In this document: piece by piece, positions 1 to 47,795 of the stretch | Layout of the letters: each line of letters begins with the position of its first letter | Position numbering within the stretch: the stretch's first letter is position 1 | Virus record (IMG/VR): IMGVR_UViG_3300037088_000099 | Location: 1-47,795 of that record | Strand: one strand, 5' to 3' | Origin: a virus | Length of the DNA stretch: 47,795 nucleotides | Program-made: the position numbers and the translations under genes | Notes under the pieces: generated by a model | What the model was told of the DNA's origin: nothing | What the model saw: only the letters and a program-made list of their open reading frames with translations | Databases searched by the model: none

Positions 1-127
1 TATAATGAACCTAGCCCCAGTACGGATGAGGCGAGAAAGACTCCGATTGGAGTAGGATGTATACCATGCAGATTACAATTACACTCACGGATGCACAGGA
101 ATCCGCCCTGTTTATGATGGGGAAGGA
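1..127. repeat. terminal direct repeat, left copy
   Basis: Bases 1-127 are identical to 47669-47795; genome unit is 47668 bp. Confidence 0.9.
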
Positions 128-332
128 CGAGGACGTGCAGCAAGCAATCGCGCAGTCCACTTTCACGGCACGCATCAAAGGCGACTTCAAGCGGTATCGG
201 GAAGCAGAGAAGAAAGTCAATGCAGCCATTTACGACGACTCATCCAAGCGCGGCGCGAAGTGGCCAGAGTCCAAAGACGATTATCTCAAGCGCATGGCGC
301 AGGAATCGCTGGCTGTCATTGCAGAACTGTAA
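57..332 (+). CDS. small ribbon-helix-helix-like DNA-binding protein (putative early regulator)
   Basis: 91-aa ORF with GGAG 4 nt upstream of the ATG. N-terminus ITITLTDAQESALFMMGK fits a beta-strand then helix RHH pattern. First gene after the divergent control region. Confidence 0.55.
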   Translation: MYTMQITITLTDAQESALFMMGKDEDVQQAIAQSTFTARIKGDFKRYREAEKKVNAAIYDDSSKRGAKWPESKDDYLKRMAQESLAVIAEL

Positions 333-392
333 CCTGCTAGTGCGCATATCCCAAGCATAGGTCTTGGACGTGCGCACAATGGAGGTCACAAT

Positions 393-641
393 ATGCCCCT
401 GCAATATCCGTACAATCCAAACGCGATGTATATTCACATCGCGCAAACTGAGGCGACGCGAGAAGAGAATATGCGCCGTATGCGTTCCTGCGATGGACTC
501 GCGCAGCCACACTCCGTGCACTATCAGCCATCTCTGCGTCCCGATGTTCCCACACTCCACGATCTCGCACAAGGCACAAGCGTACACGCGCAGATGCTAG
601 CTCTATTGCTGGTACGCGCGCAGCGCGAAGGGAGGATGTAG
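393..641 (+). CDS. hypothetical protein
   Basis: 82-aa ORF with GGAGG 8 nt upstream of the ATG. Overlapped by alternative-frame ORFs, so coding status is uncertain. Confidence 0.4.
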   Translation: MPLQYPYNPNAMYIHIAQTEATREENMRRMRSCDGLAQPHSVHYQPSLRPDVPTLHDLAQGTSVHAQMLALLLVRAQREGRM

Positions 642-1202
642 CTATGACAATCCCATATCTATCCTATCGGCTATCAACATCAGCTGAATATCTCCATAAT
701 GAATCACGAGTTGCGCTCTATCTCCGTCCATCTGCATTCCCAGCTCTCGCAGTTCGCTGGTATCTCGCAGCACGTGCAGAACGCGAGCGTATGAAGAACG
801 TATAATTCGCAGTACAAAAGAGTGTAGGTGCTTTGGCTTACCCTCGCTCTCTATCACCTTTCATCTCTATCACATACGCCATACCCTCTCAAGGTGGCGA
901 GGGGGGGTATGGCACGCGTGTGCTTTGAATTTCTCTCTCTCTGCTTTTCTCTGATTCGTGTTGAATTTGAGATTCTATTACAGAGTGCTCTTGTATTATA
1001 AAAAAAAAATATTTTTATAATATATAAGAGAACAGAAACTATGAAAGAGAAATCAATAGAAATTGAGAATTAGCACGGAAGAGAAATCATCGCTGCAAGC
1101 GTACGCACACCCCGATGTCTACCTTGAGAGGGTATCGGGTATGTCGATGATATGATGAGGGTTAGGCCGAAGTCTATCCAAAACCGCCTACACACTTTTG
1201 TC

Positions 1203-1231
1203 TTGACACGATGGCTTCGCCGGTATATGAT
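1203..1231 (+). promoter_or_regulatory. sigma70-like promoter (TTGACA, 17-nt spacer, TATGAT)
   Basis: TTGACA at 1203-1208 and TATGAT at 1226-1231. The cTTGACAc core recurs at 4121 and 9423. The predicted transcript start falls at the ATG at 1238. Confidence 0.45.
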
Positions 1232-1987
1232 GTCTACATGGCCAATTCAGATAAAACACGGTTAGCAAAGATTGATGCGGAGATTATTGATGTGCAGTAT
1301 CTCTATCAGCGCGAATTAGATCGGGAGGGTGAGTTGTCCCCGGAACGTAGACATTTGCTTGCTAGTCGTGGGTTTAAATACCGACTGGATAATTTGTATG
1401 CGAAGCGCGCGTTGCTGCGTAAGTTTATACCAGCGGCGCCTACTAAGGCGATGAATTATGTTACTGAAATGTCGCGTAGGCGCACGGAATATGATAATGT
1501 TTGTGAGGAATACGAGCGCGCATTGAAAACATTTGCGAATAAGATCGCAAATGTAGCATTAGTTGGATTGAATCTAGACAATGAACTAGAACTAAAATGT
1601 ATGCGCCGAGAAATTGGTGCGTTGAAGAGTTTGGTTTCAAGTAAGAATCGTGCTGTGAATAATTGGCTCGCAAAAGGTACATCTACAGAGTATAGTAGTG
1701 TGCTGAAAACTCAGTATATGCCACATCGAGCGGAGCGAGCACAATTACCTGAGCAGGCTGCGCCTTTAGCTCTTGCGCCAGTGATGCGGATTGAGGATAT
1801 GAGCGGAGATATGCAAGAGATTGCGCGTGCCAGCGCAGCGTGTACGGCTGCGAATGTTACTGACGCTGCGCATTCTACTCCGCCGGATACATATAGCGCG
1901 AGTTTTGCAGCACTGAATGCGGAACCTGCGCGCGAGGATGTTAGTAGTGGTTTACGAATGGCAGTTGAAAGTGAGGATGTGAAATGA
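1211..1987 (+). CDS. hypothetical early protein
   Basis: 258-aa ORF. The ATG at 1211 lies inside the predicted promoter, so the in-frame ATG at 1238 is the more likely start, implying a leaderless mRNA. Confidence 0.7.
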   Translation: MASPVYDVYMANSDKTRLAKIDAEIIDVQYLYQRELDREGELSPERRHLLASRGFKYRLDNLYAKRALLRKFIPAAPTKAMNYVTEMSRRRTEYDNVCEEYERALKTFANKIANVALVGLNLDNELELKCMRREIGALKSLVSSKNRAVNNWLAKGTSTEYSSVLKTQYMPHRAERAQLPEQAAPLALAPVMRIEDMSGDMQEIARASAACTAANVTDAAHSTPPDTYSASFAALNAEPAREDVSSGLRMAVESEDVK

Positions 1988-2241
1988 TAACAGAAATATA
2001 TCCCAGTGGTACTGGGACGTTCACAGCACGGATAGCACATGGAAAGTCTAGTGCTATGCGAACTGGATTCCGCACACGCGAATCAGCACAGGCGTATCTT
2101 ACAGCGATGGAGCCAAAAATGGTATCCGTCACGGATATGCACGATCCTGATGCGTATAGATACGCGCATAACGCAACTCACCAGCTACAGTTTGGTGGCC
2201 GGCAGATGCCACATTATATCCTGCACTCCGAGAGGAATTGA
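1984..2241 (+). CDS. hypothetical protein
   Basis: 85-aa ORF whose ATG overlaps the upstream stop (ATGA), suggesting translational coupling. Confidence 0.6.
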   Translation: MITEIYPSGTGTFTARIAHGKSSAMRTGFRTRESAQAYLTAMEPKMVSVTDMHDPDAYRYAHNATHQLQFGGRQMPHYILHSERN

Positions 2242-2244
2242 GCC

Positions 2245-2469
2245 ATGCCACGAGCTATAACATACAACTGTGATATATGCGGCGCACAGCGCAAAGAGGC
2301 AAATCATTGGTTTGCTGCTATTATCACAGCAGTAGGCGTAAGTATCATTACTTGGGCAAGTGCTGCACGGGATGGAAAGCTCGACTACGACGTAAAATAT
2401 CTGTGCGGACAAGCATGTGCACATAAACAACTCGATCAATTCCTACAATCCACATCGGAGTCCGAATAA
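2245..2469 (+). CDS. hypothetical Cys-containing small protein
   Basis: 74-aa ORF in the same-strand array; contains CDIC and CGQAC motifs. Confidence 0.55.
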   Translation: MPRAITYNCDICGAQRKEANHWFAAIITAVGVSIITWASAARDGKLDYDVKYLCGQACAHKQLDQFLQSTSESE

Positions 2470-2471
2470 CC

Positions 2472-2735
2472 ATGCCACATATTCCTGAACCTCAGTATGA
2501 ATGCTTTACTTGCGAGCAATACTTTGCTCGCACATCTGCGCTCATGGACGGTGTTCCGGTTGAGTACGCGACGGAATACTGCACGCGAGCATGTCAGCAA
2601 CAGTTTACAGAGCAGCTTGAAGCCGGCGCAGCTATGTCAAAGGCTGAGGGATTGGATGCACTACAACGTCCTGCGACTAGCACTGCTACGCTCATTGGTA
2701 TTGCACAGAAGTATGGATTGAAGTTAGCTAAGTAA
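2472..2735 (+). CDS. hypothetical Cys-containing small protein
   Basis: 87-aa ORF starting 2 nt after the upstream stop; contains CFTC and CTRAC motifs. Confidence 0.55.
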   Translation: MPHIPEPQYECFTCEQYFARTSALMDGVPVEYATEYCTRACQQQFTEQLEAGAAMSKAEGLDALQRPATSTATLIGIAQKYGLKLAK

Positions 2736-2776
2736 TTTCACGCAACATAACTTACTTTGAAAAAAGGAGTAATACA

Positions 2777-2992
2777 ATGGCTACCACAACACTCGCACGC
2801 AGGATTCGTAGGATTGGTGTGCTTCCCGGAACTAAGGGCATGCAGTTTGATGAAGAGTTTTTGCGCGACAATCGTGAAGTAACTGTAGCAGCAATTCGCG
2901 CAATAATGTATGATCGGCGTAGCATAGCGCGTGCAAAGCAACAGACTCCAGTAAAGAAAAATCGTCGTAGCCGCGCACGTCGCACTGCGTAA
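2777..2992 (+). CDS. hypothetical basic small protein
   Basis: 71-aa ORF with AAAGGAG upstream; Arg/Lys-rich C-terminus. Confidence 0.55.
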   Translation: MATTTLARRIRRIGVLPGTKGMQFDEEFLRDNREVTVAAIRAIMYDRRSIARAKQQTPVKKNRRSRARRTA

Positions 2993-3120
2993 TCTGTATC
3001 AACGCAAGTATTTATATCTTGCGTGCTGTACTCTATGAGAGAACTAAGTTATGTAGATTGACCGGGACATTTTACATAACAAGAGCGTTGAAATAGAGCA
3101 CAGCACGGAGGGTATAAACT

Positions 3121-3312
3121 ATGAACAATTCAACGCATATATCAGAACCATTCGCACCACATACAAATGCACGTCATCCACGATTTACGCGTAAAGCACT
3201 TGGTATAACTGCACGGCAATTCAAGAAGCAAAGAATTGCGCGGCTAGTATCGCTCGCAGAACAAGGAAAGATTGGCTATAGAAATATCATAGCAACAAAG
3301 GAGCTAGAATAA
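3121..3312 (+). CDS. hypothetical small protein
   Basis: 63-aa ORF with GGAGGG upstream. Confidence 0.5.
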   Translation: MNNSTHISEPFAPHTNARHPRFTRKALGITARQFKKQRIARLVSLAEQGKIGYRNIIATKELE

Positions 3313-3398
3313 TGCAAATAGCTGCGATCTTCGCATTACTATTCACATTGCTTGTCTTCGTATTCTGTTCGTTCATAGTTCTGGATGCACAGAAGTAA
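3312..3398 (+). CDS. small hydrophobic peptide (28 aa, single predicted TM helix)
   Basis: Manual translation MQIAAIFALLFTLLVFVFCSFIVLDAQK. Its ATG overlaps the upstream TAA (TAATG). Below the length cutoff of the ORF track. Confidence 0.4.
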   Translation: MQIAAIFALLFTLLVFVFCSFIVLDAQK

Positions 3399-3431
3399 TA
3401 ACAGCCTAACGGAGTACCACAGAGAGGTATT

Positions 3432-3503
3432 ATGAACAGCACTGGTTGTGCAATCTTCGCTTGTCTGTTTATTACAGGAATTCTATTCCTATGCTTTTAC
3501 TAA
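3432..3503 (+). CDS. small hydrophobic peptide (23 aa), paralogue-like to the preceding one
   Basis: Manual translation MNSTGCAIFACLFITGILFLCFY, preceded by AGAGAGG. Shares an AIFA-LF core with the upstream peptide. Confidence 0.4.
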   Translation: MNSTGCAIFACLFITGILFLCFY

Positions 3504-3693
3504 TATCAACCAGCGATTATATCGCTGTGTACGGCTAGGCACTAAGCGGGGAATACTCGTGAATCCCTAACTGCGACTGCATATTATGCAACGTCCTGGT
3601 CGAGGTTGCGCGCAATATGTAAGGCAGGTATTAGCTGAATCAACAGCTATAGCCGTACACAGGAGTATAATACTGTATACAGGAGATGGGAAT

Positions 3694-4101
3694 ATGGAAG
3701 AGAATCAGGTAAAGAAACAAACGCCGCAGGAAAAAGTGGTTGAATATTATCTTGTGCTTGCAAAATACTACGCAGCGCATCCGAATGCGATGGTCGAATA
3801 TCTGCCAACGATTCAATATCTCTGGATCGACGGAAAACCGGAAGAGTACAAAGCTGCTGGCGCGGGAGATAAGGAGTTCACGAATGATTATGTGAACTAT
3901 AAGGTAGAGCTTATTCCCAATAAGCTTACATTGAATTTCTGCACTCCGCGTGGAAATGTATGCAAGAAACGTGTAGTAGGCACGAAAGAAGTTCCAGAGT
4001 TTTATATTGCTGGGACAGCCGGAAGAGTAATCCCCGCGCATACGGAAGAAGTAATCGAATGGGATTGCCCTGAGTCGCTTCTAAAGGCCAAAGAATCCTA
4101 G
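3694..4101 (+). CDS. hypothetical protein
   Basis: In-frame ATG at 3694 within ORF 3586-4101, preceded by AGGAGATGGG; gives 135 aa. Confidence 0.6.
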   Translation: MEENQVKKQTPQEKVVEYYLVLAKYYAAHPNAMVEYLPTIQYLWIDGKPEEYKAAGAGDKEFTNDYVNYKVELIPNKLTLNFCTPRGNVCKKRVVGTKEVPEFYIAGTAGRVIPAHTEEVIEWDCPESLLKAKES

Positions 4102-4120
4102 CCTTACCCGCACCTTTACC

Positions 4121-4149
4121 TTGACACCTTGCGCGCGATGTGCGACAAT
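4121..4149 (+). promoter_or_regulatory. candidate sigma70-like promoter (TTGACA with weak -10)
   Basis: cTTGACAc at 4120-4127 matches the core at 1203 and 9423. The -10 is weak (GACAAT), so confidence is low. Confidence 0.3.
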
Positions 4150-4253
4150 GTAACTAGATCGCATACGCGCGCAATCGTCAGTGTAAAGTAGCTACGCACT
4201 GAAAAAGCGCACTATAGTAATACGGGCAACCCCCGTAGGAGAGTAATAAATCT

Positions 4254-4787
4254 ATGTCAACCACCGCAGTTATCTCTGATCCTAACACAATCGCAACTCT
4301 TCCAATCAGCAGCGAAGTTCTGAACTACACCGCTATTGTCGAACTTGACGAGAAAGGTGTAATCCAGAAGAAGTCCCTCACTACCAGCTCCAAGCGTGTG
4401 GAAACGCTGGAAGCTGCTGATTACTCCGGCAAGGAAATCATCGCATTCAAGCAGACTGTTTCTCGCCCGGTTGTTGGTACGCTTGCGGGATTCACTGATC
4501 TGTTCCCGGATGCTGATGCGCAGCTTTTCATTATCAACCGCGGTTTGAGTGCGTTTGCTGATGCGAAGGTTCGTTCTGTATTCCTGGAAACTGATAAGGA
4601 CGACACCGCGCTTGTTTTCCAGTCCACCACCGGCACGTATGATCTTACCGCTGATGTGCAGGATACGCCAGCACGCAAGCTCACGAGCGAGGAAACTCTG
4701 GTCGCCAGCCTGCGCAAGATGGGAGTCAGTTCGGATATGATCTCGCAGGTGTTTGCGAGCTTGCAGGCGAACAAGGCTACTGTCTAA
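4254..4787 (+). CDS. hypothetical early protein, probably highly expressed
   Basis: 177-aa ORF with AGGAGAG upstream, lying between a candidate promoter and a strong intrinsic terminator. Confidence 0.8.
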   Translation: MSTTAVISDPNTIATLPISSEVLNYTAIVELDEKGVIQKKSLTTSSKRVETLEAADYSGKEIIAFKQTVSRPVVGTLAGFTDLFPDADAQLFIINRGLSAFADAKVRSVFLETDKDDTALVFQSTTGTYDLTADVQDTPARKLTSEETLVASLRKMGVSSDMISQVFASLQANKATV

Positions 4788-4821
4788 ACGATATACGCAA
4801 TAGATTGCAGCATTTGAAGAC

Positions 4822-4860
4822 TGGCGCACGTTCAGTAAAATGGGCGTGCGCCATTTTTAA
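4822..4860 (+). terminator. intrinsic terminator
   Basis: Stem TGGCGCACG (4822-4830) pairs with CGTGCGCCA (4845-4853), followed by a T5 run, about 35 nt after the stop at 4787. Confidence 0.55.
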
Positions 4861-4881
4861 TTGTAGGGTAGGAGCATAACT

Positions 4882-5226
4882 ATGATCGCATGTGATTTAA
4901 ATCACTATAATGATGCTATAATGTATCTAAAAGGTGCTAGACATGATTTATCTGTAGCAGCTGCAAAACTTCAAGCCATGGGCGAAGGAGATGGTTGGCC
5001 TGAGTGGTATAAAATGGCTGAAACTGAAACGATAAGAGAGTTATTCCGGAAAGAAAAATGGTATAGCCCTGAAATGGATAATATACCAGAATTCATCTTA
5101 TTTCGCGGATTGCTTAGTAATTGGACACCGCGCAAAGAACAAGAGAGTCAAATAAAAATTGCTGCCGAGCGCATAGCAATTTATCAATGGGTAGAAGGTG
5201 AGATTATAAAAACATGGCACTCTTGA
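4882..5226 (+). CDS. hypothetical protein (AT-rich gene)
   Basis: 114-aa ORF with AGGAG upstream. Visibly more AT-rich than neighbouring genes. Confidence 0.6.
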   Translation: MIACDLNHYNDAIMYLKGARHDLSVAAAKLQAMGEGDGWPEWYKMAETETIRELFRKEKWYSPEMDNIPEFILFRGLLSNWTPRKEQESQIKIAAERIAIYQWVEGEIIKTWHS

Positions 5227-6074
5227 GTAACGGTCAACTTGCGAAATGCCCGCGATGCGGGATGAATATAGCTGGTGTACGGCTAACCACGGGACAAATA
5301 GCATATCATTGTACTTGGACATTTTGCGAGGATAAGAATAAAACACTGTGGAATTCTGAGATTCTTGCGCGTCCTGTACTCACACAAGCGCAGAAAGATT
5401 CTTATCGCATATCCGCAATGCTAAAAGCAGGCCAGAGTAACGCGCAGATACCAGGATTTTTTGCACAAGCATACGCACAAGCACAAGCTCCAACTGGCTC
5501 GCATCCAAATAATACACAGCCGATATACCCGATATACTCAGCACAACCGAGGCGCACTTCCATGAAAGAAATCCGAATAACATATCTCTACAACAATACA
5601 ATCGTAGAACTATATTTCATAACCATGCCACGCAAAGGCTGGTTCAAAGACAACATCCAGCCAGTTATAGATGTTATGAAAAATATGATTCCCGCGAACG
5701 CGCGTGAATACGACCCCGCGACGTTCAAATGGCAGATTGCGATTGAGTATTGGCCCGCGTTGCGACAGATATTGACCTCCACACAATTCGCGGTAAAGGA
5801 AGTATCGCCCTCTACTTCGCACGCGAACGTACCCAAAGATTATGCAGAGAATTTCTATCACGCGCCAGTAAAACGCGAGGTTGAGACGAAGGAGTCTATA
5901 CTTGTGCTGCTTGCAAAGCTACTCGGAATCCATGAGGATATTGCGAGTATGGAGCTGGTCGCGCTGAAAAAGAAATATCGTGAGGCTGCACGCCGATACC
6001 ATCCTGACCTCGGTGGAGATGCTGCGAAGATGGCGGAGTTGAATCGAGTTTGGAGTATATACAATACTAATTAA
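5214..6074 (+). CDS. J-domain (DnaJ-like) protein with N-terminal CxxC motif
   Basis: C-terminus LVALKKKYREAARRYHPDLGGDAAKMAELNRVWSIY has the HPD tripeptide in a helix II/III J-domain context. N-terminus has CPRCG. Confidence 0.8.
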   Translation: MALLSNGQLAKCPRCGMNIAGVRLTTGQIAYHCTWTFCEDKNKTLWNSEILARPVLTQAQKDSYRISAMLKAGQSNAQIPGFFAQAYAQAQAPTGSHPNNTQPIYPIYSAQPRRTSMKEIRITYLYNNTIVELYFITMPRKGWFKDNIQPVIDVMKNMIPANAREYDPATFKWQIAIEYWPALRQILTSTQFAVKEVSPSTSHANVPKDYAENFYHAPVKREVETKESILVLLAKLLGIHEDIASMELVALKKKYREAARRYHPDLGGDAAKMAELNRVWSIYNTN

Positions 6075-6083
6075 GGAGAAATT

Positions 6084-6341
6084 ATGCATACCGGAGCAGT
6101 CAGAGAGCTAGTAGCAGCAGCGGAAGAGGCGGCGGAATGGATACACGAGAGAACCACCCACAGCAAGATTGAGTACCTTCTCCGCGCATCGGTGGAAGCG
6201 GTCAAGGCGGAGGAGAAGCCGCAGACGCATGAGTTCTTCTCAGGCTCAAGCAATGGATTTCGAGTGTTCTGCCAACACGAAGAGACGACACGCTGTGGCC
6301 TACCCCACGACGCACCGAGCCACCAGACAGGAGGCAAATAA
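6084..6341 (+). CDS. hypothetical protein
   Basis: 85-aa ORF with AAGGAGA upstream. Confidence 0.5.
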   Translation: MHTGAVRELVAAAEEAAEWIHERTTHSKIEYLLRASVEAVKAEEKPQTHEFFSGSSNGFRVFCQHEETTRCGLPHDAPSHQTGGK

Positions 6342-6529
6342 TGCGAATCAAGCGTAATACTGCGGGCGGACTAACTATAATAGTAGGCCGTCTATCAATA
6401 TGGACTGACCCATGTGATAAATTCTGGAATTTTGTATATGGCAACAACAGATTTAATGTGAATTTATATTTAGGTTGGCTGAATTTCAGTTTTGTGAAGA
6501 AAGGAGCATATGAAACTCATAATTCGTAA
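6341..6529 (+). CDS. hypothetical small protein
   Basis: 62-aa ORF whose ATG overlaps the upstream stop (TAATG); overlaps the next gene by 20 nt. Confidence 0.35.
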   Translation: MRIKRNTAGGLTIIVGRLSIWTDPCDKFWNFVYGNNRFNVNLYLGWLNFSFVKKGAYETHNS

Positions 6530-6800
6530 ACAGGGCGCATATTGGAATGTCGATTTCAATGGCGCACATCGCTTTTATCCTGACTATCTCGGCGCAGTTA
6601 CATACGCTGATAAAACATGGCGGAGGTATTATAAAGAGCAAGCAGCGCACTCGATGATACTTGCGCTTGCTGCGAATCTCTTGGAAGCTGATGAACTTGC
6701 GCTATATACCAAACTCCGCAAGAACAAATGTGCTGGAATCACCGTCAAACAATACGGTTACGTCAAAGGAATCTACGAACGACAAAAGAGAGCGTGGTAA
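6510..6800 (+). CDS. hypothetical protein
   Basis: 96-aa ORF with GAAAGGAG upstream. Confidence 0.6.
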   Translation: MKLIIRKQGAYWNVDFNGAHRFYPDYLGAVTYADKTWRRYYKEQAAHSMILALAANLLEADELALYTKLRKNKCAGITVKQYGYVKGIYERQKRAW

Positions 6801-6801
6801 T

Positions 6802-6984
6802 ATGCAGATAATCGAGTGTCCGATATGTGGCACACCATGTGGTAAACGCTATCCTAGTACAGAAACTGATCCCGCATTCTGTGAGGGGATTGGTGAGAAT
6901 TTCTCAAGTAGTGAAGCAGGATTCGGAGTTTGGTGTTGTAGTCAAGATTGTTTAGATGAATACAACGAAGGCGCGATGCAGTAA
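6802..6984 (+). CDS. small zinc-ribbon protein
   Basis: In-frame ATG 1 nt after the upstream stop; 60 aa with CPICG and CCSQDC motifs. Confidence 0.5.
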   Translation: MQIIECPICGTPCGKRYPSTETDPAFCEGIGENFSSSEAGFGVWCCSQDCLDEYNEGAMQ

Positions 6985-6993
6985 GCGCAGCTC

Positions 6994-7025
6994 AAAGCAG
7001 CTACTTGCTAATTAGTAGCTGCTTT
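6994..7025 (+). terminator. perfect 12-bp hairpin, terminator-like
   Basis: AAAGCAGCTACT pairs with AGTAGCTGCTTT around an 8-nt loop, just after the stop at 6984. No long U-tract, so it may be an attenuator or processing site. Confidence 0.35.
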
Positions 7026-7058
7026 ATGGTGTACTTATACATCGAATAAGGAGAATAC

Positions 7059-7256
7059 ATGAAACATATTATTGTTGTAGCAACACCCGATGATGCTGTT
7101 ATAGATGGAGTAGATGAGCAAACATTACAGGATACTGTAATTACTGTGATTGAAGCTCTTTTTGAGCAGCATTATTCAGCAGTTTATACACAATCAACCT
7201 TCAATGCAAAATCAGCAGTCGTCGCAGTCAAAAAGATGTACAACGTGGAGGAATAA
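7059..7256 (+). CDS. hypothetical acidic small protein
   Basis: 65-aa ORF with AAGGAGA upstream. Confidence 0.6.
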   Translation: MKHIIVVATPDDAVIDGVDEQTLQDTVITVIEALFEQHYSAVYTQSTFNAKSAVVAVKKMYNVEE

Positions 7257-7553
7257 ATGAAACTCGAAGATATAACCGCGGAGCAATTTGATGCTTGGAT
7301 AGAGAAAACAACCAGTCCGGCTGAAAAACCAGACGATAACTGGCTCGCAGAAACCGCTATGGCAATGGAAACAATGAAATCAATGCCGGCATTGCGCGAA
7401 TATCTCACGCTAGTCGCGCTTGTTTCCAAGCTATCAGGCAAATCCAGTGCAAATGCAATTTTCACAATCGGTATTTGTCTCGGAATAGAATTCGCCGTTG
7501 ATCGCGCGGAGAGCGAGAAATTGGAGGCACTTGTATGCCCAGTCTCACAGTAA
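7257..7553 (+). CDS. hypothetical protein
   Basis: 98-aa ORF starting directly after the upstream stop. Confidence 0.55.
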   Translation: MKLEDITAEQFDAWIEKTTSPAEKPDDNWLAETAMAMETMKSMPALREYLTLVALVSKLSGKSSANAIFTIGICLGIEFAVDRAESEKLEALVCPVSQ

Positions 7554-8203
7554 TACAGAAACCAATCGTCTCTAGCAACGGGCGAATTCTTACCGGATTG
7601 GCTGCGCGGAAAGCACAGCTCGCGTCTGAGCTTGGGTTGCCGCAGGAGCTAAAACCGGGGCAGATGGAGCATAGGATTGGAATAGTATTTGATGATTCTG
7701 GTTCTATGCGAACGGATATGATCGAAGACGCGCATGTAGGATGCGAGGAATTCTTACGCTACTGCGAACCGAATAAAACCGCGGTATGTGTATATCCTAT
7801 GAACGCGGATGAGCTGTCGCTTAGTACGAATCTTCCTGCGCTCGCTATGCTTATCAATGGTATCCACGCAACAGGTGGGACTCCGTTGATTCAAAAGCTC
7901 AGTAAGATGCTGCGCGCGAATAAGCTCACACGCGCGATCGTATTTAGTGACGGGTGCCCGCAGTCGTATTCAGACGTAGACTATAATTTCTGTGTGGAAT
8001 CTAAGATTCCGGTAGACACAGTATTCATTGGTTCTGGCTATGGTAGCGAGTTCATGCAAAAGCTCGCCTCTGATTGCAACGGCATATTCCTGCAATTCGA
8101 GCGCGGAAAGTCTAATTTTCGTACTGCATTCAAATATCTGAGTCCCGGACTTCGGTATATGCTTGCGGACTCTTCATTCAGGGAAAAAATACAAGGGAGA
8201 TAG
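7535..8203 (+). CDS. von Willebrand factor type A (vWA) domain protein
   Basis: MIDAS-type DxSxS motif in IGIVFDDSGSM, then ATGGT and IVFSDG motifs in vWA order. No signal peptide. Confidence 0.75.
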   Translation: MPSLTVIQKPIVSSNGRILTGLAARKAQLASELGLPQELKPGQMEHRIGIVFDDSGSMRTDMIEDAHVGCEEFLRYCEPNKTAVCVYPMNADELSLSTNLPALAMLINGIHATGGTPLIQKLSKMLRANKLTRAIVFSDGCPQSYSDVDYNFCVESKIPVDTVFIGSGYGSEFMQKLASDCNGIFLQFERGKSNFRTAFKYLSPGLRYMLADSSFREKIQGR

Positions 8204-8204
8204 C

Positions 8205-9323
8205 GTGCCACTCACCCAAGAACAAGCACTTATCACCGCGCTCCTATCTCAAAAGCTTTCTGCGCTACGTATTCGCGCGAGCTTCGAGAGTGTCGAGCCG
8301 GGGCCAATAGTCACAACCTATTACATGCATCTCGGTGCTGATATTCCTATCTCCAAAATAATGCGAGCGGAGGAAGACCTTGCGCTGGCAGTTGGAGCAC
8401 CGAGCGTACTTATAACACGAAAGGGGGCTTCAATTGCGATTGCGATTCCGAATAAGGAAAGAACTGTCGTATCTTACGATTCTTGTTTGCACTCACTTAT
8501 GCAGGATGCTAATTGTCAGTTGCCAATTATGCTTGGAGTTGACACGAAAGGTAATGAGAAACATATTGATCTTATCGAATCACCGCACATTCTCATTGCA
8601 GGTAGTACAGGTGCAGGCAAGTCAGTATTACTTGCAGCAATCATTAGTGGGCTTGCTACAGCCAAGAGTAAGCATGAACTCAAAATGATGCTTGTAGACA
8701 CCAAGCAGCTTGATCTAACTCTATTTGCAGACCTCCCGCATGTAGTGGAGGTCGCAGATGATTTAGAGAAAGTGCATTTGCTACTTGATCGCTTACACAT
8801 CATAGTCCGCCAGCGTACAGCGAAGATGAAGGGTATAGCACGGAATCTTTCTGAGTACAACGCGCTGGGCGATCATCAACTTCCGTATTATGTAGTTGTT
8901 ATAGATGAGCTTGCAGATGTGCTAATGCAGGATCGAAGTGCCGGGAAAGGAATACGAGGATATGAAAAAGCTGAAACAAAGCTACAGGGTTTATTGCAGA
9001 TATGCCGCGCAGCGGGAATTCACATCATTTGTGCTACACAACGCCCCTCGGTGGAAATTATTACTGGTGATATTAAAGCTAATATACTTACGCGAATTGC
9101 ACTTAGGCTACCTAGTGGGGCTGACAGTAGAACTGTATTAAATGAATACGGAGCCGAAAAACTCCTCGGACGTGGAGACATGCTTATCGAATCCCCCTGC
9201 TTCGACCAAATAACCAGATTCCACGGGCCGTTTGTGAGCATGGCTCATATAGCAAGCGTGTTGGATAACTGTGATGGTATTAGGAATAGTTATAAAATGC
9301 TGGAATCGAGTATCGGGTTGTAG
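8205..9323 (+). CDS. FtsK/SpoIIIE-family DNA translocase ATPase (motor domain only)
   Basis: Walker A IAGSTGAGKSVLL, Walker B YYVVVIDELADVL, and a C-terminal block ICATQRPSVEIITGDIKANILTRIAL that closely matches the FtsK motor. GTG at 8205 with AGGGAG upstream sits 1 nt after the vWA stop; the ORF track's longer TTG start is at 8163. Confidence 0.8.
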   Translation: MPLTQEQALITALLSQKLSALRIRASFESVEPGPIVTTYYMHLGADIPISKIMRAEEDLALAVGAPSVLITRKGASIAIAIPNKERTVVSYDSCLHSLMQDANCQLPIMLGVDTKGNEKHIDLIESPHILIAGSTGAGKSVLLAAIISGLATAKSKHELKMMLVDTKQLDLTLFADLPHVVEVADDLEKVHLLLDRLHIIVRQRTAKMKGIARNLSEYNALGDHQLPYYVVVIDELADVLMQDRSAGKGIRGYEKAETKLQGLLQICRAAGIHIICATQRPSVEIITGDIKANILTRIALRLPSGADSRTVLNEYGAEKLLGRGDMLIESPCFDQITRFHGPFVSMAHIASVLDNCDGIRNSYKMLESSIGL

Positions 9324-9396
9324 GCGAGGTCGGGTCGCGCCTGATGGGTCGATGGGTCGAATCGGGCTAAGTCGTCTGTATAGAGCCATTTAGATA

Positions 9397-9479
9397 GGGT
9401 ATATCACCTATCAAAAGACCCCTTGACACGCCTACCCGCCGGATGATAGACTGTAATACAGGGTGAGCTTTACCCTATC
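9397..9479 (+). promoter_or_regulatory. promoter (TTGACA at 9423-9428) bracketed by a 9-bp inverted repeat
   Basis: GATAGGGTA at about 9397 and its reverse complement TACCCTATC at about 9471 flank cTTGACAc, with a TAGACT-like -10 about 18 nt downstream. Confidence 0.4.
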
Positions 9480-9509
9480 ATGCTTTAGCACCACAAAGGA
9501 CACAGCACA

Positions 9510-9734
9510 ATGACCGCTCCAACTACCACACCCCGCGCATACGATGGCTACCATCGCAACACCGGGCGCAAAACCGAGATGGCAGCATTTCGGATATTCA
9601 CAGACCAGAACGCTGCGCTCAGTGCGAAGTATTCTGGCAACAGATCGGCACTTGTACGGATTCTATTGGAGCGGTTTTTAAGCGGTACTATGCCGAGTGT
9701 TGAAGCGGAATTTAAACAACTAACCGAACGATAA
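9510..9734 (+). CDS. ribbon-helix-helix-like small regulator
   Basis: 74-aa ORF; AAFRIFTDQNAALSAKYSGNRSALVRILLERFL fits a beta-strand plus two-helix RHH pattern. Sits directly downstream of the inverted-repeat promoter. Confidence 0.55.
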   Translation: MTAPTTTPRAYDGYHRNTGRKTEMAAFRIFTDQNAALSAKYSGNRSALVRILLERFLSGTMPSVEAEFKQLTER

Positions 9735-9745
9735 TAGGAGTAGGT

Positions 9746-10351
9746 ATGCCAACGCAAGATGGCGAAACCATCCCAGTCTGTCCCGCGTGTGACGCGAAGG
9801 ATGAGACGAAGATATGTTTGAAGTGCCACATTGTATACTGTGCGCATTTCGCATCCGTAACGGATAATAGATTCTGCGAGAATTGTATATCTGATTTTTC
9901 TCTGAAAGAAACAATAGTAGAGAAATTAGTAGAGCATATTCGACCTGATGGCACTGTAACATTTTCAAGAAAGTATCAAGCTAGGTGTATTCACATGCAA
10001 GGAAATGATTGGTTGTTTGCAGCGACGCTGATTCCTGAAATGTCGGATGCGGAGATTGACGCGACGATTGAGTATCATAGGAATAATGTGTCACTGATGC
10101 TTATGGAGCGCGAATCGCGGAAGCTCGAACGGTACCATAAACTCGCGGGCGTAAAAATCACCAATACCAAGCATGAATCGCAGGAAGCGCGGGAGAAGCG
10201 AGAAGAAAAAGAAGCGAATAAGAAAACTCGCACAAGTACGAAGGAAAAAGCTCCGACTGTGGATGATATGGTTGCGATGATTACGAAGTTGGCGAAGGCT
10301 GGATTGACGCAAGAGCAGATTACAGCGATGTTTGCGAAGGGGAAGAAATGA
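9746..10351 (+). CDS. zinc-finger protein, hypothetical
   Basis: 201-aa ORF with N-terminal CPAC...CLKCH...YC cluster and a Lys/Glu-rich central region. Confidence 0.6.
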   Translation: MPTQDGETIPVCPACDAKDETKICLKCHIVYCAHFASVTDNRFCENCISDFSLKETIVEKLVEHIRPDGTVTFSRKYQARCIHMQGNDWLFAATLIPEMSDAEIDATIEYHRNNVSLMLMERESRKLERYHKLAGVKITNTKHESQEAREKREEKEANKKTRTSTKEKAPTVDDMVAMITKLAKAGLTQEQITAMFAKGKK

Positions 10352-10653
10352 GCGAGAAATTAGAAGGTATCTGTGGAGTTTGTGGCAGATCACGCATTGA
10401 ATGCCGCAAAAATATCTTAGGTTTAGCTACAAATGCACCGGAAGCTGATCTCATAAATCACCCTTCTCACTACACCGACGGCGGAATTGAAACAATCGAC
10501 TTTATTGAAGCGAAGAAATTGAATTATAATTGTGGGAACGCAACTAAGTATATCAGTCGTGCTGGAAAGAAAGACAAAGCGGAGCGCGCAGTTGATATTG
10601 CGAAGGCGATTTGGTACTTGCAGCGGGAGCTTGATACTCTGAAAGGAAAGTAA
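10348..10653 (+). CDS. small phage protein with HPSHY/GGIETIDFI motif (DUF3310-like)
   Basis: 101-aa ORF; NHPSHYTDGGIETIDFIEAK resembles a conserved small phage family recalled from memory, not searched. Confidence 0.5.
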   Translation: MSEKLEGICGVCGRSRIECRKNILGLATNAPEADLINHPSHYTDGGIETIDFIEAKKLNYNCGNATKYISRAGKKDKAERAVDIAKAIWYLQRELDTLKGK

Positions 10654-10654
10654 T

Positions 10655-11710
10655 ATGCAAATCGAAGAAGCAATCTCTCGCTACCACTGGTTCCAGCGTG
10701 GGGAAGATGGCGTAATCGAGCTATTCCTCGATCACCACGCGCTCGCAACTTTTCGCTCTTGCGAAGCGTCGTTTGAGCTATCAATGATGGCGAATATCCG
10801 GCCAGTACATAAAAGCTGGAATCTTGAATTTGGTATTATCTTTCACAAGATGATTGAAGAGTTTTATATTGCAAAGCGGGATGAGAAGTTTGAGCTTGTA
10901 CCCTGGCTGCAATTAGCAATCGGACTGTGGGACAAGTATCAGATGGAGGCGCAGTTTGGCGAGCATAAGATGTATAAGATGCTCGGCGGAGTATATGGAT
11001 TTATAGATATGCTCGCGCAGTATGCGGATCATTTTGCAGCAGAGGTTGATAGGCTACGGGTTATTGGGATTGAGATTACATTTGGAAAGAAGCGGGAAGT
11101 GCTGCTTGGCACATTTACAGCATATCAGCTTGATCCTACTCTGCAACCCCATTTTAAAATTGAGTTTGATGCGCAGGTTGAGCAAGTACGCTGCTACCTC
11201 ACAGGCCGTATCGACTTTCTAATGGACTCCGGTAACGCAATAGGCCCGCTAGATCACAAAACCACCGCATTCTTCCGTGGAAATCCTGCAAATACCTACG
11301 ATCCGCAAGAAGGAATGACAGGCTACATCTTCGCGGTGCAGCAAATTATGAAAACCAGTTTCCCTGAACTCCTGGGTCAGCGCAAAGTAGATCGCATTTG
11401 GATGAACTTCGCACAAGTAAGTCCAGTAAAAGATCCGATGGAGCGTTTCAAGCGTGTCCCGATATTCAAAACAGATTGGCAGCTTGAGCAATATCGGCTG
11501 CGACAACTACGGACATTTCATAAGATTTATGACATGATCGTACTTGGAGAGCGTGCGGATTGGAATACTTCTGTTTGTAATAATATGTTCCATAACGAAT
11601 GCCAGTATCGAAATTTGCATCGGCAGAATACAAATGATGCTATGATACAGGTGCTCAAAACTGATTTCAAGGTGGCAGCACCGTGGAATCCTGAGCAAAT
11701 AGAGGATTAG
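10655..11710 (+). CDS. PD-(D/E)XK nuclease, Cas4/RecB-like
   Basis: TGRIDFLMD followed by PLDHKTT matches the D ... (D/E)xK nuclease core; C-terminal cysteines (CNNMFHNEC) resemble a Cas4-like metal cluster. Confidence 0.6.
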   Translation: MQIEEAISRYHWFQRGEDGVIELFLDHHALATFRSCEASFELSMMANIRPVHKSWNLEFGIIFHKMIEEFYIAKRDEKFELVPWLQLAIGLWDKYQMEAQFGEHKMYKMLGGVYGFIDMLAQYADHFAAEVDRLRVIGIEITFGKKREVLLGTFTAYQLDPTLQPHFKIEFDAQVEQVRCYLTGRIDFLMDSGNAIGPLDHKTTAFFRGNPANTYDPQEGMTGYIFAVQQIMKTSFPELLGQRKVDRIWMNFAQVSPVKDPMERFKRVPIFKTDWQLEQYRLRQLRTFHKIYDMIVLGERADWNTSVCNNMFHNECQYRNLHRQNTNDAMIQVLKTDFKVAAPWNPEQIED

Positions 11711-11770
11711 AAACCTGCTGCTCACGTTCTGTGGGCAGTAAAGCGAACTTGCGGAAAAGGCAGGCGTACA

Positions 11771-12043
11771 ATGATTCCGTCACAACCCGCAAGCAACTCC
11801 GCAACGCAAACCCCTTCCCCCACGGCGGCTACTTCGGTAGCCGTCCCGCCTATGAGATTAGACGTGTCCGAGTCCGTGTGGCCGACTAGCACGATCCTGC
11901 ATGAAATCGAATGGTGCGCAAATCGTATCGCTACGCTTGAACCAATGTTATCCCGCAAGCCTTCAAAGAAGTGGGAAATAGCAGACCTGCGAAGGCAGAT
12001 AAAAGACAAGCGTGCAGTGATTGATTACAGGAGAACTCGGTGA
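11771..12043 (+). CDS. hypothetical protein
   Basis: 90-aa ORF in the same-strand array; an antisense ORF overlaps it, so confidence is modest. Confidence 0.4.
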   Translation: MIPSQPASNSATQTPSPTAATSVAVPPMRLDVSESVWPTSTILHEIEWCANRIATLEPMLSRKPSKKWEIADLRRQIKDKRAVIDYRRTR

Positions 12044-12354
12044 CCGCTGATCCCCAACCCACGCCAAAGGCTCCCGCCCGAACATGGCAGGAACAGGTTG
12101 CCAACATTCAGCGCAATTTGGCCGCAAAGACTATGAGTTGCGACCGTGACACTCACCGAAACGATAACCCGCAATGGATTGAAGAGGAGAAACAAATGAA
12201 TCTTGGCCCTCGTTGTAATTTTATGCTCCCGAATCATTGTCAGTGTCCGAATACTGCATTAGCGGATTCGGATATGTGCGAATTACATAAGGAATTTCAA
12301 ACAGAACAAGCCGTTGCGGTAGAACAAGCGAAAATTGAAAAACTGGAGAAGTAA
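12040..12354 (+). CDS. hypothetical Cys-containing protein
   Basis: 104-aa ORF overlapping the upstream gene by 4 nt. Confidence 0.5.
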   Translation: MTADPQPTPKAPARTWQEQVANIQRNLAAKTMSCDRDTHRNDNPQWIEEEKQMNLGPRCNFMLPNHCQCPNTALADSDMCELHKEFQTEQAVAVEQAKIEKLEK

Positions 12355-13143
12355 ATGCCATACGAGAATATCAACGGGCTTGTGGATTTGGAGTCCGAGC
12401 CACGATTTAAAATCGCAGTAGTTGGTGAGCCAAAAGCAGGTAAAAGCTGGTTCGCTATGACTGCGCCGGGAACTATCTTCGAGGCCGATTTCGATGATCG
12501 TTCGGAGAGTATACGAGCGTTTGTGAATAAAACAAAGCGCACAGATATCACAGCGAAGACATACAAGGAACTAAATCCCGCACAACCACACGCGATTGCG
12601 GATTTTGAAACCGATTTGAGTATGTTTGAATATCTCAAGCAAAAGGGTGAGAAAACACCCGATTGGTATATTCTTGATTCTATGACATATTTGCGTACCG
12701 CGTGCGAGCATGAGCTTATCAAACAGCACCCAAGCATGAGCCGCGTTGTAAAGATGGGAAATACTACAGTACGGATTCCATCGCACTATGATATTATTAA
12801 CGGCAATCGTGCGTATATGGAATACTTGCTTGGGCGATTATCCGAGCTTGGAAATGTAATCGCAATTTTTCATGAAATGGATGAAAAAGATGCTCAATCT
12901 TCGACAAAAGAGCAAAAGGCTTACACTGGGCGAAAAACTGTTCAGCCTCAGTATCTTAGTAGCTTACTTTCTCTTTTCAACGACGTGTTTCGTATCACTA
13001 TTGATTATAGCGGTAATAGGATTGTTGCTGTTCAGCCATCTTCTGATTTCATGGCTTCAACTTCAATGAGATTAGATGCCACGGAGTCTGCGAATCTTGC
13101 AGATATGATTGCGAAGCACAAAAAAGCACTCGCACAAGTTTAG
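12355..13143 (+). CDS. RecA-like P-loop ATPase (Sak4/AAA_24-like)
   Basis: N-terminal Walker A VVGEPKAGKS and Walker B-like WYILDS in a protein of about 260 aa, as in phage Sak4-type recombination ATPases. Confidence 0.65.
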   Translation: MPYENINGLVDLESEPRFKIAVVGEPKAGKSWFAMTAPGTIFEADFDDRSESIRAFVNKTKRTDITAKTYKELNPAQPHAIADFETDLSMFEYLKQKGEKTPDWYILDSMTYLRTACEHELIKQHPSMSRVVKMGNTTVRIPSHYDIINGNRAYMEYLLGRLSELGNVIAIFHEMDEKDAQSSTKEQKAYTGRKTVQPQYLSSLLSLFNDVFRITIDYSGNRIVAVQPSSDFMASTSMRLDATESANLADMIAKHKKALAQV

Positions 13144-13207
13144 CACATCTCACCGTGCTAGTTAGCAAAAAACAAACATACCAAAATAAAAAAACGAGGA
13201 TACAAAT

Positions 13208-13690
13208 ATGTTTAACATGAAAGTAGACAACGCAACCATCGAAGGTCTTGACGTAATCCCTCCGGGGCCGTATGAGATCAAGTTGGTTAGTTTTGCACCA
13301 AAGCTGTCGAAAAAGGGAGATACTGTAAACTTCAATCCCTGCATGATTGTCGTAGGGCATCCTGAGTTTGCGGGACGTAAGATTTTCGATACGCTGAATA
13401 GCAACGGGTATCAGTTCGCTGATTTCTCGCACTGCTTTGGACTACCGCTGGATACGGATGGGAAAGATAGTTGGCTACCGGGATCGTTTGACGGTGAGCC
13501 TTCTGCTGATCCTAAGACACTTCCGTATAAAGGCCCGCTTGTTGGGCGCACGGGTAAGATCATTGTCGCTGTGGATAATTACAACGGCAGGGATAGTAAC
13601 AAGGTCGAGCGGTATATTTGTGCGGTTGCGGATTGTGCAAGTAAGTTCCCAAAAATTCGTCATAGCGTTGATTTGCTGAAGAGGAAGTAA
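13208..13690 (+). CDS. hypothetical protein, positional partner of the Sak4-like ATPase
   Basis: 160-aa ORF with ACGAGGA upstream. Function inferred from position only. Confidence 0.5.
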   Translation: MFNMKVDNATIEGLDVIPPGPYEIKLVSFAPKLSKKGDTVNFNPCMIVVGHPEFAGRKIFDTLNSNGYQFADFSHCFGLPLDTDGKDSWLPGSFDGEPSADPKTLPYKGPLVGRTGKIIVAVDNYNGRDSNKVERYICAVADCASKFPKIRHSVDLLKRK

Positions 13691-13808
13691 TAAAATACTG
13701 GCCGGTGGCGAAAGCGTGGGTAATACCACAAAAAATGGCAAACGCTGTAGTTTATTGTGCAGGTTCAAGTCCTGTCCGGTCAGATTTTTTATATCAAAAG
13801 GAGAGTAT

Positions 13809-13946
13809 ATGATTAAAGAGTGTGAAATGTGTGGCGAAGAGTTTGAAGCGGAAGATGATACACAAGATATGTGTAATGATTGTAGTATGGCGGAGTACGA
13901 AGAAGCAGATGGCGAATATGAAGATCCTAGCAACTACGGAGCATAA
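13809..13946 (+). CDS. small acidic zinc-ribbon protein
   Basis: In-frame ATG with AAAGGAGAG upstream; 45 aa with CEMCG and CNDC motifs and an acidic tail. Confidence 0.5.
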   Translation: MIKECEMCGEEFEAEDDTQDMCNDCSMAEYEEADGEYEDPSNYGA

Positions 13947-13948
13947 TC

Positions 13949-15079
13949 TTGTCTAACACGCATGTTGCAAATAGTGGAAATCCTGCTTGCCCCGTATGGG
14001 TGATGCTGAATAAACCTCTTTCCGGTGACTCGGATAAGGGATATTTATTCAGCTCCCCTATGGGGTATGTTTTTGATAAAATGATGCGGGAAGCGGGGCT
14101 GCCGGATTATTTTGTTACCTGTAATCAGCCTAATACGGATTCTAATGCCGGCGGGGATTGGTTATCTTATTTCATGCACCATAAACCTGCGATTATAATT
14201 CCGCTTGGCGCGGTAGGTGGGCATCTTTCTGAGTGTATGATACCAAAATATCGCTCCGCAAAATACGATCCAGAGCGAGATTCTGAGATTTCTAAATATG
14301 CGGGTTCGTTACTCACTGCGGATCGCTTGCCAAATGTAACATGGCCGCACTATGTTGTCCCGACATACGAGCCACTGGATATTGTAAAACAGTGGAAGAT
14401 GCGGGATGTGGTTATCAGCTGTGATCTCGCCAAGGCAGCAAGCGAGTACGAATACTGGAGAACCCATGCTCATACAATGCAGCCACTTCCTGAGCGCACA
14501 CCCAAGATTAATTTCGATTCTTTCGACGAGCTTTTATATATCTTGGATACTTTTTGTAATTACCCTTTGCTTTCTAATGACATCGAGACGATCTATCCAA
14601 GAGCGCCTACGAAAACCCAACCATCGCAATTCTACCGTATTCTTCCTGGCTATCCTATTACTATCGGTCTTGCTCCTACTGTCGGGTTCGGTATTAGCTT
14701 TGATTTATTTAGAGAATCTACAGTAGAAACTCGCGAGCTATGGAAAAAGCTAGCTAAGTTACTATGGGAAGTACCATCCCTCGGTCAAAATTTCTTCAAC
14801 TTTGATGCGAATTTCTACGAAATGCTCGGCTTTCGGCTTCCACTTGAAAAATGTCGGGATACTATGATTCAGCATCATTTACTCTGGCCGGAATTGAAAC
14901 ATACGTTACAATTTCAGGCGAGACAGTATACCCGCGAGGTATACTGGAAGGACGAGGGTGCTGGCTGGAGTATTAAGAATATGGATCAAATGAAAATCTA
15001 TAATTGTAAGGACGTAATGTGTACGTTGGAGATTTACTACGCGCAACTGGAAGAGATGAAATCAAGGGGGTTGGAATGA
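13949..15079 (+). CDS. DNA polymerase A family, 3'-5' exonuclease subunit
   Basis: Exo I (SNDIETI), Exo II (GQNFFNFDANFYEML) and Exo III (YNCKDVMCTLEIY) motifs in canonical order. N-terminal 200 aa of unknown fold. The ORF ends without a polymerase domain. Confidence 0.8.
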   Translation: MSNTHVANSGNPACPVWVMLNKPLSGDSDKGYLFSSPMGYVFDKMMREAGLPDYFVTCNQPNTDSNAGGDWLSYFMHHKPAIIIPLGAVGGHLSECMIPKYRSAKYDPERDSEISKYAGSLLTADRLPNVTWPHYVVPTYEPLDIVKQWKMRDVVISCDLAKAASEYEYWRTHAHTMQPLPERTPKINFDSFDELLYILDTFCNYPLLSNDIETIYPRAPTKTQPSQFYRILPGYPITIGLAPTVGFGISFDLFRESTVETRELWKKLAKLLWEVPSLGQNFFNFDANFYEMLGFRLPLEKCRDTMIQHHLLWPELKHTLQFQARQYTREVYWKDEGAGWSIKNMDQMKIYNCKDVMCTLEIYYAQLEEMKSRGLE

Positions 15080-15252
15080 AATATCTGAGATATATACCGC
15101 ATCCACATTGGCGCCGGTTAAATTTTCTCTGGGTAAATAGCAGAGGCGGGGCAACAAAAAGAAAAGATGCTGCACATAGTAGAGTTTACTATATTCGTAC
15201 TTGTAAGTTATGTGGGAAGAAAATAGATAATGGCTCCAGAAGAGGATATTAG
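15076..15252 (+). CDS. small basic protein with C-terminal CxxC
   Basis: In-frame ATG overlapping the exonuclease stop (ATGA); 58 aa. Confidence 0.4.
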   Translation: MKYLRYIPHPHWRRLNFLWVNSRGGATKRKDAAHSRVYYIRTCKLCGKKIDNGSRRGY

Positions 15253-15254
15253 TA

Positions 15255-15458
15255 ATGGCTGAAATCAACGCATCTACCCAAGAGCAACTCGCAGAGCAAA
15301 TAAATGCTCAGTTCAGAACGCTCTCTGAAATTCTCCAAGAGCAACACGAAGCATACAAGCTCTTATACGACATTAATGGCAAGTTCATAGAATACTGTGA
15401 ACACGCCAGAATACTAGCCCAATCAGCACAACCGAATGTATCCTTAGGAGGATATTAA
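15255..15458 (+). CDS. hypothetical small protein
   Basis: 67-aa ORF starting 3 nt after the previous stop. Confidence 0.5.
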   Translation: MAEINASTQEQLAEQINAQFRTLSEILQEQHEAYKLLYDINGKFIEYCEHARILAQSAQPNVSLGGY

Positions 15459-15823
15459 TGGCAGCTCAGGCATTTAATCTTACTTTCAACTGCACGCCCG
15501 CACAATTCGCTGTAGCAATGGCTACAACACTTCCAACAGAAGGATATACTGTTATTCAAGCACCTAATAAATTTGCCGGTATTATTACCGGAACATCAAG
15601 TGCTGCGGCAGGACTTGGGCAACTAGATTTCTTCTACGATGGCGCGTATTATCTCAAATTCTTCGGTGCGAATCCTGCTCCGGTCGCACAGCAAGCACAG
15701 ACCGGAATCCCTGCTACACAGTTAACAAGTAATATCGTGAGTAATCTTACTACAACCCTCGCTGCAACCCTCGGCGCACCAGTACCCTCGAACACAGCTA
15801 ACGTAGCTGGCCCTGCTGCTTAA
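15458..15823 (+). CDS. hypothetical Ala/Thr-rich protein
   Basis: 121-aa ORF whose ATG overlaps the upstream stop. Confidence 0.5.
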   Translation: MAAQAFNLTFNCTPAQFAVAMATTLPTEGYTVIQAPNKFAGIITGTSSAAAGLGQLDFFYDGAYYLKFFGANPAPVAQQAQTGIPATQLTSNIVSNLTTTLAATLGAPVPSNTANVAGPAA

Positions 15824-15895
15824 TTGCTCTCACAACTAGAGGGGCAGAAATGTCCCTCTACTTAAACGCAAAATTTAATACCCGGAGAGTAAAAA

Positions 15896-16627
15896 ATGAA
15901 AATCGTTCAACCATATGCGAAAATTATAGAGCCTGAGTTATTGGCACAAGCACTTCAGCGGATTGAAGCCGCTGCCCGCATCAGCCACAGAAGCGAAGAT
16001 GGACAGACAGCAGATACAGCAGAAAAGTTTATTCGTGCTGTTGTATTAGGACACGGTGATTGGTCAGTTGTGGAACACGTTTCCGCATCAGTCGAGTTTC
16101 TTGTGGATCGCGGCATTACACATGAAATCGTGAGACACCGGATTGCCAGTTATACGCAGGAGTCCACGCGGTTTGTAAACTACGCAAAGAAGATGTTGCC
16201 CAGCTTTATCTATCCCATCGTTGGGGTAGAGTGCCCGTACTGCATTGCTGGGGAAGAAGTACGCAAGCGCGATTCTTTGGGTGGCAACTGGGGCCACGAT
16301 AACCTAATTAAATGCCCGTATGATCCTCTGTGGTTAACTGCGATTGATACCTTAGAAAAATCGTACACTGCTTTGATCGCACAGGGATGGCGACCACAGG
16401 AAGCGCGGTCTGTTTTTCCCAACGCCCTATCCTCAAAGATTCTCGTGACTTGTAATCTGCGTTCATGGCGTCAAATCTTTCTGATGAGAACGAGCAAAGA
16501 AGCACATCCACAAATGCGTCATGTGATGATTCCTCTGCTAGCTGATTTTCAGAGGCTTGTGCCGGTACTCTTTGAGGATATTATTCCCGAGTCGCGGCAA
16601 GTTGAAAATATAGCGAGGGGAAGATAA
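15896..16627 (+). CDS. thyX: flavin-dependent thymidylate synthase (ThyX)
   Basis: ThyX signature RHRIASYTQESTR (RHR ... S ... R) at the expected position in a protein of about 240 aa. Contains an extra Cys-rich segment CPYC...CPYD. Confidence 0.8.
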   Translation: MKIVQPYAKIIEPELLAQALQRIEAAARISHRSEDGQTADTAEKFIRAVVLGHGDWSVVEHVSASVEFLVDRGITHEIVRHRIASYTQESTRFVNYAKKMLPSFIYPIVGVECPYCIAGEEVRKRDSLGGNWGHDNLIKCPYDPLWLTAIDTLEKSYTALIAQGWRPQEARSVFPNALSSKILVTCNLRSWRQIFLMRTSKEAHPQMRHVMIPLLADFQRLVPVLFEDIIPESRQVENIARGR

Positions 16628-16641
16628 GTGACTGGTATACT

Positions 16642-18171
16642 ATGACACCTAATAAGATTACTAGTGAGTATCTACATGCGCTGCAAGCTGTGTACCATAG
16701 GATAGATTCCAGGGGTATTCTTGTTAACAAAGAAAGGCTAAGAGATGCTGCACTTTATATTAACAAAAGCATTGATACTCAGTGCCATATTATTAGTGAT
16801 ATTTGGAACTTGGACTGTTACATCGGAGCCTCAAACAAGCCGGAAACTGGCTCTCGGCGCAGTCTTAATCTTAATAGTTCCTCCGGTGACAATACTCCTC
16901 TGCTCTATCTAAAATCAGTAGGATTTAAAATCCCAAAAGTCAGCAGCAGAGACGAGGATGGAAACTACATAGCAAAGGAATCTCTCAATGAGCTTGTCCT
17001 GCAAAAAATATATGCTACCAATCAATTCGGAATCCTTGGGGGCGACCCGGCGTTACGAGCGCTATTGCGAATACGCGAACTCGGTACCTTGCGCGCACGG
17101 TATATCAATGCGAATCTGTACGAACGAGAAGGGACTAGCCTCTTTCTTACAAATTACAACATCGCTGGAACGGTCACAGGTCGCAGAGGCTCTCGCAAAC
17201 ACACGTTTGGATTTGGAGGGAATGCTCAGAATTTCCCAAAGCATGGAGAACTCGCTAAAGTATACCGCAGGTGTTTGGTTGCAAGACCAGGAAAAATCCT
17301 GTTGAATGTAGATCAGATGCAAGCGGAAGATTGGCCGACAAGTGCGCTGGCACAGAATATGGAGGCGTTGGATGATTTACGGAATAACGTGGATCGGCAC
17401 AGAAAACTCGGTTGCCTCATATTTGACCTCCCTTGGGATCATTATACAGATGTTGAATGGAAGGATTCAATTGAGCGCTATCTTGGTAAGCAAACTAGAC
17501 ACGCGAACAATTACGGGATGCGAGCAAATACTATGTCAGACTCGCTGGCAAAGGAGGGACACTCAGTTACACCTGCTCAATGCGCTGCTATTCTCGAAAA
17601 AGTAAACAAGCATGATCCCTCTGTCGAACACGTATTCCACAAATACATAAAGGACTGTCTATATGCAAACCGCACCCTCCGCACTCCCTTCTCCCGCGAA
17701 CGTATCTTCTTCGGCCTCCGTGCTGGCGAATCAGGAAGTAATAACAAAATTTTCAACGAAGCATTTAGCTACATACCACAGTCTGTTGTCGGAGATAACA
17801 CGGGATTCTCAATGTTTGCTCTTGAAACCGGAAATGACGCGACAAGAGGTCACGTTATACAAGAATGCCATGATTCGATTATGCAGGAGATTGACGACAA
17901 TGTGGATTCTATCTGGGATCATATCCAAGCGGCTAAAGCAGCATTTAATCGCCCAATTCGATTCGACAACGGAATTGAAATCAACATCCCAGTTGAGGGA
18001 GAGTTGTCCTACGACTTCTCACAAGGAGTAAGTTTGAAGTCATCCAGCACCAAGACGAAAAAACTCTCTGACATATCGTACAGTGATGTACAAGCAGCAT
18101 TTTATCAGCTGCAAGAAATAAAACAGAAAGAAGCCCAAGATGGCCAGAAAGTTGCCTCAGAATTGGATTAG
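16642..18171 (+). CDS. DNA polymerase A family, polymerase-domain subunit
   Basis: O-helix region GTVTGRRGS...GNAQNFPK resembles the Klenow TGRLSS...PNLQNIP block. Motif B-like KQTRHANNYG and motif C-like ECHDS are present. No exonuclease domain in this ORF. Confidence 0.85.
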   Translation: MTPNKITSEYLHALQAVYHRIDSRGILVNKERLRDAALYINKSIDTQCHIISDIWNLDCYIGASNKPETGSRRSLNLNSSSGDNTPLLYLKSVGFKIPKVSSRDEDGNYIAKESLNELVLQKIYATNQFGILGGDPALRALLRIRELGTLRARYINANLYEREGTSLFLTNYNIAGTVTGRRGSRKHTFGFGGNAQNFPKHGELAKVYRRCLVARPGKILLNVDQMQAEDWPTSALAQNMEALDDLRNNVDRHRKLGCLIFDLPWDHYTDVEWKDSIERYLGKQTRHANNYGMRANTMSDSLAKEGHSVTPAQCAAILEKVNKHDPSVEHVFHKYIKDCLYANRTLRTPFSRERIFFGLRAGESGSNNKIFNEAFSYIPQSVVGDNTGFSMFALETGNDATRGHVIQECHDSIMQEIDDNVDSIWDHIQAAKAAFNRPIRFDNGIEINIPVEGELSYDFSQGVSLKSSSTKTKKLSDISYSDVQAAFYQLQEIKQKEAQDGQKVASELD

Positions 18172-19393
18172 CAGTTATGTAAACGCTATTACTCCGATCA
18201 CTGAGGCTCCTGATGCGTATGTGTATTGGTCAGCCATCTCAGTGGTCAGCGCAGTTCTTAAAAAGAAAGTGTGGATACAACGTGGGACATTCAAAGTCTA
18301 CCCCAATCAATACATCATACTTGTTGGGCCGCCGGGAGTTGGCAAAGGAACCGCAATGCATCCCGCTCACGCATTTATCAAAGAGTATAAACCTGAACTT
18401 TCAAACTACCTCAGTGATCGAATCACCGCTCCTGAAATCATTTCGCGTCTGGCTGCTGGGTTCCAGACCCAGAGCATAGTTAATGGCCACGTAGTAACCG
18501 CAACCGAATCCACAGCATGTATCATGGCAACAGAACTTAGTACATTTTTAGGTAGCAGCGATTGGATGACTTCATTTCTCTGTGATACTTGGGATAGGAG
18601 TAAATTTGAATATGGGACTAAGAATAAAGGCAGTTATGCTATTAAGGACATGTGCGTTTCTCTTATCGGTGCTTGTGTTCCAGATTTTATCCGCAGGATT
18701 AACGGTAAGACTAGTTCCGCGGAGGCTATTAATAGCGGCTTCACGGCTCGTACTATATTCGTATTCGCAAATGAAAAGTCCAAGAAACTACCCTGGCCCA
18801 CTCAGCTCAAGGATACTAATGGCGGAGCGGATACGATCACTAATCTACGATACGACCTCGAACAAATAGCACAGGTCAATGGCGAGTACACATTCACACA
18901 AGAAGCAATCGACACATTTAACCAATGGTACGCGAAACTCGGTGCCACAGACACAGACTCAGATGTAGTCCGGCACTTTAAAAGTCGCCAAGATGTACAC
19001 GTATTCAAAGTCGCAATGTGTCTTGCGGCTGCGAGTAACGACAAACTTGTAATAGATCGTTGGTGTTTATTCACAGCGATTCAATTAGTACAAGGCGTAC
19101 TTGATACGCTGGATATAACATTTAGGGGGGTGGGAGAGAGCACACTTAGCGAAGCCACAGCAAAGGTTCAAACGTATTTGGAGAGAAAGGGCATAGCAAC
19201 ACGTGCAGAGCTAGTACGCGATAATGCTCGTCATGCGACAATGGAAGATTTAGATAGAATCATTTTAACACTACACACGATAGGTTTAGTAAGACCATTT
19301 TCAACGGGAGGCCGCCAGTACTATGAATACACCAAGCAGGGAGCAGGACATGTTGGGACGCCGGGAATTAGAATTGGAAACAACGTCCCTTGA
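18140..19393 (+). CDS. P-loop NTPase (AAA-like Walker A), candidate replication helicase or loader
   Basis: Walker A ILVGPPGVGKGT near residue 62 of 417. Lies directly downstream of the polymerase. Family not resolved. Confidence 0.55.
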   Translation: MARKLPQNWISSYVNAITPITEAPDAYVYWSAISVVSAVLKKKVWIQRGTFKVYPNQYIILVGPPGVGKGTAMHPAHAFIKEYKPELSNYLSDRITAPEIISRLAAGFQTQSIVNGHVVTATESTACIMATELSTFLGSSDWMTSFLCDTWDRSKFEYGTKNKGSYAIKDMCVSLIGACVPDFIRRINGKTSSAEAINSGFTARTIFVFANEKSKKLPWPTQLKDTNGGADTITNLRYDLEQIAQVNGEYTFTQEAIDTFNQWYAKLGATDTDSDVVRHFKSRQDVHVFKVAMCLAAASNDKLVIDRWCLFTAIQLVQGVLDTLDITFRGVGESTLSEATAKVQTYLERKGIATRAELVRDNARHATMEDLDRIILTLHTIGLVRPFSTGGRQYYEYTKQGAGHVGTPGIRIGNNVP

Positions 19394-19919
19394 TAATACG
19401 ATTTTTGTTGTTGCAGGGAAGCTGGGATTAGAAGCAATTGAGGATAAAATTCTAATTCTAATCGACAAATTCAAAAGCGGTTACGAATGTAAAGATTGCA
19501 ATGAAACGGGGATATATGTCAGTTGTGAGTGCGAACGAAAAGGAACTCCGGGCCGCTACATCAGTGGAAACATTGATCGAGCGTGCCGATTTTGCGAAGG
19601 CAATTACGAAGAGCGAAGAGGAAAAACGTGCCCTTCTTGTCACGGAACTGGCAGCACAATTATCATGCCTGACAATGCAAAAGCTATACCTACTTCTGGA
19701 GTTATCGTCAGCATTGGCCCAGGCTGCAAGACTAGAAAAATCGCTGAGCGAGTTCTGTTCTCGGCTCACACCGGATACTTCCTGCCGTTTAAAGGAAATG
19801 CAAAAATAAGATGTATGCGGGAGGATGAGCCGTTGTGTTTAATCCATGCTATAGACAACACTCAAACGCTTGGAGATTTTCTACAAATCGAGGATTCACT
19901 TGAAACGCTAAATAAATAA
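19350..19919 (+). CDS. zinc-ribbon protein with GroES-like C-terminal segment (hypothesis)
   Basis: ATG at 19350 with GGGAGCAGGA upstream. Four CxxC/CxC pairs including CPSCHGTG, then IIMPDNAKAIPTSGVIVSIGPG...RVLFSAHTGYF...REDEPLCLIHAI, which is loosely Cpn10-like. Confidence 0.5.
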   Translation: MLGRRELELETTSLDNTIFVVAGKLGLEAIEDKILILIDKFKSGYECKDCNETGIYVSCECERKGTPGRYISGNIDRACRFCEGNYEERRGKTCPSCHGTGSTIIMPDNAKAIPTSGVIVSIGPGCKTRKIAERVLFSAHTGYFLPFKGNAKIRCMREDEPLCLIHAIDNTQTLGDFLQIEDSLETLNK

Positions 19920-19930
19920 GGAGAATAATC

Positions 19931-20305
19931 GTGAAACGAATCCCTGCAATCATCGCTCTATTCTTGGCTGTGCCGCTCATCGCGCAGACTGCCAAGCCAA
20001 CCGTACCGCCAACCCCGCCAGCAGTAACGGCCAAATCTGCACCGCAGTTGTCGGACTATCCTAATTACATCAGTATAGGAACAACTGTCCTCAACTTCGC
20101 TGACATCGCCATTGATAACACAACGAAGGGAGGATGCAGCCAAGTGTTCGGTCGCTGGGATGCGAAACGACATTTGTGCAAGGGAGTTATTCAGTTCGAG
20201 GGAATGGGCCGCGTGTCGTGTTCGCGGGGAAGTGCACATAATGTAGACAAAAATATGTGGGTAGTAACCTGCTGGTACACACCCAAACCAAAGGAGAAAA
20301 AATGA
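19931..20305 (+). CDS. secreted Cys-containing protein
   Basis: GTG start with AAGGAGA upstream. N-terminal signal-peptide-like MKRIPAIIALFLAVPLIAQ; four Cys in the mature part. Confidence 0.55.
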   Translation: MKRIPAIIALFLAVPLIAQTAKPTVPPTPPAVTAKSAPQLSDYPNYISIGTTVLNFADIAIDNTTKGGCSQVFGRWDAKRHLCKGVIQFEGMGRVSCSRGSAHNVDKNMWVVTCWYTPKPKEKK

Positions 20306-20610
20306 AGCATCTCATCACCGCAACTCTACTCATCGGAACACTCACTGCCATTGGCCAAGCACCAAAGGCTCTAACGACTCCGCAAGCCAAGCCCCCGACC
20401 ATCACCGATGCACAACGCGCCCAGTTCTTCAAAGCGCAGTCCCAGATGATCCAGGCCAACGCGCAGGCCCAGCAGAGACAGACGGATTTCCAATCGGTCA
20501 TCGCGGAGATGCAGAAGACGTGCGGTGACACTGCCAGCCTGAACCTGAACCAATCCGGCGACCCTGAGTGTGTTGCCAAGCCCGCGCCAGCCAAGACGCC
20601 CAACCAATAA
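20302..20610 (+). CDS. signal-peptide or membrane-anchored periplasmic protein (i-spanin-like?)
   Basis: ATG at 20302 with AAGGAGAAAA upstream. Hydrophobic N-terminus, Gln/Ala-rich helical region, two Cys, Pro-rich C-terminus. Confidence 0.5.
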   Translation: MKHLITATLLIGTLTAIGQAPKALTTPQAKPPTITDAQRAQFFKAQSQMIQANAQAQQRQTDFQSVIAEMQKTCGDTASLNLNQSGDPECVAKPAPAKTPNQ

Positions 20611-20620
20611 AAGTAAGCAA

Positions 20621-20670
20621 GCAGCAAAAAGAATGGCCACTCTATTAACTTAGAGTGGCCATTTTAGTTT
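20621..20670. terminator. bidirectional intrinsic terminator
   Basis: Perfect 12-bp stem AATGGCCACTCT / AGAGTGGCCATT (20632-20643 and 20652-20663) with an A-run on one side and a T-rich run on the other. Lies between the last + gene (stop 20610) and the last - gene (stop 20743). Confidence 0.65.
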
Positions 20671-20742
20671 CTGCGGCTTGTGCTTTACCCGCACAGAGGG
20701 TGAATGCTAGTTACTCGTCGTGCCGTGCTTCGTGGTGCGCTC

Positions 20743-23700
20743 CTAGTTGATGAGAGTGTAGCTGTAGCACCCCGGATTCACCGCTAATGTTCCGGGGATC
20801 GACACAGTGAAACTTGTACCGGCTGTCCGGGCCGTAATCACAGGATTGACAATTGAAGCCAAGGTAGTGTTGCAAGTCACGCCAAGGGCAGAGCCAATTG
20901 AGGTATCAGGGTATACAGCAATTGTGCCGACTCCAGTTGTGTGGGTAGTGTTGACTGTCACGGAAGTGGAACCGGCTGCAATTATAAAAAATCCCTGTGA
21001 TGCGCTGGCGCAGGCGGCAGGAGAAGCTATAGAGACACACTGAGAAGACATATTGAGTGTGCCCGATGTTACCGACGTGAATAGACTCGTGTTCGGTGTT
21101 GTAAATCCAATCGGCCCTGGTGATGCAAACGTAGCCCCATTCAATGCCGTTGCATTTATCGTTCCCGTGCCGGATGCGCCGAGGCTTGCGCCACTTCCGA
21201 CGACCATTGCCGCTGTCGTATTAGTAGCACTGGTAATCGCGGAAAATGCAGGAGTGCTTGTTCCGCAGACTCCGCCCCCCGTCCCATCCGCAAGGCAGTG
21301 GGCTTCTGGTACTCCGCTACCATTCAAGTCTGTGCTGCCCGCTCCTGCTGAAGATACGCCTATACTGCTCACCCGAAACTGATTGGCCGTGCCGACGTTG
21401 AACATAGAAGTCGCAGTCGTGTCACCGATGCTGACGTTGCCTGCAAAGGATGAGTTGCCTGTGGCTGTTACAGTCAAAGGCACATAAGTTGTTACTGCTG
21501 TGCTGGAAAAGCTAATCGGTTCAATGCTTGCGGTAGCGTCCCACAAAGCAAGCAACCCTGTTCCAAAACCAGACCCTGTGCCAGTGCTTTCTAATGCCCA
21601 GTTATGCCCTGCTGCTGAGGTGTTGTTTAAGTAAAATGTTGTGGCATAAGCTGATGAAGTTAGATTTAGCGCCAATGGGTTTGTCGTTAATACATCAAGC
21701 GCTGCTGCTGGACTCGTCGTCCCGATGCCCAGTCTATGATTCGTCGCATCCCAGAAGAAATTGGAATTGTCTTGTGCGATGGTTGAGCCATTTGAGAACA
21801 ACACGGAGCCAGAGGTTAGCGAAGGCAAAGTGAATGTCCCGTAGGTATTTGTATCCAGCGCAAACGTGCCCGCCGCCGTCATCTTCACAAATGATGGAGA
21901 TACATAAGTAGGATAATTCAGTGCTGCCCAGTTGCCGAGAGTAGGGGTACCACTCACCTGCGAGTAGGGCAGACTTAGGCTGGGCAGCGTTGTCAGCGTC
22001 GAGTTGCTCGTAGCGGTGATGTTCGCCGCCGTGCCAGTAAATGATGTTCCATGCACTATTCCCTGTAAGTAAGTGTCTGTTATACTTGAATTTCCTAGTG
22101 TCGTGGTGTTGCTGCCGTTGCCAGTAGCTGCGTTTCCGATCACATTTTCGTTTGTGTCGCCGTCAGCAAAAGCATACGTCGATGCACCTATATATGTGCT
22201 ACTTGAACTTGTCGTATTAGCAACACTACCACCAGACTTGTATTGCCCTGCCTGCGACCCTATTGCAACATTTGTGCTACCTGTCGTAATGTTCTTTAGG
22301 GCCATCGCACCTATTGCTGTATTATTTGTACCTATTGTAAGAAATTCAAGGGACTGATAACCAAGCGCGGAGTTAGTGCCACCATACGTAGCAGCCCCAA
22401 GCGAGTCATCTCCGACGGATGTATTGTATGATGCTGTCGTAGAAAATGCCTGAGAACTTTCTCCGATAGCAGTATTGCCATTGCCGATGGTATTGACGTG
22501 CAGGGCATAATGACCCAGAGCGGTGCTGTAACTACCCGAAGTGGTGCCACCAAGTGCTCCGTAGCCAACTGACGTATCATCACCCCCGGTACTAGCTGTG
22601 GGCAGTGATCCTCCTATATTTGCGTTGCCAGTTCCAAACCAACTGATCGGCGCACCACTATCCTGAACCGCATCTCCTGTACCAGTAAAGGTTGCGGCAT
22701 CATTGGCAGTCGGACTTCCGGGGCCGGTGACGGGATTGGTGAGTGCCGCTTGCTTGTTGTTGAAGGTGTTCCAATCAGTGCTGCTCAGATAGCCGCTCGT
22801 AGAGGTCGAGGACTGAGCCATCCGGGCGAGTGCAACCGTTCCACTACTCAGGTTGGAAGCATTCGAGGCATAAGTCTCGGCATTGCTCTGAGCCGTTGCC
22901 GCCGCTCCAGCCGCATCCGCTCCCACGCTTGCTGCTGTCGCAGAGATCGCCCCAGCCGTATTGAGAATAGAAGTTCCGTCCGGCTTGACTCCACCTAATA
23001 CGGAAGACGTTGCAGTGGGAAGAGTATAGCTGCCGCTCGGTGTCCCACAGCCACTACCATCTGCCTTCGCGTAGGTGCCAGATGCACAGGATGGAATGGT
23101 GACAGAAGTAAATGCTCCAGCAGCCGGTGTTACGTTTCCGATAGGAGTTGCGTTGATTCCACCGGTCAGGTAGTTGATATTTCCAATCCCGTAAAGCGAA
23201 CCGGATAGGTAAATGTTGCCCTGTACATTCAGCGGCGTTGCGCCGTGTCCGATATCGGTTGCACCGTAGTAGGTAGAGCCGTTGATATTCGTGACTGCCC
23301 AGTTGATCGAGCAGGTCGCGCAGGAACTATAATCGGTAACAATGCCTTGAATTATTCCATTTCCCACCGTTTCAGACCCAGCCGTAGAGTTCACGCCGCG
23401 CACCACACCCGCGAAAGTGTCATTGGGAAAGGTTGTCGTGCTCAGTGACGTATAACAGAAAATCTCACTCTGCTCAAGCGTAGCGCATCCCGGCACAGCC
23501 GCTCCACCAATCGTAGCTATGGTGGGAATAGTGGTCTGCGTGGCTGAGATGTTGCTCGCCAGTTGCCACTCTACATATGGGGTGAACGGTGCAGCATACT
23601 GATTGTGATTCGGGCAAGCATAGCCAGCGCACTCCACCGACACCGCGCTTACAGCCGTGGCCACATTGAGCGTGTTCGCGTCCACAATCGTCGGAGCAAT

Positions 23701-25443
23701 CGCACTCCCGCTCGGCTGGTAGACCGGCACGAATGTATGCCCAGTTGTCCAACTACTCGGCAACAAGCTCCCCACCGATGTAGCTGTAGGTGCAGTGAGC
23801 AGTGCGTATTGTGAGTAGCTTGAGGGGTAGGTAACTCCGTTGAAAACCGAGGAATCCGCCCACTGACCTAACGATGCGATGGGATTTATGAGTGGCACCT
23901 GTACGCCGCCAGAGCCGGAAATCAATTTGGATACAGAGCCTAAAGGAAAAATCGGGTCTGTCCCCCCGTGATTAGCAACCCATACGTTTCCTGATGTGTC
24001 AATAGCTAATCCAGCCGGGTTTCCCGGAGCGCCTATCGTAAATGTCCCCAGCACCACGCCAGAGGAAGATAACTCAGACACGGTGGAATCTCCATGGTTT
24101 CCTACCCAAGCATTGCCTACGGAATCGAAAGCTATGACGTAAGGGGAATTGCCAACTGCAAACGTGCCGAGGACGCTCCCCGATGAAGAGAGCTTTGTTA
24201 TTGTATTAGTGCCGAAGTTTGTAACCCATACGCTGCCCATCGCATCGACGGATACATTTAGCGGCGTGTTGCCGACTGCAAACGTACCAAGAATTGTTCC
24301 GGTCGAAGACAGTTTTACTACGTTATTATTAGACCCTCCATCCGTCACTGCAACCCAAACATTGCCCGCTGCATCGACAGCTATTCCAGTCGGGGAGATC
24401 GCGCCCGTGCTTACGGTGTATGTGCCGAGGATCGAACCGGCAGAAGAGAGCTTGGTTACATTGTTCGATTCGTTGTCAGCAACCCACACGTTGCCAGAGG
24501 CATCGACCGCTATTCCGTATGGGCCAGCCCCACCTAATGTAAATGTTCCCAGCAATACTCCAGCCGCAGATAATTTAGTTACAGTACCAGGGAGTCCAGA
24601 CTGATTATTCCCAACCCAGACATTTCCCTGAGCATCAATTGCCACCCACTCAGGATTGGTACCAACTGCATACGTCCCAAGGATTGAGCCGGACGGGGAG
24701 AGTTCGGTTACTGTATTTACGGAACGATTCGTAACCCACACGTTGCCTACAGAATCAACAGCAAGTAAATATAAATTCACCCCCGCTGAATATGTGCCTA
24801 CAGTAGTTCCAGCTGGTGCCATCCCACAATTCACGCTCGATCCGCTCGTCGTGCAATCCACCGGGGCCGTGGCCGTGACCGCCGTTATAACACCACTGCC
24901 TGCTAAATTAGCCCACACACTGCCATTAAAATATCTAATTGCTTGCCCAAGCACATTATAGTATGTTCCACCCTGTGCTGGCACAGTCACAACTTCAGAA
25001 TCACTATATGCTTTTGGCAGATTCGCAGCATTTACTTGTAGCGCTTTGAGCACAGCAGTAACCGCAGCACTGATATTCTGTGTGCTTCCAGCGGCAGGGA
25101 TAATTAACTGCACGCACTTCGCACTGGCATTCGGGCAAACATTATACAGCCAGCCAGAGCCAGAAGGAGTAATGGCTGTGTTAGTCGGTACACTAAAGGA
25201 GGCACTCCCGCTTCCATCAAGTGCGACAGTAATCGGCGTCATATACTGCACAGGTACAATCGCCCCACCCCAGTAAAAAGGGCCGGGAATTCCCGGAGTA
25301 GGCGAGAATGTATAACTAATAGTTCCATTCGCCCATGCTTGAGCGGTTTGATCTACTACCGTAACGCTCACAGTCGTAGACTGCGCGCAAAGCGGAATCG
25401 CGCCACACAGCCCGAGAAGAATTGCCAATAAAGTCTTTTTCAT
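20743..25443 (-). CDS. tail fibre or tail spike protein with signal peptide and seven-bladed NHL-type beta-propeller
   Basis: 1566 aa from the ATG at 25443 (MKKTLLAILLGLCGAIPLCAQ). Seven repeats of about 40 aa with a GNVWV.N...N.VTKLS core, then AIG-containing repeats and a Gly/Thr/Ser-rich C-terminal half. Last gene of the virion module. Confidence 0.75.
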   Translation of the reverse strand: MKKTLLAILLGLCGAIPLCAQSTTVSVTVVDQTAQAWANGTISYTFSPTPGIPGPFYWGGAIVPVQYMTPITVALDGSGSASFSVPTNTAITPSGSGWLYNVCPNASAKCVQLIIPAAGSTQNISAAVTAVLKALQVNAANLPKAYSDSEVVTVPAQGGTYYNVLGQAIRYFNGSVWANLAGSGVITAVTATAPVDCTTSGSSVNCGMAPAGTTVGTYSAGVNLYLLAVDSVGNVWVTNRSVNTVTELSPSGSILGTYAVGTNPEWVAIDAQGNVWVGNNQSGLPGTVTKLSAAGVLLGTFTLGGAGPYGIAVDASGNVWVADNESNNVTKLSSAGSILGTYTVSTGAISPTGIAVDAAGNVWVAVTDGGSNNNVVKLSSTGTILGTFAVGNTPLNVSVDAMGSVWVTNFGTNTITKLSSSGSVLGTFAVGNSPYVIAFDSVGNAWVGNHGDSTVSELSSSGVVLGTFTIGAPGNPAGLAIDTSGNVWVANHGGTDPIFPLGSVSKLISGSGGVQVPLINPIASLGQWADSSVFNGVTYPSSYSQYALLTAPTATSVGSLLPSSWTTGHTFVPVYQPSGSAIAPTIVDANTLNVATAVSAVSVECAGYACPNHNQYAAPFTPYVEWQLASNISATQTTIPTIATIGGAAVPGCATLEQSEIFCYTSLSTTTFPNDTFAGVVRGVNSTAGSETVGNGIIQGIVTDYSSCATCSINWAVTNINGSTYYGATDIGHGATPLNVQGNIYLSGSLYGIGNINYLTGGINATPIGNVTPAAGAFTSVTIPSCASGTYAKADGSGCGTPSGSYTLPTATSSVLGGVKPDGTSILNTAGAISATAASVGADAAGAAATAQSNAETYASNASNLSSGTVALARMAQSSTSTSGYLSSTDWNTFNNKQAALTNPVTGPGSPTANDAATFTGTGDAVQDSGAPISWFGTGNANIGGSLPTASTGGDDTSVGYGALGGTTSGSYSTALGHYALHVNTIGNGNTAIGESSQAFSTTASYNTSVGDDSLGAATYGGTNSALGYQSLEFLTIGTNNTAIGAMALKNITTGSTNVAIGSQAGQYKSGGSVANTTSSSSTYIGASTYAFADGDTNENVIGNAATGNGSNTTTLGNSSITDTYLQGIVHGTSFTGTAANITATSNSTLTTLPSLSLPYSQVSGTPTLGNWAALNYPTYVSPSFVKMTAAGTFALDTNTYGTFTLPSLTSGSVLFSNGSTIAQDNSNFFWDATNHRLGIGTTSPAAALDVLTTNPLALNLTSSAYATTFYLNNTSAAGHNWALESTGTGSGFGTGLLALWDATASIEPISFSSTAVTTYVPLTVTATGNSSFAGNVSIGDTTATSMFNVGTANQFRVSSIGVSSAGAGSTDLNGSGVPEAHCLADGTGGGVCGTSTPAFSAITSATNTTAAMVVGSGASLGASGTGTINATALNGATFASPGPIGFTTPNTSLFTSVTSGTLNMSSQCVSIASPAACASASQGFFIIAAGSTSVTVNTTHTTGVGTIAVYPDTSIGSALGVTCNTTLASIVNPVITARTAGTSFTVSIPGTLAVNPGCYSYTLIN

Positions 25444-25528
25444 ATTTATACCCACCAGTAAGGAGTTTCTGCATCGTGAACATTTAAGAGCATATAAATA
25501 TGCTCAAAATTAAAATCGAGATTGTACA

Positions 25529-26797
25529 TTAGAGTAACCCCATTCTGGATAACTCATCATATCGCTTGGTTGTGGTTTTTTGCAGATCAGTGCGAATTTG
25601 CATATTGGGAATCTTGAGCTCCTTGAGCCGAATTTCCTGTCGCGCCCAGGCATCTGCTATGGTATCTCCGTATGTTAATGGCACTGCGATAAATCCAGAG
25701 TGCCCCGCAGTAACGAGCTGCTTCTTCTCAATCATTGCATCGTACATGTATGTGTGTAGATATTGCTCCTCGCTGATACCCTCAATCGGAACTCCAACTG
25801 GATGCTTACCCTTAATTTCACTTGGATACGGTGGGATACTAGCGCGTACTCCAACACCAAATTCGCCCTTCCAACTTTGATCCGGCACCTGTCCTGTACT
25901 TATCCGAAAAAGCATTTCGCCAAAATTACCACCATACATGTTAATAAGAGTAGCGCCAGCATCGTAGCCAAATCGTGGAGTCCATTCGAGTCCATATAGT
26001 TTACCATTCGCAACGATTGTATTCAGGTCAATCATTCCTGAGTATCCAATTTTGCTCAGATACTTTTTCATTTTCATCAACCCTTGCTGATATAACTCCG
26101 CGCTCTCCCGAAGATAAAAAACTAAATTACCAGAGCAACCAGTATTCGGCCCTTTATTTCCATTCATGAATTTCTTTTCTTCAAGAGTCACATTCACGAG
26201 ATAGAATTCATCGCCATTGAAATAACCCTCTACTGATACTTCTGTGCCCTTGATAAACTCCTGTAATACAAATGGCGCGCCTTTAGTTTTAATCATCAGC
26301 TTATCAATAACAGCAAGCATGTCTTCAGCATTTTCGGAGACATAAGTAGTCTCAGTATCCTGCTCCTGCCCGCCATCGGGCTTGAATACATATCGTTTGT
26401 TATTTTTGTGGATGTATTCCTTCGCCGCTCCCACATCCGAGAATCGCTCGTATGGTGGTACCTGAATCCCACACTCTTCCATAGCTTCCAACCCAAACAT
26501 ACGATCATCTTCAACCGCGCAGTTAAAAGCGCCGTCGCCAATCGTAGGACATATAGAAGCAGAATACTCTGCCTGCCGCTCCCGCCCGGTCAGATCGAAT
26601 ATACTCAAATCGTATTTAGAATAATTCGGATACCCCTTCGACCCTCGCGCCCGAATATACGGAGCTGGCACTATACCCTTAAGAACATTCCCATAATCCG
26701 GCTCAGTGAGATAAATATCTACCTTATGTCCCTCTTCGAGCAAACGAAGAGAGAACCATGCGCCGTACATTGAATATGTAGAAAGTGCTATTCTCAT
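25529..26797 (-). CDS. ATP-grasp enzyme, PurD-like (phosphoribosylamine-glycine ligase-like)
   Basis: Blocks matching PurD: RYVFKPDGG, FVLQEFIKGTEVSVEGYF, NKGPNTGCSGN (PurD DTGPNTGGMGA) and LEWTPRFGYDAG (PurD EFNCRFGDPE). The N-terminal GNGGREHA substrate loop is not conserved. Confidence 0.75.
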   Translation of the reverse strand: MRIALSTYSMYGAWFSLRLLEEGHKVDIYLTEPDYGNVLKGIVPAPYIRARGSKGYPNYSKYDLSIFDLTGRERQAEYSASICPTIGDGAFNCAVEDDRMFGLEAMEECGIQVPPYERFSDVGAAKEYIHKNNKRYVFKPDGGQEQDTETTYVSENAEDMLAVIDKLMIKTKGAPFVLQEFIKGTEVSVEGYFNGDEFYLVNVTLEEKKFMNGNKGPNTGCSGNLVFYLRESAELYQQGLMKMKKYLSKIGYSGMIDLNTIVANGKLYGLEWTPRFGYDAGATLINMYGGNFGEMLFRISTGQVPDQSWKGEFGVGVRASIPPYPSEIKGKHPVGVPIEGISEEQYLHTYMYDAMIEKKQLVTAGHSGFIAVPLTYGDTIADAWARQEIRLKELKIPNMQIRTDLQKTTTKRYDELSRMGLL

Positions 26798-26822
26798 CGG
26801 TATAGTGCCTTTCCGGGGTTAA

Positions 26823-26951
26823 TTACTGCTTGTTGACTGTCTTGCCAGAGTGCTTGGGTGCTTTTCCGCCGCCCTTACCGGGATTACATTCCACACTCTT
26901 AATCTTCGCCCGTACTGCTTCACGTGAAAGAAGTGCTGCCTGTCCTGCCAT
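26823..26951 (-). CDS. small basic protein (42 aa)
   Basis: Manual translation MAGQAALLSREAVRAKIKSVECNPGKGGGKAPKHSGKTVNKQ with AGGAGG 4 nt upstream of the ATG. Fills the gap between flanking genes; different frame from the ORF track's 26819-27070. Confidence 0.4.
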   Translation of the reverse strand: MAGQAALLSREAVRAKIKSVECNPGKGGGKAPKHSGKTVNKQ

Positions 26952-26963
26952 GTTGCCTCCTTG

Positions 26964-28919
26964 TTAAAATGCTTGATCTGGATTAAAGTCTCGTGGATCA
27001 GCACTAGTTGGTTTTGTATTACGACTTGGTCGGCGTGGTTTTTTAGTACCTTTCTTTGTTGGATATGCAAGATGCCCTACAGCGTTGCCGATACCATAAC
27101 TTGGAATATCCGAGAGCGATTCACGTTTTAGCGCATCATTAGCATGTGGGTGTCTAGGATCAGCTATATGCATTTTCCAAGCATCTTGAACTAGTTGAAT
27201 ACCATTCTGCATTGAAGGCGGTATAAAGCGTTCTATCAAATTCATACGATTCAATCCGCGAACATATCCAGTTACATTACCAAGTGCTCCGATCTTAGTG
27301 AGTAAAAATATGGTATTATATGTAGCCCTAGCCATATCCGCTGGCTTACGTCCAGTTGCGCGGTCAAATATCTCGCCAGCAGGAGTTGCTTCTAGTCTCT
27401 CCTCTGTATGTTTTACTGGGTTATCCCAATCTTCCCCGTGCCGCAAGCGTTCAAATTCATAATACAGCGCAGCCACAGGAGGCATTACAAGTCCATCCAT
27501 AGTAAGTGAGCGTGCAATTCCTACGAAATCTCCTTGTTTTGCTTGGCGCAAATATAAATCTCGATGGAATTTCCCCTCCTTAGCTATATAGCCAGTAAAT
27601 GCTCGAATACTTCTAAACAGCGGACTCTGCCGCCAGATAGTTGGGGACGAATCATACGGATCAAGGAACACCTTATTATTCGCACCGTGATAATATGCTT
27701 TTTCAATGTCACGTTGCGAGAGTTGAAATCCCTGTTCTTTAAGTCTATCTGGATCAATGTCCATACTCTTGAGCGCAACTGTTGAAAACTGACTCGCCGT
27801 AGCATGGCGCGCTTTTGCTTTTGCTTCTTGTTTGAGTGCTTGTGACATTTTAGCAACAGTAGCAGCCCGCATCTTCTGCTGTGTAGTTGTATCAGCAGCC
27901 TGGAACTCAGGTTTTAGCTGCAAACCATAGTGTTCGCCTTCCGCTGCTCGCGCATCTGCACTTGCTTTCTCCAATGCTTCTGTGCTATTCTTAAGAATAT
28001 GTGTCGCCTCACCTGCCATCATCTTCCCAGTCGAAGCCCCAAATAACAGAGAATCCCTACGCACCGCAGGAAGAAAAAGTATATACATATTCTTATGTAT
28101 CCAAGCACCAGCACTGCCGGGAGCTAGTTTATGTATTTGAGATTTTTCAAATAATTCCGCCTGTCTATAAGAATCAACAGCCATATTTCCAATAGCATCA
28201 GAGGCCATGATATTTTCTTTCTCATGCCCTGGGCCGTATACATCCCATACTGCTCGCGGCATAGCCATGAATCCTGATTCTTTAGTAATATTCCAACCAG
28301 TTGTAAGCGCATGTATACCAGCAGCTCCAGAGGCAAGTATACGATTATACTTGTGCATTACTTGTTCAGAAGTATTCGCACGTCGATATGGACTGATTGG
28401 AGTGTTATATCCCTCCGCATCTTTATACGGAGATCGTGCCATATCAACATCAAATTGTGATTTACCTTTATTGAATCCTGCTTTTGCAGGTTCTTCCTGA
28501 AACATGATATTCAGATTATTAGCAATTGTATCCGAGATGTTTTTACCATTTACTTCTTGTGTATGTTTAAGCACGGCCTGAATCGCCTCTCGATGTGGGC
28601 CGAATACTTCTGCGGTTACTTGCTTTTTAACCTCACTATGTATTTCATACAAAGGCTTCCGTATTCCAGTCATCGCATGTTGCTGTTCTGCGACTTTTAC
28701 TGCCTTGGACATTCCCATTGACAACTTAGGTTTATACTCATTTTCAATAACATTATGTAAATCTGCTGTCGCTGGATTTGAGTCCTTTAGTATTCGCGCA
28801 GGGTCAAAAAGTGTACGCGCTGCCCCAGCGGAATGCTCTGTGATTCCAGTAGCTACCTTAGATTCACCTTTTTCCAGCCCAGTCGCTATTACTTCGCTTA
28901 GTTCACTTTGCCAGCTCAT
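26964..28919 (-). CDS. large internal virion protein, hypothetical
   Basis: 651-aa ORF in the internal-protein block; basic C-terminus. No catalytic motif recognised. Confidence 0.6.
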   Translation of the reverse strand: MSWQSELSEVIATGLEKGESKVATGITEHSAGAARTLFDPARILKDSNPATADLHNVIENEYKPKLSMGMSKAVKVAEQQHAMTGIRKPLYEIHSEVKKQVTAEVFGPHREAIQAVLKHTQEVNGKNISDTIANNLNIMFQEEPAKAGFNKGKSQFDVDMARSPYKDAEGYNTPISPYRRANTSEQVMHKYNRILASGAAGIHALTTGWNITKESGFMAMPRAVWDVYGPGHEKENIMASDAIGNMAVDSYRQAELFEKSQIHKLAPGSAGAWIHKNMYILFLPAVRRDSLLFGASTGKMMAGEATHILKNSTEALEKASADARAAEGEHYGLQLKPEFQAADTTTQQKMRAATVAKMSQALKQEAKAKARHATASQFSTVALKSMDIDPDRLKEQGFQLSQRDIEKAYYHGANNKVFLDPYDSSPTIWRQSPLFRSIRAFTGYIAKEGKFHRDLYLRQAKQGDFVGIARSLTMDGLVMPPVAALYYEFERLRHGEDWDNPVKHTEERLEATPAGEIFDRATGRKPADMARATYNTIFLLTKIGALGNVTGYVRGLNRMNLIERFIPPSMQNGIQLVQDAWKMHIADPRHPHANDALKRESLSDIPSYGIGNAVGHLAYPTKKGTKKPRRPSRNTKPTSADPRDFNPDQAF

Positions 28920-28931
28920 AATATCTCCCGA

Positions 28932-31241
28932 TTAGAATAAATGTCCCATTACGGTAAATCGCTTTAGACTGGAATCAACAAGAACTCCAAGAGCTTTACG
29001 ATACTGTAGCCACTGTGCAGGTTCTTGAAACATTGCGGCATTTTCTTTATTCAATTCTTGGAATGATTTTCGGAATATCGCCATATCTTTTGGATGATTC
29101 TTGAGTGCGGCCATTAATGGAGCAATCTGCTTATTATCCGCTTCCCTCTTCATCTGCATCATATACTTAGTGCCATCAAGTGGAGAACCGATCTTAGTTG
29201 ACCGAAACATCCCAGGCTCATCAGGTTGAAAATGCCCAGAATGTGCCATCTCCAGCAAATGCACATGCGTCCAATCAGCACGATTCTGAATATCCGCAAT
29301 ACTCATTTCATGCGTACTGTAGCCTTTCATTTGCCGCATACGATAAAGTAGTTTATCCTGTAGTTCTTGTGGCAAAGATTCTCGATTGCCGTACATGAAT
29401 AACATTCTATGTTCTGGAGATTCAAATCGAACACCAACCTTGCGTGCTTGTTTCAACTGCTCGTAATATGCGCCCCAATTTGCTTTCGCGCGCTCACCAA
29501 GCGTTGCCTGTAACTGTGAACGATCTTTTCGTACGAGATCAGCTTCCGTACTCGGCGCCCCGTGAGATGCAGAAGCTCCTTCTGCTGGCTCTTTATCTAA
29601 TCCTAATTCAGTTCTAAGTACCCTCTTCGTTCCACCCCGTACAGCCTTCGCAGCCGAATCACTATTCAACATTCCTGTTTCGTGTTTTACCTGTTCAACA
29701 GTATTCTCGGCAACCGTACTTGCAACCGGCTTTCCAGTCAATTTCTCTAGTCGCGCATAATACGCTTTCAACCCCGGATTCTCAACTCCTTGCTTCTCCA
29801 TAGCTTGCTGCGTCTCTGCAAGTGTTTCAGCGGGTAGCCGTGCTGGAGCCTCTGCTGCCGCTTCCTGTACCATAGAAAGCGCACGAGCTTTTACAAGCAA
29901 CCGCTTACTCGCCGTAATCCCCCGTAGCGGTTTCCCGTACATATCTACTGCTATTGAGTTCAACGATACCTTAGCAGCATCGTGCATTTTAGCAGCTACC
30001 GGATCATTGGTAGCTCGCGCTGAATTTGCTGCTCTGCGCTCACGAATAAGCGATCCTTCAATTTCCTCATTTGATTCATGCGCGGCACTGTTTACAAGTT
30101 CTGTTGCAAGTGGTTTTCCACCCTGGCTCATAAGTTTAGCGAAGTAATCTTTGATTACAGAGGGCGTTACATATTTAATAGTACCGGTAATAAAATCTGC
30201 TTCTGCCCGTGCACCACTTTTCAGAATCGGCCCGGCGAGTGGGCCAGCGATTCCAAGTATCCCGCCAATCTCCGCTGCTTGCTTATTTCCACCTGTAGCT
30301 ACACCCACACCAATAACACCATCCGCAGCGGCTACAAGCGTTTGCATTACTTTCGCGCCAGCGGGAGTTGCGGCAAGCACTTTAGTAAGCGTTTGCTCCC
30401 CAGTAGCATAGCCAACGCCTTTAATAGCAGCCGTACCAAGCGCAGCAACACCTTTACCTATACCTGCAAATAGCGGAGCCTGTACAAGCATCTCCGCATC
30501 TATTGTCTGCATTTGACCGAGAAAAGTATCTCTTGGGTGTGTTTCGTGAAAGAAGTCCTCAGCGAGTATAGAATGTCGTTCAGTATCTGCAAGATTGTTA
30601 ATAGTCTTCGCTGCGCTACTACGAGTATACTTTTGTTGTAGTGTAGGCTCATTAGGTGCAGGATGTGAGAACATCCCTGCAAGTCCGGTAGCCTGCATCA
30701 GCATTCTATTAGTCGCACGAATACCAAACAACGCTACATTATCTACAGCATTATTCGTACCATTAATAGTATCCTGCATTACCTCAATAGCACGCCGACC
30801 ATAAGTAGTAGTAGCTCCCTGCATACCATAGGAAGTAGACATAGCACCATGGTATGCAGGATCACTCGTATCTCTACCAGATGCCTCTACCCATGTTTTC
30901 TCATCTGGTACTTTTAGCCCTGACAATCTATACGAATCCGGCACTAACTGTCGATACAAGTCCGCACGAACAGCAGTTTTATGCTGCTCATCGAGCGCCT
31001 GATACTTAGGATTGCCTTTGATGGATTCCAGTCGCTTAGCAATCGCAGTGCCGCGTTCCGAGAAAGTCGGTAGATGTTTGATGTAGCTATAATCTACTGG
31101 CTTGTTAATACTGATCTGCGAGGGAACCGTCGTCTTCTGTTTGGGTAGCGGCTGCTTGACGCCGGGCTTCTGCAAGATCGGCTGCGGAGGGATTGGATCG
31201 CTGGTCGTTGGCTGCGGCGGATTGCTGCTGGGTATTCCCAT
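28932..31241 (-). CDS. large internal virion protein, hypothetical
   Basis: ATG at 31241 with AAAGGGGA upstream, giving 769 aa; the ORF track's longer GTG start is at 31265. Overlaps the upstream gene by about 137 nt. Confidence 0.6.
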   Translation of the reverse strand: MGIPSSNPPQPTTSDPIPPQPILQKPGVKQPLPKQKTTVPSQISINKPVDYSYIKHLPTFSERGTAIAKRLESIKGNPKYQALDEQHKTAVRADLYRQLVPDSYRLSGLKVPDEKTWVEASGRDTSDPAYHGAMSTSYGMQGATTTYGRRAIEVMQDTINGTNNAVDNVALFGIRATNRMLMQATGLAGMFSHPAPNEPTLQQKYTRSSAAKTINNLADTERHSILAEDFFHETHPRDTFLGQMQTIDAEMLVQAPLFAGIGKGVAALGTAAIKGVGYATGEQTLTKVLAATPAGAKVMQTLVAAADGVIGVGVATGGNKQAAEIGGILGIAGPLAGPILKSGARAEADFITGTIKYVTPSVIKDYFAKLMSQGGKPLATELVNSAAHESNEEIEGSLIRERRAANSARATNDPVAAKMHDAAKVSLNSIAVDMYGKPLRGITASKRLLVKARALSMVQEAAAEAPARLPAETLAETQQAMEKQGVENPGLKAYYARLEKLTGKPVASTVAENTVEQVKHETGMLNSDSAAKAVRGGTKRVLRTELGLDKEPAEGASASHGAPSTEADLVRKDRSQLQATLGERAKANWGAYYEQLKQARKVGVRFESPEHRMLFMYGNRESLPQELQDKLLYRMRQMKGYSTHEMSIADIQNRADWTHVHLLEMAHSGHFQPDEPGMFRSTKIGSPLDGTKYMMQMKREADNKQIAPLMAALKNHPKDMAIFRKSFQELNKENAAMFQEPAQWLQYRKALGVLVDSSLKRFTVMGHLF

Positions 31242-32673
31242 TTTTCCCCTTTGCTGGTGCTGCACCGGCTACTTTTCCTGCCGCCTCTGCTGCTCTATCC
31301 GCTGCACTCTGTCCTGTTACATCTGGAAAGAATTGCGCTTGCATATTAGCGCGCTGTGCCGCTAATTGCTTTAGTCTAGTAGCATTAAATTGATAAATAA
31401 TGTTATTCTGCGTTATCTGATCGGCTGAAGTACCCTGTGTATTATTTTCAACCTCAAGTGCAAGTTGATTTTTAGTGAGAGTATCCATCGAAGTATCAAG
31501 TGCAGTTATCGCAGTATTTCCAAGATGCTGCTTTACCTCAGCGTTAAGCGCAGGATTACTCGAAATTCCCATCGCAGCCTCAGCGTGTGCCATAATATCC
31601 CGTTGCTGATTTGCGCCTTCTTGAATAACTCGTGCCATTGCTGCTTTAGCCTCTGTGGTAACATTTTGTGCCCGTGCAGCAGCTTCATAAGCTGACCGTT
31701 GCATATCTGTAGTAGCTTTATACTGCAACCTTGCCGCCGCGTTTCCAGCGTTATATGCTGCTACTGAAGCCTTAGCCTGAGCATCAATCACATGCGGAGC
31801 CAACGTCATATACTGCTTCTGCGCATCTTCCTTCTGTTTAAGAGCCGCTGCATACTGTGGATTGGCCTCAATAGAAGGCATATCCTTAGCAAGAACCGCA
31901 GCCGCACGAGGATTTGCTTGAGATATACTTTGTACTTTTGGAGGCGTTTGAGCAGGAAACACTGGCGCTCCACTTGGTGTTTTCTGTGCCGGTGCTTGCT
32001 GTCCACCCTGCGCGAGCTTCGCCACCGCCGCTTCCTGTGGATTATCAGCAGTATGCGGCCCAGCTGCTTGAAACTCTTTATGTGCCGCTATCCCGGCAGC
32101 TACATTTGGATTCTTATTCTTCTCAGGATCAGAATAACTAATATCAAACGCCTTAGCCATCTGCTTTGCGTTTTTCTCGGTCATTAAATCTTGAATCTTC
32201 TTAGTATTCGCAGCAAGTACCTTATTAGCTAAATCCTTCTGTTCCTGCGTGGCCCCAGGTGTATTTAACACAGAATTAGCATTTGCAACTTGCTGTTTCG
32301 CTTTCATTACATCTACGATCTGATCTTTCAACACATCTTGTTTCTGTTGTGCAAATTTCTGTGCTGCGCCGCCAATCATATTTCCCAGCTCAGCAAAAGC
32401 ATCCTTATGCCTCGCTGCTGTGAGCGAAGTAGCTTGATTACTCTTTGGCTGATTATTCTCATTTCTCTGTTGATATTGTGGTACCGCAGCAAGATGTGCT
32501 TTTGCTAAATCTGTACCCTGAGTATACTGCGAAGGCATAGGTGCATTTAACGTAGCCTGCGCTTGTGCAAACGCCTCATCCAATCCAGGCACAGCAGCAG
32601 GTTCAGGTGCAGCTCCGGGCTGTGCGATATTCGCTACTTCCGGCGTGGCTGGTACTCCTGCATCATTCGTCAT
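31105..32673 (-). CDS. Ala/Gln-rich coiled-coil virion protein, hypothetical
   Basis: 522-aa ORF with low-complexity Ala/Gln/Lys-rich helical sequence typical of internal core proteins. Confidence 0.6.
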   Translation of the reverse strand: MTNDAGVPATPEVANIAQPGAAPEPAAVPGLDEAFAQAQATLNAPMPSQYTQGTDLAKAHLAAVPQYQQRNENNQPKSNQATSLTAARHKDAFAELGNMIGGAAQKFAQQKQDVLKDQIVDVMKAKQQVANANSVLNTPGATQEQKDLANKVLAANTKKIQDLMTEKNAKQMAKAFDISYSDPEKNKNPNVAAGIAAHKEFQAAGPHTADNPQEAAVAKLAQGGQQAPAQKTPSGAPVFPAQTPPKVQSISQANPRAAAVLAKDMPSIEANPQYAAALKQKEDAQKQYMTLAPHVIDAQAKASVAAYNAGNAAARLQYKATTDMQRSAYEAAARAQNVTTEAKAAMARVIQEGANQQRDIMAHAEAAMGISSNPALNAEVKQHLGNTAITALDTSMDTLTKNQLALEVENNTQGTSADQITQNNIIYQFNATRLKQLAAQRANMQAQFFPDVTGQSAADRAAEAAGKVAGAAPAKGKNGNTQQQSAAANDQRSNPSAADLAEARRQAAATQTEDDGSLADQY

Positions 32674-32682
32674 TGTATCTCC

Positions 32683-33405
32683 TTATATCGCTGCAAGAGC
32701 ATCAAGAGCTGTACCAGCTCCGCCACTAATACCAAAACCCTGACTAATTGCACCAGCGGCAGATGATACACCGGGTAGTGCTCCTGATATATCTCCCATT
32801 ATACTATCAAATGTAGATTCATCCGGGCCATGTGCTTCACCTTCGCCGGTTAGTGTACTAAGCAGCGTATTCTCTTCATTCAACTCCATATTTGCATCAG
32901 TAGATTGCAACTGACTATTCACACCAGAATAGAAATCTCCCTGTGCAAGCGCCGCTGTACTAGAATTCGCAGTCACACCACTAGCAGCCTCGCCAGATGT
33001 AATATTCGCAGCCTGCTTACCAGCTTCCAAATTAACATTTGCATTCGTAGCAGCTACCGCAGAATCGGTACTCGTACCGAGATTCTGTAATACTTGTGTA
33101 ATCGCAGTTCCAGTACCCTGCCCGTATGTATTCTGAAAATCTCCTACCACTGAATCAGACCCCGTATTCCAGGTGACGCCATTATTCTGTGTCACAGCAC
33201 CGGGATTTGCACTCTGCGCAACTCCTGCCGGTACAGCAGCTACCGGTGTAGCTCCAGCGGGAGCGAATGGATTCGCCTGCGCTTGTGCTATAGGTGTCTG
33301 TCCCGTAGTAGCCCCCATAGGAATAGCAGCAGGCGTAGCTGCACCTCCAGTTGCCGGAGTAGCCCCTGCTTGCAATGGATTAGGAATAACCGCTGATGTA
33401 GCCAT
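32683..33405 (-). CDS. Ala/Gly/Thr-rich virion protein, hypothetical
   Basis: 240-aa ORF tightly packed in the late operon. Confidence 0.55.
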   Translation of the reverse strand: MATSAVIPNPLQAGATPATGGAATPAAIPMGATTGQTPIAQAQANPFAPAGATPVAAVPAGVAQSANPGAVTQNNGVTWNTGSDSVVGDFQNTYGQGTGTAITQVLQNLGTSTDSAVAATNANVNLEAGKQAANITSGEAASGVTANSSTAALAQGDFYSGVNSQLQSTDANMELNEENTLLSTLTGEGEAHGPDESTFDSIMGDISGALPGVSSAAGAISQGFGISGGAGTALDALAAI

Positions 33406-33409
33406 TTTG

Positions 33410-34177
33410 CTATCTCCTTATTAATGGGCGAATCTGTCGCATACCTTGATTAGATACCATATCGTTTTCGAGCATTGATACTCGTGCAGCGATTAAACCT
33501 ACATCTCGTGGCTTGCTTGGATCGCCGTAGAGTATGCTATGATACTGCGTCGCGTAGTCCAGCATCCGCAAATCACCAGCACCCCTGAGCGCGGCAGCAT
33601 ACTCAATAATCTCCCGCCAATCATCATCAAGGAAAATCTCATCCGCGAGTACGGGAGGATTCGAGATTGGGTGCTGTATTTGATACCGCATATATGAATA
33701 ATACGCTTGTATCGGATTTGGCGCAATAAACACCTTATTATTATATCGCGACCAATACGCAGGCGTTCCCGGTGTCCCAAACATCAACTCAAGTGAATCT
33801 ATAGTCTTATACGACAGCCCAATCCCAGGATTATACCCTGTTGTACTAGATGGAATCATATAATACATATAAAAACTCGGAATCAACTTCGGATTCGCTG
33901 TAGTTCCGAACGATGGAATATCACCTGCATTTACCCAAGTGCTGAATGGGTATTGATACACGCCAGCAGTTAATTGCACGGGAGTCGTCGTAGAACGCTG
34001 TAGTCCCTGAAAAGCATAACTCTGACTAAGCTCCAACAACGCATCCGCAATCCACTGCACACCAAGCGTGAACACATCCTGCCGCTGTGACAGCTTTGAC
34101 CATACTCCACCAGTAGGCGCAGCAGATGTCGCACCGATCCCGCAGAGCAAGTCCTGTATTGTATACGGATAAGCCAT
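33410..34177 (-). CDS. virion protein, hypothetical
   Basis: 255-aa ORF tightly packed in the late operon. Confidence 0.6.
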   Translation of the reverse strand: MAYPYTIQDLLCGIGATSAAPTGGVWSKLSQRQDVFTLGVQWIADALLELSQSYAFQGLQRSTTTPVQLTAGVYQYPFSTWVNAGDIPSFGTTANPKLIPSFYMYYMIPSSTTGYNPGIGLSYKTIDSLELMFGTPGTPAYWSRYNNKVFIAPNPIQAYYSYMRYQIQHPISNPPVLADEIFLDDDWREIIEYAAALRGAGDLRMLDYATQYHSILYGDPSKPRDVGLIAARVSMLENDMVSNQGMRQIRPLIRR

Positions 34178-34188
34178 TTACTCTCCTG

Positions 34189-34578
34189 TTATACCATCAC
34201 AAATACTGTAACATCCGCTGTAGCATCTGTGCATTGCAGGGTTATATTCATCTTTGTGGGTAGAATCGACCCCATAAACACATCGCACGCCTTACTCTTC
34301 GACACAAGATGAAATCCATACGGCACCTTGTTCAAGTTATGCGCGATCGTAAGATTGGTATTCGACGCTACCCAAGCAGCAGGCACTCCAAACGGATTCC
34401 CAACCGCCCCAATTCTAATCAACAACCCACTCTGATTATCCGTACTGAACGTAAGTGGCTGCCCATTGGCATCAAACGTAAGCCCATTTCCAGGGCTTAC
34501 GTTTCCAGCCAGCACTTTGTTTACACTTACATTCAGTGAATGCTGCTCAATTGTCGGAGTTGGAGTTATTGTTTTCAT
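34189..34578 (-). CDS. virion protein, hypothetical
   Basis: 129-aa ORF whose start overlaps the stop of the upstream 789-aa gene by 1 nt. Confidence 0.55.
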   Translation of the reverse strand: MKTITPTPTIEQHSLNVSVNKVLAGNVSPGNGLTFDANGQPLTFSTDNQSGLLIRIGAVGNPFGVPAAWVASNTNLTIAHNLNKVPYGFHLVSKSKACDVFMGSILPTKMNITLQCTDATADVTVFVMV

Positions 34579-36947
34579 TAGTCAATTTCTCCGTCTGCAT
34601 AGGTACCTGTGAGCATTACTTTGACGATTGCGCCATTGAAGTTTGTGGATGTGATGCTAAGTTGCGGAGCCTCGACAGTTGCGATACCGAATGGAGTATA
34701 GTAAGTCTTCTGGTTATTTGTGCCATCTAACGTGATATTGCCGAGCGAAATCACAGTTCCCGCTACATCCGTAATCGTACAAGCCAGCGTTCCAGTCCCA
34801 TATGCTTTCACAACTGCTCTGCGAAGTGTGCATTTACGAGTAAATCCGAGCTTAATCTCCTCTGAGCGGAATACAAGATTTAAATTCCCCGGAGGCAATG
34901 TAATATCCGTAGTATCCGCTGTGGGCGTATTTACCAGATTGTAGTAAATGAATGTTCTACTATATGATACCTCACTCACCGTGTATGTAAAATTAATATA
35001 CACAAGCAACACTGGTAAATTAGTAACACTAACAATCGCTGTAGCAGGATTCAAAGCATTTAAGAATACTGATGCTGTTTGAATTGAGTTTACTACCACA
35101 TTCGAGGCTCCCGATACAAACTCTGCGAGTAAATCCGTAATCGCACGAGTAACAGAAGTCCATGCTTTAAGTGCGGGATTATAGAACCAAAATATGATAT
35201 TCCCAGCGGAGTTAGCAGTTGCCGCGATAAACACATATTCCATGCCTGGAATAGAGTCATTGAATGGATAAAGATTTACGCCAGCGGTAATCAAGCTATT
35301 CGGAAGCGCAGACAACGCAGGATTTACATTAAAGCTGTTAAATATCGCAGCTTTTGCCTGATCTGCAATAGAAGTAAACATCCCACCGTAGAAGGTATAA
35401 ACATCGCTATCTGTTACTAGAAATACAAACCGTCCAAATTGCTTGAGCGTATATGGGAAAATTAATCCCTGCCCGATAGTTGAGTTCCAGTATGTAGTAA
35501 AATTCCAAGGCCCAATAGCTACGCCAGTGGCAGTAATTTGAGTAACGCCAGTTCGCTTGAAAATGTATCCCACATTATCAACAGCGATAAATCCTGAAAT
35601 GTAATCCTCTACCGAAGTAAGTAATTGAAATCCGGCAGTCCGATTAATAGAAGGGTCCCAAATACTAAACGCATCGGGAGAACTCCAACTTACAAGCGTA
35701 GGCTGCACGCCATCCACAGTTGAGTTACAATTTAATTGAAGCATGTATTCATCAAGTATGTCGATGAATTGACCTGCGGTATATGTTGTGGCTACAACGT
35801 AACTGGTTCTAGGCGTATATGCATACAGTGTACTCGTACTATACACACTAATATACGCAACACCAGCCACAACCTTAACTGCTACTGGAAGTCCGTGAGT
35901 AAGAGTAGGCCCATCCGTAGCACTAAGATCAAATTGAAACTTAATCGTGCCATCTGTCTGTAGCGTGGCAATATACGCATTCCCGTACTGATCTACAGCA
36001 CAGAGATAATTTGCACAATTAAAGATCAAACACGCGACAGCATTTATCCAGTATCCCGCGGGAATAATAGGAAATGGTATTGCGGTATTAAAGTACGCTG
36101 CCGTGCCACCTGTATCCGCAGTATATATCGTGGGTATGTTACAAGAGACGACAATCGTAGTAGTATTTGGAGTCTCTTGAGCTACATAAGTACCATTTAA
36201 TCCAGCCTCGGTGGCGCTGGTATATGTAAATGACATTCCGAAATAAAAATTTGCTGGCAATGCAGAAACAGCGAAACTCAATACTGTAGCATAAGCACCT
36301 ACAACAAGCGAGGGCGTCGCTGAAGTAACTGTAAACGTGCTATTAGTAGGAGTAGTTGGTATGGAGGTATTTTGCGTGAAATATGTTAATACGCCAGTTA
36401 CAGGTGGAGCTATACCGCCTGATTCTACTGCTACCAAAACTCCGCCATACGGGAGTACAGATGATATAGGTATCACTAAACCACTAATAAAAGTAGTACC
36501 ATTTGGTATCGCAGTAACTACTTGTAGTAGATAAATAGGCACAGGATAGCCAGTAGGTGTATATGTATAAATAAATGTCTGCCCGACTGTTACGATGCTA
36601 CTATCTGGTACTGTAAATGTTCCAGTACCAAAATAGCCATAAGGAGAAAACAAGCTAAATCTGCCCAAAAAATCGCTAAAAGCACAACTAACGCCAGTAA
36701 GCGTTTGTACAACCGGCGGATCACTCGGAGGCGTAGTCGGTGGAATAAGCTCCAAATCCCACTTGCTATTCTGACTCGCTATATTCGAGTAACACATCAA
36801 TCCATTCCGCAGCACAACTCCATCCTGCGTAACACATTGATTCGGATCAATATCCACCGGACTCTTGTTCGACGCAACTCCGCCCCACGGTTCTTCGTAG
36901 TAAATCTCGAAGTGATTTCCGGTTGTTTTACGAAGACCGCTAGGCAT
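34578..36947 (-). CDS. tail tube or nozzle protein (T7 gp12-like)
   Basis: 789 aa, close to T7 gp12 (794 aa). N-terminal GGVASNKSPVDIDPNQCVTQDG resembles the gp12 GGISQQPDILRYPDQGSRQVNG block (recalled, not searched). Position after capsid and small adaptor-sized genes fits. Confidence 0.55.
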   Translation of the reverse strand: MPSGLRKTTGNHFEIYYEEPWGGVASNKSPVDIDPNQCVTQDGVVLRNGLMCYSNIASQNSKWDLELIPPTTPPSDPPVVQTLTGVSCAFSDFLGRFSLFSPYGYFGTGTFTVPDSSIVTVGQTFIYTYTPTGYPVPIYLLQVVTAIPNGTTFISGLVIPISSVLPYGGVLVAVESGGIAPPVTGVLTYFTQNTSIPTTPTNSTFTVTSATPSLVVGAYATVLSFAVSALPANFYFGMSFTYTSATEAGLNGTYVAQETPNTTTIVVSCNIPTIYTADTGGTAAYFNTAIPFPIIPAGYWINAVACLIFNCANYLCAVDQYGNAYIATLQTDGTIKFQFDLSATDGPTLTHGLPVAVKVVAGVAYISVYSTSTLYAYTPRTSYVVATTYTAGQFIDILDEYMLQLNCNSTVDGVQPTLVSWSSPDAFSIWDPSINRTAGFQLLTSVEDYISGFIAVDNVGYIFKRTGVTQITATGVAIGPWNFTTYWNSTIGQGLIFPYTLKQFGRFVFLVTDSDVYTFYGGMFTSIADQAKAAIFNSFNVNPALSALPNSLITAGVNLYPFNDSIPGMEYVFIAATANSAGNIIFWFYNPALKAWTSVTRAITDLLAEFVSGASNVVVNSIQTASVFLNALNPATAIVSVTNLPVLLVYINFTYTVSEVSYSRTFIYYNLVNTPTADTTDITLPPGNLNLVFRSEEIKLGFTRKCTLRRAVVKAYGTGTLACTITDVAGTVISLGNITLDGTNNQKTYYTPFGIATVEAPQLSITSTNFNGAIVKVMLTGTYADGEID

Positions 36948-36959
36948 AGTTTTGTCCTA

Positions 36960-37229
36960 TTACTTATTGATAAAGACCGAAAGAGTACCAGCCGACATAG
37001 TAGTAACCACCAACCCATTAACCCAACCGAGTGTCCCAGTAGGAAACGGATCAGTAGTAGCGGCTACTTTGTTGATAATAACATTCCCATTCTGATCCTT
37101 TACAACCAGTTGCGCTGCCGCTGTCGGGTCATTCCAGATCATTTCCTTAATATAAATCCGCCCTGGCCATACAATACTAGCGCTCGCGGTATCCAAATAC
37201 CAAGGATTCGCACTGATGTTATTTGCCAT
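36960..37229 (-). CDS. small virion protein, hypothetical
   Basis: 89-aa ORF between the capsid and nozzle genes. Confidence 0.5.
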   Translation of the reverse strand: MANNISANPWYLDTASASIVWPGRIYIKEMIWNDPTAAAQLVVKDQNGNVIINKVAATTDPFPTGTLGWVNGLVVTTMSAGTLSVFINK

Positions 37230-37237
37230 TTAATCTC

Positions 37238-37510
37238 CTAGATGAATATATCATCATTACTTCCGTCAAGTGACGGCATGGTTAGTTTTGGATCGGGCAT
37301 TAAATCTGGTTCAAAAATAAATGTGCTCTCGGCATCCGCGATTGCTTTGTCGATTTGTCCAATTAGCGGGTATGCATCAAAGCATTTCGCGTCCAGCAAT
37401 TTTCCACGTTGCCATTGTAACTTCGTAATCGGAGTACGATCCCCGCATCTCCCACAGAATGCCCACGCACCCTCATTAGATGTATGTTTATTCGGAAGTC
37501 CGTAGCTCAT
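37238..37510 (-). CDS. small protein with CGRCG motif, hypothetical
   Basis: 90-aa ORF between the capsid and nozzle genes. Confidence 0.5.
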   Translation of the reverse strand: MSYGLPNKHTSNEGAWAFCGRCGDRTPITKLQWQRGKLLDAKCFDAYPLIGQIDKAIADAESTFIFEPDLMPDPKLTMPSLDGSNDDIFI

Positions 37511-37518
37511 ACATCCTC

Positions 37519-37881
37519 CTACAGATAATTATCAATAAGCACATTTCGTGTAAGTCCTGTCCATGCGCAGACATTATTAATATACTCTTCCGTGTTATTC
37601 TCCACCGGAGGAGCATACTTATAAATCATATCCGCAATCGAAAGCCCAGCATAATGCTGTTTCAGTAGCGCGCGCATCGCAGCGAATCCTGCTTCCACAG
37701 TTGGAAAATACGCAAATCTCGGAGTCCGCGGAGGCGGAATAGTCTCAATCCTCAACGCCCCAAACGAATGCGCAAACGCTCCAAACTCAATATCTCCCGG
37801 ATTATTATTCCTTGTCGCCCGCCCACCAACCACCCCAAAGCCTTCCATTCTCGCAATAGCTTCACAAATTGTCACATTCAT
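37519..37881 (-). CDS. hypothetical protein with RNNNPGDI motif (possible cell-wall-active protein)
   Basis: ATG at 37881 with GGAGAT upstream, about 20 nt past the terminator. The ORF track's longer GTG start at 37911 lies inside that hairpin. Confidence 0.5.
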   Translation of the reverse strand: MNVTICEAIARMEGFGVVGGRATRNNNPGDIEFGAFAHSFGALRIETIPPPRTPRFAYFPTVEAGFAAMRALLKQHYAGLSIADMIYKYAPPVENNTEEYINNVCAWTGLTRNVLIDNYL

Positions 37882-37899
37882 ACAATCTCCATTCCCCAA

Positions 37900-37943
37900 G
37901 AAAAACCCCACTAGACGGGGGAGAGGGCCAAATCTAGTGGGGC
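37900..37943 (-). terminator. intrinsic terminator or attenuator after the major capsid gene
   Basis: 10-bp stem CCCCACTAGA / TCTAGTGGGG with a 17-nt loop, followed on the - strand by a U5 tract; about 80 nt past the capsid stop. Confidence 0.5.
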
Positions 37944-38020
37944 CGACGTACTATGAATCAAAGAACTCTGTGAAGAGGTTTGGTCATAGTACGTCTAGCT
38001 CCGCTGGTTTTTACGGTAAA

Positions 38021-38980
38021 TTAAGCGCCGTTGCTGCCCCAAGTTCCCAGCCAATCTGTAGCACCCGCAGACATACGCATCGTAGTTTTCTGCTTCATCG
38101 CACCTGTGTCAAAGTCCTCATCGAACTCGTCCTCAGGATTCTGCCGCATGAAAACAGTAAGCGAATGATTCTTCTTGTCCGCAGTCATAAACCACGGGCC
38201 GGCGTTCGTGAAATAATGACACACCATGTAGCTCAGGTCTTCCCCAAGCAACGAGTTAATATCATTAGTATCCGTTGCAGGCTTCCCGCTAGAGCCAAAA
38301 ATCTCACGCGCGAGAAAACGATTCTCAGGAGCAATTAGCACCTTTGTGGGCTTCAGATTAATCGGCAAGCCCTGAGAATCAACCAACCGCTCAAACTGCG
38401 TAGTGCCAAGCTGCACGCCAGTGAAAGACAAATCAATATCAGTTGCAGGACGATTCGGGAAAGTCCCGGCTGCGCTGATAAGATTTGGCAAACTAGCCCA
38501 CGTCGAAGTAGCAGAAGGGCCACCAAGCAGTGGATGTGCATTATTGAACAACGAAATACCATCAGTAGTCGTTACATTCGCGGAAAATCCCTGGTTCAGG
38601 ATATTGAACGCAACAATTTCCTTAGTATATCGAATAGACCGCGCCAGTGCTTTCGGAGCCGTCTTAATAACGCCGTACTTCGCATCCTGCCAAAGTTCCT
38701 TGGAAGTCCGCACAGCAAGCGCGTATGTCAGATGGTAATATCGCTTATCGCCACCCTGAATCATTTCAGTATACGCTACGGGCGTATTTTCCGGCTTTTC
38801 CTGAAGCGGGCCAAATCCAGCCATCTTCAAGTCCTGCTCATACTCGGAGTCCGAGGTTTTCACATTAAAAATTGCCTGATACTCTTCAGCACGCTGTTCC
38901 GTCTCAAGTGCATCAACATAGATTTTGTGCAAACCTGGGGCCATAAGTTTGGCAAATGCTCCACGAACTTGTGTTCCCAT
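38021..38980 (-). CDS. major capsid protein (candidate)
   Basis: 319 aa, in the position expected for the capsid gene (after portal and scaffold-like genes, before the nozzle gene) and followed by a terminator. Size fits an HK97-fold capsid protein. Confidence 0.6.
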   Translation of the reverse strand: MGTQVRGAFAKLMAPGLHKIYVDALETEQRAEEYQAIFNVKTSDSEYEQDLKMAGFGPLQEKPENTPVAYTEMIQGGDKRYYHLTYALAVRTSKELWQDAKYGVIKTAPKALARSIRYTKEIVAFNILNQGFSANVTTTDGISLFNNAHPLLGGPSATSTWASLPNLISAAGTFPNRPATDIDLSFTGVQLGTTQFERLVDSQGLPINLKPTKVLIAPENRFLAREIFGSSGKPATDTNDINSLLGEDLSYMVCHYFTNAGPWFMTADKKNHSLTVFMRQNPEDEFDEDFDTGAMKQKTTMRMSAGATDWLGTWGSNGA

Positions 38981-39008
38981 AATTTATATCCTTCTTAGTG
39001 CTGAATTG

Positions 39009-39659
39009 TTAGAGTACGATTTGAGCTGCTGTGGAGAGAACCTGAAAGCGTACGCGAGCGTTCACAATATAAACACCGCCAACTGCTGTCTGGTCAATAG
39101 GATTAATATCAACTAACGTAACAACAGTATTTGTTCCGGCAGTGACCTTCGCAGCATCGACATACCATTGACCACTAGCATCAATCGTGAGGCCAAATTG
39201 TGTGCCAATCATAGCCTGTGTAGGAGTATAATTTGCGGCCGTAGTACCAGTCGAATCATCGAACGTAGCTTCAAAAATACTCGGCGCAACAGAATTCTCA
39301 AACAACGTACGCCCATCTGTAGTCGGAGTACCAACTGCGATATTAAAAGCACTCGGCTGATTAGGCACATTGCCATACGTCTGAATAGCAGTAGGTGGCC
39401 CAACTTGTCCAAATGCCCCTGGAGCACCCTTGCCTGCCGTACCAAGATTTGATCCCGGAATAAGAGTAAACCCGGCAATCGCATTCGTGACTGTAGTCCC
39501 ATCCCATGCCTGAACAAATCCAGACACAAGCTCTACGGGGGTTCCCATTTTAAAAGTCTGCCCCGCTGCTTCAAGTTGAGCCGAAGTCAATGGCGTAAGA
39601 CCTGTAATAGTCTCCACCACGGAAATCGGCTGATGATAAGTAAGATTCGGTCCTGCCAT
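39009..39659 (-). CDS. Gly/Thr/Ala-rich head protein (decoration or minor capsid candidate)
   Basis: 216-aa ORF immediately upstream of the capsid candidate. Confidence 0.5.
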   Translation of the reverse strand: MAGPNLTYHQPISVVETITGLTPLTSAQLEAAGQTFKMGTPVELVSGFVQAWDGTTVTNAIAGFTLIPGSNLGTAGKGAPGAFGQVGPPTAIQTYGNVPNQPSAFNIAVGTPTTDGRTLFENSVAPSIFEATFDDSTGTTAANYTPTQAMIGTQFGLTIDASGQWYVDAAKVTAGTNTVVTLVDINPIDQTAVGGVYIVNARVRFQVLSTAAQIVL

Positions 39660-39675
39660 AGTTAAAACCTCGCTG

Positions 39676-40413
39676 TTAAATTGTTACGTCTGGAGAATAA
39701 AACTCCATCTTGTTCTGCGTTTTCGCACCCTGATAATCATTTCGGCTATCAGATTTTGACATAAACTGTTCTGCACCCCGCGCTGCGCGTTTATGAATCT
39801 CTGTGTTCTTCGTAAGCCCCACAGCACGCTCGTGCGCAAATCGTAATGCCCTGTAATATGTATCCTTATCAATTTTCATTGCTACAACATCGTTGATTGA
39901 ATAATGTCCATCTGCATCGAGAGAGGGTTGAATTGCTCTCTTACTTGCCTCATCATGCAAATCATTTGGCTCAATATAAGTAAAACCCTTCCCCATAAGC
40001 TCGCCAATTCGCTGTGGATTCTTATTCACCCATCGCGGTTCATAATTGGCATCTTTGAGTGTAATAGCAAGCCCATCAGCACTCATAAAGGGCTTGGCTT
40101 CTATTGGGAAATCAAGATCATAAACTTGATCGAGAGTTACTTTTGAGAAATCTGTAATTGGTGCTGCGCGTTTTGGGAGAACCTGCCCAACAAGTCCCGC
40201 ATCAAACTTTGCTTCCGCGATCTGTTTACGCACACTCGCCTCAATATCCTGCGAGAGTTTCAAAACATCCGCTGCTGTTAAAGGCTTATTCGCATCATCA
40301 ACTACAAGTGGCGGTTTAGCAAGCACATGCTTCACAGTAGCAGCCGCTGCTTTCATATCATCACCGCGCAAATCCGCGGTGATTTCCTCAACATCCTGCT
40401 TGTTATTAGACAT
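39676..40413 (-). CDS. head morphogenesis protein, hypothetical
   Basis: 245-aa ORF between the scaffold-like and capsid genes. Confidence 0.5.
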   Translation of the reverse strand: MSNNKQDVEEITADLRGDDMKAAAATVKHVLAKPPLVVDDANKPLTAADVLKLSQDIEASVRKQIAEAKFDAGLVGQVLPKRAAPITDFSKVTLDQVYDLDFPIEAKPFMSADGLAITLKDANYEPRWVNKNPQRIGELMGKGFTYIEPNDLHDEASKRAIQPSLDADGHYSINDVVAMKIDKDTYYRALRFAHERAVGLTKNTEIHKRAARGAEQFMSKSDSRNDYQGAKTQNKMEFYSPDVTI

Positions 40414-41122
40414 AAGTCATCTCCCGTTTACTAGCTCCCCACTCCTTCTCACTCATACCAAAATTCTTAGCAATCTTCTTTTCATCCTCAGTGAGTGTTG
40501 TAGAATCCTCGCCAGCTTTTCCACCACTCGGTGCTCCTGTAGAACCGCCCTCGAAAATTCCGCTTGTATTGCGAGCTTTGATTTTTCCCTCAGTGATTTC
40601 TTTCTGATGGTCAAAGCAAGCAATCTTGTAGCAATTCTCAAGCGAACCAGAGTTTGAACGCTGTGCAAGCGGAAGAGACTCGATCAAAGCATCTGTGCGC
40701 TCTTTTACCGCGCCGTGATAATACTCTTTCTCCCCAAGCGTCTCACGCTTTGCTTCCCGCGATGCAAGCATCATCAATGCACGATTCGTTCCCTGCAATT
40801 TTTCATCAATCGCAGATTCAGGATCAAGCATCATTCGCTCACCAAAATCTCCCTGCTCTTCTTTTTTAGCAACAGCCGCACGTTTAGCCTCAGCCGCAGC
40901 ACGCTCCGCACGCTCAGTTTTCATCAACTCAGCCATTTCCTGCATAGGCTTCATTGCTTCCGCTTGCTTAGTTTCCAGCGCAGTAAACTTCTCAGCAAGC
41001 GTCTTATCAAGATTTTCCTGAAATTCCTTTGGCTTGAACTCTACATCTTCAAGCCCCACATTATCATCATCCGCTCTGGGCGCTAACGACCCATCTTTCT
41101 GTCTAAACCATCCCATAGTCAT
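40406..41122 (-). CDS. scaffold-like coiled-coil protein (candidate)
   Basis: 238 aa, highly charged Ala/Glu/Lys-rich helical sequence, directly downstream of the portal gene. Confidence 0.5.
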   Translation of the reverse strand: MTMGWFRQKDGSLAPRADDDNVGLEDVEFKPKEFQENLDKTLAEKFTALETKQAEAMKPMQEMAELMKTERAERAAAEAKRAAVAKKEEQGDFGERMMLDPESAIDEKLQGTNRALMMLASREAKRETLGEKEYYHGAVKERTDALIESLPLAQRSNSGSLENCYKIACFDHQKEITEGKIKARNTSGIFEGGSTGAPSGGKAGEDSTTLTEDEKKIAKNFGMSEKEWGASKREMTYV

Positions 41123-41126
41123 CTCC

Positions 41127-41435
41127 CTATTGCTGATTTGGTGCTACTCTAAAAGCATTCATAAAAGCAACTAAGCCAATAATATCATCATACACTTGCA
41201 ACTGCCCCCGGAGATACGCCTTATCCTCCGGGGTTGCATCCTGCTTATCAAAGAAATCATCCTTATACTGATCCGCCTGTGCCAGCAGGTACTCCAGCAG
41301 AAATTGTCCCGCTGGTAGTTGGAATAGCGCCTTGATTGCTAACTTGGCCCCCATTAACTGCTTGAGGGCTTCCTCCTCCGGGAGATTGCGCACTTTGGGG
41401 TTGGCCAGGAGCGCTTTGCTGTGCATTAGGTTCAT
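41127..41435 (-). CDS. hypothetical protein overlapping the portal 3' end
   Basis: 102-aa ORF with protein-like composition, but it overlaps the portal C-terminal coding region by about 170 nt in another frame. Confidence 0.3.
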   Translation of the reverse strand: MNLMHSKALLANPKVRNLPEEEALKQLMGAKLAIKALFQLPAGQFLLEYLLAQADQYKDDFFDKQDATPEDKAYLRGQLQVYDDIIGLVAFMNAFRVAPNQQ

Positions 41436-43233
41436 TTTGTCTCCCTTGCTTGATAATCGAAGGAACTGGAATTAGCCGTGCTGCATCATCGTGGCCAAAG
41501 TTTTGTACAATTTCTTTATAAAGCGATTGCTTTGCACGAAGCACATCTATGTAATAAGCACTCAAATCAGGCGGTATTCCAGGAGTTCCAAGTGCTTGCA
41601 CCATCTGAGCATCCTGCGTATACAACTGCGTGAGCGTTTGAGAGAGCATAATATCATTCTGCTTCTCCAATTCCTTATTCATCGACGCCGTAGACGCACG
41701 TACCGATAAACCAAGTTTTCCAGATTTGATATTCTCAAACGCATCTCGGAGTGCTTCTGCATTATCACCGAATTGACGCAGCTTTTTTCCGAGACCGAAA
41801 CTAGCATACATCTTTGCGAACTTGGTTCCCGCCCTGCTGTGAGCACTTCGCATATCGGACATGCGCAGCCCAGTTCTAGAATTCTGCTGTTGTAGGACTG
41901 CGAAAGTCCCTTGGCTGCTATAAATTCCTCGTTTGCTATTGACAATCCCGCCACCTGTACCTCCTGTAGCTGGGTCAATTCCGGTGCGCTCTTTTACAAG
42001 AGCGAGTGAGATATTCTCGCCATCCAGATTATCAGCTTGTAAATTTCCAGTATCAAGTCGCTCTATTTCATTTTGATCTGCTGGTACTAAAACACCGGGA
42101 TAGAACTGTAATATTGAATGCAACTTACTATTCTTATTAATACGAAATGTTGTACTATTTGCTAACGTCTTCGCATTAATTCGCTGCCGATGCAGCTCAG
42201 AAATCTCATCCTGATACGCTTTCAACATCTCAGCAAAACCATAACCATAATACTGGTCATCATCATATGCGAGCTTAGCATCCTCGAATATATCCATGTT
42301 ATCTGGATAGTAATTATAGAATGCCGCTAATCTCGTTTTGCTCGCTGGATGATGCAAGCATACAAGCCGAAGATTCTCCCCATTATGTTGATACCGATAC
42401 CAGCATTCATAAATATCATACTCGTCAGAAAGAGAGCCAGAACCAGTATCTTGCAAGCCCTGATTGCGCTCGTTATAATTTTGAAGCACATCCGACTGTG
42501 AACGATCTGGCTGCGCGATAATCTTATCTAGTGCTTTATCATCAAAGAATTTAAGTGCCTTCTTATCCTCCAGCGTCTTCCGCGAGCATGTCATTATATG
42601 ACATTTGAACTTAGAATCTTCGAGTTTCTGATACGAAATATCTGTAAGAAACTTATTCAGTGGCACATTCTCAGGACGTGGGCCATCAAAACGAATAACA
42701 TCCTTCGTCTCATATTTCGCCGCTGCCGAGTCCATATCCCCTGTGGAAACATACTGAGTCTCCACATGATACAGCCACGGGAATTTAATAATCCCTGTGC
42801 CATTACGAATCGTGGAGGAGAACCATGCTTCCTCTACACGATAAAAATCTAACTCAGCAGGATCAAGTGCCATGTTGCTAAGAAATTTCTCGGTAGCAGA
42901 ACGCTGGTCATCTCCCTTTCCTGCTTCAATATCACCATAAATCTTTGCTGACCACAGCGGATCAGTCATGTACATAGCCATTACTCGCGCGAGTAGATTA
43001 TCAGAATTCGAGGCTACGATTTGAATTTCAATATTCGATGCGCCCGGCCACGGAATATCACGGTTCTCCGTGAGAGGAGTGCCTTTGTACAATCTGGCAA
43101 ACTCTTTTAGCTTACTCTCACGGAAATTCCGCGTGCGCTCATACCAGTAAGTAGTAGTTTCCTCCACCCACTTCCACATATCCTCTGTGGCGTCCTTCCC
43201 GAAATTAATCTTGACTGGACGAATTGCTGGCAT
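41263..43233 (-). CDS. portal protein (candidate)
   Basis: 656 aa, downstream of the large terminase with small genes between; AAAGGGA upstream of the ATG. Gln/Gly/Ser-rich C-terminal tail. Confidence 0.6.
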   Translation of the reverse strand: MPAIRPVKINFGKDATEDMWKWVEETTTYWYERTRNFRESKLKEFARLYKGTPLTENRDIPWPGASNIEIQIVASNSDNLLARVMAMYMTDPLWSAKIYGDIEAGKGDDQRSATEKFLSNMALDPAELDFYRVEEAWFSSTIRNGTGIIKFPWLYHVETQYVSTGDMDSAAAKYETKDVIRFDGPRPENVPLNKFLTDISYQKLEDSKFKCHIMTCSRKTLEDKKALKFFDDKALDKIIAQPDRSQSDVLQNYNERNQGLQDTGSGSLSDEYDIYECWYRYQHNGENLRLVCLHHPASKTRLAAFYNYYPDNMDIFEDAKLAYDDDQYYGYGFAEMLKAYQDEISELHRQRINAKTLANSTTFRINKNSKLHSILQFYPGVLVPADQNEIERLDTGNLQADNLDGENISLALVKERTGIDPATGGTGGGIVNSKRGIYSSQGTFAVLQQQNSRTGLRMSDMRSAHSRAGTKFAKMYASFGLGKKLRQFGDNAEALRDAFENIKSGKLGLSVRASTASMNKELEKQNDIMLSQTLTQLYTQDAQMVQALGTPGIPPDLSAYYIDVLRAKQSLYKEIVQNFGHDDAARLIPVPSIIKQGRQNEPNAQQSAPGQPQSAQSPGGGSPQAVNGGQVSNQGAIPTTSGTISAGVPAGTGGSV

Positions 43234-43405
43234 TGTTTGTTATCCCTTTGATTCCAAGAAGTGTCGAACCAACACCAGCGAAGTAATATCCAATCGCCAT
43301 GTTGTAATGTACTGCAATTATCATAGAGGAGAAAAGAATCAACACACCCCAAAATGCGTGTGGAAGATTTCCAATCTCGGTTAAGAACTTTGTAATACTG
43401 TCCAT
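43205..43405 (-). CDS. small membrane protein, holin-like (two predicted TM helices)
   Basis: 66 aa with hydrophobic segments AFWGVLILFSSMIIAV and AIGYYFAGVGSTLLGI and a polar C-terminus. Confidence 0.45.
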   Translation of the reverse strand: MDSITKFLTEIGNLPHAFWGVLILFSSMIIAVHYNMAIGYYFAGVGSTLLGIKGITNNASNSSSQD

Positions 43406-43422
43406 TTTTTCTCCTTTCTTAA

Positions 43423-43818
43423 TTACGGAGTAGGGGACATTCCAGCAGCTACAGCACTTGCAGTGGGTGCGGCAACAGTAGTAACTACATCCACCTTAAT
43501 ATCCTCATACACCTTCTCTACCACTGGAATAAGCTGTGCTTCAATTACGTTCTTAAAGTATGCTTCTACATCAGCAACAATCGCAGTATCCGCTGTCCAA
43601 TTCAATCCCTCAGCTGCAATAACCGTGGCAATATCACCATCAATAGCAAGCGCACCATTCAATACCGCTTTAAGCATAGTATTGATTTTAGTGCGATCAG
43701 CTACGAGCGTATTAATCACCTTATCAGTTTTTGCGACGATAGTAAATACCTTCGCAATATCCTTTGCCAATACAACCGGACTGTCTACCACATCCTTCAA
43801 AATACTTGTCATACTCAT
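43423..43818 (-). CDS. hypothetical protein
   Basis: 131-aa ORF between the two small membrane-protein genes. Confidence 0.5.
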   Translation of the reverse strand: MSMTSILKDVVDSPVVLAKDIAKVFTIVAKTDKVINTLVADRTKINTMLKAVLNGALAIDGDIATVIAAEGLNWTADTAIVADVEAYFKNVIEAQLIPVVEKVYEDIKVDVVTTVAAPTASAVAAGMSPTP

Positions 43819-43819
43819 G

Positions 43820-44086
43820 TTATTCTCCTGTTGTTGTGATATGTTCTCTCAAAAATTGAGTGAGCAAAGTTCCTTGTGCTTGATTAGCTCGATCATGCCG
43901 TTCTAATGATTCAAGTCGCGCCTCAATCGTAGCTTTATACTCCGCATCCGTTCTTGCCATATCTGTTAGTGTCCCATTCATCTTAATAAGCAAATGAACA
44001 CAGAATGTGAAAAATGCACCCAATCCAGCAGTAAAAAGACTCGCCAGCCAAATCACTAAACTATCTGGCAATGTGACCATGTTCAT
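43820..44086 (-). CDS. small membrane protein with charged helical C-terminus
   Basis: 88 aa; one hydrophobic segment LVIWLASLFTAGLGAFFTFCV. Starts right after the terminase stop. Confidence 0.5.
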   Translation of the reverse strand: MNMVTLPDSLVIWLASLFTAGLGAFFTFCVHLLIKMNGTLTDMARTDAEYKATIEARLESLERHDRANQAQGTLLTQFLREHITTTGE

Positions 44087-45928
44087 TTAATTATACCCCA
44101 CAGACGAATTATGTATATTTCGTTTATACTGCTCTTTCCGACGGAGAATCTCGAATTCTATCTCGTCAGTATTTGTGTCGAAATCCCAGACCTGTGGGCC
44201 GTAACCCAGAGTATCAAGTACATCAATTAATCTGCCACTTGGGTATGATTCAAATTCTTCGATGAACTCTTCCATACCTACTGTGTTGATCCAGAACTCA
44301 CCACGAGAAAATATCGGGCCGAGTCCTTCAATTCGCATTTTCTTAGCATTTGCTGTTTTCGGAGTTTGTAGCTCCTTGATTGTAAGTGCTGCATATCTCG
44401 GATCACGCGCTGCTTTTTCTTTGATTATGTAATCCATGTGGTACTTGAGATATTTTTGGGCGGCGATAGTCTCCATATAGATACAATCCAGCTTCCATAC
44501 GTTGACGGCAAGATCTAGCATAACTCCGATAAATTCATCAGTACCACACGCTTTTGCCCATACATCTAGAAGGTATATCCTGCGAGGGTCTTCTGCGATT
44601 CCAGTAACTGTGATAGCATGTCGGCAGCGCCCATCGTTTCCTGAATGATTAGGATCGACTATCATGTAGCGTTTGAGATTACGAGGGCTAATGTCCTCTT
44701 CTACATCACCATCTAATACTTTGTGCCGGATATTTACTTTCGTGCGCGTGCGTGTTTTGCCGCTTGAGTCGAATGGAATCACATCCATGTATGTAAAAGA
44801 GTGGTCTTTTACAAATTCAAAACGGCGCAAATTCTTGAGTTTAAATTTTACCTCACTCGGATTTATTGGCGCGTTAAGATACTGGCAAGAAAAAATGTAA
44901 GTACCGAGACGCTTACGATAGCGAGCCAACTTTTCATAGTTAAACGATTCGGGAAAAATAGGAATCCCGAAAGGGTGGAGCGGACAGCAGCCACCCAGCG
45001 CGCTATGCGTTGTGAAATTGAAGTAAGTTTCATGCTCTCTCAAATGGCTATTTAAATCTTTATAACTCCACCGATTTCCAACTACAAGCTCGTCATTATC
45101 TCGCCCACCATCATCTTGCTCTGCGTCGAATGCACCTACAAGATACTTATGATACTCAATAGTCTTCGCCATTGTAACATCTGATTCATATGCTTCCCGA
45201 CCTACAAGATCGTCCTGAATCACAATATCATAATGTCGTGACTGTAATGCGCCACCTACTCCAATGAAATCGAAAGTTCCTTCGCCCTGTGCTGTTGAAC
45301 CTTTCGTGCGCATCTGGCAGAAAGATTCTTTGTTTTGAGTACAACTTGCGTCAGGCAATATCTCAGGAAATACATGCTTAAATATATCATTATTCTGATA
45401 ATGCCCCTGCAATCTAACACCCAACTTTGAGGCATTTGTAATAACTTCGGATGCGAGGAGGATACGTATATCTTGATTATGTACATACTTCATCCATTGA
45501 ATCCAGCGATCTCCGTAACCGAGGGCACGCATGTATAATTCATCTTCGTAAGTAAATGAAAGAGCGCGCCAGAGTGAGTAGCATTCTGTGTATGTTGTGG
45601 ATTTATAGTGTCCGCGAGGAATTTCAATACAATCTTTGATTCCATCCTTTTCTACAACCTTACACATTTGATAATGCAAATTTTGTTCGGGATTTGGATT
45701 CTTCTGAAATCTACTCTTTCCAAGTACGCGGGTTGCGAAGTAAAATAAAGAACCCTGCGAATTCAATCGATGAATCATTCGGAGCGTAGTAGGATCATTG
45801 TGAATCGGAGGAAGCATTTTCCAACTAGAGGTTACTGAGCCAGGAAGGTATAAACCACCAGTTTCACTATATAGATATTCCTGCTCCGCGTCAGCTACAT
45901 CTTTTAGATCGTGAGTAGTGTAGCTCAT
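44087..45928 (-). CDS. terL: terminase large subunit
   Basis: 613 aa. Deviant Walker A IPRGHYKST and Walker B IVIQDDLV in the N-terminal ATPase half; acidic residues in the C-terminal half consistent with a nuclease. Flanked by HNH and small terminase candidates. Confidence 0.85.
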   Translation of the reverse strand: MSYTTHDLKDVADAEQEYLYSETGGLYLPGSVTSSWKMLPPIHNDPTTLRMIHRLNSQGSLFYFATRVLGKSRFQKNPNPEQNLHYQMCKVVEKDGIKDCIEIPRGHYKSTTYTECYSLWRALSFTYEDELYMRALGYGDRWIQWMKYVHNQDIRILLASEVITNASKLGVRLQGHYQNNDIFKHVFPEILPDASCTQNKESFCQMRTKGSTAQGEGTFDFIGVGGALQSRHYDIVIQDDLVGREAYESDVTMAKTIEYHKYLVGAFDAEQDDGGRDNDELVVGNRWSYKDLNSHLREHETYFNFTTHSALGGCCPLHPFGIPIFPESFNYEKLARYRKRLGTYIFSCQYLNAPINPSEVKFKLKNLRRFEFVKDHSFTYMDVIPFDSSGKTRTRTKVNIRHKVLDGDVEEDISPRNLKRYMIVDPNHSGNDGRCRHAITVTGIAEDPRRIYLLDVWAKACGTDEFIGVMLDLAVNVWKLDCIYMETIAAQKYLKYHMDYIIKEKAARDPRYAALTIKELQTPKTANAKKMRIEGLGPIFSRGEFWINTVGMEEFIEEFESYPSGRLIDVLDTLGYGPQVWDFDTNTDEIEFEILRRKEQYKRNIHNSSVGYN

Positions 45929-46332
45929 AGTAATTTCTTTTTCTTCTGCGCCTCCCTATACGCAAAATTAGGATAATACTCAGGAGCTATTTTTCTATCA
46001 GAGCGATATCGCTGACAATTTAATCCTCGTCCGCAACACTCAACCTTCAACTCATTACCTGCCGCGTCTGTATGCACAAGATTGTAAATATGATATGAAG
46101 TAGGTTCTATTTCTACATGGCATTTCTGGCAGAGAATTATAACATTAAAAGGACAATGAGTAATACTCTCATTGCCATAATGATGTCTATTACCTATATG
46201 ATGCCCATGTAAAAATCCTTCTGGCGTATCCTTAGCCGCGATGCCGCAGCGTTCGCAATTTGTATGGATTCTACGAAGGAATCTACTTAAAGCCTTCCAC
46301 AACTTTTCTTGTGCTCTGACAGGGAACCGCAT
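45925..46332 (-). CDS. HNH endonuclease
   Basis: CERCG ... HGHHIGNRHH ... N ... CQKCH gives the His-Me finger pattern with two CxxC pairs. Overlaps the large terminase start by 4 nt. Confidence 0.8.
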   Translation of the reverse strand: MRFPVRAQEKLWKALSRFLRRIHTNCERCGIAAKDTPEGFLHGHHIGNRHHYGNESITHCPFNVIILCQKCHVEIEPTSYHIYNLVHTDAAGNELKVECCGRGLNCQRYRSDRKIAPEYYPNFAYREAQKKKKLL

Positions 46333-46355
46333 GGTTCCTCCTTGTATCTATTATT

Positions 46356-47006
46356 TTAATTAGGTAGTGTATCTGGCTTAATAGCATCAAGCATTCGATC
46401 CAGACTTTCCTCTGTTTGAATATCAGATAGCTCGAACTTGGTAATCTCGCTTGCAGCACCGCTCTTGGTAAAAGAGTTCGGTGTGCTTGTGCAAGGGACT
46501 TCTTGAATTGGGGGCGCGTTGCTGAGCAAGGATAGCAAATTCGCAGCGACCAGCGGATCAACTTGCATGTTCGGCACTTGCTCTATGCTCACGCTTGTTT
46601 TAGAAACCTTCGCCAGATTTCCTTCGCGGTCAAGAATATCAGTCGCAGCCTTGTACTGTAACTGCGCTCCGAGCTTACCCAGCGCCGCTGCTTTGATAAC
46701 ATTCATAGCAGTCGGAACCATATCACGAAGTTCCTGACGAGCGTTGTCGATGTTCGCACGCAACTGCGCGTCGTAGCTAGAAAGCACACCACAACTCAGC
46801 TCCATGACTTTAGCATGGAACTCTGGGAGCTGTCGAACCAGCACAACTGTTTGCTGATGACAGTTTAGCATATTCGCTATTTGTGCATTGCTGAATCCAC
46901 TCGGATCAAGCGTCAGCCGTGCAATTCGCTCAATCTTCAGCATTCGCTTGTACGTCATTTGCAAGCGGGGGTTTAGTGCGGATGGCTTTCCTGGAGTGTG
47001 TACCAT
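46356..47006 (-). CDS. terminase small subunit (candidate)
   Basis: 216 aa upstream of the HNH and large terminase genes. Helix-turn-helix-like FSNAQIANMLNCHQQTV near the N-terminus. Confidence 0.45.
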   Translation of the reverse strand: MVHTPGKPSALNPRLQMTYKRMLKIERIARLTLDPSGFSNAQIANMLNCHQQTVVLVRQLPEFHAKVMELSCGVLSSYDAQLRANIDNARQELRDMVPTAMNVIKAAALGKLGAQLQYKAATDILDREGNLAKVSKTSVSIEQVPNMQVDPLVAANLLSLLSNAPPIQEVPCTSTPNSFTKSGAASEITKFELSDIQTEESLDRMLDAIKPDTLPN

Positions 47007-47008
47007 AG

Positions 47009-47209
47009 TTATAGCACTCCGGCAGGACTGATATCTTCGACCAGCACAGAGAGCGCTAGAAATTCCTCAATGCTATTATCAGGAAAAAGTTGCCGCTTCA
47101 CGGCCCCACGCTGTGCGGAGGGAGCGGGCTGGCCAGTCACCAGGGATTTATCCCATGCATACTTAGCTTTGAATTTCTCCAAGCTATCAAGTACATTCGA
47201 CTCGCTCAT
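47009..47209 (-). CDS. hypothetical small protein, first gene of the late operon
   Basis: ATG at 47209 with GGGAG upstream, giving 66 aa. The ORF track's longer N-terminal extension lacks a ribosome-binding site. Confidence 0.45.
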   Translation of the reverse strand: MSESNVLDSLEKFKAKYAWDKSLVTGQPAPSAQRGAVKRQLFPDNSIEEFLALSVLVEDISPAGVL

Positions 47210-47261
47210 ACTCCGCTCCCCTTTCCCGCGCACCCGCGCCGCACTGTGTTTACTATATATA

Positions 47262-47326
47262 GATAGGGGCAAAAAATCAATAGGGTATAGCGTGGGGTAT
47301 AGCGGTATTGGAATAGCGTATAGCGG
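47262..47326. repeat. iteron-like direct repeats (GGGTATAGCG x2, ATAGCG x2)
   Basis: GGGTATAGCG at 47283-47292 and 47295-47304, then ATAGCG and TATAGCG at 47313-47325, preceded by GATAGGGG. Confidence 0.6.
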
Positions 47327-47465
47327 CCCCTCCGGGGCAGGCCCCCGGCCATCGCCCAATAGCACCGCCCTTCGGACGAGCAGCTTCGCTGCTGGAGTAT
47401 ACTTCAGATTTTAGTATACAAGTAGGTACGAATTTTTCAAAAATTTGTATGGGGCCTCCCCGGCC

Positions 47466-47519
47466 ATCGAAAAAAGTTTTTCGATTTTTTGGGGGTGGGT
47501 ATGTAACTATATTAGTTAC
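47466..47519. repeat. palindromes in the control region
   Basis: ATCGAAAAAAGTTTTTCGAT at 47466-47485 and GTAACTATATTAGTTAC at 47503-47519. Further GTAAC/GTTAC half-sites and the AGTAAC..GTTACT hairpin extend to about 47615. Confidence 0.55.
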
Positions 47520-47668
47520 ATATAGAATGTAACCATAAGAGTTACAGATAGAATTGGTAGCATAGTATGTGGCATGTGTCAAGTAAATAATAAGGGAGTA
47601 ACGAGTTAGTTACTGTTGTATACTTAGTACTGTAGTGAATAAGTGTGCGGAGTACTTGACGAGAGCGG

Positions 47669-47795
47669 TATAATGAACCTAGCCCCAGTACGGATGAGGC
47701 GAGAAAGACTCCGATTGGAGTAGGATGTATACCATGCAGATTACAATTACACTCACGGATGCACAGGAATCCGCCCTGTTTATGATGGGGAAGGA
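47669..47795. repeat. terminal direct repeat, right copy
   Basis: Exact copy of bases 1-127, including the first 71 nt of the ORF that starts at 57. Confidence 0.9.

What the first reader, a model, noticed from the sequence alone, without database searches (positions are those of the whole stretch)
25529..26797. PurD-like ATP-grasp enzyme inside the virion gene block
Sequence blocks match PurD across the ATP-grasp core, but the N-terminal substrate loop is altered. The gene sits between internal virion proteins and the tail fibre, so it may ligate a substrate onto a virion protein or make a metabolite during infection rather than act in purine synthesis.
Basis: partly seen in the sequence, partly recalled or inferred. 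Interest (0 to 1): 0.7.

Follow-up and report, generated by a model that had tools for sequence, protein, structure and literature searches.

The report
PurD-like phage ligase, not PurD
This phage gene has the shape of the purine-synthesis enzyme PurD but belongs to a separate, widespread and unstudied family of ATP-using ligases with rebuilt substrate pockets, kept about as faithfully as the phage's DNA-packaging genes, so it most likely joins some unknown acid and amine late in infection rather than making purines.

Summary

The window is a complete ~47.7 kb podovirus genome with no other purine gene.

The gene belongs to a large clade: 645 representatives at E<=1e-30, with chromosomal homologues in archaea. 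It was found only in uncultivated 40-50 kb phages, always co-directional in the late morphogenesis block but at different positions (TerL-X-portal; capsid-X-tail; large proteins-X-fibre). It is as conserved as TerL and portal, carries inteins in catalytic motifs, and is lost in about 11% of related loci.

Best reading: an active carboxylate-amine ligase with non-PurD substrates, made late in infection. The substrates are unknown. Metagenomic pipelines label such genes purD, and surveys read viral purD as a purine AMG; that label is wrong for this clade.

The parts
25529..26797 (-). PurD-fold ATP-grasp ligase gene (422 aa plus stop codon)
26522..26797 (-). N-domain (aa 1-92): PurD-type Rossmann-like fold with no sequence similarity to GARS_N
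   Evidence: No GARS_N hit; sequence alignments to PurD begin near residue 90; the domain is covered by the structural alignments
26753..26782 (-). beta1-alpha1 loop STYSMYGAWF, replacing PurD's GSGGREHALA loop (PRA phosphate and ribose site)
   Evidence: Translation; PurD comparison; the PurD Arg position is Tyr here and Asp/Glu in 62 of 81 clade members; residue roles from PMC2978367
25838..26521 (-). ATP-grasp core (A and B domains, aa 93-320)
   Evidence: GARS_A and ATP-grasp_3 hits; E96, R99, K139, E206, K208, N259 and R275 invariant across 81 sequences at 26-54% identity
26342..26383 (-). B-loop KPDGGQEQDTETTY (PurD: KADGLAAGKGV); lowest-confidence part of the model
   Evidence: hmmalign; pLDDT block of 67; B-loop role from PMC2978367
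26126..26188 (-). TLEEKKFMNGNKGPNTGCSGN (PurD: SQDHKR...GPNTGGMGA). E206 replaces the glycine-site Asp, K208 is kept, and C221 is invariant in the phage group
   Evidence: an intein is inserted immediately before C221 in homologue P0163
26021..26038 (-). GMIDLN: D257 (80 of 81) and N259 (81 of 81), where PurD has YAGLM; probable metal and phosphate ligands
   Evidence: the role is inferred
25958..25990 (-). LEWTPRFGYDA, the clade signature E-x-T-x-R-x-G-Y that replaces PurD's EFNxR[LF]GDPE (PROSITE PS00184)
   Evidence: (motif in 0 of 507 clade sequences; PurD control positive); an intein is inserted within this motif in P0245
25532..25837 (-). C-domain (aa 321-422): IPPYP, TAGHSGF (PurD: TSGGRV, Arg lost) and MQIRTD
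   Evidence: GARS_C 19 bits, below the 34.8 cutoff; alignments
26823..26951 (-). Conserved 42-aa small ORF directly upstream (MAGQAALLSREAVRAKIKSVECN plus a Gly/Ser/Lys-rich tail) with an AAGGAGG ribosome-binding site. Possible partner or small virion protein; confined to this phage subgroup
   Evidence: absent in the other genome layouts
20743..25455 (-). Downstream tail fibre/spike (context): conserved N-terminal ~200 aa anchor and hypervariable NHL/Vgb-lyase-like propeller
20632..20663 (-). Strong terminator-like hairpin (13-bp stem) ending the late operon. The scan's other minus-strand terminator-like matches between 30000 and this point are short (5-8 bp stems) and lie inside coding sequence

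Best explanation
The gene encodes a catalytically competent ATP-grasp carboxylate-amine ligase. It descends from the PurD lineage and keeps the PurD four-domain fold, but both substrate pockets have been rebuilt, so it is not a GAR synthetase.

Proposed mechanism, inferred from ATP-grasp chemistry: ATP bound by R99, K139, Q179/E180, E186 and K208 phosphorylates a small carboxylate. R275 stabilises the acyl-phosphate. An amine held in the cleft between the N and C domains then attacks to form an amide.

The carboxylate is probably not glycine, because the residues that hold glycine's amino group in PurD are now Tyr278 and Ala280. The amine is probably not a phosphorylated sugar, because both PRA-site arginines are gone; the first is Tyr here and Asp/Glu in most of the clade.

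The gene is co-transcribed with the virion genes, so the enzyme works late in infection. It is a near-core gene of a large clade of uncultivated 40-50 kb podoviruses. I consider a small-molecule product the most likely outcome. The identity of that product is unknown.
For: Shown:
- PurD fold over all four domains.
- Fails PurD membership: no GARS_N, and GARS_C below cutoff. TIGR00877 scores 73.5 bits against a cutoff of 288, while a real PurD scores 582.6. PS00184 is found in 0 of 237, 0 of 150 and 0 of 120 clade sequences, with the PurD control positive.
- Residue mapping against published PurD sites: ATP-binding residues and the acyl-phosphate Arg are invariant across 81 sequences at 26-54% identity. 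The PRA and glycine residues are replaced by clade-specific conserved residues: T273 in 76/81, Y278 in 74/81, D257 in 80/81, N259 in 81/81, D68 in 77/81.
- The genome is complete and has no other purine gene.
- Late-operon context: there is no strong terminator between the structural genes, this gene and the fibre. The gene is co-directional in the late block in 236 loci.
- Strong purifying selection: median identity 44.4% against TerL 42.2% and portal 43.7% over 1,496 genome pairs, and against 29-35% for neighbouring large proteins.
- Inteins sit in catalytic motifs at three or more sites.

Inferred:
- Small-molecule substrate, because the nearest folds are small-molecule ligases (PurD 36.7, PurK 25.6, PurT 24.9, PylC 24.1, BL00235 21.5), while RimK, LysX, TTL and graspetide ligases score 10-17.
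- Brown et al. 2011 rejected haloarchaeal 'extra PurD-like' proteins as GAR synthetases on the same criteria.
Against: - No substrate is identified.
- The canonical Mg-binding Asn is Thr273, so catalytic competence is inferred, not shown.
- The B-loop lacks PurD's Gly-rich GLAAGK sequence.
- Late-operon position and conservation equal to portal and TerL fit a role in virion assembly or a packaged protein at least as well as a metabolic role.
- Loss in 8 of 73 portal-anchored loci shows the gene is not indispensable.
- Cellular archaeal homologues are annotated as PurD. I could not check whether those genomes also hold a canonical PurD, so a non-canonical GAR synthetase is not formally excluded.
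Confidence: 0.55

Rival explanations
1. Virion-protein ligase. The enzyme attaches an amino acid or amine to a carboxylate (or the reverse), or forms an isopeptide link, on a structural or ejection protein during assembly.
For: It is always inside the morphogenesis operon, next to TerL and portal, capsid, ejection-like proteins or fibre depending on the lineage. It is as conserved as portal and TerL. A conserved small Lys/Gly/Ser-rich protein with a strong ribosome-binding site is encoded immediately upstream in this subgroup.
Against: - Its position relative to particular structural genes is not conserved, so no specific partner emerges.
- The small ORF is absent from the other layouts.
- It is lost in ~11% of related loci while the structural genes remain.
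- Chromosomal archaeal homologues have no virion genes nearby.
Confidence: 0.2
2. Packaged or late-made host-directed effector, such as an anti-defence or takeover enzyme. It would be loaded into capsids and delivered with the DNA, or would act at the end of infection, ligating or neutralising a host metabolite or signal.
For: The gene is adjacent to portal or ejection-like proteins. An ATP-dependent enzyme would only work in the cytoplasm. The gene is dispensable in some lineages, which leave decayed remnants; this is typical of conflict genes.
Against: - No PADLOC hit for the enzyme or its relatives.
- No fusion to MuF or other capsid-targeting modules; the long forms are inteins, not fusions.
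- Its substitution rate matches hallmark genes rather than fast-evolving conflict genes.
- No literature precedent was found.
Confidence: 0.12
3. Genuine GAR synthetase: a purine-synthesis auxiliary metabolic gene, as source-database annotation and metagenome surveys assume.
For: PurD is the closest family by sequence and by fold. JGI and NCBI label homologues as phosphoribosylamine--glycine ligase. Viral purD is reported as an AMG.
Against: - Fails the equivalog cutoff, PS00184, GARS_N and GGREHA, and lacks the C-domain Arg and the glycine-site Asp and Glu.
- No PurF or other purine gene is present in this complete genome. PRA has a half-life of about 5 s and is thought to be passed directly from PurF to PurD (PMC2978367).
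- The gene sits in the late structural operon rather than the nucleotide-metabolism arm, which holds ThyX.
- Homologues occur in DPANN archaea. By general knowledge these lack de novo purine synthesis.
Confidence: 0.05
4. Catalytically dead PurD-fold protein reused as a structural or scaffolding component.
For: The Mg-binding Asn is replaced by Thr and the B-loop is non-canonical. The gene sits among structural genes.
Against: All ATP-contacting residues and the acyl-phosphate Arg are invariant across 26-54% identity. Inteins target exactly these motifs. D257 and N259 supply alternative ligands.
Confidence: 0.03

Closest known systems
PurD / glycinamide ribonucleotide synthetase (EC 6.3.4.13; e.g. 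PDB 2YW2, 1GSO, 2QK4)
   Different: - 16-20% identity.
- No GARS_N hit.
- GGREHA becomes YSMYGAW (S..GDG in most of the clade).
- EFNxR[LF]GDPE becomes EWTPRFGYDA.
- GGRV becomes GHSGF.
- The B-loop GLAAGK becomes GGQEQDTE.
- 73.5 bits against the 288-bit equivalog cutoff.
- Encoded in a phage late operon with no purine partners.
'Extra' PurD-like proteins of haloarchaea (Hlac_1553, rrnAC0307; Brown et al. 2011, PMC3261824)
   Same: They are described as lacking GARS_N, the Mg2+ site and the Asp of R[LF]GDPE, with a divergent P-loop, and were judged not to be GAR synthetases. This is the same set of departures seen here.
   Different: They are cellular archaeal genes of unknown function. No phage context was reported.
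Small-molecule ATP-grasp ligases PurK, PurT, PylC and L-amino-acid ligases (BL00235, BacD, RizA)
   Different: They are clearly more distant than PurD and lack the PurD-type C-domain arrangement. No sequence-level family match was found.
LUZ24-group (Bruynoghevirus) phage ATP-grasp with amidoligase and glutamine amidotransferase
   Same: A phage-encoded ATP-grasp enzyme in a ~45 kb podovirus with convergent arms.
   Different: It is 291 aa, lies in the early/replication arm, is paired with amidoligase and GATase genes, and is not PurD-like. No such partners occur here.
Protein-modifying ATP-grasps (RimK, LysX/ArgX, TTL/TTLL, graspetide ligases MdnC/PsnB/CdnC)
   Same: The same superfamily and the same amide or ester ligation chemistry. 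Some act on a peptide or carrier protein encoded next door.
PurZ of Z-genome phages (from my own knowledge; not tested here)
   Same: A precedent for a phage re-purposing a homologue of a purine-pathway enzyme (PurA) for a different product.
   Different: It has a different fold and a different pathway (2-aminoadenine DNA), and sits with nucleotide-metabolism genes. Nothing here points to DNA modification.

Membership tests
PurD / GAR synthetase | Four-domain PurD fold | tested here: met
PurD / GAR synthetase | Pfam GARS_N, GARS_A and GARS_C all above their gathering scores | tested here: not met
   GARS_A 55.2 bits (cutoff 27) passes; GARS_C 19 bits (cutoff 34.8) fails; no GARS_N hit
PurD / GAR synthetase | NCBIfam TIGR00877 purD equivalog cutoff (288 bits) | tested here: not met
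   73.5 bits; the control, an Acinetobacter PurD, scores 582.6 bits
PurD / GAR synthetase | PROSITE PS00184 R-[LF]-G-D-P-E-x-[EQIM] | tested here: not met
   The window has RFGYDAGA. The motif occurs in 0 of 237, 0 of 150 and 0 of 120 clade sequences; the PurD control is positive
PurD / GAR synthetase | N-terminal GGREHA loop (Arg/Glu for PRA phosphate and ribose) and the C-domain GGR arginine | tested here: not met
   Arg becomes Tyr11, Glu becomes Gly12, and the GGR Arg becomes Phe369; residue roles from PMC2978367
PurD / GAR synthetase | Glycine-site residues (human Asp217, Arg292, Asp295, Glu297) | tested here: not met
   They correspond to Glu206, Arg275 (kept), Tyr278 and Ala280
PurD / GAR synthetase | Occurs with other purine-synthesis genes, especially a PRA source (PurF) | tested here: not met
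   Complete genome. Pfam and PHROG scans of all larger ORFs show replication and structural genes plus ThyX only
PurD / GAR synthetase | GAR synthetase activity | not testable with these tools
   Requires an enzyme assay or purD complementation
ATP-grasp carboxylate-amine ligase superfamily | ATP-grasp fold with conserved ATP-binding Lys/Glu and the acyl-phosphate Arg | tested here: met
   R99, K139, Q179/E180, E186, K208 and R275 are invariant in A1. E96, R99, K139, K208 and R275 are invariant in A2
ATP-grasp carboxylate-amine ligase superfamily | Canonical Mg2+ ligands (acid, Glu, Asn) | tested here: inconclusive
   D257 and E271 are present; the Asn position is Thr273 (76 of 81); N259 is invariant nearby
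Protein-modifying ATP-grasps (RimK, LysX, TTL, graspetide ligases) | Closest structural or sequence relationship to these families | tested here: not met
Protein-modifying ATP-grasps (RimK, LysX, TTL, graspetide ligases) | Adjacent precursor peptide or carrier protein conserved alongside the ligase | tested here: inconclusive
   A 42-aa conserved ORF lies upstream in this subgroup but is absent in the TerL-X-portal and capsid-X-tail layouts
LUZ24-type phage ATP-grasp/amidoligase/GATase cassette | ~290-aa ATP-grasp next to amidoligase and glutamine amidotransferase genes in the early arm | tested here: not met
   The gene is 422 aa and in the late arm; no amidoligase or GATase occurs in the genome
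Known anti-phage defence proteins (PADLOC) | Match to a PADLOC model | tested here: not met
   No hits for the enzyme, four relatives or the small ORF
Haloarchaeal 'extra PurD-like' proteins (Brown et al. 2011) | PurD-like, without GARS_N, without the Asp of R[LF]GDPE, with a divergent P-loop and Mg site | tested here: met
   All four descriptive criteria are met. Direct sequence comparison with Hlac_1553 and rrnAC0307 was not possible

The most novel reading that the evidence does not exclude
The enzyme performs a previously unrecognised, ATP-dependent covalent step in tailed-phage morphogenesis or delivery. One version is that it ligates a small amine or acid onto a virion component or onto packaged material. 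The other is that it is loaded through the portal as cargo and acts in the next host. Either would explain why a PurD-fold ligase is kept in the TerL-portal-capsid-tail operon of a large uncultivated podovirus clade at the same substitution rate as terminase and portal.
Probability: 0.25. Interest if true: 0.85.

Novelty: new variant of a known kind. Interest (0 to 1): 0.6.

Why it matters
1. Annotation. Source databases name this clade 'phosphoribosylamine--glycine ligase', and viromics papers count viral purD as a purine-synthesis auxiliary metabolic gene. For this clade that inference is very probably wrong.

2. Biology. An enzyme as conserved as terminase and portal, embedded in the morphogenesis operon of hundreds of uncultivated soil and freshwater podovirus genomes and targeted by inteins, points to a late-infection chemical step that no model phage has. 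No isolate in the phage-record collection carries it.

3. Enzymology. The clade is a natural experiment in re-tooling the PurD scaffold. The phosphate-binding Arg becomes Asp/Glu or Tyr, the glycine-site acids become Tyr and Ala, and the Mg-binding Asn becomes Thr. Cellular members occur in Nitrososphaerota and DPANN archaea.

The protein models with high confidence, and the predictions are directly testable by expression, substrate screening and purD complementation.

Tried and rejected
- LUZ24-type phage ATP-grasp: a different protein (291 aa, early arm, amidoligase and GATase partners), so rejected.
- Fusion partners as functional clues: the 729-870 aa homologues carry inteins with LAGLIDADG endonucleases, not functional fusions. 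The ~500-aa forms have no extra Pfam domain.
- Small upstream ORF as an obligate substrate: it is conserved and has a strong ribosome-binding site, but it is restricted to the window's own genome layout.
- Operon context of cellular homologues: Nitrososphaerota copies sit beside an M1 aminopeptidase, an aminotransferase and an Opp transporter, but the Micrarchaeota copy does not. No robust partner emerged.
- Defence or anti-defence: no PADLOC hits.
- Viral structure library (BFVD): no full-length PurD-fold protein; best TMq 0.44.
- PHROGs: no family for the enzyme.
- Upstream proteins as ejection proteins: hhalign gave only c5~c49 (94%) and a weak c11~c38 (43%).
- Literature searches for a described phage PurD-like ligase found only automatic AMG listings.
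- Technical dead ends: the AFDB50 fold library was unavailable. Model coordinates were not exposed, so no pocket geometry could be computed. The broad alignment A2 was too divergent for locus fishing. Iyer et al. 2009 is not held.
Full report
**Observation**

The ORF is at 25529-26797 on the minus strand (422 aa). Its similarity to PurD is highly significant.
- Pfam GARS_A scores E=1.1e-14, 55.2 bits against a cutoff of 27.
- Solved PurD chains match at 1e-13 with the single sequence and at 3e-21 with a profile of 48 homologues.
- An AlphaFold2 model built on that alignment is confident (pLDDT 92.4, pTM 0.90).
- Foldseek against the PDB returns PurD for the top 15 hits (E down to 1.5e-27, TMq 0.72-0.80, ~440 aligned columns). 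Biotin carboxylases follow at ~1e-17.

There is no GARS_N hit, and every sequence alignment to PurD starts near residue 90.

**It is not PurD**

I took published PurD functional residues from Welin et al. 2010 (PMC2978367) and Yoshida et al. 2022 (PMC8880213). I mapped them with HMM alignments and scored conservation in a close alignment (A1, 48 sequences) and a broad one (A2, 81 sequences at 26-54% identity).

ATP-contacting residues and the acyl-phosphate arginine are kept and are invariant or nearly so:
- R99 (Aquifex PurD K103), K139, Q179/E180, E186, K208, E271 and R275.

Substrate-specific residues are replaced:
- The PRA loop GSGGREHA becomes STYSMYGAW. The Arg is Tyr11 here and Asp/Glu in 62 of 81 clade members.
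- The C-domain GGR arginine becomes Phe369.
- Glycine-site Asp295 and Glu297 (human numbering) become Tyr278 and Ala280, and Asp217 becomes Glu206.
- The Mg-binding Asn of E-x-N becomes Thr273.
- The B-loop GLAAGK becomes GGQEQDTE.

Formal tests agree:
- NCBIfam purD equivalog TIGR00877 scores 73.5 bits against a cutoff of 288, while a bona fide PurD scores 582.6.
- The PROSITE GARS signature R[LF]GDPEx[EQIM] is found in 0 of 237 viral-locus copies, 0 of 150 clade representatives and 0 of 120 close homologues. The PurD control is positive.

Brown et al. 2011 used the same criteria to conclude that two 'extra' haloarchaeal PurD-like proteins are not GAR synthetases. Their criteria were a missing GARS_N, a missing Mg site, a missing Asp in that motif and a divergent P-loop. 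They also noted that all genuine archaeal PurDs keep the motif (PMC3261824).

**Genome context**

The window carries an exact 127-bp terminal direct repeat (1-127 = 47669-47795), so it is a complete ~47.7 kb phage genome. It has two convergent arms.
- The plus arm holds an FtsK-like ATPase, a PD-(D/E)XK nuclease, an AAA_24 protein, ThyX, a family-A DNA polymerase, a DUF3987 helicase and a Cpn10-like protein.
- The minus arm holds a T7-type TerL, an SU10-type portal, the major capsid protein, an SU10-type adaptor, four unannotated proteins (240, 522, 777 and 651 aa), a 42-aa ORF, the ATP-grasp and a 1,570-aa tail fibre.

There is no other purine gene and no tRNA. The only strong minus-strand terminator-like hairpin in the scanned 20-30 kb region (13-bp stem) follows the fibre gene. 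The ligase is therefore very probably part of the late transcript.

The fibre call is sound. It has a PHROG tail-spike hit, and its N-terminal ~200 aa is conserved in 98 relatives while the rest is hypervariable. 'Internal virion proteins' upstream is plausible but not shown. The upstream proteins are positionally equivalent to a trio in another lineage whose largest member has a transglycosylase-like N-terminus. Only c5~c49 is well supported (94% hhalign probability; c11~c38 reaches 43%).

**The family**

A word-indexed search found 1,631 homologues. The best 120 are 52-98% identical, 413-438 aa, and many lie on 46-50 kb contigs. An exhaustive profile search of 1.84 billion representatives found 645 clusters at E<=1e-30, most matching full length including the N-domain. 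The clade has its own signature:
- N-terminal S..GDG.G[LI]A.R
- K-P-x-G-N..T..TY
- T-x-E-x-K-[KR]-[FL]...GP.TGC.G
- G-P-x-D-x-N
- L-E-[FW]-T-x-R-x-G-Y

. No isolate in the phage-record collection has it. The only full-length hit there is an unannotated ORF in a metagenome-derived genome (27% identity), again at the end of its structural block. BFVD holds no PurD-fold viral protein and PHROGs has no family for it.

Homologues at ~28% identity that share the signature are chromosomal in Nitrososphaerota, Micrarchaeota and Woesearchaeota MAGs. They have no purine neighbours.

**Comparative genomics**

I called and clustered genes in 236 viral loci. The ligase is always co-directional within the late block, but its position differs by lineage:
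- (A) adaptor, four proteins, (small ORF), X, fibre. This is the window's layout.
- (B) capsid genes, M15 endolysin-like or a 130-aa protein, X, fibre-like protein, pre-adaptor protein, adaptor.
- (C) HTH small-terminase-like protein, TerL, X, SU10-type portal, Zn-ribbon protein.
- (D) a ~1,750-aa injection-type protein, two small proteins, X.

. The fixed association is therefore with late morphogenesis genes in general, not with the fibre or the ejection proteins.

The ligase is as conserved as TerL and portal: median 44.4% against 42.2% and 43.7% over 1,496 genome pairs. It is much more conserved than the adaptor (31%) or the large neighbours (29-35%), and less conserved than the capsid protein in one subgroup (67%).

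Four representatives carry inteins with LAGLIDADG endonucleases inserted at three or more sites, all in catalytic motifs: before Cys221 of GPNTGC, inside EWT|PRFGYD, and near TLEEKK. Inteins typically settle in conserved sites of functionally important genes.

In a portal-anchored sample, 65 of 73 informative loci have the ligase directly upstream of the portal (median gap 12 bp). Eight lack it. Two have TerL abutting the portal, and two keep short ORFs with residual similarity, apparently decayed copies. The gene is therefore near-core but dispensable.

**Mechanism**

Shown: the fold, intact ATP-binding and acyl-phosphate residues, rebuilt substrate sites, a late-operon location and strong purifying selection.

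Inferred:
- The enzyme follows the standard ATP-grasp route: carboxylate phosphorylation, then amine attack.
- The acid is not recognised through a free alpha-amino group as glycine is in PurD.
- The amine does not carry a phosphate, and may be neutral or cationic, given the Arg-to-Asp/Glu or Tyr change and the conserved Asp68 and Asp257.
- A small-molecule substrate is more likely than a protein, because the closed four-domain PurD architecture is retained and the nearest folds are all small-molecule ligases.

I cannot name the substrates.

Rivals, in order of weight: a virion-protein ligase; a packaged or late host-directed effector; a genuine non-canonical GAR synthetase; a dead structural protein. 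For the second, there are no PADLOC hits. The third is disfavoured by every membership test, by the lack of any PRA source in the genome, and by PRA's ~5 s half-life. The fourth is disfavoured by invariant catalytic residues.

**Novelty and significance**

I found no description of this clade. Papers that mention viral purD list it as an automatically annotated purine AMG. The LUZ24-group phage ATP-grasp is unrelated in size, position and partners. The nearest published observation is the 2011 note on 'extra' haloarchaeal PurD-like proteins.

I rate it a new variant of a known kind: an ATP-grasp ligase on a PurD scaffold with new specificity and a new biological setting. Interest is moderate to high, because a near-core enzyme sits in the morphogenesis operon of a large uncultivated phage clade with an unknown reaction that is directly testable.

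Noticed in passing
window 26823-26951 (-): A conserved 42-aa ORF lies between the 651-aa gene and the ligase. It has an AAGGAGG ribosome-binding site 6 nt before the ATG. The N-terminal ~23 aa are conserved (M[AS]GQSA.L[ST].[KR]E..[KR]A.[IQ][KE].[VI][EQ][CH]N, or the variant MVAPH.HTT.E.K..IK..SHN), followed by a variable Gly/Ser/Lys/His-rich tail of 20-60 aa. It is present in most loci of this genome layout only.
   Followed up: partly
homologues P0163, P0237, P0238, P0245 (profile-search representatives): Inteins (splicing domain plus LAGLIDADG endonuclease) interrupt the ligase at three or more different sites, all in catalytic motifs. One lies directly before the invariant Cys221, which would serve as the +1 nucleophile.
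   Followed up: partly
window 1-127 and 47669-47795: An exact 127-bp direct terminal repeat. The window is a complete (circularly assembled or terminally redundant) ~47.7 kb phage genome. No tRNA genes were found.
   Followed up: yes
window 20743-25455 (-), repeats at 23977-24762: The tail fibre has a hydrophobic, signal-peptide-like N-terminus (MKKTLLAILLGLCGAIPLCAQ) that lies within the conserved anchor region. It also has an NHL/Vgb-lyase-like beta-propeller encoded by seven ~126-nt repeats. Its GC content is higher (0.51-0.54 against ~0.45 for the genome), which suggests a recently acquired receptor-binding module.
   Followed up: partly
L267, L307, L268, L281, L282, L287, L288 (4416-4790), L311 (3370-3951): These related phages have the same TerL and portal families but lack the ligase. 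TerL abuts the portal in two. Short ORFs with weak residual similarity to the ligase (E ~1e-5 to 1e-6) remain in two others, which look like gene decay.
   Followed up: partly
L089-L098, L101, L257-L259 (archaeal MAG contigs): Chromosomal homologues (~28% identity, same EWTPRFGY signature, Glu instead of Cys in GP.TG[CE]) occur in Nitrososphaerota, Micrarchaeota and Woesearchaeota. They are 74-99% conserved among the 120 best hits and are variously named PurD, 'GARS C domain protein' or hypothetical. An M1 aminopeptidase with HEAT repeats lies directly downstream in Nitrososphaerota.
   Followed up: partly
L083 (CAVRHU010000002.1, 198653-219951 of a 638-kb contig): A 52%-identical copy with the same structural neighbours lies inside a 638-kb contig of a Gammaproteobacteria MAG. 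This could be an integrated prophage or a chimeric assembly. Other copies are binned with Terracidiphilus/Acidobacteriaceae and Sulfuriferula MAGs, which gives host leads.
   Followed up: no
window 19323-19919 (+) and 5214-6074 (+): The phage encodes a Cpn10-like protein with a DnaJ-type CXXCXGXG zinc-finger segment, conserved in relatives at the end of the plus arm. It also encodes a separate protein with a weak J-domain match, which hints at co-chaperone hijacking.
   Followed up: no
window 8163-9323 (+): An FtsK/SpoIIIE-family ATPase (E=2.4e-32, with an FtsK alpha domain) sits in the early arm of a podovirus that also has a conventional T7-type terminase.
   Followed up: no
L001 (MW202796.1), 11946-12191 and 15894-16304: The distant Manatee Spring phage that carries a 27%-identical ligase also has ORFs annotated 'ubiquitin' and 'GNAT N-acetyltransferase' within the same structural block. 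The ligase itself is unannotated in that record.
   Followed up: no

What the first reader, a model, noticed from the sequence alone, without database searches (positions are those of the whole stretch)
47210..47668. Repeat-rich divergent control region beside the terminase genes (candidate cos/pac site and late promoter)
A 460-bp non-coding stretch between the first late gene and the first early gene contains iteron-like repeats, a CCCCGGGG-type palindrome, a 20-bp palindrome, and at least four GTAAC/GTTAC inverted-repeat sites. It sits next to the small terminase, HNH and large terminase genes, which is typical for a packaging recognition site, and could also hold divergent promoters or operators.
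Basis: partly seen in the sequence, partly recalled or inferred. Interest (0 to 1): 0.6.

Follow-up and report, generated by a model that had tools for sequence, protein, structure and literature searches.

The report
Phage early/late control region with terminus signal
This is the non-coding junction between the early and late gene arms of an uncultivated soil phage: it holds the two outward-facing promoters with their regulator sites and one deeply conserved 75-bp element that probably marks the end of the packaged genome, so it is an ordinary kind of phage region with a specific, testable prediction.

Summary
The window is a circular assembly (127-nt overlap), so the true intergenic region is 47210-47724.

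Comparison with about 30 related metagenomic phages resolves five parts:
- **Late promoter.** A sigma-70-type promoter reads left: -35 at 47280-47275, -10 at 47257-47252. The 17-nt geometry holds in 13 of 15 variants.
- **Short repeats.** Lineage-specific repeats (GGTATAGCG x4) lie just upstream of the late promoter.
- **Conserved island.** A single-copy element at 47423-47500 is kept even in relatives with about 50% TerL identity.
- **Palindrome zone.** This hypervariable zone holds three GTAAC-N6/7-GTTAC sites, not four.
- **Early promoter.** It carries a perfect TATAAT at 47669-47674.

The HNH gene is a sporadic cassette, absent from a relative with identical TerS and TerL, so it does not argue for cos packaging. 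TerL falls in the T7 gp19 family. All 14 T7-supergroup genomes sampled have a C-run 20-29 nt from their left end. The island has an invariant C-run 27 nt after a conserved A/T palindrome.

Best reading: a divergent control region plus the left boundary of a short T7-type terminal repeat, with the terminus predicted near 47431. This is unproven without virion reads. Interest is modest.

The parts
47009..47209 (-). First late gene (66-aa ORF), immediately upstream of the TerS-like gene. It marks the left edge of the intergenic region.
   Evidence: ORF list. Homologues at 37-100% identity occupy the same position in relatives. It has no family hit.
47245..47280 (-). Candidate late promoter reading leftward: -35 TTGATT at 47280-47275, a conserved 17-nt spacer, and -10 TATAGT at 47257-47252. 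It lies inside the conserved motif TTACTATATATAGATAGGGGCAAAA (47250-47274).
   Evidence: Promoter scan. The motif is unique in the window. In 13 of 15 distinct variants a TTGnnn-type hexamer (TTTTTA in one) lies exactly 17 nt upstream of TATAGT/TACTGT. The late arm has no other sizeable non-coding gap.
47284..47325 (.). Four short direct repeats GGTATAGCG (two exact, two with one mismatch) just upstream of the late -35. They are candidate binding sites for a late-gene regulator, or alternatively for the small terminase.
   Evidence: Relatives have different 8-9-mers with a shared GTATA core at the same place (CCGTATAC x2 in L016; GTATACG/GTATACA in L015).
47326..47422 (.). G+C-rich variable spacer containing the GCCCC-TCC-GGGGC and AGCAGC-TTC-GCTGCT hairpin-like palindromes. 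It is not conserved.
   Evidence: Sequence. It does not align outside the closest relatives, and 39-nt and other deletions occur in close relatives.
47423..47500 (+). Conserved single-copy island with four parts: an A/T palindrome block (GAATTTTTCAAAAATTTGTAT, 47430-47450); N7; an invariant C-run plus GG (CCCCGGCC, 47458-47465); a 16-17-nt variable spacer; and GATTTTTTGGGGGTGGG (47483-47499). Proposed packaging/terminus signal.
   Evidence: It is the only stretch of a 2.7-kb query that still aligns with the 75%-TerL relatives. Alignment of 9 variants; 22 distinct near variants. An island-like element is present in relatives with 45-52% TerL identity. It is single-copy in the window. The full motif occurs only in this family; genome hits are at chance level.
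47427..47437 (+). Predicted position of the left physical end of the virion DNA, which would be the start of a short direct terminal repeat running rightward. This is inference only.
   Evidence: In 14 of 14 T7-supergroup records the first C-run starts 20-29 nt from the left end. In the window the C-run starts at 47458, 27 nt after the start of the conserved A/T palindrome. One metagenomic contig (L101) begins 4 nt before the palindrome; this is anecdotal.
47500..47643 (.). Hypervariable palindrome zone. It holds three GTAAC-N6/7-GTTAC inverted repeats (47503-47519, 47529-47545, 47598-47613), the first two inside a 26-bp tandem unit. They are candidate operators of the early promoter, or lineage-specific terminal short repeats.
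   Evidence: 3 observed against 0.03 expected. Relatives swap in other palindromes or repeats, or host DnaA boxes. L002 lacks 74 bp here. It is the second least stable DNA in the genome.
47644..47674 (+). Early promoter region: TGTGCGGAG, then TTGAC (47656-47660), then a perfect -10 TATAAT (47669-47674). The TTGAC lies only 8 nt upstream of the -10, so it is not a canonical -35.
   Evidence: Sequence and pattern search. TTGAC-N6-8-TATAAT is conserved across the window, L003, L004 and L008 lineages.
47725..47795 (+). Start of the first early gene. ATG at 47725 or, more likely, 47734, which equals window 57/66. It marks the right edge of the intergenic region.
   Evidence: Most of the 46 homologues are 88 aa, starting MQITITL.

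Best explanation
The region is the central non-coding junction of a lytic-type phage whose early arm (plus strand) and late arm (minus strand) are transcribed outward from this point. It has three functional layers.

1. **Late promoter.** A host sigma-70-type promoter (-35 at 47280-47275, -10 at 47257-47252) drives the whole 26-kb late operon, which starts with the 66-aa ORF, TerS and TerL. Four short repeats directly upstream of its -35 are where a phage regulator most likely binds to time late expression.
2. **Early promoter.** A perfect TATAAT at 47669-47674 is preceded by a fast-evolving zone of palindromes (three GTAAC-N6/7-GTTAC sites here). These most likely act as operators. Other lineages use different palindromes or host DnaA boxes in the same place.
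3. **Conserved island.** A single-copy 75-bp island lies between the promoters at 47423-47500. It is most likely the terminase recognition and cutting signal, specifically the left boundary of a short T7-type direct terminal repeat. The virion DNA would begin near 47431, about 27 nt before the invariant C-run. The repeat would extend rightward over the palindrome zone for an unknown length (a few hundred bp in the sampled T7-type phages) and stop before the early genes.

**What is shown:** the conservation pattern, the promoter geometry, the sporadic nature of HNH, the TerL family, and the C-run rule in T7-type phages.

**What is inferred:** which proteins bind, the timing of expression, and the physical terminus.
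For: **Architecture**
- Plus-strand genes run from 57 to about 20600 and minus-strand genes from 20743 to 47209.
- A terminator-like hairpin sits where the two arms converge.
- The late arm is almost gap-free.

**Late promoter**
- Promoter scan hit.
- The motif is unique in the window.
- The 17-nt geometry is kept in 13 of 15 variants.

**Repeats and palindromes**
-; lineage-specific replacement in relatives.

**Island**
- It is the only DNA still alignable with the 75%-TerL relatives.
- 33 invariant columns across 9 variants.
- It is kept at the same place in relatives with 45-52% TerL identity.
- It is single-copy in the window.
- The full motif occurs nowhere outside this family (only its C-run-to-T-run half also hits unrelated contigs).

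**Terminase type**
- The window TerL, T7 gp19, Pf-WMP3 TerL and TR020 TerL all have phrog_38 as their top family over the same profile span.
- The nearest cultured TerL relatives are Saffermanviridae.
- Pf-WMP3 has an exact 234-bp terminal repeat. Its terminase lies on the minus strand close to the right end, so its ends fall in the equivalent divergent region.

**C-run rule**
- The first C>=4 run starts at nt 20-29 from the left end in 14 of 14 T7-supergroup records. The chance value is 0.02-0.11 for each.
- In the island the C-run is invariant and is followed by G, as in Saffermanviridae (CCCCCCGT/CCCCCCGG).
- Pf-WMP4 also has GGGTGGGCATGT soon after its C-run, compared with GGGGGTGGGTATGT here.

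**Compatibility with the assembly**
- Short-read assemblers collapse such repeats and circularise the contig (PMC10438801). The circular assembly is therefore compatible with a terminal-repeat genome.
Against: - There are no virion reads, so no terminus is observed.
- Every sufficiently long related contig reads straight through the island. This is expected for collapsed repeats but gives no positive support.
- TerL is only 21-24% identical to Saffermanviridae terminases, and pairwise BLASTP against T7 gp19 is not significant. Packaging type is not strictly predictable at that distance.
- The C-run here is C4 followed by GG, rather than the C5-(A/G)T of most Autographiviridae. The resemblance was noticed post hoc.
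- The early promoter lacks a canonical -35.
- No DNA-binding regulator was identified. The first early protein gave no fold match.
- The short repeats beside the late promoter could be TerS sites rather than regulator sites.
Confidence: 0.45

Rival explanations
1. The island or the repeats form a cos site. The terminase, helped by the adjacent HNH endonuclease, makes staggered nicks there to give cohesive ends (HK97/lambda style).
For: - The region lies directly upstream of the TerS-TerL module, where cos sits in lambda and HK97 (established knowledge).
- An HNH gene lies between TerS and TerL.
- HK97 GP74 HNH promotes cos cleavage by TerL (PMC9410871).
- The G+C-rich CCCCGGCC could serve as an overhang.
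Against: - The HNH gene is absent from L020, whose TerS and TerL are 100% identical, and from L003, L023, L008, L009, L013, L015 and L016. It therefore cannot be a required packaging component.
- TerL falls in the T7 gp19 family and shows no match to other terminase families or to solved HK97 or lambda proteins.
Confidence: 0.1
2. The island is the origin of replication, or part of it. The A/T palindrome would be the unwinding element, and the nearby repeats or DnaA boxes would be initiator sites.
For: - Cumulative GC skew has its minimum at this junction and its maximum near the convergent end.
- AATTTTTTAAAAAATT-type palindrome.
- Perfect DnaA boxes lie right of the island in L015 (three: one perfect, two with one mismatch) and L016 (one).
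- The phage encodes its own PolA, primase-helicase and a DnaJ-domain protein.
Against: - The skew is equally well explained by the two transcription directions.
- The island is of average duplex stability (z about -0.2 to 0.8).
- A far better candidate lies at 861-1155: a 46-nt inverted repeat flanking the least stable DNA of the genome, also conserved in relatives.
- There are no iterons inside the island.
- Origins usually diverge together with their initiators, whereas this is the most conserved non-coding DNA in the family.
Confidence: 0.15
3. The island is purely transcriptional. It could be an UP/-35 element of a second leftward promoter (TTGAAA-16-TATACT, 47440-47413). It could also be an insulator or terminator between the divergent promoters, or a small RNA gene ending in the hairpin plus T-run.
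For: - A promoter-like hit scoring 10 of 12 on the minus strand.
- A hairpin followed by T6 in the window clade.
- Good hairpins before the T-run in the far relatives L142 (-9.3 kcal/mol) and L131.
Against: - The hairpin is lost without compensation in close relatives, and it is absent in 10 of 22 near variants and 7 of 8 variants in a second set, mostly far relatives.
- The consensus fold is weak, with no covariation support.
- There is no Rfam match even at E<=1.
- The leftward -10 is not conserved in far relatives.
- The G-run after the T-run is conserved, which a terminator does not require.
- The element is single-copy, so it is not a promoter class.
Confidence: 0.2
4. The region holds a headful pac site. 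TerS would bind the repeats, TerL would cut imprecisely nearby, and virion genomes would be circularly permuted.
For: - The assembly is circular.
- The TerS-like protein carries an HTH-like N-terminus (reading of the sequence).
- Repeats lie close to the terS gene.
Against: - TerL is in the T7 gp19 family rather than a headful family.
- pac sites usually lie inside terS (established knowledge).
- A precisely conserved 75-bp element with fixed internal spacing fits a site-specific cut better than imprecise cutting.
Confidence: 0.07

Closest known systems
Left end and terminal repeat of T7-type phages (Autographiviridae: T7, T3, gh-1, SP6, phiKMV, LKA1, RSB1, Syn5, P-SSP7)
   Same: - The terminase large subunit is in the same PHROG family.
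- The signal lies in a non-coding stretch ahead of host-type early promoters.
- A C-run sits a fixed short distance (20-29 nt) from where the genome starts.
- Arrays of short lineage-specific repeats surround it, like the CCTAAAG arrays visible in the T7 sequence.
- A leftward host promoter is annotated near the repeat in T7 and T3.
   Different: - There is no phage RNA polymerase: no ORF of suitable size on the early arm, and no PHROG hit among the large proteins scanned.
- The genes are in two divergent arms rather than one direction.
- The C-run is C4+GG rather than C5+(A/G)T.
- The terminal repeat itself is unobserved.
Genome ends of Saffermanviridae cyanopodoviruses (Pf-WMP3, Pf-WMP4, PP, LPP-2, A-4L)
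   Same: - These are the closest cultured TerL relatives.
- The late genes, including the terminase, lie on the minus strand at the right end, and the early genes run rightward from the left end. The physical ends therefore sit in the divergent junction.
- Pf-WMP3 has an exact 234-bp repeat.
- Their left ends read ...TTCCCCCCG(T/G)..., and Pf-WMP4 continues GGGTGGGCATGT, which resembles the island's C-run+G and GGGGGTGGGTATGT.
   Different: - TerL identity is only 21-24%.
- The island's A/T palindrome block has no counterpart at their ends.
- The hosts and habitats differ (cyanobacteria versus the unknown host of these metagenome-only relatives).
Central divergent transcription control region of phage phi29 (early A2b/A2c and late A3 promoters switched by protein p4). 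From my own knowledge, not tested here.
   Same: Early and late promoters are back to back, and regulator sites upstream of the late promoter could activate late and repress early transcription from a single region.
   Different: No p4/p6 homologues were found. Phi29 has protein-primed ends that lie elsewhere, and there the control region is not the packaging site.
cos sites of lambda and HK97 (cosQ-cosN-cosB; HK97 needs the HNH protein GP74, PMC9410871)
   Same: The position is directly upstream of the small terminase gene. Short repeats near it could be TerS sites, and an HNH gene is nearby.
   Different: HNH is sporadic here. The TerL family differs. There is no evidence for cohesive ends.

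Membership tests
T7-type direct-terminal-repeat packaging signal | Large terminase of the T7 gp19 family | tested here: met
   phrog_38 is the top family for the window TerL (E=6e-54), T7 gp19 (6e-135), Pf-WMP3 TerL (2e-88) and TR020 TerL (1e-78), over the same profile span. Pairwise BLASTP against gp19 is not significant.
T7-type direct-terminal-repeat packaging signal | C-run (>=4 C) starting 20-29 nt from the left physical end, inside the repeat | tested here: inconclusive
   The rule holds in 14 of 14 sampled records. The island has an invariant C-run 27 nt after the start of a conserved palindrome. The physical end itself is unknown.
T7-type direct-terminal-repeat packaging signal | The same sequence is present at both ends of virion DNA (two-fold read coverage, sharp read starts) | not testable with these tools
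   Only assemblies are available. The 127-nt overlap is an assembler artefact of a circular path. Short-read assemblers collapse terminal repeats (PMC10438801).
Autographiviridae (T7-like phages in the strict sense) | Phage-encoded single-subunit RNA polymerase | tested here: not met
   The largest early-arm ORF is 509 aa (PolA). None of the proteins scanned hits an RNA polymerase family.
HK97-type cos packaging with an HNH partner | HNH endonuclease gene conserved next to the terminase genes across relatives | tested here: not met
   HNH is present only in the window/L001 and L004. It is absent in L020 (TerS and TerL 100% identical; replaced by about 260 nt of unrelated DNA) and in eight further relatives.
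HK97/lambda-type cos packaging | Cohesive single-stranded ends at a fixed site | not testable with these tools
   This needs virion DNA (ligation or heating restriction patterns, or read-terminus analysis).
Bacterial sigma-70-type promoter (late promoter) | -35-like and -10-like hexamers 16-18 nt apart, with the geometry conserved in relatives | tested here: met
   TTGATT-17-TATAGT. A TTGnnn-type hexamer (TTTTTA in one) lies 17 nt upstream of TATAGT/TACTGT in 13 of 15 variants, scoring 8-10 of 12. Activity was not measured.
Bacterial sigma-70-type promoter (early promoter) | -35-like and -10-like hexamers 16-18 nt apart | tested here: inconclusive
   The TATAAT is perfect and conserved, but the conserved TTGAC lies only 6-8 nt upstream. 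Possible -35 hexamers sit 17-20 nt away depending on the variant.
Iteron-type replication origin | Clustered direct repeats next to an easily melted A+T-rich element | tested here: inconclusive
   Four GGTATAGCG repeats exist, but they abut the late -35. The island is of average stability. The least stable, symmetric region is at 861-1155.
Intrinsic terminator or small RNA gene | Stem-loop maintained by compensatory changes, followed by a T-run | tested here: not met
   The T-run is conserved but the stem is not. 10 of 22 near variants and 7 of 8 variants in a second set, mostly far relatives, lack it, and it is broken by single substitutions. The consensus fold is weak. There is no Rfam hit.

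The most novel reading that the evidence does not exclude
The conserved island may be a previously undescribed, deeply conserved recognition element of gp19-family terminases: an A/T palindrome, then a C-run 27 nt downstream, then T-run/G-run. It would extend the T7-type 'C-run near the left end' signature to RNA-polymerase-less phages with divergent arms. Alternatively, it may be a multifunctional hub that couples the genome end with the early/late switch. Either way it would give a sequence rule for predicting the termini of uncultivated phages from assemblies alone.
Probability: 0.15. Interest if true: 0.5.

Novelty: new member of a known kind. Interest (0 to 1): 0.3.

Why it matters
If the prediction holds, it fixes the genome ends, packaging mode and main promoters of a widespread family of metagenome-only phages with no cultured member. 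It would also suggest a simple sequence signature for locating the termini of T7-terminase-type phages in short-read assemblies, where terminal repeats are normally collapsed: a conserved block about 27 nt upstream of an invariant C-run, placed between the early and late arms. The work also shows that an HNH gene next to a terminase is not in itself evidence for cos packaging. Beyond that, the region is an ordinary phage control region.

Tried and rejected
- **tRNA and known RNA families:** none found.
- **Small RNA or terminator reading of the 20-bp palindrome:** rejected, because the stem is not maintained.
- **HNH as a packaging cofactor:** rejected as sporadic.
- **Contig-end analysis as a proxy for physical termini:**
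  - Related contigs end at scattered places.
  - The two that share an end (L010, L012) stop at an A13 homopolymer in the next intergenic region, which is an assembly break.
  - One contig (L101) starts 4 nt before the island and L013 stops shortly before it. This is anecdotal.
  - A further scan for contigs starting inside the island found only unrelated chance matches.
- **Search of 185,579 bacterial genomes for the island, to find a host or prophage:** 30 hits against about 17 expected by chance (my own estimate from the pattern's degeneracy and the collection size), all unrelated.
- **First early protein as a ribbon-helix-helix operator binder:** the AlphaFold model (pLDDT 80) is helical, with an unstructured and hypervariable N-terminus. 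It has no significant PDB match, so the idea is unsupported.
- **Solved-structure sequence searches for TerL and TerS:** nothing useful.
- **GenBank phage DNA similarity:** none.
- **MW202554, the nearest GenBank metagenomic relative:** the same divergent layout, but no island-like motif.
- **Kuraviruses (phiEco32, SU10; the window's portal matches the Pfam SU10_portal family):** no C-run at their left ends, so the rule is specific to the T7 supergroup.
Full report
**What the window is**

The first 127 nt equal the last 127 nt, so the window is a circularised short-read assembly of a 47,668-bp phage genome.

- **Gene layout.** Genes on the plus strand run from 57 to about 20,600, and genes on the minus strand from 20,743 to 47,209. 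A terminator-like hairpin sits where the arms converge.
- **Plus arm.** It encodes replication functions: PolA split by ThyX, a DUF3987 primase-helicase, a Sak4-like protein, an exonuclease, an FtsK-like ATPase and a DnaJ-domain protein.
- **Minus arm.** It encodes virion and packaging functions: portal, major head protein, tail spike, TerL, HNH and a weak TerS match.
- **Not found.** No integrase, repressor family or phage RNA polymerase was found among the proteins scanned.
- **True extent of the finding.** The finding lies at the point where the two arms diverge. Because of the wrap-around, the non-coding region is 47210-47724/47733.

**Checking the observation**

- **Short repeats.** GGTATAGCG is real: two exact copies and two with one mismatch within 42 nt.
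- **20-bp palindrome.** It is at 47466-47485.
- **GTAAC/GTTAC sites.** There are three complete sites, not four. They are the only three in the genome, against 0.03 expected. The first two lie within a 26-bp tandem unit.
- **'CCCCGGGG' palindrome.** It does not exist literally. Two interrupted versions do.
- **Known RNAs.** No tRNA or known RNA family lies in the region.

**Related sequences**

There is no DNA match in GenBank phages. IMG/VR and JGI metagenomes hold a family of relatives. TerL protein identities are 100, 97, 90, 82, 75 and 72%. A more distant set has 45-52% identity. Read in the window's orientation, all share the same layout.

**Anatomy from comparison**

1. **Late promoter.**
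   - About 40-60 nt upstream of the first late ORF lies the conserved motif TTACTATATATAGATAGGGGCAAAA (47250-47274). It is unique in the genome.
   - On the minus strand it reads TTGATT, then a 17-nt spacer, then TATAGT.
   - In 13 of 15 distinct variants a TTGnnn-type hexamer (TTTTTA in one) lies exactly 17 nt upstream of TATAGT/TACTGT.
   - The late arm has no other sizeable non-coding gap, so this is the obvious late promoter.
2. **Short repeats upstream of the -35.**
   - Every lineage has 2-4 copies of a short repeat with a GTATA core, but a lineage-specific sequence.
   - Conserved arrangement with drifting sequence is what co-evolving protein-binding sites look like.
   - A late-gene regulator is the most economical reading. 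Small-terminase sites cannot be excluded.
3. **Spacer.** A G+C-rich spacer follows. It is not conserved.
4. **Conserved island (47423-47500).**
   - It is the only part of a 2.7-kb query, which included terS and four early genes, that still aligns at the DNA level with the 75%-TerL relatives.
   - It consists of three sequence blocks at fixed spacing: an A/T palindrome block ending in TTGTAT; N7; CCCCGG(C/A)C; a 16-17-nt variable spacer; and GATTTTTTGGGGGTGGG.
   - The 45-52% relatives keep recognisably the same element in the same place: GAAAAAATTTGTAG, then C6-7+G, then T-run(s), then GAGGCGGGTG.
   - It is single-copy in the genome. The full motif occurs only in this family. Hits in 185,579 bacterial genomes are at chance level.
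5. **Hypervariable palindrome zone.**
   - Right of the island is a zone that differs even between near-identical phages. L002 lacks 74 bp of it.
   - Other strains carry ATCTGAGATA-type repeats, ACAACTATAGTTGT, ATGATACTTAAGTATCAT, or host DnaA boxes (TTATCCACA in L015 and L016).
6. **Early promoter.**
   - A conserved TATAAT follows (47669-47674), with TTGAC only 6-8 nt upstream.
   - A 50-nt leader then runs to the first early gene. Some relatives carry a roughly 200-nt insertion in this leader.

**The HNH argument fails**

The HNH gene (45925-46332) is present only in the window's twin L001 and in L004. L020 encodes TerS and TerL proteins 100% identical to the window's, yet has about 260 nt of unrelated non-coding DNA in place of the HNH gene. 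Eight other relatives also lack it. It behaves like a free-standing homing endonuclease. It does not behave like the conserved HK97-type packaging partner, whose role in cos cleavage is documented in PMC9410871.

**What kind of terminase is present**

- TerL has phrog_38 as its best family (E=6e-54). T7 gp19, Pf-WMP3 terminase and Arthronema virus TR020 terminase all have the same top family over the same profile span.
- The nearest cultured relatives by tblastn are Saffermanviridae cyanopodoviruses at 21-24% identity.
- In those phages the terminase sits on the minus strand near the right end and the early genes run from the left end. Pf-WMP3 has an exact 234-bp terminal repeat. Their physical ends therefore lie in the junction equivalent to this region.

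**A terminal signature**

I read the left ends of 14 T7-supergroup records that start at the physical end: T7, T3, gh-1, SP6, phiKMV, LKA1, RSB1, Syn5, P-SSP7, Pf-WMP4, Pf-WMP3, PP, LPP-2 and A-4L.

- In all 14 the first run of four or more C starts at nt 20-29. The chance value is 0.02-0.11 for each.
- Saffermanviridae read TTCCCCCCG(T/G). Pf-WMP4 continues GTGTGGGTGGGCATGT.
- The island's only invariant G+C feature is a C-run followed by G. It begins 27 nt after the start of the conserved A/T palindrome and is later followed by GGGGGTGGGTATGT.
- Kuraviruses, which have a different terminase context, lack the C-run.
- By analogy, the left end of the virion DNA would be at about 47431, and a terminal repeat of unknown length would extend rightward over the palindrome zone. 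In the sampled T7-type phages the repeat is a few hundred bp (annotated or measured at 216-414 bp here).
- T7 itself has arrays of short repeats in and around its terminal repeat (sequence). The palindromes here could therefore be terminal short repeats rather than operators, or both.
- This chain is inference. The resemblance was found post hoc, and TerL is distant from the cultured examples.

**Alternatives for the island**

- **Origin of replication.**
  - The GC-skew minimum falls here, but that is confounded by the transcription direction of the two arms.
  - The island is of average duplex stability.
  - The next intergenic region (806-1210) is a better candidate. It contains a 46-nt inverted repeat (861-906 and 1110-1155) flanking an A/T-only palindrome that is the least stable DNA in the genome. 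It is conserved in all relatives and followed by a canonical TTGACA-17-TATGAT promoter.
- **Terminator or small RNA.**
  - The T-run is conserved but the preceding stem is not. A G-to-A change destroys it in close relatives without compensation.
  - 10 of 22 near variants and 7 of 8 variants in a second set, mostly far relatives, have no stem.
  - The consensus fold is -4.4 kcal/mol with an unfavourable covariation term.
- **Second leftward promoter.** TTGAAA-16-TATACT at 47440-47413 scores well in the window clade but is not conserved in distant relatives.

**Who binds the palindromes**

This is unknown. The first early protein (88 aa, 46 homologues) has a hypervariable N-terminal 8 residues on an otherwise highly conserved body, which suggested a ribbon-helix-helix operator binder. 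The AlphaFold model (pLDDT 80) gave no significant PDB match, so this stays speculative.

**Physical ends cannot be read from assemblies**

Related contigs pass through the island or end at scattered places. The shared end of L010 and L012 is an A13 homopolymer. Short-read assemblers collapse terminal repeats and open circular contigs arbitrarily (PMC10438801). The circular assembly therefore neither supports nor contradicts a terminal-repeat genome.

**Verdict**

It is wrong in its reasoning (HNH) and probably in the type of site (cos or pac). The most likely mechanism is:
- host-polymerase promoters firing outward;
- lineage-specific regulator sites on both sides;
- a conserved terminase signal between them that marks the left boundary of a T7-type terminal repeat.

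My confidence is about 0.75 for the promoter and operator layer and about 0.45 for the terminus reading. This is a new member of known kinds of element, in an uncultivated phage family, and interest is modest.

Noticed in passing
window 1-127 and 47669-47795: The two ends of the window are identical over exactly 127 nt. This is the overlap left by a de Bruijn assembler on a circular path, and the unique genome is 47,668 bp. The overlap starts exactly at the early-promoter TATAAT, which is coincidental.
   Followed up: yes
window 45925-46332 (minus strand): The HNH endonuclease gene between TerS and TerL is a sporadic cassette. It is missing from a relative with identical TerS and TerL proteins (replaced by about 260 nt of hairpin-rich non-coding DNA) and from eight other relatives. 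It behaves like a homing endonuclease.
   Followed up: yes
window 806-1210: A second non-coding region. It has a 46-nt imperfect inverted repeat (861-906 and 1110-1155) flanking an A/T-only palindrome (994-1022), which is the least stable DNA of the genome. It is conserved in all relatives as an A10-A13 run and is followed by a canonical promoter TTGACA-17-TATGAT (1203-1231). It is a candidate replication origin or early-operon boundary. Two related contigs break at the A13 run.
   Followed up: partly
window 13949-18171: The family A DNA polymerase is split. The exonuclease-like part is at 13949-15079 and the polymerase part at 16642-18171. A ThyX thymidylate synthase gene (15896-16627) and a small ORF lie between them.
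   Followed up: no
L015 about 4260-4300 and L016 about 4385-4395 (relatives, zone between island and early promoter): There are perfect host DnaA boxes TTATCCACA here: three in tandem in L015 (one perfect, two with one mismatch) and one in L016. They sit where the window has its GTAAC/GTTAC palindromes, and the last one overlaps the -35 position of the early promoter.
   Followed up: partly
L036, L087, L091, L102 (relatives), between the early promoter and the first early gene: A roughly 200-nt hairpin-rich insertion sits in the 5' leader of the first early gene. It is absent from the window. It could be a leader RNA structure or a small mobile module.
   Followed up: no
window 66-332 (equals 47734 onward), first early protein: Among 46 homologues, the first 8 residues are hypervariable (MQITITLT, MAEMKFHIT, MELIINIT and others), while the rest of the 88-aa protein is strongly conserved. 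The function is unknown and there is no fold match.
   Followed up: partly
window 20632-20663: A 13-pair hairpin lies at the point where the early and late arms converge. The scan flags it on the minus strand, with a T-rich tail there. It is a likely terminator, possibly acting in both directions.
   Followed up: no
Left ends of 14 T7-supergroup GenBank records (L084, L150-L159, L164-L166): In every record the first run of four or more C begins 20-29 nt from the left physical end, usually as TT-C5-6-(G/A)T. The two kuraviruses checked lack it. This could serve as a terminus signature for gp19-type terminases.
   Followed up: partly
window 47343-47354 and 47458-47469: The 12-mer CCCCGGCCATCG occurs twice, 115 nt apart: once in the variable spacer and once inside the conserved island. 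The first copy is not conserved in relatives, so it is probably a recent local duplication or chance.
   Followed up: partly
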